Shown: piece after piece, positions 1 through 64,000 of the stretch | How the letters are laid out: every line of letters begins with the position of its first letter | How positions within the stretch are numbered: position 1 is the stretch's first letter | Assembly: GCA_027035885.1 (NCBI GenBank) | Contig: JALVTR010000135.1 | Location: 9,964 to 73,963, forward strand | Length of the DNA stretch: 64,000 nt | Origin: Desulfurellales bacterium | GTDB taxonomy: Bacteria; Campylobacterota_A; Desulfurellia; Desulfurellales; Hippeaceae | Reading direction: 5' to 3' | Made by a program: the position numbers and the translations under genes | The notes under the pieces: model-generated | Told to the model about the DNA's origin: nothing | The model's input: the letters and a program-made list of their open reading frames with translations, nothing else | Databases searched by the model: none

Positions 1-1116
1 AGTAAAAGAATCGCGGAGTTTCATTTAAATGCAGAGACAAACGATTATATAAATCAGTTTGGGAGTATTGAGACAAACAAATTTAATACGGATGAAAATT
101 TTGAGCAGACGAAGGGCGGCGTGGGTGAGTTTATTACACAGTTTCAATACGATGCCATCAAGGATTACACAAACAGGTTTTATGTTGAAAACAAAGAATT
201 GTTTGAGAAAAGGATAAAAGAACAGAAAATTAGGGATTGTCACGGTGATTTATACTCGAGAAATATATGCATTGTCGATGAAGAAAGGATTTATGTGTAT
301 GACTGCATAGAGTTCAATGAGCGCTTCAGGTACTCGGATGTGGCAAACGATGTAGCGTTTCTGCTTATGGATTTAGAAAACTATTCGAGGTATGATTTGT
401 CGGATTTGTTTTTTGAAAAGTATGTTGAGTTCTCGAAAGATTTGGATTTGAAAAAGATAATAGGTTTTTACAAGGTTTACAGGGCTTACGTTAGAGGAAA
501 AATCGCGTTCTTTCAAAACAATAAGGAAGAAGCAGACAGGTACTTTGATTTGGCTTTTGGTTATTTGCCTTCTGAATATAAACCAAAGGTTGTTGTACTG
601 AGTGGTTTGACAGGCAGTGGCAAGACAACTGTGGCTAAGGAGTTGCAGAGAAAAGCTGATTTCGTGGTTATTTCATCGGACAAGGTGAGAAAGCAGCTTG
701 TCGGCATGGATGTCTATGAAAAGGATCTATCGGATTACAAAAAAGGCATTTACAGTGAAGAGATGACGCAAAGGGTCTATGATGAAATCATAAATCGGGC
801 TTATGGCTTTGTAAGGGAAGGGGAAAACGTTGTTTTGGATGCCACTTTTATAAAGAAATGGCAGATGGATAAGGTTTTTGAAAGGTTTAAGAAGCTCGGT
901 ATAAAACCTTTGGTTGTGTTTTTGAAACTTGACGAGCAAACAGCTTTGGAACATTTTAAGAAAAGGGGAAAAGAGAAGAGCATTTCGGACGGAAGGTATG
1001 AGATCTTTGTTAAACAGAAAAATGACTTTGAAATGCCTGAAGACGCTCTTGTGATTGATGCGAAAAGGCCCATTGTTAAAATAGTTGAAAAAATATTAAA
1101 CAGGGTGGGGGTGTGA
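1..1116 (+). CDS. Bifunctional aminoglycoside-phosphotransferase-like / P-loop kinase protein (Rv2004c-like), 5' partial
   Basis: Frame is open from base 1 (SKRIAEFHLNAE...), so it starts upstream of the window. APH-like CHGDLYSRNI and DCIEFNERFRYSDVANDVAFLLMDL motifs, then Walker A GLTGSGKTT. Confidence 0.85.
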   Translation, partial: SKRIAEFHLNAETNDYINQFGSIETNKFNTDENFEQTKGGVGEFITQFQYDAIKDYTNRFYVENKELFEKRIKEQKIRDCHGDLYSRNICIVDEERIYVYDCIEFNERFRYSDVANDVAFLLMDLENYSRYDLSDLFFEKYVEFSKDLDLKKIIGFYKVYRAYVRGKIAFFQNNKEEADRYFDLAFGYLPSEYKPKVVVLSGLTGSGKTTVAKELQRKADFVVISSDKVRKQLVGMDVYEKDLSDYKKGIYSEEMTQRVYDEIINRAYGFVREGENVVLDATFIKKWQMDKVFERFKKLGIKPLVVFLKLDEQTALEHFKKRGKEKSISDGRYEIFVKQKNDFEMPEDALVIDAKRPIVKIVEKILNRVGV

Positions 1117-1119
1117 AAG

Positions 1120-1851
1120 ATGAGGCTCGGTGTTAATATAGACCATGTGGCCACAATTAGGCAGGCGCGAAGAACTATTGAGCCAGAGCCGGTCTATGCA
1201 GCTCTACTTGCCCAAGAGGCTTTGGCTGATGGAATTACAATTCACCTAAGAGAAGATAGACGTCATATACAGGATAAAGATGTTTACCAAATTAAGAGTG
1301 TTATAAAGATACCGTTGAATTTAGAGATGAGCTTGAATGAGGATATCGTTAAAATTGCGTTGGATGTTAAGCCGCATCAAGCGACAATTGTGCCTGAAAA
1401 TAGGCAGGAAATAACAACCGAGGGAGGGCTTGATGTAGCTGCGAATTTTGACAGAGTGAAGAGTGTTGTCAGAAAGCTCAAAGATAGTGGCATCATTGTG
1501 AGCCTGTTTATCGACCCTTTAGAGTGGCAAATTGATGAATCAAAAAATGCTGGGGCAGACGCCGTTGAGTTCCATACGGGTAGCTATGCCAATGCTAAGC
1601 CTATCAGAGAAAGGGAAATAGAGCTTGAAAAACTTGCTAATGCCTGCAAGTACGCTAAATCTTTGGGTTTACACGTGCATGCTGGTCATGGTTTGACCTA
1701 TGAAAATGTGAAATCTGTGGCTGCTATTGAGGAGATTGAGGAGTTGAATATAGGCCACAGCATCATAGCCAAGAGCGTTTTTTTAGGGCTAAAAGAGGCG
1801 ATACGCTTGATGAGACAGTTGATTCAAGAGGCAAAATGGACGTTGGCATAG
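1120..1851 (+). CDS. pdxJ: Pyridoxine 5'-phosphate synthase
   Basis: LGVNIDHVATIRQAR, ITIHLREDRRHI, HAGHGL and ELNIGHSII signature motifs. Confidence 0.97.
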   Translation: MRLGVNIDHVATIRQARRTIEPEPVYAALLAQEALADGITIHLREDRRHIQDKDVYQIKSVIKIPLNLEMSLNEDIVKIALDVKPHQATIVPENRQEITTEGGLDVAANFDRVKSVVRKLKDSGIIVSLFIDPLEWQIDESKNAGADAVEFHTGSYANAKPIREREIELEKLANACKYAKSLGLHVHAGHGLTYENVKSVAAIEEIEELNIGHSIIAKSVFLGLKEAIRLMRQLIQEAKWTLA

Positions 1852-2168
1852 ATATTGAAGAGATTGACCGAATAAAGAAAGCACATAAAAAGTGGGGTGA
1901 GAGGTTTTTAAATCGAATATTCACAAAAAAAGAGTTGGATTACTGCTTTTCAAAGAATAATCCCTATCAGTGTTTGACGGGTAGATTTTGTTCAAAAGAA
2001 GCTGTAATAAAGGTTTTTGACGGTAAAATTAGTTTTTCTGATATAGAAATCATAAATGAAAAAAGTGGAAAACCGTATGTTTTCATAAATGGCAAGTTGA
2101 GTAGCATTAAAATCTCAATATCTCACTCAAGGTCGTGGGCGACTGCTGTGGCTTTAAAAGATGAATGA
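1836..2168 (+). CDS. acpS: Holo-ACP synthase
   Basis: GIDIEEIDRI, GRFCSKEAVIK, SISHS motifs; pdxJ-acpS synteny. Confidence 0.95.
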   Translation: MDVGIDIEEIDRIKKAHKKWGERFLNRIFTKKELDYCFSKNNPYQCLTGRFCSKEAVIKVFDGKISFSDIEIINEKSGKPYVFINGKLSSIKISISHSRSWATAVALKDE

Positions 2169-3363
2169 GGTTGAAACATATAGAGAATTTAACTCAATTC
2201 TCAATAGCCTCAATCCATATTCTATGGATTTAACTTTGGATAGAATTAAGGATTTTTGCTCAAAAATTGGTAACCCGCAGAACAGTTTCAGGTCTATTTT
2301 AGTTGGAGGGACAAACGGCAAGGGTAGTGTGTGCCAGTATTTAACAGACTGTTTTGTTTCAAGTGGGTATGCATGCGGAACATACACATCACCGCATTTG
2401 ATTTTGCCCAATGAAAGGATAAAAATAAATAACAAACCTGTTGATTTTTCAATGCTACTTGATTATGCAAAATTTATACAGGGTATAAACTTTGAAGGAC
2501 TGACGTACTTTGAATTTTTAACTGTTCTTGCCTTTTTGGTGTTCAAGGATTTTAAAGTTGATGTGGCGGTATTGGAAGTGGGTATGGGTGGTGAGTTCGA
2601 TGCAACAAACGTTGTAAATCCGATTTTGAGTGTTTTGACCTCGATATCGCTTGACCATGAGGAACATTTAGGCAGAACTGTTGAGGAAATAGCACTTACA
2701 AAGTCAAAGATAATAAAGAAGTTGGGTATTGTATCTAAGAATGCCGATAAAGTTGTGGACGTGATTAAAAGAAATGTAAAGACTTCTGTTTATTTTGTTG
2801 ATGACGAGTATTTAAAGAAAGCTAAAGATCTTAATGCCAAAAATGCTGTGAATTTGGATAATGTTGCTGTGACACTACTTGCTATAGATGTTTTGAATGA
2901 AAAATATGGATTTAAACTGAATTATGGGGCTTTGAGAAAGAGTTTTTGGCCCGGCAGGTTTGAAGTTTTGAGCGTAAATAACAAAACTGTGATTTTAGAC
3001 GGTGCTCATAATATGGCAGGAATAGCCAATTTAAAGAGGTTACTTGAAAGCAGTGGTGTTTTTAATGACAGCAGTGCTCTTGTTTTTTCAAGCTTGACGA
3101 CAAAGAGATGGAAAGAGGGGCTAAAGCAAGTATTGGACGGTTTTGAATGTATTTGTCCCGTGGGCATAAAAAATAAGCTTGGTGTTGACCCTTATGAGAT
3201 AAAGGATTTTTTGGAGGGTAAAAAATTTAATGGTGAAATCAGGGTTTTTAAGAGCGTAAGCGAAGCATTAAATCAACTCTTAACATCGAAATTTAAAAAT
3301 ATAGTAATTGCGGGATCGCTCTACCTTGTGGGTGAAGCTTTGGCGTGTTTTTTAGTTGAATAA
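2161..3363 (+). CDS. folC: Folylpolyglutamate synthase / dihydrofolate synthase
   Basis: VGGTNGKGS, YTSPHL, EVGMGGEFDATNV, WPGRFE, DGAHN, GSLYLVGE. Confidence 0.95.
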   Translation: MNEVETYREFNSILNSLNPYSMDLTLDRIKDFCSKIGNPQNSFRSILVGGTNGKGSVCQYLTDCFVSSGYACGTYTSPHLILPNERIKINNKPVDFSMLLDYAKFIQGINFEGLTYFEFLTVLAFLVFKDFKVDVAVLEVGMGGEFDATNVVNPILSVLTSISLDHEEHLGRTVEEIALTKSKIIKKLGIVSKNADKVVDVIKRNVKTSVYFVDDEYLKKAKDLNAKNAVNLDNVAVTLLAIDVLNEKYGFKLNYGALRKSFWPGRFEVLSVNNKTVILDGAHNMAGIANLKRLLESSGVFNDSSALVFSSLTTKRWKEGLKQVLDGFECICPVGIKNKLGVDPYEIKDFLEGKKFNGEIRVFKSVSEALNQLLTSKFKNIVIAGSLYLVGEALACFLVE

Positions 3364-3383
3364 AAAAGGCGGCAGAAGCCGCC
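3362..3383 (-). terminator. Intrinsic terminator between convergent folC and porB
   Basis: GGCGGC-AGAA-GCCGCC hairpin (3368-3383) with A6 at 3362-3367, which is the U-tract on the minus strand. Confidence 0.75.
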
Positions 3384-3390
3384 AATAATG

Positions 3391-4347
3391 CTATTCTTTT
3401 GTTGTTCCATATTCGATACCACACTCCTCTCTCTTTAAGAGCCATTCCCAGTGGGCATTAACCTGTTTTTGGAACTCTTCAATTAAATACTCGTTGCCTT
3501 TTTTAAATAAGTGAGCAAATCTTTTCTGTGGCTTTAGATATTCCGTTACGGGTAGCTTCTTCTTTGGTTTGTAATTTATTACAACTTTGCCGTTTATAAC
3601 TTCATACAACGGCCATACGCATGTGTCGACTGCAAGCTGGGCTATTTCTATTGCCATGTTTGGCGGAAAGCCCCAACCCGTTGTACAGGGTTCTATGACG
3701 TTGAGATATGTTGGTCCGTTTACGTCCAATGCCTTTTTGACTTTATTCATTAAATCTCTCCAGTTTGATGGAGAAGCCTGAGCTGTGTAGGGCAAGTGAT
3801 GGCCTTCAATAATACTTACAATATCCTTTCTTGGCTGTTCCTTACCGAACTTTATTTTACCGTTTGGAGATGTGGTTGTTGAGCCGCCAAATGGTGTAGC
3901 AGATGACCTCTGGTTTCCCGTGTTCTGGTATGCGTTGTTGTCGTTACAGATGTATAAGAATTGGTGACCCCTCTCGATAGCACCCGACAATGCTTGGAAG
4001 CCAATATCGTATGTTCCGCCGTCACTTGCAAGTGCTATAAATCTTATGTCCTTATTAGTTCTCCCTTTTCTTTTCCAAACTTTATACATTGCTTCTATAC
4101 CACTGATTGTACTTGCTGCATTCTCGAAAGCACTGTGTATCCATGGGACATTCCAGCTTGTGTAGGGATATAATCCTGAGGAAACCTCAAAGCACCCTGT
4201 GGCAGCAGCAATTATTATGTCATATTTATCTGTGTCTGCAGCTGCGAACACTTGCCTCATTATTACTGGATGGGTGCAACCAGGGCACAATCTATGTCCA
4301 TTAACTAATCCTTCTTTTTTCTTTGCCAACTCATTTAACAGAGCCAT
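3391..4347 (-). CDS. porB: Pyruvate:ferredoxin oxidoreductase beta subunit (TPP-binding)
   Basis: GHRLCPGC, ATGCFEV, SDGGTYDIGFQALSG, DNNAYQNTGNQRS, PCTTGW. Confidence 0.93.
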   Translation of the reverse strand: MALLNELAKKKEGLVNGHRLCPGCTHPVIMRQVFAAADTDKYDIIIAAATGCFEVSSGLYPYTSWNVPWIHSAFENAASTISGIEAMYKVWKRKGRTNKDIRFIALASDGGTYDIGFQALSGAIERGHQFLYICNDNNAYQNTGNQRSSATPFGGSTTTSPNGKIKFGKEQPRKDIVSIIEGHHLPYTAQASPSNWRDLMNKVKKALDVNGPTYLNVIEPCTTGWGFPPNMAIEIAQLAVDTCVWPLYEVINGKVVINYKPKKKLPVTEYLKPQKRFAHLFKKGNEYLIEEFQKQVNAHWEWLLKREECGIEYGTTKE

Positions 4348-4350
4348 ATT

Positions 4351-5541
4351 TTACCTCCATTCTCCCCTTAAGTTCAAGCAGTCGAATTGTTTCTCAACCT
4401 TTCCTGTTTCGACGATTCTTTTTAGTGTTTCAAATACCGAGTTTATATGCTTTGGCTGTGTATCCCTGCCACCCAAACCATAAGTATAATTTATAACTGG
4501 AGTTCTTGATTGCGTATCATATAGAGCGCTTCTGATTTCTGTGAATAATGGTCCTCCCTGTGCTCCAGCTGGTGAAACCCTATCGAGCACGGCAATGGCT
4601 TTGGCGGATTGCAAAGTTTCGGCAAGTTCTTCATACGGGAACGGTCTGAAAAGCCTGATTTTTAATAACCCTGCTTTTACGCCATCTTCCCTTAAACCAT
4701 CAATTATATCTTTTGTAGTTCCACAAACAGAACCAGCAGCTACGATTACGTATTCTGCATCATCTAATTTATAAGCTTCGTATAGTCCATAGTGCCTACC
4801 AAATGTCTCTCCAAACTCTTTGCCAACCTTTTCCACTACATCTTTTGAATCAAGCAATCCTTTTAATTGGCTTATTTTGTGCTCAAAGTACCAGTTTGGA
4901 GGAGCCCAAGCACCATGTGTTACAGGTTCATCGGTGTTGAGCATTGGATATAGTGGCTCATATTCACCTATAAACTCTTTAACCTTCTGATCATCTTCAA
5001 GTTCCCATATTTCGATCGTGTGTGATGTGTTAAATCCGTCCTGCGCCACCAAAGCAGGTGTCATAACATTTTTATTTTCTGCTATTTTAACTGCCTGAAT
5101 GATATTGTCGTAGGCTTCTTGTGAGTTTTCTGATATCAGCTGAATCCAACCTGTATCCCTTCCACCCATTATATCTGAATGATCACCGTGAATATTTAGA
5201 GGAGATGAAAGCGCTCTTGCCACAACTGCCATGACAATGGGTAATCTCATACCGCTTGCTATGTAAAGCATCTCCCACATTAGGGCGTAGCCGTTTGCGC
5301 TTGTTGCTGTCATGACCCTGCCGCCAGCTGCAGCAGCGCCTATGCATGCACTCATTGCAGAGTGTTCTGATTCTACAGTTACTAATTCTGTGTCCATTTC
5401 ACCGTCTGCTATAAACTGAGCTACAGTTTGAGGAATTGGTGTAGATGGTGTTATTGGGAAAGCTGCTATAACATCTGGATTGATTTGCCTTATTGCATGA
5501 GCAGCAGCCTCATTTCCTGTTAATGCTACTTTTTTTCCCAT
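4351..5541 (-). CDS. porA: Pyruvate:ferredoxin oxidoreductase alpha subunit
   Basis: TGNEAAA, AFPITPST, VESEHSAMSACIGAAAAGGR, GLGGRD. Confidence 0.93.
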   Translation of the reverse strand: MGKKVALTGNEAAAHAIRQINPDVIAAFPITPSTPIPQTVAQFIADGEMDTELVTVESEHSAMSACIGAAAAGGRVMTATSANGYALMWEMLYIASGMRLPIVMAVVARALSSPLNIHGDHSDIMGGRDTGWIQLISENSQEAYDNIIQAVKIAENKNVMTPALVAQDGFNTSHTIEIWELEDDQKVKEFIGEYEPLYPMLNTDEPVTHGAWAPPNWYFEHKISQLKGLLDSKDVVEKVGKEFGETFGRHYGLYEAYKLDDAEYVIVAAGSVCGTTKDIIDGLREDGVKAGLLKIRLFRPFPYEELAETLQSAKAIAVLDRVSPAGAQGGPLFTEIRSALYDTQSRTPVINYTYGLGGRDTQPKHINSVFETLKRIVETGKVEKQFDCLNLRGEWR

Positions 5542-5551
5542 TTATTTCCTC

Positions 5552-5902
5552 CTATTTTTCACTTGAAAAAACTTCTTTTCTTAACTCTTCCTCTGTTTTA
5601 CCTTTAGACTCGGCCTCTAATATCATCTTTAAAGATTTAGGCTTTGTAGGGCATTGCTCAACACATATTCCGCACCCCTTGCAAAATGTGTAATCTATGC
5701 CTGTCATTTTACCATTTTCGTCTACTTTTATAGAACTATCCGGGCAATAAACCCAGCAGAACATGCATTGTATGCATGTATCTTGGTTCCAAACAGGTCT
5801 TTCCACTCTCCAAGAACCTGTTTCGTACTGTTTTGAGTTTCCAGGGTCTTTTATTGCTCCTCCTATTAGCACTTCATCCCAATTTAGAAGTTTTTCAGCC
5901 AT
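5552..5902 (-). CDS. porD: Pyruvate:ferredoxin oxidoreductase delta subunit (2x[4Fe-4S])
   Basis: TGSWRVERP, CIQCMFCWVYCPD, CKGCGICVEQCP. Confidence 0.93.
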   Translation of the reverse strand: MAEKLLNWDEVLIGGAIKDPGNSKQYETGSWRVERPVWNQDTCIQCMFCWVYCPDSSIKVDENGKMTGIDYTFCKGCGICVEQCPTKPKSLKMILEAESKGKTEEELRKEVFSSEK

Positions 5903-6478
5903 TTACTTTACCTCCTCGAAAGCTAACTCTATAGCCTTTCTGTTTCCTTCTATTATTTTTTCAGGAAACTTTCCTGTCTCTTTCAAAAGTTCTACAACTC
6001 CATTTACGACGCCATCTTTTGTAAATAAACCTGTAACTTTTGCTAAAGCTCCGATCATAGGAGTGTTTGGTATGGCCCTTCCTAATGCTTCCATACTTAT
6101 TTTGTTTGCATCTGCAACATATACTTCGTAACCTTCAAGCCCAAGCTCTTTGATAACCTCTTCCTTTGAAAAGGCTGTGTTTACTATAACTTTTCCAGAT
6201 TTTTTCAATCCTTCTTTAACATCTACGAGACCCAAGAGTGTGGGATCTAAAAGTAAAACGATGTCTGGCTTCATATACTCCGAATGATCTCTAATGGGTT
6301 TTTCATCAACCCTTGTAAATGCTACAACAGGCGCTCCCCTTTTCTCCGCACCGTAAACGGCGAACCCTTGAGCGTAAATTCCCTCTTCCTGTGAGATTAG
6401 TTCAGCCAAGGTTTTTGCAGCAGTGACTGCTCCCTGGCCGGCCCTCCCGTGCCATCTGATATCCATTTTCTTAGACAT
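5903..6478 (-). CDS. porC: Pyruvate:ferredoxin oxidoreductase gamma subunit
   Basis: IRWHGRAGQGAVT, YGAEKRGAPV, PNTPMIGA. Start moved to ATG at 6478 (GGGGG SD upstream). Confidence 0.92.
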   Translation of the reverse strand: MSKKMDIRWHGRAGQGAVTAAKTLAELISQEEGIYAQGFAVYGAEKRGAPVVAFTRVDEKPIRDHSEYMKPDIVLLLDPTLLGLVDVKEGLKKSGKVIVNTAFSKEEVIKELGLEGYEVYVADANKISMEALGRAIPNTPMIGALAKVTGLFTKDGVVNGVVELLKETGKFPEKIIEGNRKAIELAFEEVK

Positions 6479-6508
6479 TTTTTTAACCCCCAAGCCATAT
6501 TTTTTGGT

Positions 6509-7114
6509 TTATATGTAAATCCTTGATTTTAGAGCTTCTGTAAGAGTTTTCTTATCAACATAATTTATATCTTGCCCTATCGGTATTCCACTTGCCACTT
6601 TGCTTATTTTCACGTTTAGATTCCTTAAGCTATCTTTTATGTAGTGTATTGTTAAATCACCTTCTGAAGTTGAGCTTAAAACTAAAATTACTTCCTTTAT
6701 TTCTTCTTTTTTTACCCTTTCTTTTAAATGATCTATTCTTCCTAATACAGTTTCTGTGTTGTATAGTGGTGAAATTACTCCCCCTAAAACTAGGTAGAGA
6801 CCATTATACACATTGGATTGTTCTATTTCAACTAAGTTTTCTATAGTTTGAACCACACATATTGTAGATTTATCCCTTTCGTAATCTTTACAAATTTCGC
6901 ATAACCTATCTTTAGATGTAGTTAGATTAAAGCATTTACTGCAGGTTGTTACATTTTTAACTAAACTATTTAGGGATTCTAATAGATTAATAGTTTCTGT
7001 TTTGTGTTCTCCTAACCATATCGCGTATCTTTTAGCACTTTTAAAACCTATACCGGGAATTTTTGATAGATATGTTGAAACTCTGTTTATCTCGTCTAAT
7101 TCCGATTTTTGCAT
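6509..7114 (-). CDS. recR: Recombination mediator RecR
   Basis: IPGIGFKSAKR HhH, C4 zinc finger (CSKC...CEIC), ICVV, GLYLVLGG, Toprim EGDLT. Confidence 0.95.
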   Translation of the reverse strand: MQKSELDEINRVSTYLSKIPGIGFKSAKRYAIWLGEHKTETINLLESLNSLVKNVTTCSKCFNLTTSKDRLCEICKDYERDKSTICVVQTIENLVEIEQSNVYNGLYLVLGGVISPLYNTETVLGRIDHLKERVKKEEIKEVILVLSSTSEGDLTIHYIKDSLRNLNVKISKVASGIPIGQDINYVDKKTLTEALKSRIYI

Positions 7115-7444
7115 CTAAAACATACCTGGTATATTTAAACCTCCAGTTAAAGCAGATATTTTTTCTTCCATGGTTTCTTTGGCTTTTCTCACTGCCTCAT
7201 TTACACCGGATAATATCAAGTCCTCGAGGGTTTCTACATCCTCTGGGTCTACAATTTCTTTTGATATTTTTATGTTAACTATCTCTCCGAGGCCATTTGC
7301 TTTAACTGTTACCATACCACCGCCTACAGATACATCAACCGTTTCTTTAGCAGCATTTTCTTGAGCCTCTGCAATCTGCTTTTGGATTTTTTTTGCTTGA
7401 GCCATCAAACTATTTAAGTCCATACCGCCAAAATTTTTAGCCAT
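7115..7444 (-). CDS. ybaB: YbaB/EbfC nucleoid-associated protein
   Basis: GGGMVTVKANG, DVETLEDLILSGVNEA; dnaX-ybaB-recR synteny. Confidence 0.95.
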   Translation of the reverse strand: MAKNFGGMDLNSLMAQAKKIQKQIAEAQENAAKETVDVSVGGGMVTVKANGLGEIVNIKISKEIVDPEDVETLEDLILSGVNEAVRKAKETMEEKISALTGGLNIPGMF

Positions 7445-7473
7445 GCTACCTCCTCAAACTACTTAATTATATA

Positions 7474-8697
7474 CTAATCATTTATTTTTTCAATATTTAT
7501 TATTTTTCCACCAAAAGTTTTTAGGATTAAGTCAACTTTTGATTCACTATCACTATTCTTATTTAAGTTTTCTTGTAAGCTACCTTTTTCTGTTGTTTCT
7601 AAGTTTTTTAACTTTTTCTTTGCTTCTGAGCTATTGCTTATGCTAAATGAGCCACTTTGAACTTTTTCTATTAGATTCTCTATCTTGTCCAATTTTATTG
7701 CTGCTTTTGCTTTGTAGGTTGCAACAATTAATGCGTCCTGTGGATTTATTTTTTGTTTAATATCTACGAGAGATTGATAGAATATATTTAACAATGCGGT
7801 TCTTGTCTCAAGTGAGATATCCTGTTTTAATAACTCTTCTATAACAATTCTGTTGAAGGTATCTAAGTTTATGGAATTTCCGGATAGTTGATTAATTATT
7901 TTTAATGCCTCTTTCTCTGAATTGGTCAAAATCTCATTTATGTATTCTTTAACTATTTCCCTTGTGGGGACTCCAATTACTCTTGAAACATCGTCTTTTG
8001 TGATTGTTCCATAGGGTTTAAATGATATGCATCTATCTAAAAAGCCTTCTGCTACCCTGAGCGAACCATTGCTGGCGAAGGCTATTAAATTTATGGCGTC
8101 TTCTTCTATTTTTATGTTTTCTGATTGAGATATGAATAGTAACTTTTTAGATATTTCAGCCTCTGGAATCTTTTTTAGGTACAATATTTGACATCGTGAG
8201 AGTATTGTGTCTGGTACCTTTTCTATTGCAGTTGTAGCAAAGATGAATTTAACGTAGGATGGGGGCTCCTCAATGGTTTTTAGCATGGCATTAAAGGCTT
8301 CGAGTGTGAACATGTGGACTTCATCTATAATGTATATCTTGAACCGTCTTTTCAATGGTGGATATTTAACGCTTTCTATGATGTTACGGGCGTTTTCTAT
8401 CTTTCTATTTGATGCGCCATCAATCTCAACTACATCAACGTCTTTTCCTAACGATATTGCCTGACAAGCTTCGCATGTCCCACATGGTTCTATTGTAGGG
8501 CCATTATCACAGTTTAAAGATTTAGCCACAATCCTTGCAAGAGAGGTTTTGCCTGTCCCCATTGGACCATAAAATAGCATGGCGTGATGAAGTTTTCCCG
8601 TTTTTATGGCGTTTTTTAGGATTGTTACGGCGACAGGTTGCCCTACAACCTCAGATAGTTTTGAAGGTCTGTATTTACGTGCAAGAACCTTGTACAT
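7474..8697 (-). CDS. dnaX: DNA polymerase III gamma/tau subunit (407 aa)
   Basis: MYKVLARKYRP, GPMGTGKTS, EIDGASN, IIDEVHM, LSRC. True start ATG at 8697 with AGGGAG SD; the ORF-track extension runs into the SRP RNA. Confidence 0.96.
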   Translation of the reverse strand: MYKVLARKYRPSKLSEVVGQPVAVTILKNAIKTGKLHHAMLFYGPMGTGKTSLARIVAKSLNCDNGPTIEPCGTCEACQAISLGKDVDVVEIDGASNRKIENARNIIESVKYPPLKRRFKIYIIDEVHMFTLEAFNAMLKTIEEPPSYVKFIFATTAIEKVPDTILSRCQILYLKKIPEAEISKKLLFISQSENIKIEEDAINLIAFASNGSLRVAEGFLDRCISFKPYGTITKDDVSRVIGVPTREIVKEYINEILTNSEKEALKIINQLSGNSINLDTFNRIVIEELLKQDISLETRTALLNIFYQSLVDIKQKINPQDALIVATYKAKAAIKLDKIENLIEKVQSGSFSISNSSEAKKKLKNLETTEKGSLQENLNKNSDSESKVDLILKTFGGKIINIEKIND

Positions 8698-8710
8698 ATT
8701 AATCTCCCTT

Positions 8711-8834
8711 AGCGATGTCCACCATAAGCAGGACATTGCGCGCTCACACAGCCCCATCTACCGTTGCTCCCTTCCGGGCCTGGCGGGGTTTGATAAGGAG
8801 TGTGTCGTGCAAGCCCACTTAAGTGGACATCGCT
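8711..8834 (-). ncRNA. ffs: Signal recognition particle RNA (4.5S-type)
   Basis: Minus strand carries the conserved helix-8 motif GCCAGGCCCGGAAGGGAGCAAC inside one long hairpin closed by a perfect 12-bp stem (AGCGATGTCCAC / GTGGACATCGCT). Typical position upstream of dnaX. Confidence 0.92.
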
Positions 8835-8843
8835 AAAAGAAAT

Positions 8844-8920
8844 TGGCGCGCCCAAGAGGACTCGAACCTCTGGCCCCAAGAACCGCAATCTTGTGCTCTA
8901 TCCATCTGAGCTATGGGCGC
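8844..8920 (-). tRNA. tRNA-Arg (anticodon GCG)
   Basis: GCGCCCA/TGGGCGC acceptor stem, encoded CCA, GGTTCGAGTCC T-arm, anticodon arm CAAGA-TTGCGGT-TCTTG; 77 nt. Confidence 0.95.
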
Positions 8921-8943
8921 GGTTTCCATCATAATAATTAAAA

Positions 8944-9038
<95 letters not shown>

Positions 9039-9051
9039 GCTCGCGAAACTG

Positions 9052-9080
9052 ATACTAACAGCAAAATTTTTTGTTGTCAA
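9052..9080 (-). promoter_or_regulatory. Sigma70-type promoter of the tRNA-Ser/tRNA-Arg/ffs/dnaX transcript
   Basis: TTGACA-N17-TAGTAT on the minus strand, ending 13 nt upstream of tRNA-Ser. Confidence 0.7.
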
Positions 9081-9092
9081 GTTATGATAAAG

Positions 9093-10307
9093 CTAAAATG
9101 AATAGATTGAATCTGCAAATTCTATAGCTTCCAAGTAATATTTATTGATGTTCTCATCACTCAATTCATGCTTTTCTATTGTTTTTTCGGCATTCAAAAA
9201 ATCACCGTTTTCATATAGGGTTATAAACTCTAAGAGCTCCCGATAGGAGTTTAGTTTTCCCAAAAGTGCATCTTTTATATCGTTATCTAAATAGTTCATT
9301 TCCTTTAAGATATCTTCCAATTTCACCCCCAAAATTGAGTCAATCAAGGAGAATAAACCCATATAATAAGCGTTCTCTGACTTCAATTTAAAGGGCTTTG
9401 CTAAAAGTTCTGCAAACTTTGCCCTAACGGTAGAGATGATTACAAGCTCTTGTGGCTTGTCTTCTGCAAGTTTTGATACCATGAGCATATTGAGCCACTC
9501 TTTTGTTTTATTTAAACCCAAAAGTGACACAGCTTTTTTAACCGTTTTGACTTTTGCTCTTAAGCCAAAGTACGGTGAGTTTACAAGAGCGAGAAGTTTG
9601 GTGTTTAGGTATATGTCTCCGCTTATTAAGTCTATTATGCCTTCGATTTCGCTATTTGGATCGTTTATTAACCTCAGTGCCTTAACTATGTTTGCCTGAT
9701 ACGGTGCCAATCCCCTTTTTGCTTCTATTACGGGTTTTGTGAAGTAAAACCCTTGAAACAGTTCGAAACCGAGCTCAGTGGCAAACTTATAATCATCCTC
9801 TGTTTCAACCTTTTCAGCTAACAGCTTCAGCTTGTACTTTTTGTACTTTTCAACCTGCTTTTTGATTTCGTTCCTTGATAGCTCTAAGAAGTCAACCTTT
9901 ATAATGTCTGCTAACTTTACCATTTCCTGAAGGTGGTCTAAAAAAACGAAATCGTCCAGTGCTATTAAATAGCCTTGCTCTTTTGCATTTTTTAAAGATT
10001 TTATTATCTCTTTTTCTGCTACAACATCTTCCAATACTTCTACAACTATTTTTTCTTTGGGTAACATTTTATAAATTTTTTCTAAAATTAAATCCCTTGT
10101 GAAATTTATGAACACGCGGCCGTTTTTGGCTATTTTATCTATGCCCATATTTATAAACGCATTAACAATAACCCTGCTTGTGGCGGCATTTCCGTCCAAG
10201 TTAGTTTGAGAGATGTTTCTATCTATATTTTCCCTGTATAGAAGTTCATAACCAAATGTTTTTCCGTTTTTATCAAGTATAGCCTGTCTTCCGATTAAGA
10301 ATTCCAT
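9093..10307 (-). CDS. EAL-HDOD domain protein (YuxH/PdeH-like)
   Basis: GYELLYR, ALDDF, IIKVD, LAEKVET, LFQGFYF in the EAL domain; C-terminal HDOD (LVNSPYFG, MGLFSLIDSILG). Confidence 0.88.
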   Translation of the reverse strand: MEFLIGRQAILDKNGKTFGYELLYRENIDRNISQTNLDGNAATSRVIVNAFINMGIDKIAKNGRVFINFTRDLILEKIYKMLPKEKIVVEVLEDVVAEKEIIKSLKNAKEQGYLIALDDFVFLDHLQEMVKLADIIKVDFLELSRNEIKKQVEKYKKYKLKLLAEKVETEDDYKFATELGFELFQGFYFTKPVIEAKRGLAPYQANIVKALRLINDPNSEIEGIIDLISGDIYLNTKLLALVNSPYFGLRAKVKTVKKAVSLLGLNKTKEWLNMLMVSKLAEDKPQELVIISTVRAKFAELLAKPFKLKSENAYYMGLFSLIDSILGVKLEDILKEMNYLDNDIKDALLGKLNSYRELLEFITLYENGDFLNAEKTIEKHELSDENINKYYLEAIEFADSIYSF

Positions 10308-10316
10308 GATTCTACC

Positions 10317-10799
10317 TCAAGGAGTTGATAGGTATTCGTTTATGCTCATTGTTTCATAAGCCCTTGATGTTATGTATTTGAACACCTTTGAAAGCGTTTT
10401 TGGCCTTAAGTAACCTGGTATTGTGAGTATAGGTTTAAAGTTTTTGTTACAAAACACTATGAAGGGGGTTGAACCTCTGAAGTCGTACATCTGTGCAAGG
10501 TCTTCTGTTTGTAGTTTAAGTTCGCCTTTTGCGGAGGGTAGTAAATATGTGTTGGTTTCATTAACGTGTATTGTATACACAGTCATGTTTCTCTCTTCTT
10601 GTCTAAGTTCTTTATTTTCTTTTAAGTCCCTGTGTAATTTTTTGCAATAAGGACATGTTGTGCTATCAAAGATTAAAACAACGAATTTGCCGTTACTTTT
10701 CAACTTCACTGTGCTATTTGAAGTTTTTTTGCTTGAGCATCCTGTTAAGATTACAAGGGAGAAAAGTAGAAAAAAGCTGAAATTTAAGAATTTTTTCAT
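10317..10799 (-). CDS. Thioredoxin-fold lipoprotein (SoxW/Thioredoxin_2-like)
   Basis: Lipobox ILTG-C, CPYC active site, cis-Pro loop GSTPFIVF, IPGY. Confidence 0.8.
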   Translation of the reverse strand: MKKFLNFSFFLLFSLVILTGCSSKKTSNSTVKLKSNGKFVVLIFDSTTCPYCKKLHRDLKENKELRQEERNMTVYTIHVNETNTYLLPSAKGELKLQTEDLAQMYDFRGSTPFIVFCNKNFKPILTIPGYLRPKTLSKVFKYITSRAYETMSINEYLSTP

Positions 10800-10860
10800 T
10801 GCATAACTTCCTTTCTAAGATATTTTATCAAAAATTTTTTATCAATGTAAAGGTTTAAAA

Positions 10861-11259
10861 TCATTTGGATATAGTGAAGTAGTCGCTAAACTTATAATTG
10901 CTTTCGTTATCTTTGTAGTAAATGACTATCCTAACACGGTTATCTTTACTTTCACCAAAACCCATCACAAATCCTTTTGGTATTTTCCATTGAAATTTTC
11001 CCTCAAGTACACAGTTGTTGCAAGAATTTATAATCCCAGCGTAGTGTCCGCCAATCAAAACGGCTATGCAAACAATTCCCTCGTTGAAACCTTTCCATCT
11101 AATTGCGTAAGTTTTTCCCTCATACCAAGCAATTCCTTTCTTTGGCGATATGATTTTAGGTGCTGACTTTCTTGCGTATTGCCCTTCTGCGTAAGTTGTT
11201 TGGATTGTAAGTAGAACTGCTGCAATTGTGATAAGTATAGCACATTTATTTAACTTCAT
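10861..11259 (-). CDS. Secreted hypothetical protein, probable Ig-like beta-sandwich (Ser/Thr-rich GPI-anchored/Kre9-like N-terminal pattern)
   Basis: Signal peptide ending TTYA-E; IISPKKGIAWYEGKTYAIRW pattern; G-x-F-x-W-KIP; internal CNNC. Confidence 0.6.
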   Translation of the reverse strand: MKLNKCAILITIAAVLLTIQTTYAEGQYARKSAPKIISPKKGIAWYEGKTYAIRWKGFNEGIVCIAVLIGGHYAGIINSCNNCVLEGKFQWKIPKGFVMGFGESKDNRVRIVIYYKDNESNYKFSDYFTISK

Positions 11260-11378
11260 CTGTTACCTCTAAAATCTATTATTAGTTTTTTAACTTACAA
11301 TTATGTTTAAGTCAAGTTTTTTGTGATATATTTGTTATTTTTTGTGGAAAAAGGCTGTAAAAAGTTTAAAATCCAGCC

Positions 11379-12131
11379 ATGGAGTGTGACAAGATTTTAC
11401 AAAATCTTGCAAAGGATAGAGTGTCCTCATCCAATACCATAGCTTTAAAGATGATAGACTGTAGCATTGAGCTGTTTGATAGGTGCGACTACAGGGGATT
11501 GATTGAAAATATAATAGAAAATCAACCGTCGATGGTTGTTGTTTTAAATGTGGCAGATAGGATATTAAAGGTGAATAGCAAAAAAGAATTGTTAGAATTG
11601 AAAAACGAATTTTTGAAAGCGGAAGAAAACACGGTCAATAAGGCAGTCGAGAGGTTAAAAGACTATAAAAGGATTGCAACGATTTCTTATTCAAGAACTG
11701 TTTTGAATACTCTTAAATTGATAAGGCCAAAGAAAGTTTTTGTCTCTGTTTCACATCCGGCTAATGAAGGTGAGAGATTGGCTCAAGAGCTATTGGCAGA
11801 AGGAATTGGTGTTGTTTTATTTGAGGATGCGGCTTATTCTGTTGTAATGAGGAATGTTGAGATAGTTTTTATTGGTGCAGATGCCGTATTTGAGGATTGC
11901 GTTGTTAATAAGATTGGCAGTTTCCCTCTTGCTTTGCTTGCCGATTATTTTAAGAAGGATTTCTTTGTTTTAGCCAATAAGTTTAAATTCTTAAGTGATG
12001 ATCTAAAGGGGAGATATAGAATTTTGGAGATGGATCCGTTGGAGATTACGCGTTTGAATTGTGAAGTGGTTAATGTCTATTTTGAGAGGCTTCCTTTAAA
12101 TTTTGTGAAAGAAATAATATCGGGGGAATAG
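11379..12131 (+). CDS. eIF-2B alpha/beta/delta (IF-2B) family protein
   Basis: ATISYSRTV, EGERLAQEL, FIGADAV, VVNKIGSFPLALLA; lacks the MtnA RGAP and THCN motifs. Confidence 0.85.
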   Translation: MECDKILQNLAKDRVSSSNTIALKMIDCSIELFDRCDYRGLIENIIENQPSMVVVLNVADRILKVNSKKELLELKNEFLKAEENTVNKAVERLKDYKRIATISYSRTVLNTLKLIRPKKVFVSVSHPANEGERLAQELLAEGIGVVLFEDAAYSVVMRNVEIVFIGADAVFEDCVVNKIGSFPLALLADYFKKDFFVLANKFKFLSDDLKGRYRILEMDPLEITRLNCEVVNVYFERLPLNFVKEIISGE

Positions 12132-12134
12132 AAG

Positions 12135-13088
12135 ATGGAGTTTTTGTTTGGTCCAGTGCCGTCTCGTAGATTGGGTTTGAGTTTGGGTATAAACATCATT
12201 CCGCACAAGACATGCACGTATAACTGTGTTTACTGTGAGGTTGGAAGAACTACGAATTTGACGGTAGTGAGAAAGAGCTTTTACGACCCTGAGGTCATCA
12301 AACGTGAGTTTGTGGGGAATATCGATAAGGTTGGTAAAATTGACTACGTTACGTTTTCTGGTAGTGGTGAGCCAACATTGAACAAAGATATAGGTGAGCT
12401 TATCAGATTTGTTAAGGGCAAGGGCTATAGAACATGTGTTTTAACAAATGGTAGTTTGCTTTATTTAGACGATGTAAAAAACGATTTGATGGAAGCCGAT
12501 GTTGTTATACCGAGTTTGGATAGTGCGAGGAGGAAGAGTTTTTCAAAGGTAAATAGGCCGCATCATAGTTTGATTTTAAAGAAGATTGTTGATGGTATAA
12601 GGGATTTTACAAAAGAATTTAAAGGTAAAGTTTGGCTTGAAGTTTTGTTTGTAAAGGGAGTAAACGACAGTGATGAAGATGTAAGGGCGTTGGTAGAAGC
12701 CTTAAGCACTATAAAGCCGTTTAAAATTCAAATAGGAACGGTTGATAGGCCGCCAGCTGATGATTGGGTTGAAAAGTTAAGCAATAAGGATATGATGGAC
12801 ATATATGCCTACATGAGCGCTCAATTGAATATTGAAGTTGACTTAATTGGAGGATTTAACAAAGAGAACGATAAATTCTACGAGGATGTGGAGAGGTCTA
12901 TCATTAAGCTGATAAACATTAGGCCTTGCACGGAAGATGACTTAAAGAGAATATTTAGCTTGAATGAAACTGGTTTGAAGGAAAAATTGGATAAACTTTT
13001 TGAAAAAGGGCAAGCCTTTGAGTATTATTTCGGTGGTAAACGCTTTATTGTGGGTAATAGATCGATGATGAAGGAAAAAATGGCTTGA
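12135..13088 (+). CDS. Radical SAM protein, uncharacterised TYW1/COG0731-like family
   Basis: FGPVPSRRLGLSLG, CTYNCVYC, TFSGSGEPTL, LTNGSLL; possible C-terminal winged helix. Confidence 0.88.
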   Translation: MEFLFGPVPSRRLGLSLGINIIPHKTCTYNCVYCEVGRTTNLTVVRKSFYDPEVIKREFVGNIDKVGKIDYVTFSGSGEPTLNKDIGELIRFVKGKGYRTCVLTNGSLLYLDDVKNDLMEADVVIPSLDSARRKSFSKVNRPHHSLILKKIVDGIRDFTKEFKGKVWLEVLFVKGVNDSDEDVRALVEALSTIKPFKIQIGTVDRPPADDWVEKLSNKDMMDIYAYMSAQLNIEVDLIGGFNKENDKFYEDVERSIIKLINIRPCTEDDLKRIFSLNETGLKEKLDKLFEKGQAFEYYFGGKRFIVGNRSMMKEKMA

Positions 13089-13100
13089 TGGAGGTGAGCG

Positions 13101-14090
13101 ATGGTTCATTACAATGAGTTGGGTTTTGTAAATACTAAGGAAATGTTTAAGGATGCTATGGAAAATGGATATGCAGTTCCTGCTTATAACTTTAACAACA
13201 TGGAGCAACTGCAGGCGATAATAACGGCATGTACATTAACGCAGTCGCCTGTGATACTTCAAGTATCTAAGGGTGCAAGGAACTATGCAAACCAGACGCT
13301 TTTAAGGTGGATGGCTCAGGGTGCCGTTGAGTTGATGAAGGAGATAGCAGCTGAGAACAACTTAAAAGAAATATCTATAGCCTTGCATTTGGATCATGGT
13401 GATAGCTTTGAGTTGTGTAAAAGCTGTGTAGAAATGGGGTTTTCATCTGTCATGATAGACGGAAGCCACCTACCTTACGATGAAAATGTTGAGATAACAG
13501 CCAAAGTTGTTGAATACGCCCATAAATACGATGTAACTGTTGAGGGTGAACTTGGCATTCTGGCAGGAATTGAGGATGATGTACAGGCTGAGAAAAATAT
13601 ATATACGAACCCAGATGATGTTGAGGATTTTGTAAAAAGGACTGGTGTTGATTCTTTGGCAATAGCTATCGGAACAAGCCATGGCGCTTACAAGTTTAAG
13701 GTTAGGCCAGGTGAGCAGCCACCTCCATTGAGGTTTGATATTTTAGAGGAGGTAGAGAAGAGAATTCCTGGATTTCCTATTGTTTTACATGGTGCATCAA
13801 GCGTTTTGCAAGAGTACGTGCAGATAATAAACAAGTACGGTGGAGCTTTGGAAGGCGCAGTTGGTGTACCAGAAAACCAGTTGAGGAAAGCAGCAAAGAG
13901 TGCTGTTTGTAAGATAAATATAGACTCAGATGGTAGGCTTGTTATGACGTCAAAGGTCAGGGAGGTTCTTTGGACACAACCTAAAGAGTTCGACCCAAGG
14001 AAGTATTTAGGACCTGCAAGGGAAGAGCTTATAAAGATGTACATGCGCAAGAACAAAGAGGTTTTGGGAAGCGCGTTTAGGGTTAAGTAG
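13101..14090 (+). CDS. fba: Fructose-1,6-bisphosphate aldolase class II
   Basis: YAVPAYNFNN, LHLDHG, SSVMIDGS, EGELG, GTSHGAYK, LHGASS, KINIDSD, FDPRKYL. Confidence 0.95.
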   Translation: MVHYNELGFVNTKEMFKDAMENGYAVPAYNFNNMEQLQAIITACTLTQSPVILQVSKGARNYANQTLLRWMAQGAVELMKEIAAENNLKEISIALHLDHGDSFELCKSCVEMGFSSVMIDGSHLPYDENVEITAKVVEYAHKYDVTVEGELGILAGIEDDVQAEKNIYTNPDDVEDFVKRTGVDSLAIAIGTSHGAYKFKVRPGEQPPPLRFDILEEVEKRIPGFPIVLHGASSVLQEYVQIINKYGGALEGAVGVPENQLRKAAKSAVCKINIDSDGRLVMTSKVREVLWTQPKEFDPRKYLGPAREELIKMYMRKNKEVLGSAFRVK

Positions 14091-15284
14091 ATGAGAAAAT
14101 TAAAAGAGGTTCAATTGGCAGAGGATGTTATATCCTTTAATTGGGACAAGAAGAAGGTCTTTAATCTCAAATACACGGCGCATTACGGTTTTGTCCGTAG
14201 TTTGTGTGATAAGGATTTAATTAATTCTGTAAAGAATTTTTCTTTAGAAGAAGAAAATTTTGAAAACTTTGTCCAAGTCGGTATTGGTGGTTCGGCACTT
14301 CCTGCAAGTGCCGTTTTGGCCTTTTTTAAAGGTAGCTATTTTAATTATGAAGGCAAAAAACGATACTTTGCCTTGGATAACTTGGACCCTGAACGTTTGA
14401 AACTTATTTTTTCGTTGGATTTGGATAAAACATTTTTCCACGTTGTTTCAAAGAGTGGAAAGACATCTGAGACATTATTGCAGTTTTTTATACTTTTGGA
14501 AAAGGGAAAAATAAAACCTGAGAATGTGGCGATTACGACCTCAAGAAATAGTTTTTTGGATAGTTTGGGAGATAAGCTTGGCATGGAGCGCTTCTATATA
14601 CCCGATGAGGTGGGTGGTAGATATAGTGTATTTACAACCGTTGGTCTACTTATGCTCGGTTTTTTTGGCCTTGATACACAAGCTTTTGTTGAAGGTGGGA
14701 AAAACGGTGTTAGGGCCTACAGAAATGGTTTCCCCTTTCCCAATGAATTTGTAGATTTTGCCATTGGCAATTATAATGATGGCAGAAATATCCTTGTGGT
14801 TTTCCCATATAAAGACAGGCTTCTCAGGGTTGGAGAATGGTTTAGGCAGCTTTGGGCTGAAAGCTTAGGTAAGGATGGAAAAGGGCAAACACCTGCCTTG
14901 GCTTTGGGTGTCACAGATCAGCATTCCCAATTGCAATTGTATCAGGATGGGCCAAAGGATAAGGCTTTTGTGTTTATTGACGTGCCTGAATGTTGCGATT
15001 TTAAAGCTAATAATGATTATGGTTTTGGCTTATTTAGCGGTGTAAGTATGGCAAAACTGATGGATATAGAAAAAGAAGCCACAAAGAGGGCTCTAAAAAG
15101 TAAAAGTATCCCAGTGTCCGAGATTTACATAGAAAAACCTAATGAGTTTGCTTTGGGCAATCTGCTTGTTTCTTTGATGATAGCCACAGCCAAAGCTGGT
15201 GAGGTTTTGGGCGTTGACCCATTTAATCAACCAGGAGTTGAATTGAGCAAAAGGTTTGCAAGAGAGGCTCTAAAAGATGTTTGA
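14091..15284 (+). CDS. pgi: Glucose-6-phosphate isomerase
   Basis: GIGGS, VSKSGKTSET, VGGRYSV, QLWAESLGK, DQHSQLQLY, DPFNQPGVE. Confidence 0.93.
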   Translation: MRKLKEVQLAEDVISFNWDKKKVFNLKYTAHYGFVRSLCDKDLINSVKNFSLEEENFENFVQVGIGGSALPASAVLAFFKGSYFNYEGKKRYFALDNLDPERLKLIFSLDLDKTFFHVVSKSGKTSETLLQFFILLEKGKIKPENVAITTSRNSFLDSLGDKLGMERFYIPDEVGGRYSVFTTVGLLMLGFFGLDTQAFVEGGKNGVRAYRNGFPFPNEFVDFAIGNYNDGRNILVVFPYKDRLLRVGEWFRQLWAESLGKDGKGQTPALALGVTDQHSQLQLYQDGPKDKAFVFIDVPECCDFKANNDYGFGLFSGVSMAKLMDIEKEATKRALKSKSIPVSEIYIEKPNEFALGNLLVSLMIATAKAGEVLGVDPFNQPGVELSKRFAREALKDV

Positions 15285-15669
15285 ACTTGAACTTACATAT
15301 TCTACAAAGGTTTATTATGATGATACAGATGCTGGTGGGGTCGTTTATTATGCAAATTATCTGAAGTACTGCGAAAGGGCAAAACAGGAGTTTTTCTTGA
15401 AACATGGTTGCGACCTGTTTAAACTGCATAATGAGGGTCTCTATTTAATAGTTAAACAGATAAAGGCAGAATATGTGAAAAGTTTAAAGCTTGGTGATAA
15501 GTTAGATGTTTTTGTTGGAATGAAAAGGCTAAGAAGAGCAAGCTTAGAGCTTTTGTTTGATATTAGGTCTTCTGGAGGTGTGGTGTTCAAAAGTGAAATA
15601 CAGTCTGTAATGATAGATAAAAGTAATAAAATTGTTAGATTGCCTAAATGTATAAATAATTTAATTTAA
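15277..15669 (+). CDS. ybgC: YbgC/FadM-family acyl-CoA thioesterase
   Basis: VYYDDTDAGGVVYYANYLKYCERA hotdog-fold motif. Confidence 0.88.
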   Translation: MFELELTYSTKVYYDDTDAGGVVYYANYLKYCERAKQEFFLKHGCDLFKLHNEGLYLIVKQIKAEYVKSLKLGDKLDVFVGMKRLRRASLELLFDIRSSGGVVFKSEIQSVMIDKSNKIVRLPKCINNLI

Positions 15670-15684
15670 ATTAGGGGGATTGAG

Positions 15685-17352
15685 ATGGCAAGAAGAAGCG
15701 ATGTTATGCTAAGGGGGCCAGAAAGGGCACCTCACAGATCTTTATTTAAAGCTGATGGATATACAGATATTGAATTGAATAGGCCAATAATTGCTATTGC
15801 AAATTCATATAATACAATTGTTCCGGGTCATGTTCACATGCAGCAATTAGTTGAGGCTGTTAAGTATGGAATCTATTTAGCCGGCGGAACGCCAATAGAA
15901 TTTAATGTCATTGGTGTTGATGATGGGATAGCGATGGGTCATTTGGGCATGCACTACTCACTTCCATCGCGCGAATTAATAGCAGATTCCGTTGAAACAA
16001 TGGTAAATGCCCACCCTGTTGATGGGCTTGTGATTCTACCCGCCTGTGATAAAATTGTTCCTGGCATGATGATGGCCACTGCACGTGTTAATATTCCTTC
16101 TATAATGATTTCTGGTGGTCCTATGCTTGCAGGTAGATACAACGGAACGGATATTGATGTTGCTCAAGTGTTTGAAGCTGTTGGTAAGTATTTAGGTGGA
16201 GAAATAAATGATGAGCAACTTAAAGAGATAGAGGAAGCTGGATGTCCGTCGTGTGGCTCCTGCTCTGGTATGTACTCTGCAAACTCAATTAACTGTATAA
16301 GCGAGGTTTTGGGACTTTCCCTGCCCGGCAACGGTACAATCCCTGCACCTATGGCTGCCCGTGTAAGGCTTGCCAAGATTGCTGGTATGAAGATTGTAGA
16401 GCTTGTTGAGAGAGGCATAAAACCAAGGGATATAATGACAAAAGAGGCATTTTTGAATGCAATAGCAGCTGATATGGCAATGGGCTGTTCTACAAATACG
16501 GTTTTGCACCTGTTGGCTATAGCACATGAGGCCAAAGTTGATTTGACACTTGATGATTTTGATAAAATGACGGACAAGGTGCCGGATTTGTGTGCATTTT
16601 CACCCGTTGGTCCATATCATTTACAGGACTTAGATGAAGCTGGTGGTATGATGGCTCTTTTGAATAGAATCGACCCGTTGGACATTTTGAATAGGAACTG
16701 TATTACCGTGACAGGTAAGACAATACATGAAAATTATAAAAGTACACGTGTCTATAGGGATGAGGTGATAAGATCGCTTGATAAGCCCTACTATCCAAGG
16801 GGCGGGCTGACGATTCTAAAGGGTAATCTTGCTCCAGATGGTGCTGTATTGAAGCAGTCCGGTGTGGATACGTCGATGAATAAGTTTGTGGGGCATGCAA
16901 GGGTGTTTGATAGTGAGGAAGATGCATTAAAGGCTATTTTTGCAAAAGATGTTAGCAAAGGCGATGTTGTTGTGATAAGGTATGAGGGACCTGCTGGTGG
17001 GCCTGGAATGAAGGAGATGTTGCAACCCACATCTGCCATAGCTGGTATGGGTTTTGATAAAGATGTGGCTTTAATAACGGACGGTAGGTTCTCTGGTGCG
17101 ACAAGGGGCTTGTCTGTTGGTCATATATCACCTGAAGCTGTAAGAGGCGGATTGATTGGGTTGATAGAAGAGGGTGATAAAATTGAATTTGATGTTGGAA
17201 AGAAAAGTATGAATCTGCTTGTAGATCAGAAGACGATTGAAGAGAGGAAGAAAAAATTCAAACCTAAACCACCAAAAATCAATACAGGATGGCTTAGGAG
17301 GTATGCAAAGTTGGTTGGCTCTGCATCTAAGGGAGCTGTGTTTGAAGATTAA
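15685..17352 (+). CDS. ilvD: Dihydroxy-acid dehydratase
   Basis: PGHVH, DDGIAMGH, ACDKIVPG, CGSCSGMYSANS, RYEGPAGGPGM, TDGRFSG. Confidence 0.97.
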   Translation: MARRSDVMLRGPERAPHRSLFKADGYTDIELNRPIIAIANSYNTIVPGHVHMQQLVEAVKYGIYLAGGTPIEFNVIGVDDGIAMGHLGMHYSLPSRELIADSVETMVNAHPVDGLVILPACDKIVPGMMMATARVNIPSIMISGGPMLAGRYNGTDIDVAQVFEAVGKYLGGEINDEQLKEIEEAGCPSCGSCSGMYSANSINCISEVLGLSLPGNGTIPAPMAARVRLAKIAGMKIVELVERGIKPRDIMTKEAFLNAIAADMAMGCSTNTVLHLLAIAHEAKVDLTLDDFDKMTDKVPDLCAFSPVGPYHLQDLDEAGGMMALLNRIDPLDILNRNCITVTGKTIHENYKSTRVYRDEVIRSLDKPYYPRGGLTILKGNLAPDGAVLKQSGVDTSMNKFVGHARVFDSEEDALKAIFAKDVSKGDVVVIRYEGPAGGPGMKEMLQPTSAIAGMGFDKDVALITDGRFSGATRGLSVGHISPEAVRGGLIGLIEEGDKIEFDVGKKSMNLLVDQKTIEERKKKFKPKPPKINTGWLRRYAKLVGSASKGAVFED

Positions 17353-17371
17353 TTTTTGAGGAGGATGAGAG

Positions 17372-19819
17372 TTGGAAAAGTACAATCCAGCAGAGATTGA
17401 GATAAAGTGGCAGAGGATTTGGGAAGAACAAGGAGTTTTCAAAGCCAAAGATTTTGACGATAAAAGACCCAAATTCTATCAGCTTGAGATGTTCCCGTAT
17501 CCCTCGGGTAGAATTCACATGGGTCATGTGAGGAATTACACTATAGGTGATGCCATAGCCCGCTATAAAATGGCCCAGGGCTATAATGTCCTACACCCAA
17601 TGGGATTTGACGCCTTCGGTTTGCCTGCCGAGAATGCAGCAATAAACAACAATACACACCCAGCCAGATGGACATACTCAAACATCGATTATATGATTAA
17701 AGAACTTAAAAGGTTGGGTTTTTCATATGATTGGAATAGGCTTGTTGCAACATGTGATTCGGATTATTACAGGTGGGAGCAAAAAATATTTATTGAAATG
17801 TTTAAAAATGGTATGGTTTATCGTTCTAAAAGTACGGTTAACTATTGCCCTTCATGTAAAACCGTTCTTGCCAATGAGCAAGTAGAGGATGGTAAATGTT
17901 GGAGATGTGGTAGCGAGGTTGTGCAAAAGGAAATGGATGAGTGGTTTTTGAAAATCACAGACTATGCAGATCAGTTGCTTGACGATATGAAACTTATAGA
18001 GGACGGTTGGCCAGAGCGCGTTTTGATACAGCAGAGAAATTGGATAGGGAAATCCAAGGGTGCTTTTGTGAAATTCAATCTCAAGGGAAAGGATGATTAT
18101 TTAGAGGTATTTACCACACGTCCAGACACGCTGTTCGGTGTTACATTCGTTAGTATTGCTCCCCATCATCCAAAATTAATAGAGCTTGTGAGCGAGGAAT
18201 ATAAAGATAGAATTAAAAACTTTGTAAAAGAGTTTAATAAGGCCGATAGGGATTTCTCAAAAGAGAAGGAGGGTGTATTTACAGGTATTTACTTGATAAA
18301 CCCTGTGAATGGTCAGGAAGTACCACTATATGCTGCTAATTTTGTTTTGATGGAGTACGGAACAGGCGTTGTCATGGCAGTTCCTGGTCATGATCAGAGG
18401 GACTTTGAATTTGCAAAGAAGTACAACTTGCCGATAAAAAAGGTTATCCATACAGAAAGTCTTTCGGATAATCCAGATGAATGGGAAAGCGCTTATTCAG
18501 ATCCGGGTGTACTTGTAAATTCAAAGCAGTTTAATGGCATGGACAATGAGAAGGCAAAATGGGAGATTGTTAATTGGCTTGAGGAAAAAGGCTTAGCTAA
18601 AGTTGGCTATCAATACAGGCTAAGGGATTGGAACGTGTCAAGACAGAGATATTGGGGTGCGCCAATTCCTGTTATCTACTGTCCAAACTGCGGTATCGTT
18701 CCTGAAAAAATCGAGAATTTGCCCGTTGAATTACCTGAGGATGTTAAATTTACAGGTGAGGGTGGATCACCACTTGCCAAAGTAGATGAGTTTGTGAATA
18801 CAAAATGTCCTATCTGTGGTGCTGATGCAAGGAGGGAAACGGATACTTTTGATACTTTCATTGAGTCTTCATGGTACTTTCTGAGGTACTGTTCACCGAA
18901 ATACGATAAAGATATATTCGATAAAAAAACGGTCAATTATTGGATGGATGTTGACCAATATGTTGGTGGTATTGAGCATGCCGTTATGCATCTGCTTTAT
19001 GCACGCTACTTCACAAAGGTCTTAAGGGATTTGGGTTATGTGGATTCAACGGAGCCATTCAAGAGACTTCTTACACAAGGCATGGTCATAAAAGATGGCG
19101 CAAAGATGAGCAAATCCAAGGGTAATGTTGTAGATCCTGATGATATAATCAAACAATACGGTGCCGATACGGCAAGGTTGTTTATACTATTTGCAGCACC
19201 GCCAGAAAAAGATCTTGAGTGGTCGGATGAAGGTGTTGAGGGAGCTTATAGGTTTTTAAACAGACTTTGGAGGTTGTTTTATAATCACAATAATCTAAAA
19301 TCCGGTGAGGTTGAGATAAGCACCGATAGGCTAAGGGATTTGAATTACCATATAAATTATACGATAAAGCGCGTTACAGACGATTTTGAAGTATATCACT
19401 TTAACACAACAATCGCCGCGTGTATGGAGTTTGTGAATTACTTATACGATTTTAAGCCTAAAACTAAGGATGAAAAGAAACTTTATGCAAAAGCATTGGA
19501 AACCCTTTTAAAACTTCTAAATCCGATTGTTCCGCACATTACAGAGGAACTATGGAGTATGTCGGGTCATGATACACTTTTGGTAAACGAAAAATGGCCA
19601 ACCTATGATGGAAAGGCTATAGTTAAAGATACAGTAATTATGGCGATAACGGTTAACGGTAAATTGAGGGACACTATTGAGTTTTCTCGTGGATCAGATG
19701 AAAGTGAAGTTTTTGCAAAAGCCATTGAGAGTCCAAGGGTGAAAAGGCATGTGGATGGAAGAGAGATTGTTAAGAAAATATTTGTTAAAGATAAATTGCT
19801 AAACATTGTGGTGAAGTAA
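17372..19819 (+). CDS. leuS: Leucine--tRNA ligase
   Basis: MFPYPSGRIHMGH (HIGH), KMSKS, editing domain; TTG start with GAGGAGG SD. Confidence 0.98.
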   Translation: MEKYNPAEIEIKWQRIWEEQGVFKAKDFDDKRPKFYQLEMFPYPSGRIHMGHVRNYTIGDAIARYKMAQGYNVLHPMGFDAFGLPAENAAINNNTHPARWTYSNIDYMIKELKRLGFSYDWNRLVATCDSDYYRWEQKIFIEMFKNGMVYRSKSTVNYCPSCKTVLANEQVEDGKCWRCGSEVVQKEMDEWFLKITDYADQLLDDMKLIEDGWPERVLIQQRNWIGKSKGAFVKFNLKGKDDYLEVFTTRPDTLFGVTFVSIAPHHPKLIELVSEEYKDRIKNFVKEFNKADRDFSKEKEGVFTGIYLINPVNGQEVPLYAANFVLMEYGTGVVMAVPGHDQRDFEFAKKYNLPIKKVIHTESLSDNPDEWESAYSDPGVLVNSKQFNGMDNEKAKWEIVNWLEEKGLAKVGYQYRLRDWNVSRQRYWGAPIPVIYCPNCGIVPEKIENLPVELPEDVKFTGEGGSPLAKVDEFVNTKCPICGADARRETDTFDTFIESSWYFLRYCSPKYDKDIFDKKTVNYWMDVDQYVGGIEHAVMHLLYARYFTKVLRDLGYVDSTEPFKRLLTQGMVIKDGAKMSKSKGNVVDPDDIIKQYGADTARLFILFAAPPEKDLEWSDEGVEGAYRFLNRLWRLFYNHNNLKSGEVEISTDRLRDLNYHINYTIKRVTDDFEVYHFNTTIAACMEFVNYLYDFKPKTKDEKKLYAKALETLLKLLNPIVPHITEELWSMSGHDTLLVNEKWPTYDGKAIVKDTVIMAITVNGKLRDTIEFSRGSDESEVFAKAIESPRVKRHVDGREIVKKIFVKDKLLNIVVK

Positions 19820-20322
19820 TGAAAAAAGTTGCTTTAGTTTTATTGTTTTTTGTACTTTATGGTTGTAGCTATAACTTTGTTGGACAAAGTAATTCTCTAC
19901 CAGGCGGTATAAAGAGGCTTTTTATTGCAAACGTGGTTAATTTTACAACAGAGCCCAACCTGCAGGTTTATTTGAAAAAAGACCTTATTAATACGTTTGA
20001 CTTAGACAGAAGGGTAATAGTTGCAAATGATGAGAATCAAGCTGATGGTGTTTTAGAAGTTGAGGTTACAAACTACTCTGTTAGTCCAATTTCTTATTCT
20101 TCGTCCGGCTTTGCAAGTAGGTATAGATGTGCTGTTCTTGTCAAGTTGAAACTGTTAAACTCAGAAGGCAAAATCATCGAAAATAAGACGCTTGAGAGTT
20201 ATCAGGATTTTAATGCTCAAAACGGCGTTGATGCTACAGAAAAAGCAAGGGAAAGTGTATCTGAGAATGTTTTAAAGGATTTGTCTTTAAAGATTAGGGA
20301 TGCTTTATTTGTGAATTTCTGA
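19819..20322 (+). CDS. lptE: LPS assembly lipoprotein LptE family
   Basis: Lipobox LYG-C-SY, position after leuS, alpha/beta LptE-like pattern. Confidence 0.8.
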   Translation: MKKVALVLLFFVLYGCSYNFVGQSNSLPGGIKRLFIANVVNFTTEPNLQVYLKKDLINTFDLDRRVIVANDENQADGVLEVEVTNYSVSPISYSSSGFASRYRCAVLVKLKLLNSEGKIIENKTLESYQDFNAQNGVDATEKARESVSENVLKDLSLKIRDALFVNF

Positions 20323-20323
20323 T

Positions 20324-20674
20324 ATGTACTTTCTTATTAAATGGGCGATAAATACAATAGCTTTGGGGATAGCTGTTCTAATAGTTAAGGGAATTACTAT
20401 AAGCGGCGTATTTTCTCTTATAATTGCAAGTCTCGTGATAGGCTTTCTCAATGCATCACTGAAGCCTATCATGCTTGTTTTGACTTTGCCATTAAACATA
20501 TTAACCATGGGGATGTTTACTTTTGTAATCAATACAATCATGATTCTGATAACCTCGCAAATCGTTAGGGGGTTTGATGTTTCAAGTTTTTGGGCTGCCT
20601 TTACAGCCTCCATTTTGATGAGTATAGTAAGTTTTATGTTGAACGTCTTTGTTGGTAGTGGGAGAGAGTTATGA
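20324..20674 (+). CDS. 4-TM membrane protein, YvlD / 'phage holin 4_2' family
   Basis: KPIMLVLTLPLNILTMGMFTFVIN and GFDVSSFWAAF motifs. Confidence 0.85.
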   Translation: MYFLIKWAINTIALGIAVLIVKGITISGVFSLIIASLVIGFLNASLKPIMLVLTLPLNILTMGMFTFVINTIMILITSQIVRGFDVSSFWAAFTASILMSIVSFMLNVFVGSGREL

Positions 20675-21768
20675 GAACTATTCCGCCTTTGAGAATTCAA
20701 GAATTAGAAGCCAAAATACCCATTATTCAGGGTGGCATGGGTGTTGGTATTTCCCTCTCTAGTCTTGCTGGAGCTGTTGCTAAAACTGGTGCAATTGGGG
20801 TTATTTCTGCTGCAGAAATCGGCATGATATATGAAGATGAGTTCATGAAAAACCCTCAGGCTACGGATAGAAAAGCTTTGAGAGATGAGATTATAAGGGC
20901 CAAGGATATTGCAAATGGTGGTATTGTAGGCGTAAATATAATGGTGGCGATGAGTGAGTTTTTTGAGCTGTGTGAGGTTGCTATAGACAGTGGTACGGAT
21001 ATTATTTTTGCTGGAGCTGGACTACCTTTAGGGATTCCCTATGAAAAGATGAGAAAGTCAAAGACAAAATTTGGTGTGATTGTGTCTTCGGCCCGGGCTA
21101 CAACATTGATTTTTAGGTATTGGGATAGGCATTATAAGGATATTCCTGATATTGTTGTTGTTGAAGGGCCTAAAGCTGGCGGGCATTTAGGCTTTAAATT
21201 GGAACAGATAAATGATCCCAACTTTGCATTAGAAAGGATAACTCCGCCTGTTATTGAAGCTGTGAAACCATTTGAAAGAAAATACTCTAAAGATGTACCT
21301 GTTGTAGCGGCAGGTGGCATATACACAGGTGAAGATATCTACTACTTTATGAACGAGATAGGAGTTAATGGTATTCAAATGGCAACACGTTTTGTAGCAG
21401 CGCATGAGTGCGATGCAGATATAAAGTTTAAGGAAGCCTATATTAAAGCCAGAGAGGAGGATGTGGTTATAATAAAAAGCCCTGTTGGAATGCCGGGTAG
21501 GGCGATTAGAAACAAATTTTTGGAAGATGTGGAAGAAGGCAAAAAACAACCATTTAAATGCCTTTGGCAGTGTTTAAAAGGATGTGATTACAAACATGCG
21601 CCGTATTGCATTACCCAAGCTTTGGTCAATGCACAAAAAGGTAGGTTTGGAGGTGGTTTTGCCTTTGCTGGAGCAAATGTTTACCGTGTTGATAAAATAG
21701 TTTCTGTACAAGAATTGATAGATGAGCTTGTGAGGGGCTACATAGAGGCTTCTGAAGCCAACTATTGA
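20671..21768 (+). CDS. Nitronate monooxygenase-family flavoprotein (FabK/FabX-like)
   Basis: IIQGGMGVGIS, EGPKAGGH, AAGGI, QMATRF, C-terminal CxxxCxxxC-x7-C. Confidence 0.85.
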   Translation: MRTIPPLRIQELEAKIPIIQGGMGVGISLSSLAGAVAKTGAIGVISAAEIGMIYEDEFMKNPQATDRKALRDEIIRAKDIANGGIVGVNIMVAMSEFFELCEVAIDSGTDIIFAGAGLPLGIPYEKMRKSKTKFGVIVSSARATTLIFRYWDRHYKDIPDIVVVEGPKAGGHLGFKLEQINDPNFALERITPPVIEAVKPFERKYSKDVPVVAAGGIYTGEDIYYFMNEIGVNGIQMATRFVAAHECDADIKFKEAYIKAREEDVVIIKSPVGMPGRAIRNKFLEDVEEGKKQPFKCLWQCLKGCDYKHAPYCITQALVNAQKGRFGGGFAFAGANVYRVDKIVSVQELIDELVRGYIEASEANY

Positions 21769-21793
21769 AAGTAAATTAATCTTAAGCTAAGGT
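21765..21793 (+). promoter_or_regulatory. Putative sigma70 promoter of typA
   Basis: TTGAAA-N17-TAAGGT, with ATG 9 nt downstream. Confidence 0.5.
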
Positions 21794-21802
21794 AATATAA
21801 AA

Positions 21803-23626
21803 ATGGAAAAGAACGAAAAAATAAGAAATGTGGCTATTATTGCGCATGTTGATCATGGCAAAACCACCTTGGTGGATGCGATGCTTAAGCAGAGTGGATT
21901 ATTTAGGGAAAATCAGGTGATTCAGGAAAGGATTCTGGACTCTTTGGATCTTGAGCGTGAGCATGGAATAACAATAAGAGCAAAGAACTGCGCGATAAAT
22001 TTCAAAGGTGTGAAGATAAACATCGTTGATACGCCAGGACATGCTGATTTTGGCGGAGAAGTCGAGAGAGCTTTATCCATGGTTGATGGAGCGTTACTTT
22101 TGGTTGATGCCGCTGAGGGTGTTTTGCCTCAAACGAGGTTTGTTGTTAAAAAAACTTTGGATAGAAAACTGCCTATAATCGTAATTTTGAACAAGATTGA
22201 CAGAAAAGATGCCCGACCAAATGAGGTATTGGATGAAGTATACGATTTGTTTATAGATTTGGATGCTACAGAGGAACAATTAGATTTTGAGTACTTTTAT
22301 TGCGTTGCTAAGGAGGGAAAAGTCAAAAGTGACTTAAACGTTAATTTCAACGATTTGACGTCAATTTTTGAGGCTATTTTGGAAAATATAAGCCCACCAA
22401 ATGTTGATAGTAGCAAACCTACGCAGATGCAGGTGAGTGATGTGTCATACTCCGATTATTTAGGCAGACTTGCTATAGGCAAAGTTTTGAACAATCCATT
22501 AAATAAAAGTGACGAGTTATTATTGGTTGATAGAAAAGACAATAAGTTTCCTTTTAGAATTACTCAGCTTCAGGTATACGAAGGGCTTGCTCTAAAAAGC
22601 GTTGATAAGGTTGATCCGGGAGATATAGCCATTGTTGCTGGTGACGTGCCTTCTATAACAATCGGTGATACATTGACAATAAAGGATTATCCTTATTCTT
22701 TGCCGGACATGAAAATTGATGAGCCAACAGTTTCCATGATGTTTGGTATAAACACTTCTCCGTTTTCTGGAAGTGAAGGTTCCATTGTCCAGATGAACAG
22801 AATCAAGGATAGACTGTGGCTTGAAGAAAAGCGCAACGTGTCTGTAAGGGTTGAAGAAACAGATAATCCAGATAAGGTTATTGTGAAAGCACGAGGCGAG
22901 TTGCAGCTTGTTATCTTGATTGAGTCTATGAGAAAGGAAGGTTTTGAATTAACAGTTGGTAGACCTCAGGTTATACTTAAAAAGGAAAACGGTGAGATTC
23001 TTGAACCCATAGAACATCTGCTTATCGATTGCAATGAAGAATTTATGGGTGTTGTGACGAGTAAACTACAAACAAGAAAAGCGAAGTTAATAAATTTGAC
23101 AAATAAGGGCTCTGGAAGAGTGCGACTTGAATTTGTTGTGCCGACGAGAGCCATAATTGGTTTTAGGGACGAGTTTTTAACTGATACGAAGGGCACAGGT
23201 ATCATGAATAGCTACCTTGAGGGATACAGTGAGTTTGTCGGTGAGATTAAGAGCAGGTTTAGTGGTTCTTTAGTATCGGATAGGGATGGAATGGCCACAC
23301 CTTATGCTCTGTTTAACCTTGAGCCACGTGGTAGGCTTTTTATTAGACCGGGTGAAAAAGTTTATGAGGGCATGGTAATTGGCGAACATAACAGGGAGAA
23401 GGATTTAGACGTCAATCCAACAAAGGAGAAGAAACTCTCTAACATGAGGGCTGCAGGTAAAGACGACAGTATTATACTTGCTCCAGTTGTGCCGATGAAT
23501 TTACAGAGGGCTGTGAATTTTATAAAGGATGATGAATATGTGGAGGTAACACCTATTTCTATCAGGCTAAGAAAAGCTATTCTTTCAGCCCAGAAGAGGA
23601 GAATGATTGGCCATGGCAGGACCTAA
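21803..23626 (+). CDS. typA: Translational GTPase TypA/BipA
   Basis: IAHVDHGKTT, DTPGHADFGGEVER, NKID, RGELQL, YEGMVIGE. Confidence 0.97.
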   Translation: MEKNEKIRNVAIIAHVDHGKTTLVDAMLKQSGLFRENQVIQERILDSLDLEREHGITIRAKNCAINFKGVKINIVDTPGHADFGGEVERALSMVDGALLLVDAAEGVLPQTRFVVKKTLDRKLPIIVILNKIDRKDARPNEVLDEVYDLFIDLDATEEQLDFEYFYCVAKEGKVKSDLNVNFNDLTSIFEAILENISPPNVDSSKPTQMQVSDVSYSDYLGRLAIGKVLNNPLNKSDELLLVDRKDNKFPFRITQLQVYEGLALKSVDKVDPGDIAIVAGDVPSITIGDTLTIKDYPYSLPDMKIDEPTVSMMFGINTSPFSGSEGSIVQMNRIKDRLWLEEKRNVSVRVEETDNPDKVIVKARGELQLVILIESMRKEGFELTVGRPQVILKKENGEILEPIEHLLIDCNEEFMGVVTSKLQTRKAKLINLTNKGSGRVRLEFVVPTRAIIGFRDEFLTDTKGTGIMNSYLEGYSEFVGEIKSRFSGSLVSDRDGMATPYALFNLEPRGRLFIRPGEKVYEGMVIGEHNREKDLDVNPTKEKKLSNMRAAGKDDSIILAPVVPMNLQRAVNFIKDDEYVEVTPISIRLRKAILSAQKRRMIGHGRT

Positions 23627-24911
23627 GGTTTACGTGGAGAGTTTGGGGTGCCCCAAGAATACGTCAGATAGCGAGTATATGGCAGGTATTTTAAGATACA
23701 GTGGGTGTGAGATTGTAAAAGGGCCAGAGCTGGCAGATATAATTTTGGTTAATACATGTGGATTTATAGAGCCGGCAAAACAGGAATCCATTAACACTAT
23801 TTTGGAATTTATAGGGTTAAAGAAAGAGCGTTTAAAAAAACTTATTGTAACAGGTTGTCTATACGAAAGATATAAAAGAGAATTGAAAAAAGAATTACCT
23901 GAGGTCGATGCTTTTTTGGGTGTACATGAACTTGATAAAATCTCTGATGTGATTTTGGGAAAAAGTGTTTATGGAGAGAGGCTTTATAAGTTTAGGGAAC
24001 TTTTAGAGAAGCCTTATATTGGTTACTTAAAAATCGCAGATGGATGTTCTAATGGCTGTACGTTTTGCGCTATTCCATTGATTAAAGGCGGATTTAAAAG
24101 CAGACCAATAAATGAGCTTGTTGATGAGGCAAATGTTCTTGCTGAAAAGGGCGTTAAAGAACTTTATGTGATTGCCCAAGATACAACGGCTTATATGTGT
24201 GAGAAGGGCTTAAAGAACCAACTCGTTAAACTTTTGAAAAGTCTGGAGAAGGTAGATGGTATTAAGTGGATAAGGATAATGTACACGTATCCATCCTTCA
24301 TAACGGATGAGTTGATTGATTTCATGGCAAGCTCCAAAAAGGTTGTTCACTACCTTGATGTGCCTTTTCAACATGCATCGAATAGAGTGCTGAAGGATAT
24401 GGGCAGAATGTATACTAGGTCCGATATGGAGAGGCTTTTAAAGAAATTGAGGGAAAAAATACCAGATATTGCCATAAGGTCAACATTTATTGTGGGTTTC
24501 CCAACGGAGACAGAGGAAGATTTTAATGAACTTTTGGATTTTTTAGGGGAAGCACGCCTCGATTGGTCAGGTTTTTTCAAATACTACAATGAGGAGGGCA
24601 CACTATCATTTAACAGATATGAAGATTTGGAGGATCAGGTGAAGCAGGAAAGACTAAGAGAAGCAGAAGCTTTAGCATCATCTGTAACAGAAGAAATAAA
24701 TGAGTCTTTTGTGGGCAAGAGGTTGAAAGTTCTGATAGATGGCGAAAGCGAGGATTTACCTGGATACTATGTTGGAAGGAGTTATAGAAGTGCTTATGAA
24801 ATAGATGGTATTGCTTACCTTGAAGATAATAAAGCTCAGGAAGGTTCATTTGAGAACGTAAAATTTAGCGAGATTATACCCCCTTTTGATTTCAAGGCAG
24901 TTGTTTTATGA
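23607..24911 (+). CDS. rimO: Ribosomal protein uS12 methylthiotransferase
   Basis: SLGCPKN, NTCGFIEPAKQES, GCL, YLKIADGCSNGCTFCAIP, C-terminal TRAM (EIDG). Start may instead be ATG at 23613. Confidence 0.93.
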   Translation: MAMAGPKVYVESLGCPKNTSDSEYMAGILRYSGCEIVKGPELADIILVNTCGFIEPAKQESINTILEFIGLKKERLKKLIVTGCLYERYKRELKKELPEVDAFLGVHELDKISDVILGKSVYGERLYKFRELLEKPYIGYLKIADGCSNGCTFCAIPLIKGGFKSRPINELVDEANVLAEKGVKELYVIAQDTTAYMCEKGLKNQLVKLLKSLEKVDGIKWIRIMYTYPSFITDELIDFMASSKKVVHYLDVPFQHASNRVLKDMGRMYTRSDMERLLKKLREKIPDIAIRSTFIVGFPTETEEDFNELLDFLGEARLDWSGFFKYYNEEGTLSFNRYEDLEDQVKQERLREAEALASSVTEEINESFVGKRLKVLIDGESEDLPGYYVGRSYRSAYEIDGIAYLEDNKAQEGSFENVKFSEIIPPFDFKAVVL

Positions 24912-24952
24912 ATTTGGATAAATAGTTGCAGGCTATCTAAGCCGAGCTTTTT

Positions 24953-25441
24953 TTAAGAGAATATTTTCTCAAGCATTCTCTTCTCGTCGGCTTCAACCTT
25001 TTCCATAGCCTCTTTGATTGTTCGAGTGAAAATTTTGGCCATTAAGCCTATATTCATCTTGGCAATATAGGTTTTTCCGTCTGTTTTTTCCATAACAGCC
25101 CAGGAGCAAGGCATAATGCCAGCCATTGCATTGTTTGTGTTTATAACTTTTGCAGCTAATTTTGCGTTGCAAACAAAGTAAACGGTGAGTTTTCTTATGT
25201 TTGGCACATCTATATTTTTGTTTTCAAAGGACTTGTAGAAATCCCATTTATTAATAGGAAATCCCCAGCCCTCACTTGCAAACTCTGGAATGACATTTTC
25301 GATTGCCTCGCATGTCTCCTCAAAACTCTTAGGGCTTTTGATTTCTTTTACCATCTGTGTTTGAAATAGTTTCATTCCAACCAAACCTACACCACCTACT
25401 CCTGCTATCAGTCCTACTGGGAATGCCAAAACTTTGCTCAT
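24953..25441 (-). CDS. DUF302 domain protein with N-terminal membrane anchor
   Basis: VYFVCNAKLA and MPCSWAVME DUF302 motifs; Gly-rich hydrophobic N-terminus; GGAGG SD before ATG 25441. Confidence 0.8.
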   Translation of the reverse strand: MSKVLAFPVGLIAGVGGVGLVGMKLFQTQMVKEIKSPKSFEETCEAIENVIPEFASEGWGFPINKWDFYKSFENKNIDVPNIRKLTVYFVCNAKLAAKVINTNNAMAGIMPCSWAVMEKTDGKTYIAKMNIGLMAKIFTRTIKEAMEKVEADEKRMLEKIFS

Positions 25442-25520
25442 ATTAAAGCCTCCTAACATAGAACTTGTTACTTTTCAGCTCTTTAGTATAAATGTTTATA
25501 CACATAATTCAATTTATTTG

Positions 25521-25549
25521 TTGCCATGCGATGTTTTTTTTAATATATT
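25521..25549 (+). promoter_or_regulatory. Putative sigma70 promoter of lptD
   Basis: TTGCCA-N17-TATATT, with in-frame GTG 7 nt downstream. Confidence 0.55.
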
Positions 25550-25556
25550 TTTCGAA

Positions 25557-27659
25557 GTGAAGAAGTTTAAATTTATTCTTTTTGTTGTGGTTGCCATATC
25601 TATTTCTGTTTCATCATTCGCTAAAGATAACTCTATTCACATACAGGCCGATCATGTGTCTTACAATAAGAAACTTTCCACTTATTATGCTTATGGACAC
25701 TGTAAGATTTACGATTTAAATTACGTGTTAAAAGCCGATAAGGTCAGCTTTAACGACAACAGTTCAATAGTGGAAGCAAAAGGGCACGTGTATATTAGGG
25801 ATTCTTTTGGCAATTGGATAAAGGGCAGCTATGCGATTTTAAATTATTCGACGTATAGGGGTTATATAAAAAGAGCCGTGATGTTTGTTAATGGTAACCA
25901 TATATACGTAAGGGCGAAGAGGATTATTTTTTACGGTAAAAATAGGTATTTCATCAAAGACGGTGCAATAACTAGTTGTAATTGCCCGGGATTTGTAAAT
26001 TATAAAGAAGGGGCTCATCCCAAGTGGACAATAAACGCCAAAAATACCTATATAGTGAGGAATGATTATTTATTTGCATATCCGGTGCTTTTAAAAGCAC
26101 GAGGGGTTCCTGTATTTTTCCTTCCATTTGTTAGGAAGAGCTTAAATAGAAAGAGAAGGACAGGTTTTTTATTTCCTTATGTAGGTATGTCCTCTACAGA
26201 TGGGTTTAAATATATACAGCCTTTCTTTATTAATATTAGCCCTTCTCAAGATATAACGCTATATCCTTTTACTTACTCTAAAAAGGGTAACGGTATAAGA
26301 GGACAATATAGATTTTATTGGACTAAATACTCAAAAGGCAAATGGGATATAACGGTTTTCAAAGAAAAGGTACCATATGCTGGCTCAACTCACAAGAAAA
26401 CAAGGATAAGCTTGAGAGCTAGCCAATATGCTGATTTTGGAGAGTACGGACATTTCAGCTATGATGTGAACATAGTTAACAACAGGAATAACTTGAGGGT
26501 TTTGGATATGAGCAAGTTAGAGACGTCGTCCGATAGGTATACAACATCGACTGCGTCTTATTATCTAAATTACAAAAATTACTTTTTGTCGATTTATTCA
26601 CAGTTCTATCAAGATTTAATTGCAGAAAATAACAAGGCAACACTCCAAAAGATGCCTGTTTTAAAATTCGGTGTGATAAACAAAAAGCTTTATAAAAACT
26701 TGACTTTGGATTTTTTACAGACAGTGTCCAACGATTTTAGGATTGAAGGAGAACGAGGTATTTATACAGATTCGACAGGTTTCTTGTCCTATCCTTTTAA
26801 GCTTTATCATTTTAGTATAACACCTAAAATTGGTGTTCATGAGTTATATTCAAAATGGGAGAATGCCCCTAATAACCGCAAATTCTCACGAAGAGCATTT
26901 GTTCCTGATTATAACCTTTCTCTTAGCACTGCTTTATATGGTGTTTTTTTAAATCGTGGCGCTTCTGGGTTTGTTGGAGTCAAACACACAATTAGGCCTA
27001 CGATTTCCTACGAATATATACCGGAAAGGTCTCAGCGGTTCGCAGATTTTGTTCCAACATATCCCAAGACAAATAAGATTACCTTTAATTTGGAGAACAT
27101 CTTGACTGCTAAGTTTATTGATAATGGAAAGTCATCCTACAGACAGGTTTTCTACAATAGGATTACAGTGTATTACGATTTTGCAAAAGCTTACCACACG
27201 CCCTATCCACCGATTTATGAAGAAACAATAATCCAACCGTTTGATTTTTTAAAACTAACAAGTCAGGCACACTATTTCTTTAAAAAGCATATGTTTTTAG
27301 ATTCGTCTGAGAATTTGGACATAGGAAACAAAAAAGTAGGTTTTAGTATTGGATATACGATGTCCCGCGATTATAATTACAACCTCACAGATGAAAGTGT
27401 GAGCTCGAAGGTTTATGCTTATCCTGTAAAAAAACTCTATGTATATGCATCTTTTGAAAAAAGCATACATTATTCCTACTATCCTTTAAGGAAATTCGGC
27501 TTTATGTATCAAGAGGATTGTTGGGGTATTGGTCTGGATTTTTACTACACAAAATCGTCTGAGGAACAAGAAAACGGTGAATATAAAACCCACTTGGATA
27601 AGGGTTTCTGGATAACCTTTGATCTAACAGGATTGTTCAGTATTAAGAGGCAATACTGA
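25557..27659 (+). CDS. lptD: LPS assembly outer-membrane protein LptD
   Basis: Signal peptide KKFKFILF...SSFA from GTG 25557; OstA-like N-domain, ITSC...PKW, RRTGFLFP, QEDCWG, C-terminal aromatic beta-strand. Confidence 0.88.
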   Translation: MKKFKFILFVVVAISISVSSFAKDNSIHIQADHVSYNKKLSTYYAYGHCKIYDLNYVLKADKVSFNDNSSIVEAKGHVYIRDSFGNWIKGSYAILNYSTYRGYIKRAVMFVNGNHIYVRAKRIIFYGKNRYFIKDGAITSCNCPGFVNYKEGAHPKWTINAKNTYIVRNDYLFAYPVLLKARGVPVFFLPFVRKSLNRKRRTGFLFPYVGMSSTDGFKYIQPFFINISPSQDITLYPFTYSKKGNGIRGQYRFYWTKYSKGKWDITVFKEKVPYAGSTHKKTRISLRASQYADFGEYGHFSYDVNIVNNRNNLRVLDMSKLETSSDRYTTSTASYYLNYKNYFLSIYSQFYQDLIAENNKATLQKMPVLKFGVINKKLYKNLTLDFLQTVSNDFRIEGERGIYTDSTGFLSYPFKLYHFSITPKIGVHELYSKWENAPNNRKFSRRAFVPDYNLSLSTALYGVFLNRGASGFVGVKHTIRPTISYEYIPERSQRFADFVPTYPKTNKITFNLENILTAKFIDNGKSSYRQVFYNRITVYYDFAKAYHTPYPPIYEETIIQPFDFLKLTSQAHYFFKKHMFLDSSENLDIGNKKVGFSIGYTMSRDYNYNLTDESVSSKVYAYPVKKLYVYASFEKSIHYSYYPLRKFGFMYQEDCWGIGLDFYYTKSSEEQENGEYKTHLDKGFWITFDLTGLFSIKRQY

Positions 27660-27907
27660 TGGAAGAGGATAGAAAAGCAATAGCTTTAAAGTATAAGCTG
27701 AGCGAGGATAGTGCACCAAAGGTTGTTGCAAAGGGTAGGGGCTTTTTGGCCGAAAAGATAGAGAGAATCGCAAAAGATTACGATATCCATATAGAAAAGG
27801 ATGTTGAACTTGCAGAAAGTTTGTATAAACTCAATTTAAACCAAGAGATACCAGAAGAACTATACGAAGCCGTGGCAAAGATTTTAGCTTATATCTACAA
27901 TTTTTGA
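27659..27907 (+). CDS. Stand-alone FlhB C-terminal domain protein (EscU/YscU/HrcU-like)
   Basis: AIALKY, APKVVAKG, LAESL, EIPEELYEAVAKILAYIY. Confidence 0.9.
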   Translation: MEEDRKAIALKYKLSEDSAPKVVAKGRGFLAEKIERIAKDYDIHIEKDVELAESLYKLNLNQEIPEELYEAVAKILAYIYNF

Positions 27908-29442
27908 ATTATTATGCCGTATTTTTTTATTCTATAGTCCAATTGTCTAATTGTGTAGCCTAAAAGACGAGCTGCCTTAGATTTTACATATCCGGTTTTC
28001 TTTAAAGCTTCTTGGATTTGTTGTTTTTCTATATTTTCAATTGTCATCGGCACATCTTTTAGACAGCTATCTTGTTGTTGAAAATCTGTATCGGTTGTAT
28101 TTTCCTTTATGTAAGTTGGAAGATCGTTTGACTTTATGTCATCGTCATTCATTATTACCAGCCTTTCAATTGTGTTTTCTAATTCTCTAATATTTCCACC
28201 CCATTTATATTTTACCATTACTCTAATTGCATCTTTTTTTATTGATATACGTTTTTTATAAATTTTGTTAAACTTCTTTAGGAAATAATCGATTAAAAGT
28301 GGTATATCTTCTCTTCTTTCTCTCAACGGTGGAACATTTATGGGTATTACATTTAGTCTGTAGTATAGGTCTTCTCTAAAATTTCCTAAGCTTATTAACT
28401 CTTCTATATTTTTATTTGTCGCCGCTATAATTCTAACATTTACAGGCACCGTCAATTCGCTTCCAAGCCTTGAGATTTCTTTATCTTGTAGAACGTTTAG
28501 TAGCTTTGCCTGTAAGCTTAATGGCATATCTCCAATTTCATCTAAAAACAGTGTTCCTCCGTTTGCGAGTTCAAATTTCCCCCTTTTTCTTGACGTTGCA
28601 CCGGTAAATGCCCCTTTCTCGTAACCAAATAGCTCACTTTCTAAGAGGTTTTCTGGTATGGCAGCACAGTTTATAGTAGCAAATGGTTTATTCCTTCTTG
28701 GGCTTAGTTTATGAATTGTCTTTGCAATTAGGCTTTTTCCTGTTCCACTTTCACCTGTTATTAAAATTGTTGAATCTGCCACTGCCACTTTAAGTAAGAT
28801 TTTCTTTAGGTTTGATATGGCGTTTGACACCCCTATTATATCATTTAGTGCTATTGCCTCTTTGCTTATAGTTGTTAGAAGGATTTCCTTTTCTTCTTGC
28901 CAAAACTTGCGTTCTTCCTCCATCCTTTCATACATTTTTTTGGTTAGGCCAATCAGAGTAGCAAGGGTAGAGAGCATTTTTATTGCATCGTCGTGTGAAA
29001 ATGTACGCGTTTTTTCTTTATAGGTGCATAAAACGCCAAATTTTTCTCCTCCAACTTTTATAGGGACACCCAAAAATACGAGTTCATTCCCAATCCTTTT
29101 TGTTATTCGTGTTTTATTTAAATATTTAGGGTTGCTTTTTATGTCGTATATTACAGCTGGAACCTCGTTTTTGAAAATGCTTCCAACAACACCTTCCCCC
29201 TTTTTAAATATTCCTTTTGATGCCTCTTTTTTTGTCATTCCGAAACTTTCAACTATTTTTAGCCTGCCTGTTTGATTATCGTAAAGAGCCATAAAGGAAA
29301 TTGGAGCATCCCAGTAAGAATACAGGATTTTGAGAATTTCTTTTAATGATTCGTTAAGCGTGTTTTTTTTGCTTAATATTTTGCTTGCTTCGTGTATAAT
29401 TGTTAAATAGCCTTCTTTGATGTTAATCTGTTGACCAGTCAT
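27895..29442 (-). CDS. NifA-like sigma54 enhancer-binding protein (GAF-AAA+-HTH)
   Basis: GAF domain (GEGVVG), GESGTGKS, ESELFGYEKGAFTGA, LFLDEIGD, FREDLYYRLNV, HTH KAARLLGYTIRQLDYRI. Confidence 0.92.
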   Translation of the reverse strand: MTGQQINIKEGYLTIIHEASKILSKKNTLNESLKEILKILYSYWDAPISFMALYDNQTGRLKIVESFGMTKKEASKGIFKKGEGVVGSIFKNEVPAVIYDIKSNPKYLNKTRITKRIGNELVFLGVPIKVGGEKFGVLCTYKEKTRTFSHDDAIKMLSTLATLIGLTKKMYERMEEERKFWQEEKEILLTTISKEAIALNDIIGVSNAISNLKKILLKVAVADSTILITGESGTGKSLIAKTIHKLSPRRNKPFATINCAAIPENLLESELFGYEKGAFTGATSRKRGKFELANGGTLFLDEIGDMPLSLQAKLLNVLQDKEISRLGSELTVPVNVRIIAATNKNIEELISLGNFREDLYYRLNVIPINVPPLRERREDIPLLIDYFLKKFNKIYKKRISIKKDAIRVMVKYKWGGNIRELENTIERLVIMNDDDIKSNDLPTYIKENTTDTDFQQQDSCLKDVPMTIENIEKQQIQEALKKTGYVKSKAARLLGYTIRQLDYRIKKYGIIIQKL

Positions 29443-29469
29443 TGTTCGCAAGTTTACAAAATTGTAAAC
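29443..29469. promoter_or_regulatory. NifA-type upstream activator sequence plus overlapping palindrome
   Basis: TGT-TCGCAAGTTT-ACA (TGT-N10-ACA) at 29443-29458; GTTTACAA-AA-TTGTAAAC inverted repeat at 29452-29469. Confidence 0.65.
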
Positions 29470-29531
29470 AAAAGTTCAAGTTATTGCTTAAACAATGTAG
29501 TGCTGTTGTGCTAAAACTTTTTATAATAACA

Positions 29532-29549
29532 AAGGAACAGATATTGCTT
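29532..29549 (+). promoter_or_regulatory. Sigma54 (-24/-12) promoter of glnA
   Basis: AAGGAACAGATATTGCTT: GG (29534-35), N10, GC (29546-47). Confidence 0.8.
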
Positions 29550-29586
29550 AAATTGGTTATAAAACTATTTTTTGGAGGTAAAAATG

Positions 29587-30999
29587 ATGACACCTGAAGA
29601 TGTAGTAAAAAAGATTCAGGAAGAAGACATTAAAATTGTAGATGTTAGGTTTGTTGATTTACTTGGAACATGGCAGCATTTTAGTGTTCCAGCCCATACG
29701 ATTACTGAAGAGGTTTTTGAAGAGGGTATAGGGTTTGATGGTTCTTCTATTAGGGGTTGGAAAAGTATTAATGAAAGTGATATGTTGGTTATTCCTGACC
29801 CAAATACTGCATTTGTTGATCCGTTCGCCGAGGTTGGGACTCTTAATATCATATGCGAGATAGTAGATCCTGTTACGAGGGAACCTTACGAGAGGCACCC
29901 TAGAGAGGTGGCTAAAAAGGCTGAGGAGTTCTTAAAATCAACAGGCATTGCAGATACGGCTTATTTTGGACCTGAATTGGAATTTTTCATTTTGGATGAT
30001 GTGAAGTATAGAATTGAGTCGAATATAGCGTATTATGAAGTTGATTCAGTTGAAGGTATATGGAATTCCGCTAGGGAGGAAGAGCCAAACTTGGGTTATA
30101 AAGTTAGACATAAAGAGGGTTATTTCCCTGTTTCGCCATTGGATAGTCTGCAGGATTTAAGGAGTGAAATTGTCCTTGAACTTGAAAAAGCAGGCATTGA
30201 GATTGAGGCACACCATCACGAAGTTGCAACTGCTGGTCAGGCAGAGATAGATGTTAGGTTTACATCACTTCTTCAACAGGCTGATAATGTGCTGAAATAT
30301 AAATATATAGCTAAGAACGTTGCTTTGATGTATGGTAAAACGATAACATTTATGCCTAAACCATTGTCCGGCGATAACGGAACTGGTATGCATACACACC
30401 AGAGCTTATGGAAAGATGGTAAACCACTGTTTGCAGGAAATGGATATGCAGGATTAAGTGAGTTGGCACTGTACTATATAGGTGGAATTATAAAACATGG
30501 CAAAGCTTTGGCTGCATTTACAAATCCAACAACTATATCTTACAAAAGGCTTGTTCCTGGATTTGAAGCTCCAATCAATCTTGCATATTCTTCAAGGAAC
30601 AGGTCTGCTGCCGTAAGGATTCCAATGTACTCTCCTTCTCCAAAGGCGAAGAGAATTGAGGTAAGATTCCCAGATCCTACAGCTAACCCTTACCTTGCAT
30701 TTGCTGCTATGCTCATGGCTGGTTTGGATGGAATAATAAACAAAATTGACCCGGGTGAACCGTTGGATAAGAATATCTACGATTTGCCTCCAGAGGAGCT
30801 TGCAAAGGTGGATAAGATGCCTAAGAATTTGGAAGAGGCTTTGGATGAACTCGAGAAGGATTACGACTTCTTGTTGAGAGGCAATGTATTCACCGAAGAT
30901 CTAATCAGAACGTGGATTGATTACAAGAGAGATAATGAAATTAAGTTTGTAAATTCCATTCCCCATCCTGCAGAGTTCTATTTGTACTTCGATGTTTAA
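29587..30999 (+). CDS. glnA: Glutamine synthetase type I (GSI-beta)
   Basis: [43 protein letters not shown], adenylylation site KNIYDL. GGAGGT SD favours ATG 29587 (29584 possible). Confidence 0.97.
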
Positions 31000-31010
31000 T
31001 TTTAAGCATT

Positions 31011-31034
31011 GGGCGGGTTTATTGTCCGCCCTTT
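31011..31034 (+). terminator. Intrinsic terminator after glnA, overlapping the convergent hemG stop
   Basis: GGGCGGG-TTTATTG-TCCGCCC followed by TTT. Confidence 0.65.
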
Positions 31035-32359
31035 ATTCTTTCTAATATCTGATAAGCGGCCTTTACACAGTCATTTAAACCCACGCCGTAAAAGGCGTTT
31101 CCCGTAATAATGATACCCCTGTTTTTGTTCTCAAAGTTGTTTATTTTCTCTAAAACGTCTTTGTGTTCCATTGTATATACAGGAATCGCTTTTCTGTGTC
31201 TTTTGATGAAGCTGAATTCAAATGGCTTGAATATTGAGGCACTCCTCTGAAGTTCTTTAATGGCAGATTCTATTATGTTTTGTTTAAAGGGTGCATCTTT
31301 TGCAAGTTGGCCCCCGACCATTAGTCTAACGAGTGTTTTGCCATTTTCTGCGCGAAAATTAAAAACAGATGAATCAAACAAAACGCCTATAACATCTCTT
31401 ATCTCTTTTAGAGCAAATAGGTATCCAAATGAGTTTATTGTATCGGGTAAATTTTTATCTTTGTATCCTAAAGCAACAACAGACATAGGTGCATAGGGTA
31501 TTTTGTTTAAAACTTTCTCAAGACCTCTACCATAGTTTTTTAGAATTTCTTTCAGTGCATAACTCGGTATAGCAAAGATCACAATGTCGGTCGTGTACGA
31601 TGATTTTTTTCCTATCAATGTGTATCTGCTTTCTTCTTGCTTCAAGTCCACAATGTTATCCTTAATAATCTTAATATCCTTTGAAAGGTGGTTTAAAAAG
31701 CTTGAAATCCCATCTTTGAATGACATCAGTTTGGATGAAAAACCACCGGTTGTTACACTTGCGCTCGTTTTTTTATTTATCATGAGGGAAATTAACCCTT
31801 TAATGAGTGAACCGTACGCCATTTCGATTTCCTTTATCCTTGGAAAGTTGGATTCCATGCTCATGACCTTTGGGTTACCTGCAAATACGCCGCACACCAT
31901 TGGACCAATTACTTTGTTTAGAAATTCTTTTCCCAGTCTCCTTTTAACGAAGCTTTCTACCGTTTCATCGTTAGAGTTCGGCTTTACAAATGGCTCTTTC
32001 AATATCTTGAGCTTGGCTTTTGTACTCAAAAAACTACTAAACAAAAGTTTTGCTGGGTTGCTCTGAATTTCCCATAGTTTGCCTGATGAGAATATGAATT
32101 TTCTATCTGCATAATCGTTGCTTTGTATTACCTCATCTTTGAAGTGACTCTCTTCTATAAGCCTTTTTATTTCTTTTTTATTTGATAGAAATCCATTTGG
32201 CCCTGTTTCTATTAGATACCCGTTTGTTTTTATTGATAGGGCTTTTCCACCAATCCTATCCTTTTCTATTAAGCTAACACTGTAATCTGTGTGCTTTTTG
32301 ATTAAGTAAGCAACTGATATGCCCGATACGCCGCCGCCGACAACTATTACTTTTTTCAT
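31019..32359 (-). CDS. hemG: HemY-type protoporphyrinogen/coproporphyrinogen oxidase
   Basis: VVGGGVSG FAD motif, IETGPNGF, ETVESFVKRRLG, CGVFAG, GVGLNDCV. Confidence 0.88.
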   Translation of the reverse strand: MKKVIVVGGGVSGISVAYLIKKHTDYSVSLIEKDRIGGKALSIKTNGYLIETGPNGFLSNKKEIKRLIEESHFKDEVIQSNDYADRKFIFSSGKLWEIQSNPAKLLFSSFLSTKAKLKILKEPFVKPNSNDETVESFVKRRLGKEFLNKVIGPMVCGVFAGNPKVMSMESNFPRIKEIEMAYGSLIKGLISLMINKKTSASVTTGGFSSKLMSFKDGISSFLNHLSKDIKIIKDNIVDLKQEESRYTLIGKKSSYTTDIVIFAIPSYALKEILKNYGRGLEKVLNKIPYAPMSVVALGYKDKNLPDTINSFGYLFALKEIRDVIGVLFDSSVFNFRAENGKTLVRLMVGGQLAKDAPFKQNIIESAIKELQRSASIFKPFEFSFIKRHRKAIPVYTMEHKDVLEKINNFENKNRGIIITGNAFYGVGLNDCVKAAYQILERIKGGQ

Positions 32360-33045
32360 TCAACCTTTGATATGGCAGAGAATTTTACTTGAGCCTTTAT
32401 GATTCTTTGTCCAGATACCGTTTGAATGCCATTAGAGTTGCCCTTTGGTGCGGCTTTAAGTAACATCCTCGGTGCAAATGGATTGAAAACGGGTCTTGGC
32501 TCACCGTAGGTTATTTTAACGGATGATATGTTGTATTTCTTACCCAATGTTGCGTTTATGATTTTTAGTAGTTGTTTACATCTGATCAAGGATTGTTTGA
32601 ACATCTCTGCTTTGACTTTAGCAGCTTTTTTATTAGACAAGGAAAAACTCAATCTTTCGATATTTATGCCAGTTTGATACGGAAAGTGTCTCTTTGAGAT
32701 GTATGCCAATACCTTGTGCGGTGTTTCAACCTTGTCCGTGTTTATGAGTATGTACGCTATGGCCACTCTTGAGCCACGATAGTCTACTTGTGTCCTGATC
32801 TCGTTTTTTTGGTAAATGGTATTTAGAAAGCTCAAAAAATCATTGTTTATCGGCTTTAGGCGTTTTAATGCATTTGAGAAGGTGTTACCCTCGGCCCAAA
32901 CCTTGAATTTCATTTGTAATCTATCGCAACTTACCCTTTTTTGTACGGTGAAAGATGTTGATATGGTTGAATAAACATTGTTTGCCTGTGCTAAAAGGGG
33001 TAAAAGTACAAGCAATACTATCAACATTGCCATTTTATTTTTCAT
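32356..33045 (-). CDS. Exported protein, probably SIMPL/DUF541 family
   Basis: Signal peptide ending AQA-N; length and alternating beta/alpha pattern resemble SIMPL. Confidence 0.55.
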   Translation of the reverse strand: MKNKMAMLIVLLVLLPLLAQANNVYSTISTSFTVQKRVSCDRLQMKFKVWAEGNTFSNALKRLKPINNDFLSFLNTIYQKNEIRTQVDYRGSRVAIAYILINTDKVETPHKVLAYISKRHFPYQTGINIERLSFSLSNKKAAKVKAEMFKQSLIRCKQLLKIINATLGKKYNISSVKITYGEPRPVFNPFAPRMLLKAAPKGNSNGIQTVSGQRIIKAQVKFSAISKVE

Positions 33046-33094
33046 TTTTACACCTCCTTTTTATCCATTATTATTTATTTTTATAGAACAAAAA

Positions 33095-34264
33095 TCAAGA
33101 AATTATGTTGTTGATTGTTGAAGCCACTGTATATCCGCTTGAGAATGCGTACTGCAGATTAAATCCACCGACGCTGCCCTGAATGTCCACTATTTCACCG
33201 CAGAAAAACAGGTTTTTCATTATTTTTGACTCAAACGTCTTTGGGTTTATCTCCTTTATGCTAACGCCACCATTTGTAACAAATGCCCTTTTGAATCCAC
33301 ATTTTGTCACCTTGATGCAGAAATTGCTTAAGAAGCTTTCTATGTCTTTTAACTGTTTTTTATTGAGGTTTGCAGCCTGTAGTTCTTTGTGTGGCGATAG
33401 CTCTGTAAGTCTTTTTGGCAGGAACTTAGATAAATAGTTTTTTGTTTTTCCTTTGTAAAAATGAAGTTTTTCAACGGTATACTTTGGACTATCTAAAAGC
33501 TTTATACTAATCTCTGCTTCCTTGAAACTATTGGCAGAGAGCTTTAAAATCACAGGTCCACTTAAGCCGAAGTGAGTAAATAGAACATCGCCTTTCTCCG
33601 TTATTCTCTTGTTTCCTAACTTTAATGTAACGGAGATATCCTTCAAGCTTATTCCCCTTAAATGATCCAGCTTGTCTTTTGAGCAGAACGGCACTTCAAT
33701 GGGTTCTAAATCCACTACCGTATGTCCCAACTGTTTGGCCAAGCTATAACCAAAACCATCAGAACCCGTTTGAGGATAGCTCTTGCTACCTGCGGCTAAG
33801 ACGAGATTCAACGTTTTATACACATTTTTTGCAGTTTGAACGATAAAAAGGTCTCCTTCTTTTTTTATGCTTATTACAGGTTCAAACTTTTTAATTTTTA
33901 TCCTTGTTTCCACCTTGCTTTTCAAGAGTTTTGAAAATTCTTTGGAGGACATGTTTTTTAAAAATATTTTGCCGTTTTCTTCATGCGTTTCTACACCCAG
34001 TCTTTTAAGCCACGACAAGAGTTCGTCCCTAAAGAAGTTGTCAAAAGTATTCCTTAAGAATTGGCCGTCTCTACCATAACCAAGCAGAAAATCCTCAAGT
34101 GGCAAAATGTTTGTTATGTTGCACCGGTTGTTTCCTGTCATGGCAAGTTTTTTTGCGCCCTCGTATTTGTCAATTATAGTTACATTGTTGGTTTTTAGGA
34201 AATAGGCGCAGGCAAGGCCACTTGCGCCTGCACCTACTATTATCACGTCTAAGACTTTAGACAA
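33095..34264 (-). CDS. HI0933/YhiN (BaiN-like) flavoprotein
   Basis: GAGASG, TGNNRCNITN, YPQTGSDGFGY, LFTHFGLSGP, VTNGGV, GGFNLQYAFSSG. Confidence 0.92.
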   Translation of the reverse strand: MSKVLDVIIVGAGASGLACAYFLKTNNVTIIDKYEGAKKLAMTGNNRCNITNILPLEDFLLGYGRDGQFLRNTFDNFFRDELLSWLKRLGVETHEENGKIFLKNMSSKEFSKLLKSKVETRIKIKKFEPVISIKKEGDLFIVQTAKNVYKTLNLVLAAGSKSYPQTGSDGFGYSLAKQLGHTVVDLEPIEVPFCSKDKLDHLRGISLKDISVTLKLGNKRITEKGDVLFTHFGLSGPVILKLSANSFKEAEISIKLLDSPKYTVEKLHFYKGKTKNYLSKFLPKRLTELSPHKELQAANLNKKQLKDIESFLSNFCIKVTKCGFKRAFVTNGGVSIKEINPKTFESKIMKNLFFCGEIVDIQGSVGGFNLQYAFSSGYTVASTINNIIS

Positions 34265-35093
34265 GGTCTATCTTGGGTAGTCTTTCTATTAATCCTTTAT
34301 CGTATGCCTCTTTAAACAATAGTTCGCAGGCTTTCAATCCATCTTTGCCAATATCCACAGTTAGCTCGTTAACGTACATGCCAACAAATTTGTCTGCTAA
34401 CTCCTTGTCCATGCCGCGTGCGAAGTTTAGTGCATATTTCACGGCTTCGTTCCTGTGGTTTAGTGAAAACAATATGCTTTCCTTTAGAATTCGTGAAATA
34501 TCCTTCATCTCTTTACCAAATTTCCTGTGAATTGTGTTTACACCTAAAGGCAAAGGTAGACTTGTCTTTTCAAACCACCAAATGCCCAGGTCTATGATTT
34601 TTTCGAGGTTGTATTTTGAGTATGTAAGTTGTCCTTCGTGGATTATCAGGCCGGCATCCGCGTCGCCGTTGATTACAGCATCAAAGATTTTGTCAAACGG
34701 TATAACAGTTGTATTTAAATTTTTCCCTAAAAGCAATTGCAGTTCGAGGTATGCGCTTGTGAGTTTGCCGGGTATAGCGATGAGCTTTTTCTTGAGTTCC
34801 TCCAATGTGAATTTTTTCCTTGCGACAACCAATGGGCCATATTTGTATCCCATACTTGCGCCGCTTGAAAGTATGGCGTATTTGTCTGCAATTGTCGGAT
34901 ATGCGGCCAAAGATATTGCCGTTATGTCTAATTTTTCTTCAATGGCCATTTCATTTAGAGTTTGTATGTCTTTTAAAATCTGCTCAAATTGGTAACCGTT
35001 TGTGTCGACGCCATTTTCTATATTTAACCCATAAAACATAAAAGCGTCATCTGGATCTGGGCTATGACCAAGTGTAAGAATTCTCTCTTCCAT
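34257..35093 (-). CDS. mqnD: 1,4-dihydroxy-6-naphthoate synthase (futalosine menaquinone pathway)
   Basis: LGHSPDPDDAFMF, GASMGYKYGP, IIHEGQLTY, PLPLG, FVGMYVN. ATG 35093 with AGGAGG SD. Confidence 0.93.
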   Translation of the reverse strand: MEERILTLGHSPDPDDAFMFYGLNIENGVDTNGYQFEQILKDIQTLNEMAIEEKLDITAISLAAYPTIADKYAILSSGASMGYKYGPLVVARKKFTLEELKKKLIAIPGKLTSAYLELQLLLGKNLNTTVIPFDKIFDAVINGDADAGLIIHEGQLTYSKYNLEKIIDLGIWWFEKTSLPLPLGVNTIHRKFGKEMKDISRILKESILFSLNHRNEAVKYALNFARGMDKELADKFVGMYVNELTVDIGKDGLKACELLFKEAYDKGLIERLPKIDLV

Positions 35094-35121
35094 TTTAAAC
35101 CTCCTAAAGAATTTCGTTCTA

Positions 35122-35149
35122 ATTATACGAAACTTCATCTTCCTGTCCA
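35122..35149 (-). promoter_or_regulatory. Putative sigma70 promoter of mqnD
   Basis: TGGACA-N16-TATAAT on the minus strand. Confidence 0.55.
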
Positions 35150-35211
35150 TGTTTTTGTTAAATTCATGTTTCTTGACCAAAGTTACTTTTTTATATATTC
35201 TGGTGATTGCG

Positions 35212-35640
35212 ATGCTGAAGGTTGATCTGATTAAAAAGGTTATGGATTTTATTCTTTACATATTATCGATTTTGATACTTGTTATCATTATTTTTTATCT
35301 TGTAAAATTGATTTGGGAACTAAAGGATGTTGTTGTGCATTTTCCACCATTAAGCGAGACAATGTCAAAATCGGTAGAAGAAGTTCTAAATTTGTTTGTC
35401 TTGATTGAATTTTTCAGGGGCGCTATGTCTTACTTTGATTTTGAGAGAATCAAACTTTCCTATATTACAGACGCTGCTTTGGTTTTTGTTCTTCGTGAAG
35501 TTATGATTTCGACATTTTACCACAAGCTGGAATACAAGATGGCTATTGCTTATTCTGTCGTAATGATTGTCATTATCGCAATAAGGACGTTAACAATTTT
35601 ATATACTCCAGATAGGGAGAATAGGATAAGGAAGGAGTAG
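35212..35640 (+). CDS. PsiE-family membrane protein
   Basis: Four hydrophobic segments; VLNLFVLIEFFR and DAALVFVLRE motifs. Confidence 0.8.
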   Translation: MLKVDLIKKVMDFILYILSILILVIIIFYLVKLIWELKDVVVHFPPLSETMSKSVEEVLNLFVLIEFFRGAMSYFDFERIKLSYITDAALVFVLREVMISTFYHKLEYKMAIAYSVVMIVIIAIRTLTILYTPDRENRIRKE

Positions 35641-35643
35641 GCT

Positions 35644-37377
35644 ATGCGTTATTCAAAGAGCTTTATCTATACGTTGAAAGAAGAACAAAAAGAAGCAACG
35701 ATCGTTAGCCACAATTTGTTTTTGAGGGGTGGATTTATCGTAAAATTGGCAAGTGGCATATACAACTATTTACCTCTGGGATTGAGGATTATAAGGAAGG
35801 TTTCTCAGATTGTTAGAGAGGAGATGGATAAAGCTGGAGCCATAGAGATTCTAATGGCAGCTATACAACCTGCTGAATTGTGGAAGGAATCTGGAAGGTG
35901 GCAAGAATATGGAAAGGAGCTTTTGAGAATCAAAGATAGGGGCGATAGGGACTTTGTTTTTGGTCCTACGCACGAAGAGGTCGTTACGGACATTGTCAGA
36001 CGATACATCAAGGGTTATAGGCAGCTGCCAATAAACTTATACCAGATACAGACAAAGTTTAGGGATGAGTTGAGGCCACGCTTTGGTTTGATGAGGGGTA
36101 GAGAGTTTATAATGAAGGATGCCTATAGCTTCGATAAAGATGAAGAGGGTATGGATGTCAGTTACGATAAAATGAGAGAGGCTTATCACAACATATTTAG
36201 AAGATGCGGGTTGAACTTTAGGAGTGTTGAGGCGGATACGGGCTCAATCGGTGGTAAAGATTCTGAGGAATTCATGGTTTTGAGCGAAACGGGTGAGGAT
36301 GAGATTGTTATATGCGATAGTTGTGAATTTGCATCCAATGTTGAAAGGGCAACAAGTGTAGTAGAAAACGAGACGGGTGAAGAGTTTGAGCTTAAAAAGG
36401 TTGCAACGCCGGGTAAAGAGACGATTAAAGACGTTTGCGAATTTTTAAATGCAGATTCTCGATATTCTGCCAAAGCTTTGGTTTATAAAAATGAAAACGG
36501 CGAGTATTTCTGTTTTTTTGTTGAAGGTGATGATGAACTGAATTTGATTAAAGCAGAGAGAGTAACAGGCTCGATTGAACTTGAGATGGTTAGTGATGAA
36601 GAGCTTAAAAATTTGGGTTTAGAGAAGGGTTATATTGGTCCTGTTAACTTTCCCAACAAAGACTTGAGGGTGATATGTGATAAAAGGATTACAGAGAGGA
36701 ACAACTTGGTTGTTGGGGCAAATGAACATGGTTTCCATTTGACTGGTGCTAAATTTGGTAGGGACTTTGATTGCGAGGTTGCAGATTTGAGGTTAGCTAA
36801 AGAGGGTGAGATTTGCCCGAAGTGTGGCAGGGGGAGATTGAAGAAAATGAGGGGTATAGAAGTTGGTCACATATTCAAATTGGGCCAGAAGTACTCAAAA
36901 ACTATGAATGCCGTATTTTTGGATGAAAATGGTAAGGCGATACCATTTTACATGGGTTGTTACGGTATAGGCATAGGCAGAACTGCGCAGGCTGCTGTTG
37001 AGCAGAATAACGATGAACACGGCATTATTTGGCCAATATCCATTTCACCTTTTGAGATAGAAATCGTAAGTTTGGATACGAGGAATGAAAAGTTAAGAGA
37101 CTTTTGCGACGATTTGTACAATAGGATGTCGAATGAGGCTTTTGATGTGCTATACGATGACAGGGATGAAAGGGCAGGTGTGAAGTTGAATGATATGGAT
37201 TTGATAGGTATACCCGTAAGGGTAATTGTAGGTAAAAAATCATTTGAGAATGGCATGGCAGAGGTTTCACTGAGAAGGGATAGGAAGAAAGAACAGGTTA
37301 GATTGGAGGATGTTGTTAATAAAATAAAGGAGCTTAGGGATAAGCTGTATAAAGAACTTGAGGAGGTGAGAAAATGA
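35644..37377 (+). CDS. proS: Proline--tRNA ligase (with INS editing domain)
   Basis: LASGIYNYLPLG, GPTHEE, FRDELRPRFGLMRGREFIMKDAY, EVGHIFKLG, GCYGIGIGR. Confidence 0.98.
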   Translation: MRYSKSFIYTLKEEQKEATIVSHNLFLRGGFIVKLASGIYNYLPLGLRIIRKVSQIVREEMDKAGAIEILMAAIQPAELWKESGRWQEYGKELLRIKDRGDRDFVFGPTHEEVVTDIVRRYIKGYRQLPINLYQIQTKFRDELRPRFGLMRGREFIMKDAYSFDKDEEGMDVSYDKMREAYHNIFRRCGLNFRSVEADTGSIGGKDSEEFMVLSETGEDEIVICDSCEFASNVERATSVVENETGEEFELKKVATPGKETIKDVCEFLNADSRYSAKALVYKNENGEYFCFFVEGDDELNLIKAERVTGSIELEMVSDEELKNLGLEKGYIGPVNFPNKDLRVICDKRITERNNLVVGANEHGFHLTGAKFGRDFDCEVADLRLAKEGEICPKCGRGRLKKMRGIEVGHIFKLGQKYSKTMNAVFLDENGKAIPFYMGCYGIGIGRTAQAAVEQNNDEHGIIWPISISPFEIEIVSLDTRNEKLRDFCDDLYNRMSNEAFDVLYDDRDERAGVKLNDMDLIGIPVRVIVGKKSFENGMAEVSLRRDRKKEQVRLEDVVNKIKELRDKLYKELEEVRK

Positions 37378-38735
37378 CAAAGAAAGAATTGAAAGAATTG
37401 AAATATAAGTTGGGCTATAAGAATGACAATGGTTGGATTAAAGCCGATAAAAATAAGGTTTTTAAGTTTGCAGAAATTTATAAATCCTTTATAGGGAAGT
37501 GCAAAACAGAAAGGGAAACGGTCAAATTTGTTAAGGGAGAATTTGAAAAGAGGTCGAAAAAGGAAGATTTCTTTGTTGTTAACAGAGGAAAATGCATAGC
37601 GCTTGTTAGATTGGGTGATGGATTTGGTATGAAACTTGTGGCAAGCCATATTGATGCGCCGAGGATTGACCTAAAACAGAATCCGTTGTTTGAGGATACA
37701 GAGTTAGCTTTGTTCCATACGCATTACTACGGTGGTATAAAGAAATATCAGTGGTTCAACATACCACTTGCTATACACGGTGTAATTGTTAAATCAAATG
37801 GTGAGATTGTTAATATTTATATAGGTGAAGACGACAGCGATCCGACGTTTGTGATACCAGATCTTTTACCGCATCTGTCCCATAAGGTTCAGGACGATAA
37901 GAAGGTCAAAGAGGCGTTTGAAGCCGAGAAGATGAGCTTGATTGTTGGTAGCATTCCTTTAGATGATGATGAAAAAGAAGCAGTTAAACTCAATGTTTTG
38001 AAGATTTTAAACGAAAAGTACGGGATTGTCGAAGAGGATTTTATATCTGCTGAGATTACACTTGTTCCAGCCTTGAATCCAAAGGATTCGGGCTTTGATA
38101 GGAGTTTAATTGCAGCTTATGGACACGACGATAGAATATGCGCATTTTGCTCAAAGGAGGCTTTTTTTGATGCAAACTCTAAAAGAACCATTGTTGCATT
38201 AATGATTGATAAGGAGGAGATAGGCTCTGACGGCAGTACTGGTGCCAAGTCGAGATTTTTACTCGATGTTGTGGTGGAAATACTAAAGAGAAAGGGTATA
38301 TCGCCCGATTTTATAAATGTGGGTGAGTTTTTGAAGAATTCCGAAGTACTTAGTGCAGATGTGAATGGTGCCGTAAATCCGATGTATAAAAATGTCCATG
38401 AGAAAGACAATGCAAGTTATATAAGTCACGGTGTTGTATTGACAAAGTTCACTGGTCATGGCGGAAAGTATATGGCGAATGATGCATCGGCTGAATTCGT
38501 AGGAAAAATTAGAAGGATTTTCAATGACGCAAATGTGAAATGGCAAATTGGTGAGCTTGGAAAGGTGGATGAAGGTGGCGGAGGTACTATCGCCAAGTAT
38601 TTAGCTGTATGGAATATGGATGCTGTAGATTGTGGACCAGCATTAATTTCCATGCACTCTCCCTATGAGATTGCATCCAAATTTGACCTGTTTGAAACAT
38701 ATAAGGCCTATAAGGCTTTTTATGAAAGTGACTAA
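37374..38735 (+). CDS. M18-family aminopeptidase
   Basis: SHIDAPRID, GHDDRIC, DKEEIGSDG, SADV, MHSPYE. Confidence 0.9.
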   Translation: MTKKELKELKYKLGYKNDNGWIKADKNKVFKFAEIYKSFIGKCKTERETVKFVKGEFEKRSKKEDFFVVNRGKCIALVRLGDGFGMKLVASHIDAPRIDLKQNPLFEDTELALFHTHYYGGIKKYQWFNIPLAIHGVIVKSNGEIVNIYIGEDDSDPTFVIPDLLPHLSHKVQDDKKVKEAFEAEKMSLIVGSIPLDDDEKEAVKLNVLKILNEKYGIVEEDFISAEITLVPALNPKDSGFDRSLIAAYGHDDRICAFCSKEAFFDANSKRTIVALMIDKEEIGSDGSTGAKSRFLLDVVVEILKRKGISPDFINVGEFLKNSEVLSADVNGAVNPMYKNVHEKDNASYISHGVVLTKFTGHGGKYMANDASAEFVGKIRRIFNDANVKWQIGELGKVDEGGGGTIAKYLAVWNMDAVDCGPALISMHSPYEIASKFDLFETYKAYKAFYESD

Positions 38736-38741
38736 TGGTTA

Positions 38742-40844
38742 ATGAAACTGAATGAGTTTTTAAAGATTATAGAGCATCTGCATGGCGGAAAAGACGAAGA
38801 AAAAGGTTGGGATTGGCTTTTAAGAGAGTTGAAGGTCATCCTTAACGTAGACTCTGTATTCTTTGCTAAAGTTGTAGATGAGAATACATTTAATTGTTTT
38901 AGTTCGGATGATGTCAATCCTCCATTTCTTGCATTAAGGAATTCTGTTGCACATCATACCATAAAACTAAAGAAGACAATAAAGATTGACAACTATCCAA
39001 AATCTAAGTATGCAAAAGATTACTGGATTGATAAGGGTGTAAAGTCAATAATCAGTGTTCCTGTAATCTTTTCTGGCGAAGTGTTTGGTGCTTTACAAAT
39101 AGTGAGTTTTTCATCTTCACAAATAGAGGATTCTGTTGTCGATACATTAAAAGCTTTTGCAGAAATAGTATCTTTTGTGCTTTATTACAGAAGGAAAACT
39201 GAATCTACAGATAAAATTCTGAAATTTATGGTGAGAGAGTTTGAATACTTTTATTCACGTGAATTACCAGACTTTTTTGATAAGGAAAATTTGAAGAAAT
39301 GGATTGTTGAGTACTTAATAAACATAATGGATATTACAGATTCTTACGCTGTAGGCTTCGGGTTTCCAAAAGAGCAGATATTTGTTGCCGTTAACAAAAA
39401 AGGTAGTGGTTTTGAAGAGCGTTTTTTTACGGAGATAACGAAAGAAGTTAAAGATTTGATACTTTACAAGATTTGGAAAAAATCCATCGGTAATATTGTA
39501 TCTTTTGATGAACTTAGTAATTATGGAATACAACCTTCAAAGATGTCTTTGGATGCTAGTATAAAATCTGCCCTATTTGTTCCTGTTAAATATAACGACG
39601 AAGTTGTTGTTGTATTGGGTTTTGGATATGACAGAAAACTCTATGTTGACCGCGATTATAAGTTGGCTTTGCAAAACTGCGCTACTCATCTAACGTTTAT
39701 GTTGCTTGCCGCCAAGAATTTAACACTTTTGAACAGTGAACTCATAGATGTTGAAGAGAGCTTTCTTGAATCTTTTATACTTGTTATGGAAGCCCGAGAT
39801 GTGTATACAAAAGGGCATTCATTGAGAGTGGCGCATTACGCTTCTGTTATAGGCAAGGCTCTGGGTGTGAGTGAGAAGGAGCAAAAGAAACTCTATATAG
39901 CAGGACTTTTGCACGATATAGGAAAAATTGGGATACCAGATAATATATTGCTTAAACCAGGTATACTTTCGCCTAATGAGTATGAAATAATCAAAAACCA
40001 TGCAGAGTTTTCCTACCAGATAATAAAAAACATCAAGAGATTTGAGGATATAACAGATTATGTGAGGTATCACCATGAAAGATGTGACGGTAGTGGCTAT
40101 CCCAAGGGGTTGAGAGGTAAAGAAATACCGTTAGGGGCTAGGATTTTGGCCATTGCTGATGTATTTGATGCTGTTACAACAACAAGACCGTATAGAAAGA
40201 AACTTTCAGTTGTAAGTGCTTTAGAGTTACTTGTTGATATGGGTAAGGCTTTAGACCAAGATATTGTAAAAAAATCAGCGAATGTGTTAAATGAGGCTTT
40301 TGATAGAGTTCAAGGTAGAATTGGTAAAAGAGACTTTCTACCGGAGGATATTGATTCTGTTAGACAAAACATATTTACAACTGATTATATGACGGGGCTT
40401 TTGAGAAGAAAACAGTTTGTGGAAAAGGTAGATGGATTGATAAGAAATTTTGAACGATTTTATATGTTTTACTTTGATATAAAAAACTTATCTTATATAA
40501 ATCATGTTTATTCAATGGACATCGGAGATAAAATTATACTATATACTGCTGAGGCATTAAAGGGTTTGGATGATGTAAATTTCCTTGCGAGGACTGAACC
40601 AGATGCATTTTATTTTATTTATAAAGGTAAGAATGAGCCTGGTGTTTTTGTTTTAGGATTAAAGAGAATTGTAAAATCATACGTAATAGATAATCTATTG
40701 AAGGAAGAAATAAATATATCAAGTTGGAAGAAGGTTATAGATTTTTACGTTTCATTCTCTGAGTTTTTACCTGGTAGGTCTGCAGAGGATATGATGTACG
40801 AATGTAAACAAAGAAAAAAGGAGATTGAGGAGTTGTTGCTATGA
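38742..40844 (+). CDS. GAF-GAF-HD-GYP protein with degenerate C-terminal GGDEF-like domain
   Basis: YTKGHSLRVA, LLHDIGK, HHERCDGSGYP, IADVFDA; C-terminal DYMTGLL...FDIKNLSYIN...ARTEPDAF. Confidence 0.88.
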   Translation: MKLNEFLKIIEHLHGGKDEEKGWDWLLRELKVILNVDSVFFAKVVDENTFNCFSSDDVNPPFLALRNSVAHHTIKLKKTIKIDNYPKSKYAKDYWIDKGVKSIISVPVIFSGEVFGALQIVSFSSSQIEDSVVDTLKAFAEIVSFVLYYRRKTESTDKILKFMVREFEYFYSRELPDFFDKENLKKWIVEYLINIMDITDSYAVGFGFPKEQIFVAVNKKGSGFEERFFTEITKEVKDLILYKIWKKSIGNIVSFDELSNYGIQPSKMSLDASIKSALFVPVKYNDEVVVVLGFGYDRKLYVDRDYKLALQNCATHLTFMLLAAKNLTLLNSELIDVEESFLESFILVMEARDVYTKGHSLRVAHYASVIGKALGVSEKEQKKLYIAGLLHDIGKIGIPDNILLKPGILSPNEYEIIKNHAEFSYQIIKNIKRFEDITDYVRYHHERCDGSGYPKGLRGKEIPLGARILAIADVFDAVTTTRPYRKKLSVVSALELLVDMGKALDQDIVKKSANVLNEAFDRVQGRIGKRDFLPEDIDSVRQNIFTTDYMTGLLRRKQFVEKVDGLIRNFERFYMFYFDIKNLSYINHVYSMDIGDKIILYTAEALKGLDDVNFLARTEPDAFYFIYKGKNEPGVFVLGLKRIVKSYVIDNLLKEEINISSWKKVIDFYVSFSEFLPGRSAEDMMYECKQRKKEIEELLL

Positions 40845-42244
40845 GCTATAGGGTTGTTGAGATTTTTAAGGAAATCTCTAAGATACCAAGATGTTCTAAA
40901 CACTGCAAAAGAATCATTAGGTTTATCTGTGAATGGGCAAATAATGACGGTTTTAAGTGTAGGCTCGATGATTATGGTAATGTTGTTGTAAATATACCTG
41001 CTACTAAAGGATTCGAAAATAAGCCTTCCTTTGCACTTCAAGGTCACATGGATATGGTGTGTGTAAAGGATGAGAACTCAAACCACGATTTTAACGAAGA
41101 TCCTATAGAGGTTTTAGAGAGGAATGGATGGCTTATTGCTAATGGGACAACATTGGGTGCAGATGATGGCGTTGCATTGGCTATTGGTATGGCTTTAGCT
41201 GAGGATGAGTCTAAGCCGCACCCAGAGTTAGAGCTTGTATTTACTGCTGATGAGGAAATCGGACTCGTTGGAGCCGTACACCTTAAGGATAAGTTTGTCA
41301 AGTCCAAGAAGTTGATTAATATAGATTCAGAAAAAGAGGGTGTGTTTGTTATAGGTTGTGCCGGTGGTGAGGATATAGACTTGAGCTTTCCTGTTAAGAG
41401 ACAGGCGAGGAGATTTAGTGAAGCTTATAGAGTAGTTGTTTCTGGCTTGAAGGGTGGTCATTCTGGGACTGAAATTAACCACAATAGGGCAAATGCCATT
41501 AAATTGTTAAATGAAATATTGGATAGGTCTTTTAGCTCAGTTGAGCTTGTTGAACTTAATGGTGGCAAGGCACGCAACGCCATTCCAGATTTTGCAGAGG
41601 CAGTTATATTCACGGACACCGTAGACGAGGTTAAAAGTATTGCAAAGAGCGTTGAAAATTATGCTCTGCCCTTGTTTGCAGGTGAAGAAAATTTAAGTAT
41701 TGAAGTGGAAAAAGCGGAGACAGAAATGGATATAGTCCATAGAGACGATTTTAGAAGAATTGTGGATCTTATAAATAAATTGCCGCATGGTGTTTATAAG
41801 ATGTACGATGACGAGACACCTAAGATATCAAATAATCTGGCTGTAGTTGAGTTAAGTGTTAATGGCTTTAAACTCTTTTCCAATCAGAGGAGTTTGACTG
41901 AGGAAGGTCTTGATAAAATCTGCTCTATTGTTGAGGAAATTGGTAGAGAGCTTTCCTGTGATATTAATAGACACAGCAGGTATCCGTCATGGACTCCGAA
42001 GAATAATTCAAAATTACTTGAAAATGCAAAGCGTACTTTTGTTAATATGTTTAGTAGAGAACCTATGGTTAAAGTGATACACGCGGGGCTTGAGTGTGGT
42101 ATATTTGTATCGAAATTGCCTAAGGATGTAGAAATGATTTCTATTGGCCCTAATATGGAAGATATCCATTCACCTAAAGAGAGGTTAGACATAGATTCTT
42201 TAGTTAGGACTTATGAGCTTGTATGTGAGTTGGTGAAGTCATGA
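40841..42244 (+). CDS. pepD: Aminoacyl-histidine dipeptidase (M20C)
   Basis: LQGHMDMVC, TTLGADDG, TADEEIG, GGHSG, IHAGLECG, HSPKERL. Confidence 0.92.
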   Translation: MSYRVVEIFKEISKIPRCSKHCKRIIRFICEWANNDGFKCRLDDYGNVVVNIPATKGFENKPSFALQGHMDMVCVKDENSNHDFNEDPIEVLERNGWLIANGTTLGADDGVALAIGMALAEDESKPHPELELVFTADEEIGLVGAVHLKDKFVKSKKLINIDSEKEGVFVIGCAGGEDIDLSFPVKRQARRFSEAYRVVVSGLKGGHSGTEINHNRANAIKLLNEILDRSFSSVELVELNGGKARNAIPDFAEAVIFTDTVDEVKSIAKSVENYALPLFAGEENLSIEVEKAETEMDIVHRDDFRRIVDLINKLPHGVYKMYDDETPKISNNLAVVELSVNGFKLFSNQRSLTEEGLDKICSIVEEIGRELSCDINRHSRYPSWTPKNNSKLLENAKRTFVNMFSREPMVKVIHAGLECGIFVSKLPKDVEMISIGPNMEDIHSPKERLDIDSLVRTYELVCELVKS

Positions 42245-42744
42245 AAACAGTGTTTGTTGGATTTATAGGCAACTCTGGGGTTGGAAAGACAACTCTAATT
42301 GAGAAATTGATAAAAGTATTTGCGAGTAAAGGGTATCGTGTAGGGGCAGTGAAGCACGACGCCCACAAGTTTGAGATAGACTATCCGGGTAAGGATTCTT
42401 ACAGAATGAAACATGCGGGGGCGTGGCGAGTGGTTTTATCTTCTGAAGATAAACTTGCTATAATTGAGAATAGGGAGAAAGAAAAGCCATTAGATGAGAT
42501 GAGAAAGTTATTTTATGATTGTGATTTTGTGTTTATTGAGGGCTACAAACTTGGTGATTTGCCAAAAGTAGAGGTTCATAGAGATGAGGTTAGTAAAGAT
42601 TGGTATATAAAAAAGGGTATTAAGGATATAGTTTTGGCAGTATCTGATAGAATCTATGATTTGCCCGTTCCAGTGTTTCTTTTTGATGAAATAAATCGCA
42701 TTGTATTTTTTGTAGAGAGTTTGAAAAAAAATGAAGATACTTAA
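42241..42744 (+). CDS. mobB: Molybdopterin-guanine dinucleotide biosynthesis protein B
   Basis: GNSGVGKTT, VKHDAH, GKDSYR, VFIEGYK. Confidence 0.92.
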   Translation: MKTVFVGFIGNSGVGKTTLIEKLIKVFASKGYRVGAVKHDAHKFEIDYPGKDSYRMKHAGAWRVVLSSEDKLAIIENREKEKPLDEMRKLFYDCDFVFIEGYKLGDLPKVEVHRDEVSKDWYIKKGIKDIVLAVSDRIYDLPVPVFLFDEINRIVFFVESLKKNEDT

Positions 42745-43771
42745 CATAGAGTCCGCAACGAACTTCTCTGGTGGCGTAAACCAGCTAATCATTAATGTTA
42801 AGGGATTAGTTTATAATGGACATGAGGTAACCGTAGCCTGTGTTGAAGACTCACCTGTGCATCGTGCTTTAAAGGATAGTGGTGCTGACTTTTTCTTTAT
42901 TGACGAAGATAAGGTTTATAAATCTGCGCTGAGATTAAGGAATTTTCTTAAAAAACGCGATTTTGACATTGTTCATACCCATCATTCAAAAGGTCATACC
43001 ATAGGTCTTTTAGCTTTGCTTTTTAAGAAGAATGAGAAGCTTGTCGTTCAGAGGAGCGTGCTCTTTCCAACTACTAATGTTTTTAAGTATCTGAACCCGC
43101 GCGTGAATCTATTTATAGCAAACTCATTTGCGGTAAAAGATGTGATGAGGAGACACTTTGTTAATCCCAAAAAAATCAAGGTGATATATAGCGCAATAGA
43201 TAACAAAAGATTGAAAGACATAGATAGAGAAAAAGTGAGAAAGGATTTTGACTTCGAAGGTAATGTTTTTGGAGTGGTTGGCAATTATTCATCTTTTAAG
43301 GGCCATGATATTGCAATAGAGGCGTTTAAGAAGCTGGACCTTAAAAATTCCATGCTTGTAATAGTTGGGAGCGATACGGATGAGTTGCGTGGGCTTGCAG
43401 TAGGTCTAGATATTTCAGATAGAGTTAAGATTTTGGGTTTTAGAAAAGATGCCTATAGAATTATGGCGGGCTTTGATGTGCTTGTTATACCGTCTTTAAG
43501 GGAAAGTTTCCCAAATGTGGCGATAGAGGCTTTTTTACTTGGAGTACCTGTTATCGGTACGAATGTTGGAGGAATTCCTGAGCTTTTGAGTAATGGGAGA
43601 GGAATTATAGCAAATCCAACTACTGATGATTTAGCTAAAGCCATGATGGATATGGTTGTAGTAGACAGGGATAAAATTAAAAAGAAAGCCTTTGAATTTG
43701 CAATGCAGAACCTTACGGCTAAAAAGAAGGTGGAAGGGCTGATAAAGGTTTACGAGGAGCTACTTTCGTGA
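42731..43771 (+). CDS. Glycosyltransferase family 4 (probable LPS core)
   Basis: FSGGVNQ, VHTH, KGH, PSLRESFPNVAIEA, GGIPE. Confidence 0.9.
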   Translation: MKILNIESATNFSGGVNQLIINVKGLVYNGHEVTVACVEDSPVHRALKDSGADFFFIDEDKVYKSALRLRNFLKKRDFDIVHTHHSKGHTIGLLALLFKKNEKLVVQRSVLFPTTNVFKYLNPRVNLFIANSFAVKDVMRRHFVNPKKIKVIYSAIDNKRLKDIDREKVRKDFDFEGNVFGVVGNYSSFKGHDIAIEAFKKLDLKNSMLVIVGSDTDELRGLAVGLDISDRVKILGFRKDAYRIMAGFDVLVIPSLRESFPNVAIEAFLLGVPVIGTNVGGIPELLSNGRGIIANPTTDDLAKAMMDMVVVDRDKIKKKAFEFAMQNLTAKKKVEGLIKVYEELLS

Positions 43772-44589
43772 GGTTGATTTATAGGTTTTTAAAGGTTTTA
43801 CCCCTTTGGATGTTGAAGTGGCTTTTTAGGTTTCTTTCTATTCTTGTTTATTTTGCCTTGCCTAAAAGGAGAAAAATAGCGCAGAACAACATAAAATTTG
43901 CTGTTGGTGGTGAGTATAAAAAATTAGCTTTGAAAAGTTACCTATACTTTGCTGACATGATTGCAGTTAACGTGAAGTTTCTTGGTGATAGGAGTTTTTT
44001 TGAAAAAAGATTTACTATTGATGGTTATGAGAATTATGTAAAAGCCAAGTCAAAAGGTAATGGTGTGATTTTTACAACTGCCCATTTTGGTAATTGGGAG
44101 ATGCTTGTTTGCGGTTTTGCTATACTTAAAAAACCTATATATATTATGGTTAGACCTATAGATACTAAATGCGTTGATGATTTGGTAGAAGGCGTTAGGG
44201 CATCGTGCGGGAATAGGATTTTGTCTTCAAGATTATCGGCTTTTGAGTTTATCAGGCTTTTAAAGAAGGATAGTACACTTGGTATATTAATAGATCAGGC
44301 AGGCGGAGATGGGTCTTTTAGAGTTGATTTTTTTTCTAAGAAGGCTAAAGTTAGTGAAAGCGTAGGAGTTTTCTGTTGCAAGTTGAATGTACCGGTTTTG
44401 CCGGCTTATTTGAAGGAACATGACGATGGTACTTACACTATTGTTATAGAAAGTGCTATTGAGTGTGATAAGGACAAGCCCAAAGTAGAAGCTGTGCAAG
44501 AAGTAATGGATAAAATCTATAATCGTTTTGAAGATTGGATAAGGAAAGAACCACATAGATACTTTTGGATGCACAATAGATGGAAATAA
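43768..44589 (+). CDS. lpxL: Lipid A late acyltransferase (LpxL/HtrB family)
   Basis: TAHFGNWE, GILIDQ, YFWMHNRWK. Confidence 0.85.
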   Translation: MRLIYRFLKVLPLWMLKWLFRFLSILVYFALPKRRKIAQNNIKFAVGGEYKKLALKSYLYFADMIAVNVKFLGDRSFFEKRFTIDGYENYVKAKSKGNGVIFTTAHFGNWEMLVCGFAILKKPIYIMVRPIDTKCVDDLVEGVRASCGNRILSSRLSAFEFIRLLKKDSTLGILIDQAGGDGSFRVDFFSKKAKVSESVGVFCCKLNVPVLPAYLKEHDDGTYTIVIESAIECDKDKPKVEAVQEVMDKIYNRFEDWIRKEPHRYFWMHNRWK

Positions 44590-45113
44590 AAGCCGTTTTT
44601 TTGGACAGGGATGGAACAATCATAGAGGATGTCCACTATTTGAGCAGGCTTGAGGATATAAAGCTTATGCCTCTTGCCAGTGAGGGTTTAACGCTCATGA
44701 AAGAGTGTGGTTACAAACTCATCGTTATCACCAATCAGTCTGGCATAGGTAGGGGTTACTTTAGGGAAGAGTTTGTTAAAAAGACCCATGAGATTTTAAA
44801 TGATATACTGAGTAATCTGATTGATGCATTCTACTTTTGTCCCCATAAGCCTGAAGACAATTGTTCCTGCAGGAAACCAAAACCAGGTATGATTGATCAG
44901 GCTGTTAAAGACTTTGGTATAAACAAGGAGAAGTCCTTTGTTGTTGGTGATAAGGAAACAGATGTGGAATTGGGCTTGAATGCTGGAGTCACGCCATTGC
45001 TTGTTATAAACAGGGAAAATGTACATTTGCTTGAGAATACGAAGGCCAAAGCGTTCTTTTCAAATCTTTACGAGGTGGCGATGTGGATTTGCCGAAGGGA
45101 TTTTACGGTATAA
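44580..45113 (+). CDS. gmhB: D-glycero-D-manno-heptose 1,7-bisphosphate phosphatase
   Basis: FLDRDGTI, ITNQSGIGRG, CPH...CSCRKPKPGM, VGDKETD. Confidence 0.9.
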   Translation: MEIKAVFLDRDGTIIEDVHYLSRLEDIKLMPLASEGLTLMKECGYKLIVITNQSGIGRGYFREEFVKKTHEILNDILSNLIDAFYFCPHKPEDNCSCRKPKPGMIDQAVKDFGINKEKSFVVGDKETDVELGLNAGVTPLLVINRENVHLLENTKAKAFFSNLYEVAMWICRRDFTV

Positions 45114-45682
45114 CAGACGAAAGGTTTGGCTGCTTAGAATCTGCTAAAAAGCTTTTGGACTTTGGTGTAAAGATTGTGCAACTTAGATGCAAGAAGCTTA
45201 CGGGCAGGGAATTTTTGTCTATAGCTGATGAGGTAAGGAAACTCACGGAAGATTATGGTGCATTGTTTATAGTTGACGATAGATGGGATATAGCTTTGTT
45301 GAGCGATGCGGATGGTGTACATGTCGGAGATAAGGACATATCACCGTGTAGGATACGCGAGAGCGTGAAGGAGAATTTTATTGTGGGTTTAAGCACTCAC
45401 TCCGTAGAGGAAGTTTTAAAGGCTGAATGCTGTGATTACATTGGTGTAGGACCCGTTTTTCCAACTACGACAAAGGATAAACCTCATCCAACAATAGGTG
45501 TGAAATTGGCTAAGAAAATGGTTGAGTTATCGAACTATCCGGCTTACTTGATTGGTGGCATTAAACTTGAAAACATTGATAAGATTAAGGGTATTAGTGC
45601 TCATGGCTTTGTGAGTGTTTATGATGTTTTGTCTCACGATAAAGATTATTTCGAAAGGATGATAAGCATATGGAAAAATTAA
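45083..45682 (+). CDS. thiE: Thiamine-phosphate synthase
   Basis: VQLRCK, IVDDRWDIA, DGVHVGDKD, GLSTHS, YIGVGPVFPTTTK, IGGI. Confidence 0.9.
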   Translation: MDLPKGFYGITDERFGCLESAKKLLDFGVKIVQLRCKKLTGREFLSIADEVRKLTEDYGALFIVDDRWDIALLSDADGVHVGDKDISPCRIRESVKENFIVGLSTHSVEEVLKAECCDYIGVGPVFPTTTKDKPHPTIGVKLAKKMVELSNYPAYLIGGIKLENIDKIKGISAHGFVSVYDVLSHDKDYFERMISIWKN

Positions 45683-46635
45683 TCGATAGGTTTGGCAGGG
45701 AAATTTACTACTTGAGAATATCGGTTACCGATAGATGTAATTACAGGTGTATGTACTGCATGCCAAAAGGTGGCATAAACTGGAAACCCATGAGTGAGAT
45801 TTTAAGTTATGAGGAAATAACAGATTTTGTGAAAGTTGCAGCTTCTTTAGGTGTAAGAAAAATCAAACTTACCGGCGGTGAGCCTTTGGTTAGAAAGGGT
45901 TTGCATGACCTTATTGCAATGATTAAATCTGTTGACGGCATTGATGAGGTATCTTTAACAACAAACGGAAGCCTTTTAAAGAATTTTGGAAAAAAACTGA
46001 AAGAGTCAGGTCTGGATAGGATTACGGTTAGTTTAGATACACTCAGGAAAGATAAGTTTAGCATTATAACAAGATTAGGTAATTTGGATGATGTGATTAT
46101 GGGTGTTGAAACACTCAATAATTTGGGTTTTAGAAAGTCTAAGATTAACACAGTTGTTATGAAGGGCATAAATGACGATGAAATTTTGGATTTGGTCGAT
46201 TTTGCTGTACAAGTAGACTTTGATATAAGATTTATAGAGCTTATGCCAACAGATCTCATCGATGATTGGAAGGCACATTTCATCTCTGTTGAAGAGATAA
46301 AAAAAAGGATTGAGAAAAAGTATACACTTGAACCATCAAATAAAAAAACAAATGGTCCAGCTGTTTACTATAAATTGGATAATATAGATATTGGCTTTAT
46401 TACGCCATTATCCCATGCATTCTGTAGTGTCTGCAACAGGATTAGGCTGACAAGCGATGGGTTTATTTTGCCATGTCTTGGTCATCCTGATAGAGTAGGC
46501 ACAAAAGATGCTTTAAGGAAAGGGGATTTTGAGAAGGTTAAAGAGTTGATAAGGTATTCTGTAGAAATCAAACCCAAAGAGCATGCGCTATTGAATGAAA
46601 GTATACATTCGAGCATGGCGAGTGTTGGAGGATGA
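45670..46635 (+). CDS. moaA: GTP 3',8-cyclase
   Basis: LRISVTDRCNYRCMYC, TGGEP, C-terminal CSVCNRIRLT...C, terminal VGG. Confidence 0.96.
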   Translation: MEKLIDRFGREIYYLRISVTDRCNYRCMYCMPKGGINWKPMSEILSYEEITDFVKVAASLGVRKIKLTGGEPLVRKGLHDLIAMIKSVDGIDEVSLTTNGSLLKNFGKKLKESGLDRITVSLDTLRKDKFSIITRLGNLDDVIMGVETLNNLGFRKSKINTVVMKGINDDEILDLVDFAVQVDFDIRFIELMPTDLIDDWKAHFISVEEIKKRIEKKYTLEPSNKKTNGPAVYYKLDNIDIGFITPLSHAFCSVCNRIRLTSDGFILPCLGHPDRVGTKDALRKGDFEKVKELIRYSVEIKPKEHALLNESIHSSMASVGG

Positions 46636-46638
46636 CAG

Positions 46639-47124
46639 ATGGAATTTACACATTTCAATGAGCAAAAACGTGCGAAGATGGTCGATGTTAGTAGTAAGAA
46701 TGTATCGGTTAGAATTGCAAGAGCTTATGGAGAGGTTGCTTTATCAAGAGAGGCTTATCTTGCCGTTAAAGAGGGTAGGGTGAAAAAGGGCGATGTTTTG
46801 GCTGTTGCTCAGGTTGGCGGTATAATGGGTTCCAAAAATACTCCATACTTAATCCCCATGTGTCATCCTTTGAATTTAGAGGGAATAGATATCAATTTTG
46901 ATATGGATGATGAAGACCATTTGATAAAAATATACTCGGAAGTCAAGGTTACGCACAAGACGGGTGTTGAGATGGAAGCATTGATGGCTGTGAGTATTGC
47001 TGCACTTACGATCTACGATATGTGCAAGGCCATTGATAGGTCTATTGAGATTAGAAACATTTATCTTTTATATAAAGAGGGTGGGAAGAGTGGTAAATTT
47101 GAACGTTCTGCCCCAAAGGAATAG
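46639..47124 (+). CDS. moaC: Cyclic pyranopterin monophosphate synthase
   Basis: MVDVS, KKGDVL, LIPMCHP, TGVEMEAL, YDMCKA, KEGGKSG. Confidence 0.96.
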   Translation: MEFTHFNEQKRAKMVDVSSKNVSVRIARAYGEVALSREAYLAVKEGRVKKGDVLAVAQVGGIMGSKNTPYLIPMCHPLNLEGIDINFDMDDEDHLIKIYSEVKVTHKTGVEMEALMAVSIAALTIYDMCKAIDRSIEIRNIYLLYKEGGKSGKFERSAPKE

Positions 47125-47165
47125 ATAATGGAATTTTATATAGTTTTAGAAAAGGAGGTATTGAT

Positions 47166-47537
47166 ATGAGAAAGTTGCTTTTTATAGTTGCTTTTTTGTT
47201 ATTTCCGGTTTTTAGTTTTGCTATTACAGTTGAAAGTATTCAATGCGGCTTGGGTGTTAAAAATAGAACTATAGTAAAACCCTCAGATAGTTTCAAAGTG
47301 GGGGATAGAGTTTGGTGTCTGAGTGTGCTTACAAATATAAAAAAGCCAACCTATATAGTTCATAGGTGGGTTCTAAATGGTAGGCATTTTGATGTTAAGT
47401 TGAAGGTTAAACCTTACAAGAAATTTAGAACATGGTCGTATAAAACCATATATCCGTCGATGAAAGGTGTCTGGAAATTAGAGGTTCTGGATGAAAATGG
47501 GAATTTGCTTAGAGAAAAGGTTTTTACAGTAAAATAA
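47166..47537 (+). CDS. Exported DUF2914 domain protein
   Basis: Signal peptide ending SFA; IVHRW, FRTWSYK, GVWKLEVLDENG. Confidence 0.8.
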   Translation: MRKLLFIVAFLLFPVFSFAITVESIQCGLGVKNRTIVKPSDSFKVGDRVWCLSVLTNIKKPTYIVHRWVLNGRHFDVKLKVKPYKKFRTWSYKTIYPSMKGVWKLEVLDENGNLLREKVFTVK

Positions 47538-47542
47538 GGTAG

Positions 47543-48754
47543 ATGCCTATGTTTTTTAAGGGGAGAGTGCAAACAAATGAAACACTGAAATCTGAAAAAA
47601 TAGACAGAATCGCGTCTGAGATATTGAAAGACAAGGAAAAAGAGTTAACTGTAGATGTTAAAGAAAAACTAAAGAGTTCAGACCCTTTAACCAGGGCAGA
47701 AGCAATCTGCGAGGTTTATTCAACAGATGCCTATTGTTGGAAGTTTTTCAGAGAAAATTTCTTTATAGTTTTTGCCGTAAGTCCTGAGAAGAGATTTTTG
47801 TATTTTAACAGAGCTTTTGAAGATATAACTGGATGGGATAGAAATAGTTTGATGAATGTTGATGTTGCTTCAAAAGTTTTGTGGCCTGAAAACCCTGCAG
47901 AATGTAGTGTATGTAAGTTGGTTGGTAAATCAATGAATGAAAGAAAGGTTTTGGTGGATGAAGCAAAAATAATGAATAAATTTGGCGAAGTAATCCCTGT
48001 TATGGTGAATGTTATGCCAATAGTTAGTGATGGAAAGGTTATCTACATTTATGCTATATTAAGAGATTTGAGGAAAGAGATAGAGGAGAAGAAGAAATAT
48101 CTTGAGGAAAATGTTTCGGTGATAAAGGATGCTTTGATAAAAGTGGCAAATGGTGATATAGAAGAAAGGATAGAGATACCAGAGGACAATGAACTTCATG
48201 ATTTGGAAGCACCAATTAATGCCATTATAGAAAACTTGCAAAACGTTGTTAAAGGAATTCAAGAGTCTGCGAAGGTTGCGGATGATATATCAGGTGAAAC
48301 AGCTAAGAGTGTAAATGATGTGGCTAATTGGAATGAGAATGTATTCCAAAAAGCCCAAAATGAACTTGTTCATTTGGCTAAAGAGCTTGGAAATGCAACT
48401 AAGAACATAGAAGGTATTGTTAACTTGATTAGGGATATAGCAGACCAGACAAACCTTTTGGCTTTGAATGCTGCGATTGAGGCAGCCCGTGCTGGCGAAG
48501 CAGGTCGTGGATTTGCAGTTGTTGCTGACGAAGTAAGAAACTTGGCTGAGAAAAGTCAAAGGGCAACAGGTGATATATCTGATGCAATTAAAGCTATAGA
48601 GAAAAGCTCCTATGATATGATTGAAAAGATAAGTTTCAATTCTGAGCAATCAAAGCAACTTGTGGAAGCAATAAAATCTTTAAAAGACAATATTGACTCC
48701 TTAGAAGACAACATAAAGCAGTTACTTGACACAGTATCAATCTTTAACGTTTAG
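47543..48754 (+). CDS. Soluble PAS-HAMP-MCP chemoreceptor
   Basis: No TM segment; PAS ([12 protein letters not shown]), HAMP-like linker, MCP tip [38 protein letters not shown]. Confidence 0.9.
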
Positions 48755-48768
48755 AGGGGAGAATCGGC

Positions 48769-50040
48769 ATGGGTATGACTATTTCTCAAAAGATATTGGC
48801 CAATAAAGCTAATAAAGATGAGGTAAAACCCGGTGAGATTGTTATGGCTGATGTAGATTTGACTTTTGCCAACGACATAACAGCACCTATAGCCATTGAT
48901 TTTGTTAAAAGGTTGGGCGTTGATGTTTTTGACAAGGGAAAAGTAGCTTTAATTCCAGATCACTTCACGCCTAATAAAGATATAAATTCAGCCAACCAAT
49001 GCAAAATTATGCGAGATTTTGTTATGGAAAGGAATTTGCCCAATTATTGGGAGACAGGTGAGGTTGGCATTGAGCATGCATTGCTGCCAGAGCAAGGGTA
49101 TATAAAACCTGGTATGTTAATTGTAGGTGCTGATTCTCATACATGCACACACGGTGCTTTAGGTGCCTTTGCAACGGGTATGGGCTCAACCGATTTGGGT
49201 TTTGCCTTTGCAACGGGTAAAAGCTGGTTTAGGGTTCCAGAAAGTATTAAATTTATTTATAAGGGAAAAAGAAAAAAGTGGGTTGTTGGTAAAGATTTGA
49301 TTCTTTACACGATTGGTAAAATTGGTGTTGCAGGTGCACTTTATAAGTCGATGGAGTTTACTGGCGATGCCATACGCGAGCTTCCAATGGAAGATAGACT
49401 TACAATGTGTAATATGGCTGTTGAAGCTGGTGCTAAAAATGGTATTGTTGAGCCGGATGAAATTACAGTTGAGTATCTAAAAGAGCGTGGCATTGAGAAT
49501 GATCAATATGGGATTTTAAAGAGTGATGCCGATGCCGAATACTCTAGTTTAATTGAGATAGATGTTTCAAATATAGAGCCTCAGGTGGCTTTTCCACATT
49601 TACCATCGAATGCTAAAGGTATTTCTGAAATCAAAGATGACATAAAAATAAATCAGGCGTTTATTGGTTCCTGTACAAATGGTAGGATTTCTGATTTAAG
49701 GGAAGCTGCAAAAGTTTTAAAGGGCAAAAAAGTGGCCAAGTATGTTAGGTTGATAATTATACCTGCCACTGTCCAAGTTTATAGGCAAGCACTTAAAGAG
49801 GGGCTGTTTGATGTATTTTTGGATGCTGGAGCGGTTATATCAACACCAACTTGTGGACCATGTCTTGGCGGATATATGGGTATTTTAGCTGATGGTGAGG
49901 TGTGTGTTTCTACTTCTAACAGGAATTTCGTAGGAAGGATGGGTTCAAAAAAAGCTTTTGTTTATCTTTCATCACCAGCCGTTGTAGCGGCAAGTGCTGT
50001 AGCTGGAAAAATTATTCATCCTGACGAGGTGTTAAAATGA
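48769..50040 (+). CDS. leuC: 3-isopropylmalate dehydratase large subunit (short, homoaconitase-type family)
   Basis: [38 protein letters not shown]; adjacent to leuD and leuB. Confidence 0.92.
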
Positions 50041-50528
50041 TAATTAAGGGTAGAGTTTGGGTTTATTCAGACAACGTCGATACAGATGTAATCATACCTG
50101 CGAGGTATCTAAATACATCTGACTCAAAAGAACTTGCAAAACACTGCATGGAGGATATAGACGAGAGTTTTGCAAAAGAGGTAAAAAATGGAGATATCAT
50201 AGTGGCAGGTTATAACTTCGGTAGTGGCTCGAGTAGGGAGCATGCACCAATCGCCATTAAAGCAAGTGGTGTAGCTTGCGTGATTGCAAAGTCATTTTCT
50301 CGTATATTTTATAGGAATGCGTTCAATATCGGTTTGCCTATACTCGAAAGCAATGTTGTGGATGAACTTGAGAAGTCCGATGAGATTGAAGTTGATACGA
50401 AAAAAGGTCAAATCAAGGTGTTGAAAAATGGGAAGGTGTTTGAATCGAGCGTTATACCAGAGTTTATGCAAAGACTGATTGAGAGTGGTGGTTTGTTTAA
50501 TTATGCTAAAGAGATTTTGAAAGTTTGA
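50037..50528 (+). CDS. leuD: 3-isopropylmalate dehydratase small subunit
   Basis: [34 protein letters not shown]. Confidence 0.93.
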
Positions 50529-50536
50529 GGTGAGTT

Positions 50537-51616
50537 GTGGGGAGATATAAAATTGCCGTTATGGAAGGTGACGGTATAGGGCCTGAAATTGTTGCCGAAG
50601 GAGTAAAGGTTTTAGATGAAATTGCATCCAGATTTGACCACGAATTTGAGTATATTAAGGTTTATGTTGGAGGTTGTGCCATAGATAAATTTGGAGAACC
50701 TTTGCCTTCAAGCGAGGTGGATAAGATTTTAAAATGTGATGCGCTATTCTTTGGCTCTGTTGGTGGTCCAAAGTGGGATAATTTGCCTCAAGATAAGAAG
50801 CCTGAGGCAGGGCTTTTGGGTATTAGAAAAGCTTTAGGCGCTTTTGCCAATTTGAGGCCGGCAAAGGTTTTTGACGAATTGATTGACGCAAGTACGCTAA
50901 AACCAGACGTAATTAGAGGTATTGATATTTTAGTTGTCAGAGAGCTTACGGGTGGTATTTACTTTGGTGAGCCAAGAGGTGTATTTGAGGAGGACGGTGT
51001 TAAAAAGGCTCTTAATACAATGGTTTATACAGAACCTGAGATAGAGCGTATAGTTAGACTCGCATTCGAGCTTGCAAGACAGAGAAGAAAAAAGGTTACA
51101 AGTGTTGATAAAGCGAATGTTCTGGATGTTTCACAGTTTTGGAGGGACACTGTAGAACGCGTTGCCAAAGATTATCCGGATGTTGAATATAGCCATCTGC
51201 TTGTTGATAATGCAGCTATGCAGCTTGTGAGAAATCCAAAACAATTTGATGTGATTGTTACAGGCAATATATTTGGTGATATTTTGTCAGATGAGGCTAG
51301 CATGCTGACAGGCTCCATAGGAATGCTGGCTTCAGCATCGGTTGGAGGCAGAGTTGGCATGTTTGAGCCAATTCACGGTTCTGCCCCGGATATTGCTGGT
51401 TTGGGTGTTGCAAACCCTATTGCTCAGATAGAGTCTGCAGCCATGATGTTAAAGTATGGGCTTAAGCTCGATGAAGAAGCCGAAACTATAGAAAAGGCTG
51501 TTGATTTAGTTTTAAAGATGGGATATAGGACGCCTGATATTATGAGCGAAGGCAAAAGAAAGGTTAACACGCAACAGATGGGAGATTTGATTGCAAAAGC
51601 TATAGGGGATGTGTAG
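50537..51616 (+). CDS. leuB: 3-isopropylmalate dehydrogenase
   Basis: [56 protein letters not shown]; GTG start. Confidence 0.96.
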
Positions 51617-52090
51617 ATGAAAATCGGAATAGTGTCCGATTCCCATGACAATATTGAAGCTATTAAGTTAGCGGTTGATTTTTTAAATAAAGAGGGTGTT
51701 GATTTGACTATACACTTGGGCGATATTGTATCGCCCTTTTGTTTTGACCATTTTAACAAGCTTAAAAGCCAGTTTTTGGGTGTTTTTGGCAATAATGATG
51801 GTGAAGTGTTGTTTTTACAGCAAAAGAGTGAAAGTAAGTTACACAAGCCGCCTTATGAGATTGAACTTGACGGAAAGGAGTTTATACTAATGCACGAGCC
51901 GTTCGGCATAGATAAAATTGCAAATGAATACAACTATGTGCTTTACGGTCACCTTCACAATATAGACGTTAGAAAAACTAAAAAAGGTTATATTATAAAT
52001 CCAGGAGAGTTATGCGGATATTTAACAGGCAAGAAAACTTTAGCAATACTGGATACGCAAGTAAATACAGTGGATCTGAAGGTTGTTTAG
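51617..52090 (+). CDS. YfcE/MJ0936-family metallophosphoesterase
   Basis: SDSH, HLGD, GNND, GHLH, NPG. Confidence 0.9.
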   Translation: MKIGIVSDSHDNIEAIKLAVDFLNKEGVDLTIHLGDIVSPFCFDHFNKLKSQFLGVFGNNDGEVLFLQQKSESKLHKPPYEIELDGKEFILMHEPFGIDKIANEYNYVLYGHLHNIDVRKTKKGYIINPGELCGYLTGKKTLAILDTQVNTVDLKVV

Positions 52091-52652
52091 CTTTAAAGAT
52101 GTTTCATTTGAAGGTAGTTTCGATAGTGCAAGACTATTTCATCTACCCCAATTTGCTTTCGCTGGTAGGAGTAACGTTGGTAAATCATCTTTGATAAATG
52201 CCATTTTGAACAGGAGAATAGCTTACGTAAGCAAAAATCCAGGTAAAACAATACTTATAAATTTTTACAAGGTCGAAGGCACGTTTTTTATCGTGGACTT
52301 GCCAGGCTATGGATATGCAAAGAGGTCTAAGAGTTTAAGACAAAAATGGAAATACATAATCGAAGATTACCTAAAAAATGCAAACCTACTTTATCATGTG
52401 TTTGTTTTGATTGATTCAAGACACTTGCCTATGGATAGTGATTTGATGTTTATGGATTGGCTTAAGTTTTATAGCAAGGATTTTAGCATCGTATTCACAA
52501 AGGTAGATAAGGCAAGCCAGAAATCAATCTCTGAAGGTTTAAAACATCTTAAGGAAAAATACGATAATATAAACTATTTTCTCACTTCCGCTAATAAAAG
52601 AAAAGGCATAGATAAACTGTGCGATTTTATTGTTGGTAAGGTATCTTTATAA
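52083..52652 (+). CDS. engB: Ribosome biogenesis GTPase EngB/YsxC/YihA
   Basis: [28 protein letters not shown]; TTG start. Confidence 0.93.
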
Positions 52653-53999
52653 TATGTACCTGCTTAAGTCTCTATTTTCAACAATGTTAGAGAGCTTCTC
52701 CTTTACGTAGCTTGCGTCTATTTTTATATTTTTGTTTTCTATATCTGGTGACTCGAAAGATATATCCTCAAGGAGTTTCTCAAGCAGGGTATGTAGTCGC
52801 CTTGCTCCTATATTTTCCGTTTCTTTGTTAATTTTTTCCGCTATTTCTGCAATCTTTTCAATAGCATTATCTGTAAATTCTATTATTACACTTTCTGTTT
52901 CAAGTAATGCTTTATATTGTTTTATTAGAGCATTTTTAGGTTCCTTTAGAATCCTAATAAAGTCTTCTTTTGTAAGTGGCTTTAATTCTACTCTTATAGG
53001 GAACCTACCCTGCAATTCGGGAATCATGTCGCTTGGTTTGACCTGATGGAAAGCCCCGGCGGCAATAAACAATATGTGGTCGGTCTTTATTGAGCCGTAG
53101 CGGGTGTTCACTGTTGAGCCCTCAACGATAGGTAGTAAGTCTCTCTGAACACCTTCCCTTGATACATCTGGACCTTGAGAGGACCCGGATTTTGTGACTA
53201 TTTTATCTATTTCGTCCAAAAATACGATTCCATCGTTAGAGGCTTTTTCAATGGATTTTTCTTTAACTTTGTCTTTATCGATAAGTTTTTGAGCTTCCTC
53301 TTCTTGGAAAATGCGCAAGGCTTCGTTAACGGTTACTTTCCTGGTCTTTTTTTTGCTTGGCATGATGTTATCTAACATGTCCCTTAGATTAGAGTCGAGT
53401 TCGTCTATTGGAGCAGCAGCAACCTCTATAAAAGGTACAAGCTGCTCATTTCTTTGTGGATTGATTGTTATTTCAATAGTTTTTTCATCCAGTTCTCCAT
53501 TTTTCATTTTTTCCCTAAATTTCTCGCGTGTTTTTTTGATTCTTTCCTCATCTTCTGTATCATATATCGAGCGTTTCTTTATAGGAGGAACCAATACGTC
53601 TAATACCCTTTCTTCAGCTTCTTTTTTTGCCTTATCTTCAACTTTTCTCAACTCTTCTTGCTTGACCATTTCATAACTTATGCGTGCTAAATCCCTTATT
53701 ATCGATTCTACATCCCTTCCTACGTATCCTACCTCGGTGAATTTACTTGCCTCTACTTTAACAAATGGAGCATTTGTAATTTTTGCAATCCTTCTGGCAA
53801 TTTCCGTCTTTCCTACTCCAGTTGGCCCAATCATGAGTATATTTTTTGGCATTATCTCTTCTTTTATGTCACCTTGAACCTTGTGTCTTCTGTATCGCGT
53901 TCTCAGTGCTATTGCTATTGCTTTCTTTGCTTCGGATTGGCCGACTATATATTTATCTAAAAGTTCAACTATCTTTTTAGGTGTTAATTTGTTTTCCAT
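52647..53999 (-). CDS. hslU: HslUV protease ATPase subunit
   Basis: [36 protein letters not shown]. Confidence 0.97.
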
Positions 54000-54003
54000 T
54001 AAT

Positions 54004-54540
54004 TTACTCCTTTAGCGTTTCTACAGTGATGTTACTGTTTGTGTATATACAAATGGATGATGCGATCTTTAGTGATTCTTCAACTATACCTTTAGCATCT
54101 AAATCGCTATATTTAACTAAAGCCTTCGCTGCTGCATAGGCATAATTTCCACCAGACCCTATTGCACAAATATCTTCATCTGGTGATAACACATCCCCGT
54201 TTCCACTAATTAAATACATTGTGTTTTTGTCTGCAGCAATCAGAAGGGCCTCAAGCCTTCTTAAAATCTTATCTGTACGCCACTCTTTAGCCAATTCAAC
54301 TGCGGCACGTGTTAAGTTTCCTGCATATTCATTGAGCTTATCCTCTAACTTTTCAAACAATGTAAAGGCATCTGCCGTTGCTCCAGCAAAGCCTACAATT
54401 ACATTATCGTTATAGAGTTTTCTTATTTTCTTTGCCTTGGATTTTACAACAGTATTGCCAAGTGTTACTTGACCGTCACCGCCAAGTGCAACGCTGTTGT
54501 TCTTCTTGACGCAAATTATTGTTGTACCTTTAAACTCCAT
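54004..54540 (-). CDS. hslV: HslUV protease peptidase subunit
   Basis: Short propeptide MEFKG then catalytic TTI; GDGQVT, IGSGG, CIYTN. Confidence 0.97.
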
Positions 54541-55803
54541 TTATGCACTCTTCTTATTTTTTACTATTACTGGGGATTTTCCTTCATTTACAACATCCTC
54601 ATTTATTATACACTCTATTACACCTTTCATGGATGGTATTTTATACATCAAATCTACCATAATTTGTTCCATGATACTACGCAAGCCCCTGGCGCCAACT
54701 TTTCTTTCCACGGCCTTTTTAGCTATAGCTTGCAGAGCGTCATCGGTTATTGTCAATTTAACATTATCAAGTTTTAACATTTTTTTGTATTGCTTTACCA
54801 AAGCATTTTTGGGCTCCGTTAATATTCTAACAAGTTCACTATCTGATAGTTCATTAAGGGTTGCGACTACGTGCAATCTGCCTATAAGCTCTGGAATTAA
54901 ACCGTATTTCATTAAGTCTTCTGGAGTAACCTGTTTTAATAAATTGTACTTTTCCTTTTTGTCTACCTCTACAGGGTTTGTAAATCCTATACTCTTTTTA
55001 CTTATCCTTCTTGCCACTATGTTTTCCAAGCTTTCAAAAGCACCTCCGCAGATGAAAAGAATATTTGCTGTGTCAACCTGTATAAATTCCTGTTGAGGGT
55101 GTTTCCTTCCACCATAAGGTGGAACATTAACAATACTGCCCTCAATCAATTTGAGTAAAGCTTGTTGAACACCTTCCCCAGAAACATCACGTGTAATAGA
55201 TGGATTTTCACTTTTTCTTGAGATTTTATCTATTTCATCTATATAGACAATTCCTTTTTGGGCTAATGCAACATTGTAATCTGCTGCTTGCAATAGTCTT
55301 ACGAGGATATTCTCTACATCTTCACCTACATATCCAGCTTCTGTTAAGCTCGTTGCATCTGCTATTGCAAAAGGAACATCCAAAATTTTTGCAAGGGTCT
55401 TTGCTATTAAAGTTTTTCCTGTGCCAGTAGGACCGATAAGTAATATGTTGCTTTTCTCTAATTCCACATCATCTTTTTTCCTGCGAGGCATATTAATTTC
55501 GCTTACTCTTTTATAGTGATTGTATGCGGCAACGGCCAAAATTTTTTTAGCATCGTCCTGTGAAACTATGTATTCATCCAATTTTTTCTTTATCTCTTCT
55601 GGTGTTAATGGAATAAAGTTATCGTTTTTCTTTTTATTCAGTTCTTCATCTTCTGCTAAAATATCTTCACACAAAGCCACACATTCGTCACAAATATAAA
55701 CGCCTGGCCCTGCAATCAGCTTTCTAACTTCGTCTTGCGTTCTTCCACAAAACGAGCACCTTAAAGTGCCTTGAGGTTTGTCACCCCCGTCCATTTGCTT
55801 CAT
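54541..55803 (-). CDS. clpX: ATP-dependent Clp protease ATPase ClpX
   Basis: CSFC/CDEC zinc finger, [20 protein letters not shown] loop, GARGLR. Confidence 0.98.
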
Positions 55804-56401
55804 GCAACTTCTCCTCTTCTTCTCTTGAATAAATGATTTTGTCTATTATACCGTAATTTAACGCTTCTTTTGAATCCATAAAATAATCTCTGTCCGTATC
55901 CTTCTCAATAGTTTTTAATCTTTTTCCTGTATGGTTTGCCAAGATTTCGTTTAAGAGCTTTTTTAGTCTTAAAATTTCTTTGGCATGTATCTCTATTTCT
56001 GTGGCTTGACCAGTTATACCACCCAAAGGTTGGTGTATCATTATTCTTGAATGTGGCAGTGAATACCTTTTCCCTTTTGTTCCACTTGCTAAAAGTAATG
56101 CACCCATGGATGCTGCTGAACCGATGCAAATTGTTGTTATATCGCATTTTATGTACTGCATTGTGTCATATATAGCAAGCCCGGCAGTAACACCGCCCCC
56201 AGGCGAATTTATATACAAAAATATGTCTTTTTCAGGATCTTCACTCTCTAAAAATAGTAATTGGCTAACTATTACGCTTGATACTTCATCCGTTATCTCT
56301 CCATTCAGCATAATAATTCTGTCTTTCAACAAACGTGAGTATATATCGTAAGCTCTTTCACCTTGTGGAGTTTTTTCTATAACAATTGGTATTAAACTCA
56401 T
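55781..56401 (-). CDS. clpP: Clp protease proteolytic subunit
   Basis: [36 protein letters not shown]. Confidence 0.98.
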
Positions 56402-57741
56402 TTTTGCGCTTCCTCTGTTTTAGTTCCTTCTTCTTGTTTTTGTTCTTGTTTATTTTCCTTATCTATTTTTGCATTCTCGTAGAGAAAGTCAAGGGCTTTA
56501 TTCCCTAAAATTTCCATTTGGATTAGAGGTAGAACATTGTTTTGTTGGTATTCTTTATATAGATCCTCAAATGATTTCCTTTGAGCATTTGCATGCTGGG
56601 ATACAACTTCATTTATTTCTTCAGATGATACATCTATATTCTCTTTTTTTGCAATTTCTAACAAAATGAATGTTGCTTTTACCCTTTTTTTTGCTTCCGG
56701 TTCGAATTTTTCTCTTAAAGCTTGTGGCTTAAATTCGTCAGAGCTGACATCTATGCCCATGTAATACATATTTTTAATATAATCCATTATCATTTGATTG
56801 GTCTCTTGATTAACGAGACTTTCGGGAAGTTCAAAGTCGTATTGTTCTAAAAGTTTATCTAATAGCTCATCCTTTTGTCTTTCTTTTTCTTCAATCTCTT
56901 TATTTTTCTCAAGCCTTTTCTTTACGTCACTTAAAAGGTCTTCAAATGTTTTAAATTCTTTGTTTACTTTTTGAGCAAAATCATCATTTAATTCAGGAAT
57001 TTTTTTCTGTTCGATTGATTTTAATGTTATCTCAAAAACGACGTCTTTGCCCTTCAGTGCCCTTAAAGGGTAATCTTTATCAAACGATGCTTCAATATTT
57101 TTCGTTTCGCCTACTTTCATTCCCTCTAAATTGCTCTCTATCTCTTCTACTAATTGTTTTTTACCTAATTCGACATGTAAATTTTCGCCGCCAAACTCTT
57201 TTATCGGATAATGAGTTTCCTTTGTAAACGTTTTTATGTCAATTACCGCTATATTACCGTTTTCTAATGTGCCACCTTCTTTTTCTTCCAATGTGGCAAA
57301 AGCATCTCTTAATTGATCCAATACTTTGTTTATGTCTTCTTCTGTTATTTCAATGGGTTTTTCTGTGATTTCAATGTCTTTATATTCCTTTAAGTCAATT
57401 TCTGGCTTTACATCTACTGTAGCTATAAACGATAAACCTTTCTCTTCATTAAGCTCAACATTTGTAAATGCTGGGTCTGATACAGTTTCTATCTTATTAT
57501 CCTGAATCACAAATTCATAAGCCTCTATCATAAGTTCCCTTTTTAGGTCATTTTCTATATCGTCTTTGTATGCTTTTAATATAATTTCTTTTGGAACTTT
57601 CCCTTTTCTGAAACCTTTAATACTCGCTGTTTTCCTAATTTTCCTTACAATTTCATCCTTTTTTTTCTTTATTTTTTCCGGTTCGACCTCTATTTGAATT
57701 CTTCTTTTCGAAGGTTTGGCATTTTCCACCGTTACCTGCAC
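56398..57741 (-). CDS. tig: Trigger factor
   Basis: GFRKGKVP ribosome-binding loop, FKBP-like middle domain; GTG start with GGAGGA SD; tig-clpP-clpX synteny. Confidence 0.95.
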
Positions 57742-57769
57742 TGTTCATCCTCCTTTTTTTAGTTAGCAA

Positions 57770-57798
57770 ACTATACCAAAAGAAAATGCTATTTTCAA
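57770..57798 (-). promoter_or_regulatory. Putative sigma70 promoter of tig-clpP-clpX-hslV-hslU
   Basis: TTGAAA-N17-TATAGT on the minus strand. Confidence 0.65.
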
Positions 57799-57814
57799 TG
57801 TTTTAAGTTATAAC

Positions 57815-57843
57815 TTGATATATTGCTATTATTTTATTAAACT
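57815..57843 (+). promoter_or_regulatory. Putative sigma70 promoter of the response regulator
   Basis: TTGATA-N17-TAAACT, with ATG 9 nt downstream and no SD. Confidence 0.5.
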
Positions 57844-57852
57844 TCAAAAATA

Positions 57853-58497
57853 ATGAGAGTTTTACTTATAGAAGATGATACACATTTAGGAGATGCTTTA
57901 AAAAGATATTTAGAAAAAGAAGGACATAATTGTAACTGGATTGATGATGATAGGGAGGTCTTTCTCGTTTTGAACAGCGAAGCTTTTGATATTGTGGTTT
58001 TAGACCTTATATTGAAATTTACGAACGGTGAGGGAATTTTAAAGAAGATAAAGGAAAAATATGATTTGCCTGTAATTGTGTTAACTGCCAAGATTGAGAT
58101 TAGGGATAAGGAAATTTGTTTTAATTTAGGTGCGGATGATTACATAACAAAGCCGTTCCACCCTAAAGAACTTATTTTGAGAATAAATTCGGTTTGTAGA
58201 AGGTATTATGGTAAGGAGGTTGTAAGGGTTAAAGATATTGAGATAGACCTTGAAAAAAAGACAGTTAAAAAAAATGAACTGTTAATTGACTTAACAAACA
58301 AAGATTGGCAATTGCTAGAATTGTTGGTTCGCAATCGCGGAAAATTGGTATCTAATAATATGATACTCAACTATGTTTGGCCATATACAGATACGGATGA
58401 AAACTCGATAAGGGCATATGTTAAAAGACTGAGAAAGATTCTTGGTGGTGAGTTGATAAAGAATGTTAAGGGTAGGGGATACACGTTTTTAGAGTAA
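57853..58497 (+). CDS. OmpR-family response regulator
   Basis: LIEDD, VLDLIL (phospho-Asp), LTAK, GADDYITKPF, winged helix ending NVKGRGY. Confidence 0.93.
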   Translation: MRVLLIEDDTHLGDALKRYLEKEGHNCNWIDDDREVFLVLNSEAFDIVVLDLILKFTNGEGILKKIKEKYDLPVIVLTAKIEIRDKEICFNLGADDYITKPFHPKELILRINSVCRRYYGKEVVRVKDIEIDLEKKTVKKNELLIDLTNKDWQLLELLVRNRGKLVSNNMILNYVWPYTDTDENSIRAYVKRLRKILGGELIKNVKGRGYTFLE

Positions 58498-59462
58498 AAT
58501 TTTCAGAAGAAAATAGGGTTCTATTAATCATATCGATTGCGCTTGCCTTTTGGTTTTTTGCTGTAAATGCTTTTTTAATGTTGTTTATAAGAAAAGAGGT
58601 TGTTGGTAATTTTAAACAAAACGTTGACCTGTATTTAAAATTGTATAATAGAGGATATGTAAACAAACTCCCTTCTTATATTAAAATTTCGACTAAAACC
58701 TATATAAAAAATAAGGGTTACATTTTTTATGGCCTGTGGGGTAAGAAATTTGTACTTATAAAGGTGTCCAGGGTAAAAAGAAAGCTTATTGGGTTTGCTC
58801 TTCTGCTATTTTTATGGGAGTTGTTACTTGCCATTTTGATAATTTTTATTGTTTATGTTAGCCTTAAGCGTATTTTTAAAAGACAGAAATATACTGATCA
58901 GTTTTTGAAATTTATACTTGTGTCAATATCTCATAAGCTGGGCAATTTTTTGTCTGCTCAAAAGGTTAATTTGGAACTTGCTAATATGGATGATGGGAGT
59001 AAAAGACGGTTATCTTATGCTTTGGATGAGATGGAAGAGGACTTTAAGGTTGTGTCTTCTACCATTAGAAGTATGACTTCAGATAATGAGAAACTTTCCT
59101 TTGTAAATGTAGTAGAGGAGCTTAAAAAGGTTCTTGATGGTTTTTCGTTTAAAGATAAGAAATTGGATTTGCAGATATACTTAGACGGCTATTTGGTTTA
59201 TATTAACCCTACAGATTTAAGGATTGTGTTGTCAGAACTTGCTACCAATGCATTTAAATACTCCTTTAGCAATATTTCTGTCATTGCCGAAAAATATAAG
59301 AAAGGTGTAAAAATCGTTTTTATTAATGATGTTAAAAATGTTTCTAAAGGTTCTGGGATTGGTCTTTCTATAGTTGAATTTTTGTGTAAGAAAAACAATT
59401 GGATTATTACAAAGAAGATATATGGTAATGTTTTTGAAATTACGTTTGTGTTAGTGTCGTAA
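58494..59462 (+). CDS. Membrane sensor histidine kinase (start codon uncertain)
   Basis: H-box ISHKLGN, N-box ELATNAFKYS, G2 GSGIGLSIV. The frame is open from 58476 and the first TM helix lies upstream of the first ATG (58578). Confidence 0.8.
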   Translation, partial: VKFSEENRVLLIISIALAFWFFAVNAFLMLFIRKEVVGNFKQNVDLYLKLYNRGYVNKLPSYIKISTKTYIKNKGYIFYGLWGKKFVLIKVSRVKRKLIGFALLLFLWELLLAILIIFIVYVSLKRIFKRQKYTDQFLKFILVSISHKLGNFLSAQKVNLELANMDDGSKRRLSYALDEMEEDFKVVSSTIRSMTSDNEKLSFVNVVEELKKVLDGFSFKDKKLDLQIYLDGYLVYINPTDLRIVLSELATNAFKYSFSNISVIAEKYKKGVKIVFINDVKNVSKGSGIGLSIVEFLCKKNNWIITKKIYGNVFEITFVLVS

Positions 59463-59469
59463 AATAAAG

Positions 59470-59496
59470 AAAAAGGGGACATTACTCCCCCTTTTT
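59470..59496. terminator. Bidirectional intrinsic terminator between the kinase and clpB
   Basis: AAAAA-GGGGA-CATTAC-TCCCC-C-TTTTT. Confidence 0.7.
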
Positions 59497-62101
59497 AGCT
59501 TTTTTTAAACACGATTTCACCGTTTTCTATATCTGCTATAATCTTGTCACCTTTGATAAATCTTCCCTCTAATATTGCTTTTGCAAGCTTGTTTTCAATC
59601 ATATTCTGTATATACCTTCTAAGAGGTCTTGCGCCGAATACAGGGTCAAAGCCTTCAGATGCGATTCTTTCTACTAACTTATCTGTAACCCCGAGTTCGT
59701 AGCCTGCCTCTTTGATTTTCTCATAGGTTTTATTAAGCAGTAACCTTACAATTTGCTTGATTTCGTTTCTGCCCAATGGATTGAATACAATTATTTCATC
59801 AACCCTGTTTAAAAATTCAGGCTTAAATCTTCTTTTGAGTTCAGCATTGACCTCTGCAACGGCCTTTTCAAATTCAATTCTATATTCTTCTGTTCCTGGC
59901 TCGCCTTTAATCCTTATCAAATACTCACTTCCGATGTTGGATGTCATGATTATGACCGTATTCCTAAAATCGACCGTTACGCCTTTTGAGTCGGTTAATC
60001 TTCCATCATCGAGCACCTGCAACAGGATATTAAATACCTCAGGGTGTGCCTTTTCTATCTCATCGAGCAAGATTACAGAATAAGGCTTTCTCCTCACGGC
60101 TTCTGTTAACTGACCTCCTTCTTCGTAACCCACATATCCAGGAGGAGCACCTATGAGTCTTGCTACTGAGTGTTTTTCCATGTATTCGCTCATGTCAATT
60201 CTAATGATAGCTCTTTCATCGTCGAATAGATACTCAGCCAGCGCCTTTGAAAGCTCTGTCTTTCCTACACCTGTTGGGCCTAAGAATATGAATGATGCAA
60301 TAGGTTTGTTTTTATCCGCGAGCCCAGCCCTTGACCTCAAAATTGCATCTGTTACAGATTTAACGGCGTAATCCTGTCCGACAACCCTCTCCTTGAGTTT
60401 TTCTTCCATCTTCAATAGTTTTTCTTTTTCGCTTTCTAACATTTTTGATACAGGTATGCCCGTCCATTTAGACACTATTGCTGCAATCTCTTCTTCTGTT
60501 ACTTCCTCTTTCAATAATCTGTTTTCAATAGAATTGAGCTCTTTATTTTTCTCTTCAAGCTCCTTCTGGAGTTTTGGGAGTTCCCCGTATTTTAAAACGC
60601 TCGCCTTTTCAAAATCGCCATTCCTTTCAGCAATCTCAATTTCTGTTTTGATTTTGTCGATTTTCTCTTTTATAGAATGGATATCTGATATCAGGTTTTT
60701 CTCATACTGCCATCTTGCCCTGAGTTCATTTATCTCTTCCTTTAGTTGGGATAATTCTTTCTCTAAATCCTCAAGTCTTTTTTTTGAGTCTTTATCATTT
60801 TCCTTCTTCAACGCTTGCCTTTCTATCTCAAGTTGTGCAATCTTTCTGCTCAGGTTATCTATAGGCTCAATTTCACTTTCAAGCTGTGTTTTTAAGCTTG
60901 CCGCTGCCTCGTCCACTAAGTCTATGGCTTTGTCTGGCAAAAACCTGTCTGTAATGTATCTGTGGCTCAAAACGGCTGCTGCAACTAAAGCAGAATCTTT
61001 TATCTTCACACCGTGATGTACTTCGTATTTTTCCTTTAGGCCTCTCAAAATCGATATTGTGTCCTCAACAGTTGGCTCTTTTACGTATACTGGTTGAAAT
61101 CTCCTTTGGAGGGCTGCGTCCTTTTCGATGTATTTTCTATATTCTTTTAACGTTGTTGCACCAATGCACCTAAGTTCACCGCGTGCAAGCATGGGTTTGA
61201 GCATATTTGATGCATCCATTGAACCCTCAGCTGCTCCAGCACCTACAACTGCGTGTAGCTCATCGATGAATAATATGATTCTGCCATCTGACCTTTTGAC
61301 TTCATTTAAAACGGCTTTTAATCTTTCTTCAAATTCGCCTCTAAACTTTGCACCAGCAATCAAAGAGCCCAAATCTAACTCTATGAGGTTTTTGTCTTTT
61401 AAGCTCTCTGGCACGTCGCCTTTGGCTATCCTTTGAGCTAAGCCCTCTATAATAGCTGTCTTACCTACACCTGGCTCTCCTATTAGAACAGGGTTATTCT
61501 TTGTTTTTCTTGAAAGTATTTGAATAGTTCTTCTTATTTCATCATCTCTTCCTATAACGGGGTCCAATTTTCCGCTTCTTGAAAGCTCAGTCAAGTCTCT
61601 GCCGTATTTTTTTAATGCTTCATACTTTTCCTCTGGGTTTTGATCTGTTACCCTTACACTGCCTCGTATGTTAACTAAAGCTTTTAGTAGGTCACTCTTT
61701 TTTATGCTAAAGTTCCTAAATACTTCGGCGGCGTCGCAATTTTCGCTCATAGAGACTAAAAAGTGCTCTATACTTATGTATTCATCTTCCATCTGGCGCA
61801 TTTGCTCTTCAGCTTTTTTGAAGACTTCATCCAGCTCTTTTGTTATATATATTTGTGTTGATGTAGAGGATGTGAACTCCACTTTCGGTATTTTTTCAAT
61901 TAATCCGTCTGTGTAACTTTGAAAATCGTGGAGGTTCACGCCCAGCTTTTTCAAAATAGAAACAGCTACACTTTCTTGCTCTGAAGTTATTGCCCTCAAA
62001 AGGTGAAGTGACCCTATTTGCTGATTTTTGTGTGCTTCTGCTATGCTTTTTGCGCTTTGCAGCGCCTCTTGGGATTTTACAGTAAGTTTGTTTGTATCCA
62101 T
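59495..62101 (-). CDS. clpB: Disaggregase ClpB
   Basis: Two AAA+ modules ([17 protein letters not shown]), middle coiled coil, [28 protein letters not shown] 62101 with GGAGGA SD. Confidence 0.98.
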
Positions 62102-62138
62102 TTTCCTTCCTCCTATTGTTTTTTTAGATAGCAAAACC

Positions 62139-62160
62139 AGGGGAGGGACATCCCTCCTCA
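62139..62160 (-). terminator. Hairpin between hsp20 and clpB (possible partial terminator)
   Basis: GGAGGG-ATGT-CCCTCC stem on the minus strand followed by CCTGGTTTT. Confidence 0.45.
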
Positions 62161-62172
62161 GGCATTACCATC

Positions 62173-62607
62173 CTATTTTTGTATAGGAATTTCTTTTGGC
62201 TTTGACTCAGGTTTTTTAGGCAAAACTATTGTTAAGAGTCCATCTTTATATTTTGCCTGAATTTTTTCTGCATCAACATTGTCTGGTAACAAGAAGCTTC
62301 TTGAGAAGGAGCCGTAACTTCTTTCCATTCTGTAATAGTTTTTGCCTTCTTCTTTTCTCTCGAATTTCCTCTCGCCAAAAATTGTCAATGTACTGTTCTC
62401 GAGGTTGATTTTGATATCATCCTCTTTCATTCCGGGGGCTTCAATTTCTATGTTGATAGCATCCTTTGTTTCATAGATGTCCACCGCAGGTATCCATTCG
62501 TTTGTTTCCCTGTTTTTTGGTGATGTTGGCAACAAATCGTCGAACACCCTATTCAACCTCTCCTGTAAAGTTGTTAACTCTCTGAAAGGTTCCAGTGCAT
62601 TTAACAT
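62173..62607 (-). CDS. Hsp20/alpha-crystallin small heat-shock protein
   Basis: WIPAVDIYET, PGMKEDDI, ERSYGSFSRSF, AKYKDGLLTI; GGAGGTGG SD. Confidence 0.95.
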   Translation of the reverse strand: MLNALEPFRELTTLQERLNRVFDDLLPTSPKNRETNEWIPAVDIYETKDAINIEIEAPGMKEDDIKINLENSTLTIFGERKFERKEEGKNYYRMERSYGSFSRSFLLPDNVDAEKIQAKYKDGLLTIVLPKKPESKPKEIPIQK

Positions 62608-62649
62608 TGCTACCACCTCCTTTTTTTCTTTTTCTAATTTCCGATATCT

Positions 62650-62678
62650 AATATAACCCTTACAATAATATTGTCAAG
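62650..62678 (-). promoter_or_regulatory. hsp20-clpB promoter with overlapping HAIR-like operator
   Basis: Minus strand CTTGACA-ATATTAT-TGTAAGG-G-TTATATT, giving TTGACA-N16-TATATT. Confidence 0.7.
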
Positions 62679-62756
62679 GTTTGTGAGAAAAATTTTTTAT
62701 TTTTTTATTATTCCTATTTCTATAAGGAAAAATATGATAAAAAGTGTCTAACATAA

Positions 62757-62785
62757 CTTGACAATATCACTATAAAGTTTATATT
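62757..62785 (+). promoter_or_regulatory. cbpA-hspR promoter with overlapping HAIR-like operator
   Basis: CTTGACA-ATATCAC-TATAAAG-TT-TATATT, giving TTGACA-N16-TATATT and CTT-N15-AAG. Confidence 0.7.
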
Positions 62786-62820
62786 TATAGTAGCAACATT
62801 TAAAAGTGAGGTGGAAAGCT

Positions 62821-63675
62821 ATGAGGGATCCATATGAGGTGTTGGGTGTTTCTAAAAGTGCAACTGAAGATGAAATAAAAAAAGCTTATAGAAGATTGGC
62901 AAGGAAATACCATCCAGATTTAAATCCAAACAATAAAGAAGCTGAAAAAAAATTTAAAGAGGTAAACGAAGCATATTCAATTTTATCAGACCCTGAAAAA
63001 CGCAAGCAGTATGACCAATTTGGATTTTCTAACTTTGAATCTGGAGGTGCTGGAGGATATGATTTCAGTCAATTCAAAGATTTTGGATATGATTTCGGCA
63101 ACTTCGGGGGTCGGTCTACCTCCGGGGATTTTGATATAGGAGATTTATTTGAGAATCTGTTTGGTATGAATAGAAGATCAGGGTTTAGAAGTACCTACGA
63201 ACCTAAAGGTGCGGATATTTACTACACGATGGATTTGGACTTTATGGATGCTGTTAAAGGGGCGACTATAACATTAAATATTAATGGTGAAAAGGTTAAG
63301 GTAAAGATACCAGCTGGTATAAAAAACGGTACTAAACTCAAAGTTCCTGGTAAGGGCCAACCAGGTCCAGGCGGAAGGGGTGATTTGCACATAATTGTTA
63401 ATGTTAAACTCAATCCAGATTTTGAGATTAAAGACGGGAAGCTCTATACAACCTTTGAGATTCCGTTAGTTACTGCGTTGTTTGGGGGAGTGGCGAATGT
63501 TAGAACACCAGATGGCACTGTTAAGATTAAAATACCTAAAGGCACTCAGTGTGAGCAGGTTTTTAAGATAAAAGGCAAGGGAATAAACGGTAATCCACTT
63601 TATGCCAAGGTAAAAGTCAGGATACCTAAAAATGTAAGGGAAGATGAACATATAAAACAGGTATTGGGGGCATAA
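62821..63675 (+). CDS. cbpA: Class B J-domain protein (CbpA/DnaJ-like, no zinc finger)
   Basis: [11 protein letters not shown] motif, G/F-rich linker, C-terminal DnaJ_C; no CxxCxGxG repeats; upstream of hspR. Confidence 0.88.
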
Positions 63676-63678
63676 ACT

Positions 63679-64000
63679 ATGAAGAGGAAAAATGGATATT
63701 ACACTATAGGAATGGTAGCTGAAATTTTGAATGTACATCCACATACGTTGAGGGAATATGAAAGAGAAGGGCTTATTAATCCTATCAGAACAACCGGCAA
63801 CATTAGGCTTTACACTGATGATGATATTGAAGATGTAAAGTTTATACGAGAAATGACGCAGGAATTGGGTGTTAACCTTGCCGGCGTTGATATTATAATG
63901 AGAATGAAAAGGCAGATAGAACAATTACATGAGATTATAGAGGACCTTGAAAAGGCTCTAAGGAAAAAAATTGAAGAGGAGCAGACAAGGAAAAGTAGTC
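63679..64000 (+). CDS. hspR: MerR-family heat-shock repressor HspR, 3' partial (absent from the ORF track)
   Basis: Manual translation: MKRKNGYYTIGMVAEILNVHPHTLREYEREGLINPIRTTGNIRLY...LGVNLAGVDIIMRM...; runs off the window end. Confidence 0.88.
   Translation, partial: MKRKNGYYTIGMVAEILNVHPHTLREYEREGLINPIRTTGNIRLYTDDDIEDVKFIREMTQELGVNLAGVDIIMRMKRQIEQLHEIIEDLEKALRKKIEEEQTRKSS

Follow-up and report, generated by a model that had tools for sequence, protein, structure and literature searches.

The window (the whole stretch of 64,000 nucleotides that was analysed, from a Hippea-type vent bacterium) harbours a gene for an eIF2B-like protein (gene 1) that forms, together with the radical SAM gene directly behind it (gene 2), a two-gene unit conserved over three families of the Desulfurellales. 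The eIF2B-like protein represents a bacterial, Desulfurellales-specific subfamily of the Ser/Glu-type clade in the eIF2B/MtnA/R15Pi family. The two genes that follow the pair in the window, fba and pgi, are genus-level neighbours outside the conserved unit. On balance we lean towards the view that the eIF2B-like protein is a sugar-phosphate binder of a non-Cys type that acts with the radical SAM enzyme.

The ORF coordinates (Table 1) bore out the gene layout given in a preliminary description of this DNA, with gaps of 3, 12 and 0 nt between the four successive ORFs. The GGGGGA ribosome-binding site of gene 2 lies within the 3' end of gene 1, of which the stop codon TAG occupies positions 12129-12131, while the ATG of gene 2 starts at 12135. 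This placement suggests that the two genes may be translationally coupled. The fba gene has its own strong RBS (GGAGGTGA). A scan of positions 11379-15284 revealed no terminator-like sites at the gene junctions, and no Rfam matches were found in the same interval. The Fba protein passed the equivalog test for class II fructose-bisphosphate aldolases (584.9 bits with NF005481, cut-off 511), and Pgi matched PF00342 with an E value of 1.2e-18 but remained under the cut-off of NF003016 (231 vs 487 bits).

Table 1 Features of the locus (positions in the window)
Feature	Position	Strand	Remarks
eIF2B-like gene (gene 1)	11379-12131	+	250 aa; PF01008 IF-2B
GGGGGA Shine-Dalgarno-like element of radical SAM gene	12122-12127	+	read directly from sequence
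Radical SAM gene (gene 2)	12135-13088	+	317 aa; PF04055 with CTYNCVYC
Class II fructose-bisphosphate aldolase gene (fba, gene 3)	13101-14090	+	329 aa; NF005481
Short-type glucose-6-phosphate isomerase gene (pgi, gene 4)	14091-15284	+	397 aa; PF00342

The gene 1 product is a member of the IF-2B superfamily (PF01008, 115.5 bits vs a gathering threshold of 22.4, E 3.5e-33). Its AF2 model (pLDDT 95.4) consists of an N-terminal helical domain (approximately residues 1-95) and a Rossmann-like domain, and matches structures of the family with a Foldseek probability of 1.0. The chain stops right after the last strand, so that the C-terminal alpha12 helix is absent. The archaeal aIF2B PH0440 (PDB 1vb5) is the top match by sequence (E 1e-18) as well as by Foldseek. 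The best NCBIfam match is the equivalog NF004994 (PRK06372, 'IF-2B subunit delta'), with 114.8 bits under its cut-off of 249. In a PF01008 tree with MtnA as outgroup, the R15Pi clade received a support of 100, the Ser-type clade uniting PH0440 with the window protein a support of 97 (SH-aLRT), and the Desulfurellales proteins formed a monophyletic subfamily with a support of 99. By this grouping, by the loss of the Cys and by the lack of the alpha12 helix the protein is of the aIF2B-like Ser/Glu type represented by PH0440. The Ser/Glu-type clade is large and contains fusions with NUDIX and cpYpsA/SLOG domains; its other members are found in many differing gene contexts from which a radical SAM gene is absent. 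Two other identities were rejected. The protein scores 45.8 bits with the MtnA model TIGR00512 (cut-off 279), has Ser103 in TISYS and falls outside MtnA in the tree. With the R15Pi model TIGR00511 it scores 59.7 bits (cut-off 314); it also lies outside the R15Pi clade and lacks the R15Pi counterparts of Cys135 and the 1-phosphate ligands.

The pocket of the eIF2B-like protein was mapped by comparing 13 Desulfurellales and 156 other Ser-type sequences with the published ligand contacts of PH0208, the R15Pi of P. horikoshii (PMC5789824). The motifs TISYSRTV (residues 101-108), GADAV (166-170) and NKIGS (177-181) are present, and the N-terminal pocket loop, VRGAP in MtnA, reads DRVSSS. The first Ser of TISYS is aligned to the catalytic Cys135 of R15Pi, and the Asp of GAD to Asp204. 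All three R15Pi side chains specific for the 1-phosphate are replaced (Arg22 by Ser16, Arg65 by Gln49 and Gln166 by Glu130). The ligands of the 5-phosphate and the sugar, in contrast, are kept: Ser137, Lys240, Asp204, Asn214 and Lys215 of R15Pi correspond to the conserved Ser105, Lys203, Asp168, Asn177 and Lys178. With the Cys exchanged for Ser and only this half of the pocket preserved, the gene 1 product is most likely a binder of a sugar monophosphate, or else an enzyme with different chemistry. A C135S mutant of R15Pi was inactive while still binding its substrate (PMC5789824). Ser103, Glu130, Asp168, Asn177, Lys178 and Lys203 are 94-100 % conserved in the 156 Ser-type sequences, and the near-invariance of the first three could mean that the protein is an enzyme in its own right. 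The preliminary description had listed the same motifs, had noted that RGAP is missing while the phospho-sugar pocket is retained, and had set the protein apart from the usual MtnA and R15Pi; each of these points agrees with the sequence, the ligand-site map, the model scores and the phylogeny. Its term 'non-catalytic' goes beyond the evidence: the catalytic Cys is replaced, but the near-invariant Ser103, Glu130 and Asp168 would fit an enzyme with different chemistry equally well.

In 25 out of 25 Desulfurellales genomes carrying gene 1, the radical SAM gene is located directly downstream on the same strand, at a distance of at most ~25 nt, an adjacency far beyond chance. At least five different genes are found upstream of the pair across the order. 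Since the adjacency is kept while the flanks have changed, the conserved unit comprises two genes and not four, and the earlier proposal of a link between the eIF2B-like and radical SAM genes is supported by the conservation of their adjacency. Outside Hippea, in the remaining genera and families of the Desulfurellales, rpiB-glyA lies behind the pair, either directly or after a cation-efflux::NifX-like gene; rpiB adjoins the pair in three Hippea-family genera and comes one gene later in Desulfurella. The pair remained intact through at least two rearrangements that severed the linkage with rpiB; in the window's own genome rpiB-glyA is located on another contig (C61). The vicinity of rpiB to the pair and the NUDIX and cpYpsA/SLOG fusions in the Ser/Glu clade are hints of a connection with ribose phosphates. 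A search with the concatenated pair yielded no IF-2B::radical SAM fusion, and the nearest relative of the gene 1 product from outside the Desulfurellales lacks an adjoining radical SAM gene. Within one order, such adjacency might also be handed down by descent and need not reflect a partnership, physical or functional.

According to the reading that we favour, the eIF2B-like protein would bind a sugar phosphate with a terminal phosphate of the C5 or C6 type and without a 1-phosphate, compounds resembling ribose or ribulose 5-phosphate being the leading candidates, and would not perform Cys-dependent aldose-ketose isomerisation. The two genes would be co-transcribed and translationally coupled, and the protein would work with the radical SAM enzyme as a substrate-presenting or metabolite-sensing subunit. 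A possible but rather unlikely alternative is that the eIF2B-like protein functions autonomously as an active sugar-5-phosphate enzyme, for example an isomerase or epimerase in which Ser, Glu and Asp take the place of Cys and Asp, and contributes to pentose-phosphate metabolism alongside rpiB, with the radical SAM gene merely as an inherited neighbour. The strong conservation of the six pocket residues exceeds what a binding module needs, rpiB is found right after the pair or nearly so in several genera, and other members of the clade occur in varied contexts without a radical SAM gene. However, exchange of the Cys for Ser inactivated R15Pi, the pair outlasted its linkage with rpiB, also in the window's own genome, and the overlap of the gene 2 RBS with gene 1 suggests coupled expression.

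The gene 2 product passed the radical SAM superfamily test (PF04055, 64.6 bits vs 29.5). It has an N-terminal FGPVPSRRLGLSLGIN box, the CTYNCVYC motif (CX3CX2C), a partial TIM barrel and a C-terminal winged helix (approximately residues 250-306). In the alignment of the gene 2 family, with a mean column identity of 55 %, C27, C31 and C34 are invariant; no Cys motif for an auxiliary cluster was found, as only two further Cys residues are present and neither occupies an invariant column. No NCBIfam equivalog was found for gene 2, and its AF2 model (pLDDT 86) gave generic fold matches only (PFL-AE, NifB, TYW1, RlmN and viperin, all with at most 20 % identity). An identity as TYW1/wyosine synthase was rejected, with 38.1 bits for TIGR03972 (cut-off 318) and absence of the Cys motif for a second Fe-S cluster. 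With more than 7400 homologs the unnamed family is very widespread, and the gene 2 product is a widely conserved enzyme of anaerobes. Elsewhere the family is found without an eIF2B-like partner, beside orange-protein-like metal-sulfur genes and DUF89 phosphatases and linked to NifX-like, MinD-ferredoxin and NifU genes. Among 80 diverse, unrelated metagenomic loci none had an IF-2B gene near the radical SAM gene, and a DUF89 gene was nearby in 8 of the 80. Thermodesulfobium, as well as another family of the same class as the Desulfurellales and one genome of the Hippea family, likewise possess the radical SAM family without an IF-2B gene. As the family mostly lacks this partner, the eIF2B-like protein is dispensable for the radical SAM enzyme in general. 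In a sister family, DUF89 and a Ser-type eIF2B-like gene share one putative operon. It may be speculated, as an idea that is probably wrong in its full extent, that Ser/Glu-type IF-2B, winged-helix-tailed radical SAM and DUF89 proteins belong to one phosphosugar-based pathway of anaerobes, making or repairing a small molecule or cofactor tied to NifX-like, orange-protein-type metal-sulfur machinery. In the Desulfurellales the eIF2B-like protein would then have turned into a subunit of the radical SAM enzyme dedicated to substrate binding or metabolite sensing. On this view, the aIF2B/eIF2B-regulatory lineage would originally have served to sense phosphosugars for a partner enzyme and not in translation.

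The preliminary description had combined the eIF2B-like and radical SAM proteins with Fba and Pgi in a four-gene system for hexose-phosphate sensing or processing, which has become highly improbable. The tight co-directional spacing in the window and the junctions free of terminator-like sites are in agreement with such a system, and eIF2B-alpha binds fructose-6-phosphate (PDB 7kmf; Hao et al. 2021, as cited in PMC8576121). However, fba and pgi follow the pair in the genus Hippea only, and even there insertions occur. In cultured Hippea species fba and pgi are split by an MCP gene, an insertion seen in H. alviniae, H. sp. KM1 and two more genomes of the genus; H. alviniae also has an AAA-ATPase/PDDEXK gene that parts fba from the radical SAM gene. 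All other genera have different neighbours at this place, such as rpiB-glyA. Furthermore, the co-directional run extends past pgi into ybgC, ilvD and leuS and therefore looks like a housekeeping array. Synteny thus largely refutes the four-gene model. Of the earlier interpretation, the separation from MtnA and R15Pi, the pocket and the radical SAM link stand, while the hexose-phosphate system with fba and pgi is not supported.

A role in the salvage of SAM by-products is hardly any more credible. The eIF2B-like protein would then serve as a variant isomerase for 5-deoxyribose-1-phosphate or MTR-1-phosphate, clearing the 5'-deoxyadenosine-derived sugar that the radical SAM enzyme produces, and Fba would be the aldolase in a route resembling the DHAP shunt. 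The DHAP shunt exists and MtnA is promiscuous toward 5-deoxyribose-1-phosphate; family membership, the adjoining radical SAM gene and the aldolase gene downstream in Hippea fit this scheme. Its substrates, however, carry a 1-phosphate only, while the eIF2B-like protein retains the ligands of the 5-phosphate and has lost precisely those specific for the 1-phosphate, together with the Cys. Moreover, Desulfurella and another Hippea genome encode a canonical MtnA (VRGAP, THCNTG) as well, the window's own genome encodes an MtnA homolog (contig C52:24623-25645), and the linkage with fba is not conserved. A translation-related role as proposed for archaeal aIF2B, with metabolite-dependent binding of an S1/OB-fold translation protein, is equally remote in spite of the binding properties of this closest characterised relative (see below), as to our knowledge bacteria lack aIF2-alpha, the gene neighbourhood holds no pointers to translation and the conservation of the pocket points toward a small-molecule ligand.

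In eukaryotes the regulatory subunits of eIF2B are thought to have descended from sugar-phosphate isomerases via an aIF2B-like intermediate. The clade of this intermediate type, with Ser for Cys, Glu for Gln and the 5-phosphate pocket kept, has bacterial members from several phyla, and in one order the gene of such a protein is firmly tied to that of one particular enzyme. This offers a tractable, translation-free system for asking what the pocket binds and what such proteins do. For the radical SAM family, for which neither a curated model nor a close structure exists, the data provide first hints of connections with phosphosugars and metal clusters. Until a ligand or reaction is found, these results will be of limited practical use.

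Among known systems, aIF2B (PH0440; aIF2B group of Dev et al. 2009) is closest to the eIF2B-like protein, with 28 % sequence identity and the best structural match. Both have the two-domain fold without alpha12 helix and are members of the same well-supported clade, with Ser at the Cys site, Glu at the Gln166 site and the Asp, Asn and both Lys residues kept. Archaeal aIF2B has been reported to bind aIF2-alpha via its S1 domain (Dev et al. 2009, as cited in PMC4787765). The window protein, unlike aIF2B, is bacterial, has no aIF2-alpha partner, is shorter (250 vs 276 aa) and has its gene coupled to that of a radical SAM enzyme; it also has SxSHP where the clade has ESRP (ESSP in PH0440), and FED where the clade has xxD. 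R15Pi (Tk-R15Pi TK0185; PH0208, PDB 5yfj and 3a11) has the same fold (TM ~0.8) and in common with the window protein the ligands of the 5-phosphate and the sugar as well as the GAD Asp, but differs in the Cys, in Arg22, Arg65 and Gln166 and in having the C-terminal helix. MtnA shares the PF01008 fold and the GAD and NK(I/V)G motifs; the window protein lacks the Cys of THCN and the VRGAP loop and is ~90 aa shorter. In eukaryotic eIF2B-alpha, a sugar-phosphate sensor (Hao et al. 2021; PDB 7kmf and 7kma), as in the window protein, the Cys and the 1-phosphate ligands are lost while the 5-phosphate and sugar ligands are retained, with Ala or Gly at the Cys position (PMC5789824). In the aligned eIF2B-alpha sequences Ala replaces the Cys and Glu the Asp (GAEGV), whereas the window protein keeps Ser and Asp; eIF2B-alpha, moreover, acts in the eIF2B decamer, while the window protein is without eIF2B partners. 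The gene 2 product shares the radical SAM partial TIM barrel and CX3CX2C with TYW1/Taw1 and with PFL-activating enzyme, its best fold match (TM 0.73 on target), and many of the homologs found carry the JGI label 'wyosine synthetase (radical SAM superfamily)'. It differs from both in its scores (TIGR03972, 38 vs 318 bits; TIGR02493, 40 vs 232) and in lacking a Cys motif for a second cluster. Features specific to the gene 2 family are the N-terminal GPVPSRRLG box and the winged helix at the C terminus.

The protein encoded by the first gene of the cluster (gene 1, see table) is a short eIF2B-like (PF01008) protein with serine at the position of the catalytic cysteine. The motifs TISYSRTV, GADAV and NKIGS quoted in the preliminary description are all present in it, and the RGAP motif of methylthioribose-1-phosphate isomerase (MtnA) is indeed missing, with DRVSSS standing at the VRGAP loop. 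Scores against NCBIfam models were all well under the cut-offs (PRK06372, 115 versus 249; TIGR00511 for ribose-1,5-bisphosphate isomerase (R15Pi), 60 versus 314; TIGR00512 for MtnA, 46 versus 279). The archaeal 'aIF2B' PH0440 of P. horikoshii (PDB 1vb5) was the top PDB sequence match (E 1e-18), followed by eIF2B-alpha, R15Pi and MtnA, and 1vb5 was likewise the best structural match of an AlphaFold model (pLDDT 95.4). When 1.8 billion representatives were searched with a profile, five clusters scored >290 bits, and these constitute the Desulfurellales subfamily; beyond them the scores fall abruptly to ≤168 bits, and more than 140 of the 150 matches listed are PF01008 proteins of small size (230-330 aa). 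An alignment of profile-search matches and gene 1 homologs showed serine at the catalytic position in 179 of 190 sequences, R15Pi-like proteins being among those that keep the cysteine. A maximum-likelihood tree was built with MtnA of the same bacterial class as root. In it R15Pi formed a clade with 100% support, and the window protein, PH0440 and bacterial Ser-type proteins formed one clade with 97% support, in which the Desulfurellales subfamily is nested and monophyletic (99%). Gene 1 protein thus does not cluster with bona fide MtnA or R15Pi. The few named members of the wider Ser-type clade are from Hydrothermota, Deltaproteobacteria and Chlamydiota; a remoter relative with 31% identity was found in a Planctomycetales MAG. 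Proteins with an eIF-2B domain, among them a NUDIX fusion, have been described in Haloferax (PMC8576121).

Table. Genes of the cluster in the window
Gene	Position	Strand	Length	Product	Assignment
1	11379-12131	+	250 aa	eIF2B-like	PF01008 IF-2B, E 3.5e-33 (Pfam)
2	12135-13088	+	317 aa	radical SAM	PF04055
3	13101-14090	+	329 aa	class II fructose-bisphosphate aldolase (fba)	exceeds NCBIfam equivalog cut-off
4	14091-15284	+	397 aa	PGI (pgi), short and divergent	Pfam/NCBIfam

The window belongs to a Hippea-like organism of the Desulfurellales. The four tightly packed ORFs are followed in it by the co-directional genes ybgC, ilvD and leuS. The ATG of gene 2 lies 3 nt past the TAG stop of gene 1 (12129-12131), and a Shine-Dalgarno-like element, GGGGGA, can be read within the 3' end of gene 1; fba has a separate RBS, GGAGGTGA. 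No terminator-like site was found at the gene junctions of 11379-15284. Gene 1 and gene 2 are probably co-transcribed and may be translationally coupled. A riboswitch or leader upstream of gene 1 was rejected on the same result and on zero Rfam matches inside 11379-15284. Between 8 and 21 kb of the window all Rfam matches were located at 8.7-9.0 kb: two tRNAs, which are also overlain by two plastid-motif matches below threshold, and SRP RNA. Both tRNA genes and the small SRP RNA gene, which score above the Rfam gathering score, lie back to back on the minus strand (8722-9038), flanked by dnaX-like and EAL-HDOD genes.

In the class, for which 37 genomes were compared, the short eIF2B-like gene occurs in families f1-f3 (Hippea, Desulfurella and relatives). 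The linkage to the radical SAM gene noted in the preliminary description was borne out: in all 25 genomes carrying gene 1, the radical SAM gene lies directly 3' on the same strand, within ~25 nt. The order has three exceptions, namely a genome with a contig break exactly at the radical SAM start (G016), one with the radical SAM gene followed by rpiB without the eIF2B-like gene (G023), and one lacking both genes (G009). Upstream of the pair the genes differ between lineages: the window has a hypothetical plus thioredoxin pair, H. alviniae has P5C reductase, three genera have a FapA-like gene, Desulfurella has an HhH-GPD glycosylase gene and another lineage has an MCP gene. Downstream, fba-pgi-ybgC-ilvD-leuS follows the pair in the genus Hippea only, with an MCP gene separating fba from pgi in the cultured species. 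Other genera have rpiB-glyA-TPR-HisK at this place, preceded in Desulfurella by a cation-efflux::NifX-like gene; the rpiB-glyA block of the window's own genome is on a separate contig (C61). Since the flanks vary and the pair is constant, the conserved unit consists of two genes and the glycolytic genes represent genus-level synteny; the proposed four-gene hexose-phosphate system including fba and pgi was not supported.

Several further features of these loci were observed. In at least four Hippea genomes, including H. alviniae and H. sp. KM1, fba and pgi are separated by an MCP-signal gene, and in H. alviniae an AAA-ATPase_like/PDDEXK_9 gene is placed between the radical SAM gene and fba (L001:7761-9299); both are absent in the window's lineage. 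Ser-type IF-2B genes of two unrelated lineages have a DNA glycosylase gene (UDG or HhH-GPD) upstream, in one case one gene away (L150:3268-6708) and in the other adjacent (L005:3678-4328, Desulfurella), and UDG was also seen close to radical SAM genes of the gene 2 family at 3 of 80 loci; this proximity may be coincidence. Canonical MtnA genes (VRGAP, THCNTG) of Desulfurella (L146:390-2155) and Hippea (L147:476-2258) overlap by 4-11 nt with a downstream gene of the enoyl-CoA hydratase/crotonase-like kind, an unusual partner for this methionine-salvage isomerase. The MtnA homolog of the window's own genome (C52:24623-25645) is known by tblastn homology only.

The radical SAM family of gene 2 is widespread, with >7400 homologs in many bacterial phyla and methanogens, and well conserved, the mean column identity of 20 aligned sequences being 55%. 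It is marked by an invariant N-terminal GPVxSRRLGxSLG box, CX3CX2C and a C-terminal winged helix, and has no auxiliary-cluster motif. Neither an NCBIfam equivalog nor a close PDB relative of gene 2 was found, and its fold matches were generic (PFL-AE, NifB, TYW1, RlmN and viperin, each ≤20% identity); the JGI label 'wyosine synthetase' for the family is not supported. At 80 diverse metagenomic loci (L066-L145) the recurrent neighbours are MinD/CbiA-ferredoxin ATPases (11), histidine kinases (9), NifU_N (7), DUF89/ARMT1-like phosphatase (6-8), an MBL-fold protein (6), glyoxalase, the ArsP_2 exporter and a NifX-like protein (5 each), and more rarely DUF134, CGGC and DUF364 (4 each). Taken as a whole, these neighbours make up a metal-sulfur gene set of the orange-protein-like kind.

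To map the ligand site, 13 Desulfurellales sequences were aligned with 156 other Ser-type and 7 Cys-type ones. In R15Pi PH0208 the 1-phosphate is contacted by Arg22, Arg65, Gln166 and Lys215, the 5-phosphate by Ser137, Lys240 and the backbone, and the sugar by Asp204, Asn214 and Lys215; Cys135 and Asp204 are catalytic, and the C135S mutant is inactive while retaining substrate binding (Gogoi and Kanaujia, PMC5789824). Cys135 is replaced by Ser in 13/13 Desulfurellales and 152/156 other Ser-type sequences, and Gln166 by Glu in 13/13 and 151/156. Arg22 is replaced by Ser, His or Asn and Arg65 by Gln or His, the latter Arg being retained in 27 of the 156. Ser137, Lys240, Asp204, Asn214 and Lys215 are retained in 94-100%. 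The same pattern in eIF2B-alpha was read as a sign of a sugar-5-phosphate ligand (PMC5789824); later work demonstrated sugar-phosphate binding by eIF2B-alpha (PDB 7kmf; Hao et al. 2021, cited by PMC8576121). The ligand of the gene 1 protein would probably carry a terminal phosphate and no 1-phosphate. Within the Ser-type clade, independent fusions of the IF-2B domain to NUDIX (P0038, P0277) and to the circularly permuted YpsA SLOG domain (cpYpsA/SLOG; P0035) were found. NUDIX and cpYpsA/SLOG families can act on nucleotides to free ribose 5-phosphate. As ligand of the clade the fusions suggest a nucleotide or ribose-phosphate, and together with the rpiB neighbourhood they hint at ribose phosphate.

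The gene 1 protein would bind a sugar monophosphate and may cooperate with the radical SAM enzyme, either presenting its substrate or gating it via a metabolite. Counted against cooperation are the usual occurrence of the radical SAM family without an eIF2B-like partner (no IF-2B gene in the flanks at any of the 80 loci), the lack of linkage of P0179, the protein nearest to the Desulfurellales subfamily as outgroup, and the absence of an IF-2B::radical SAM fusion among the top matches of a concatenated-pair search, the sole fusion there being a natural radical SAM::NifX-like (PF02579) protein (P0329, 446 aa, metagenome). The main alternative casts the gene 1 protein as an autonomous Ser/Glu/Asp enzyme in pentose-phosphate metabolism; the 'non-catalytic' label of the preliminary description is unproven, since a different chemistry would equally suit the near-invariant Ser, Glu and Asp. 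A role in SAM by-product salvage, as an isomerase for 5-deoxyribose-1-P or MTR-1-P, would fit a radical SAM neighbour but is unlikely, as precisely the 1-phosphate-specific ligands are gone and a genuine MtnA homolog coexists in the genome. The idea that the radical SAM enzyme modifies Ser103 in the manner of anSME was rejected because this enzyme has no SPASM/auxiliary cluster and the Ser is invariant also in clade members without a radical SAM neighbour, and a defence system because PADLOC gave weak generic viperin-core matches (52 bits) and the genes are core and chromosomal.

In the wider Ser-type clade, no radical SAM neighbour was found at three loci (L009, L059, L150) or detected for P0024, whose downstream gene has no domain call. 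In genus g10 of the sister family f4 (L038:5405-11095 and L039) a putative operon has gltX and a Ser-type IF-2B-like gene (TISSS; product of 244 aa), then a pair of TldD/PmbA-like genes and one for a DUF89/ARMT1-like phosphatase; the radical SAM homolog is on a separate contig in one genome (G032) and undetected in the other (G029). This operon weakly closes a triangle of links between eIF2B-like, radical SAM and DUF89 proteins. A DUF89/ARMT1-like homolog with 44% identity to the f4 protein lies just beyond the window on the same contig (C135:7597-8454), ~13 kb upstream of gene 1, too distant from the pair to call linked.

In the literature, no paper was found that connects eIF2B-like proteins to radical SAM enzymes, and no mention of COG0731. 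The alpha12 helix that Kuhle et al. (PMC4787765) described at the C-terminus is missing from PH0440 and from the model of the gene 1 protein, and the function of the archaeal aIF2B group was described as unknown in the same study. Gene 1 and gene 2 are a new, bacterial, radical-SAM-coupled variant of this known but uncharacterised clade, and not a new four-gene system.
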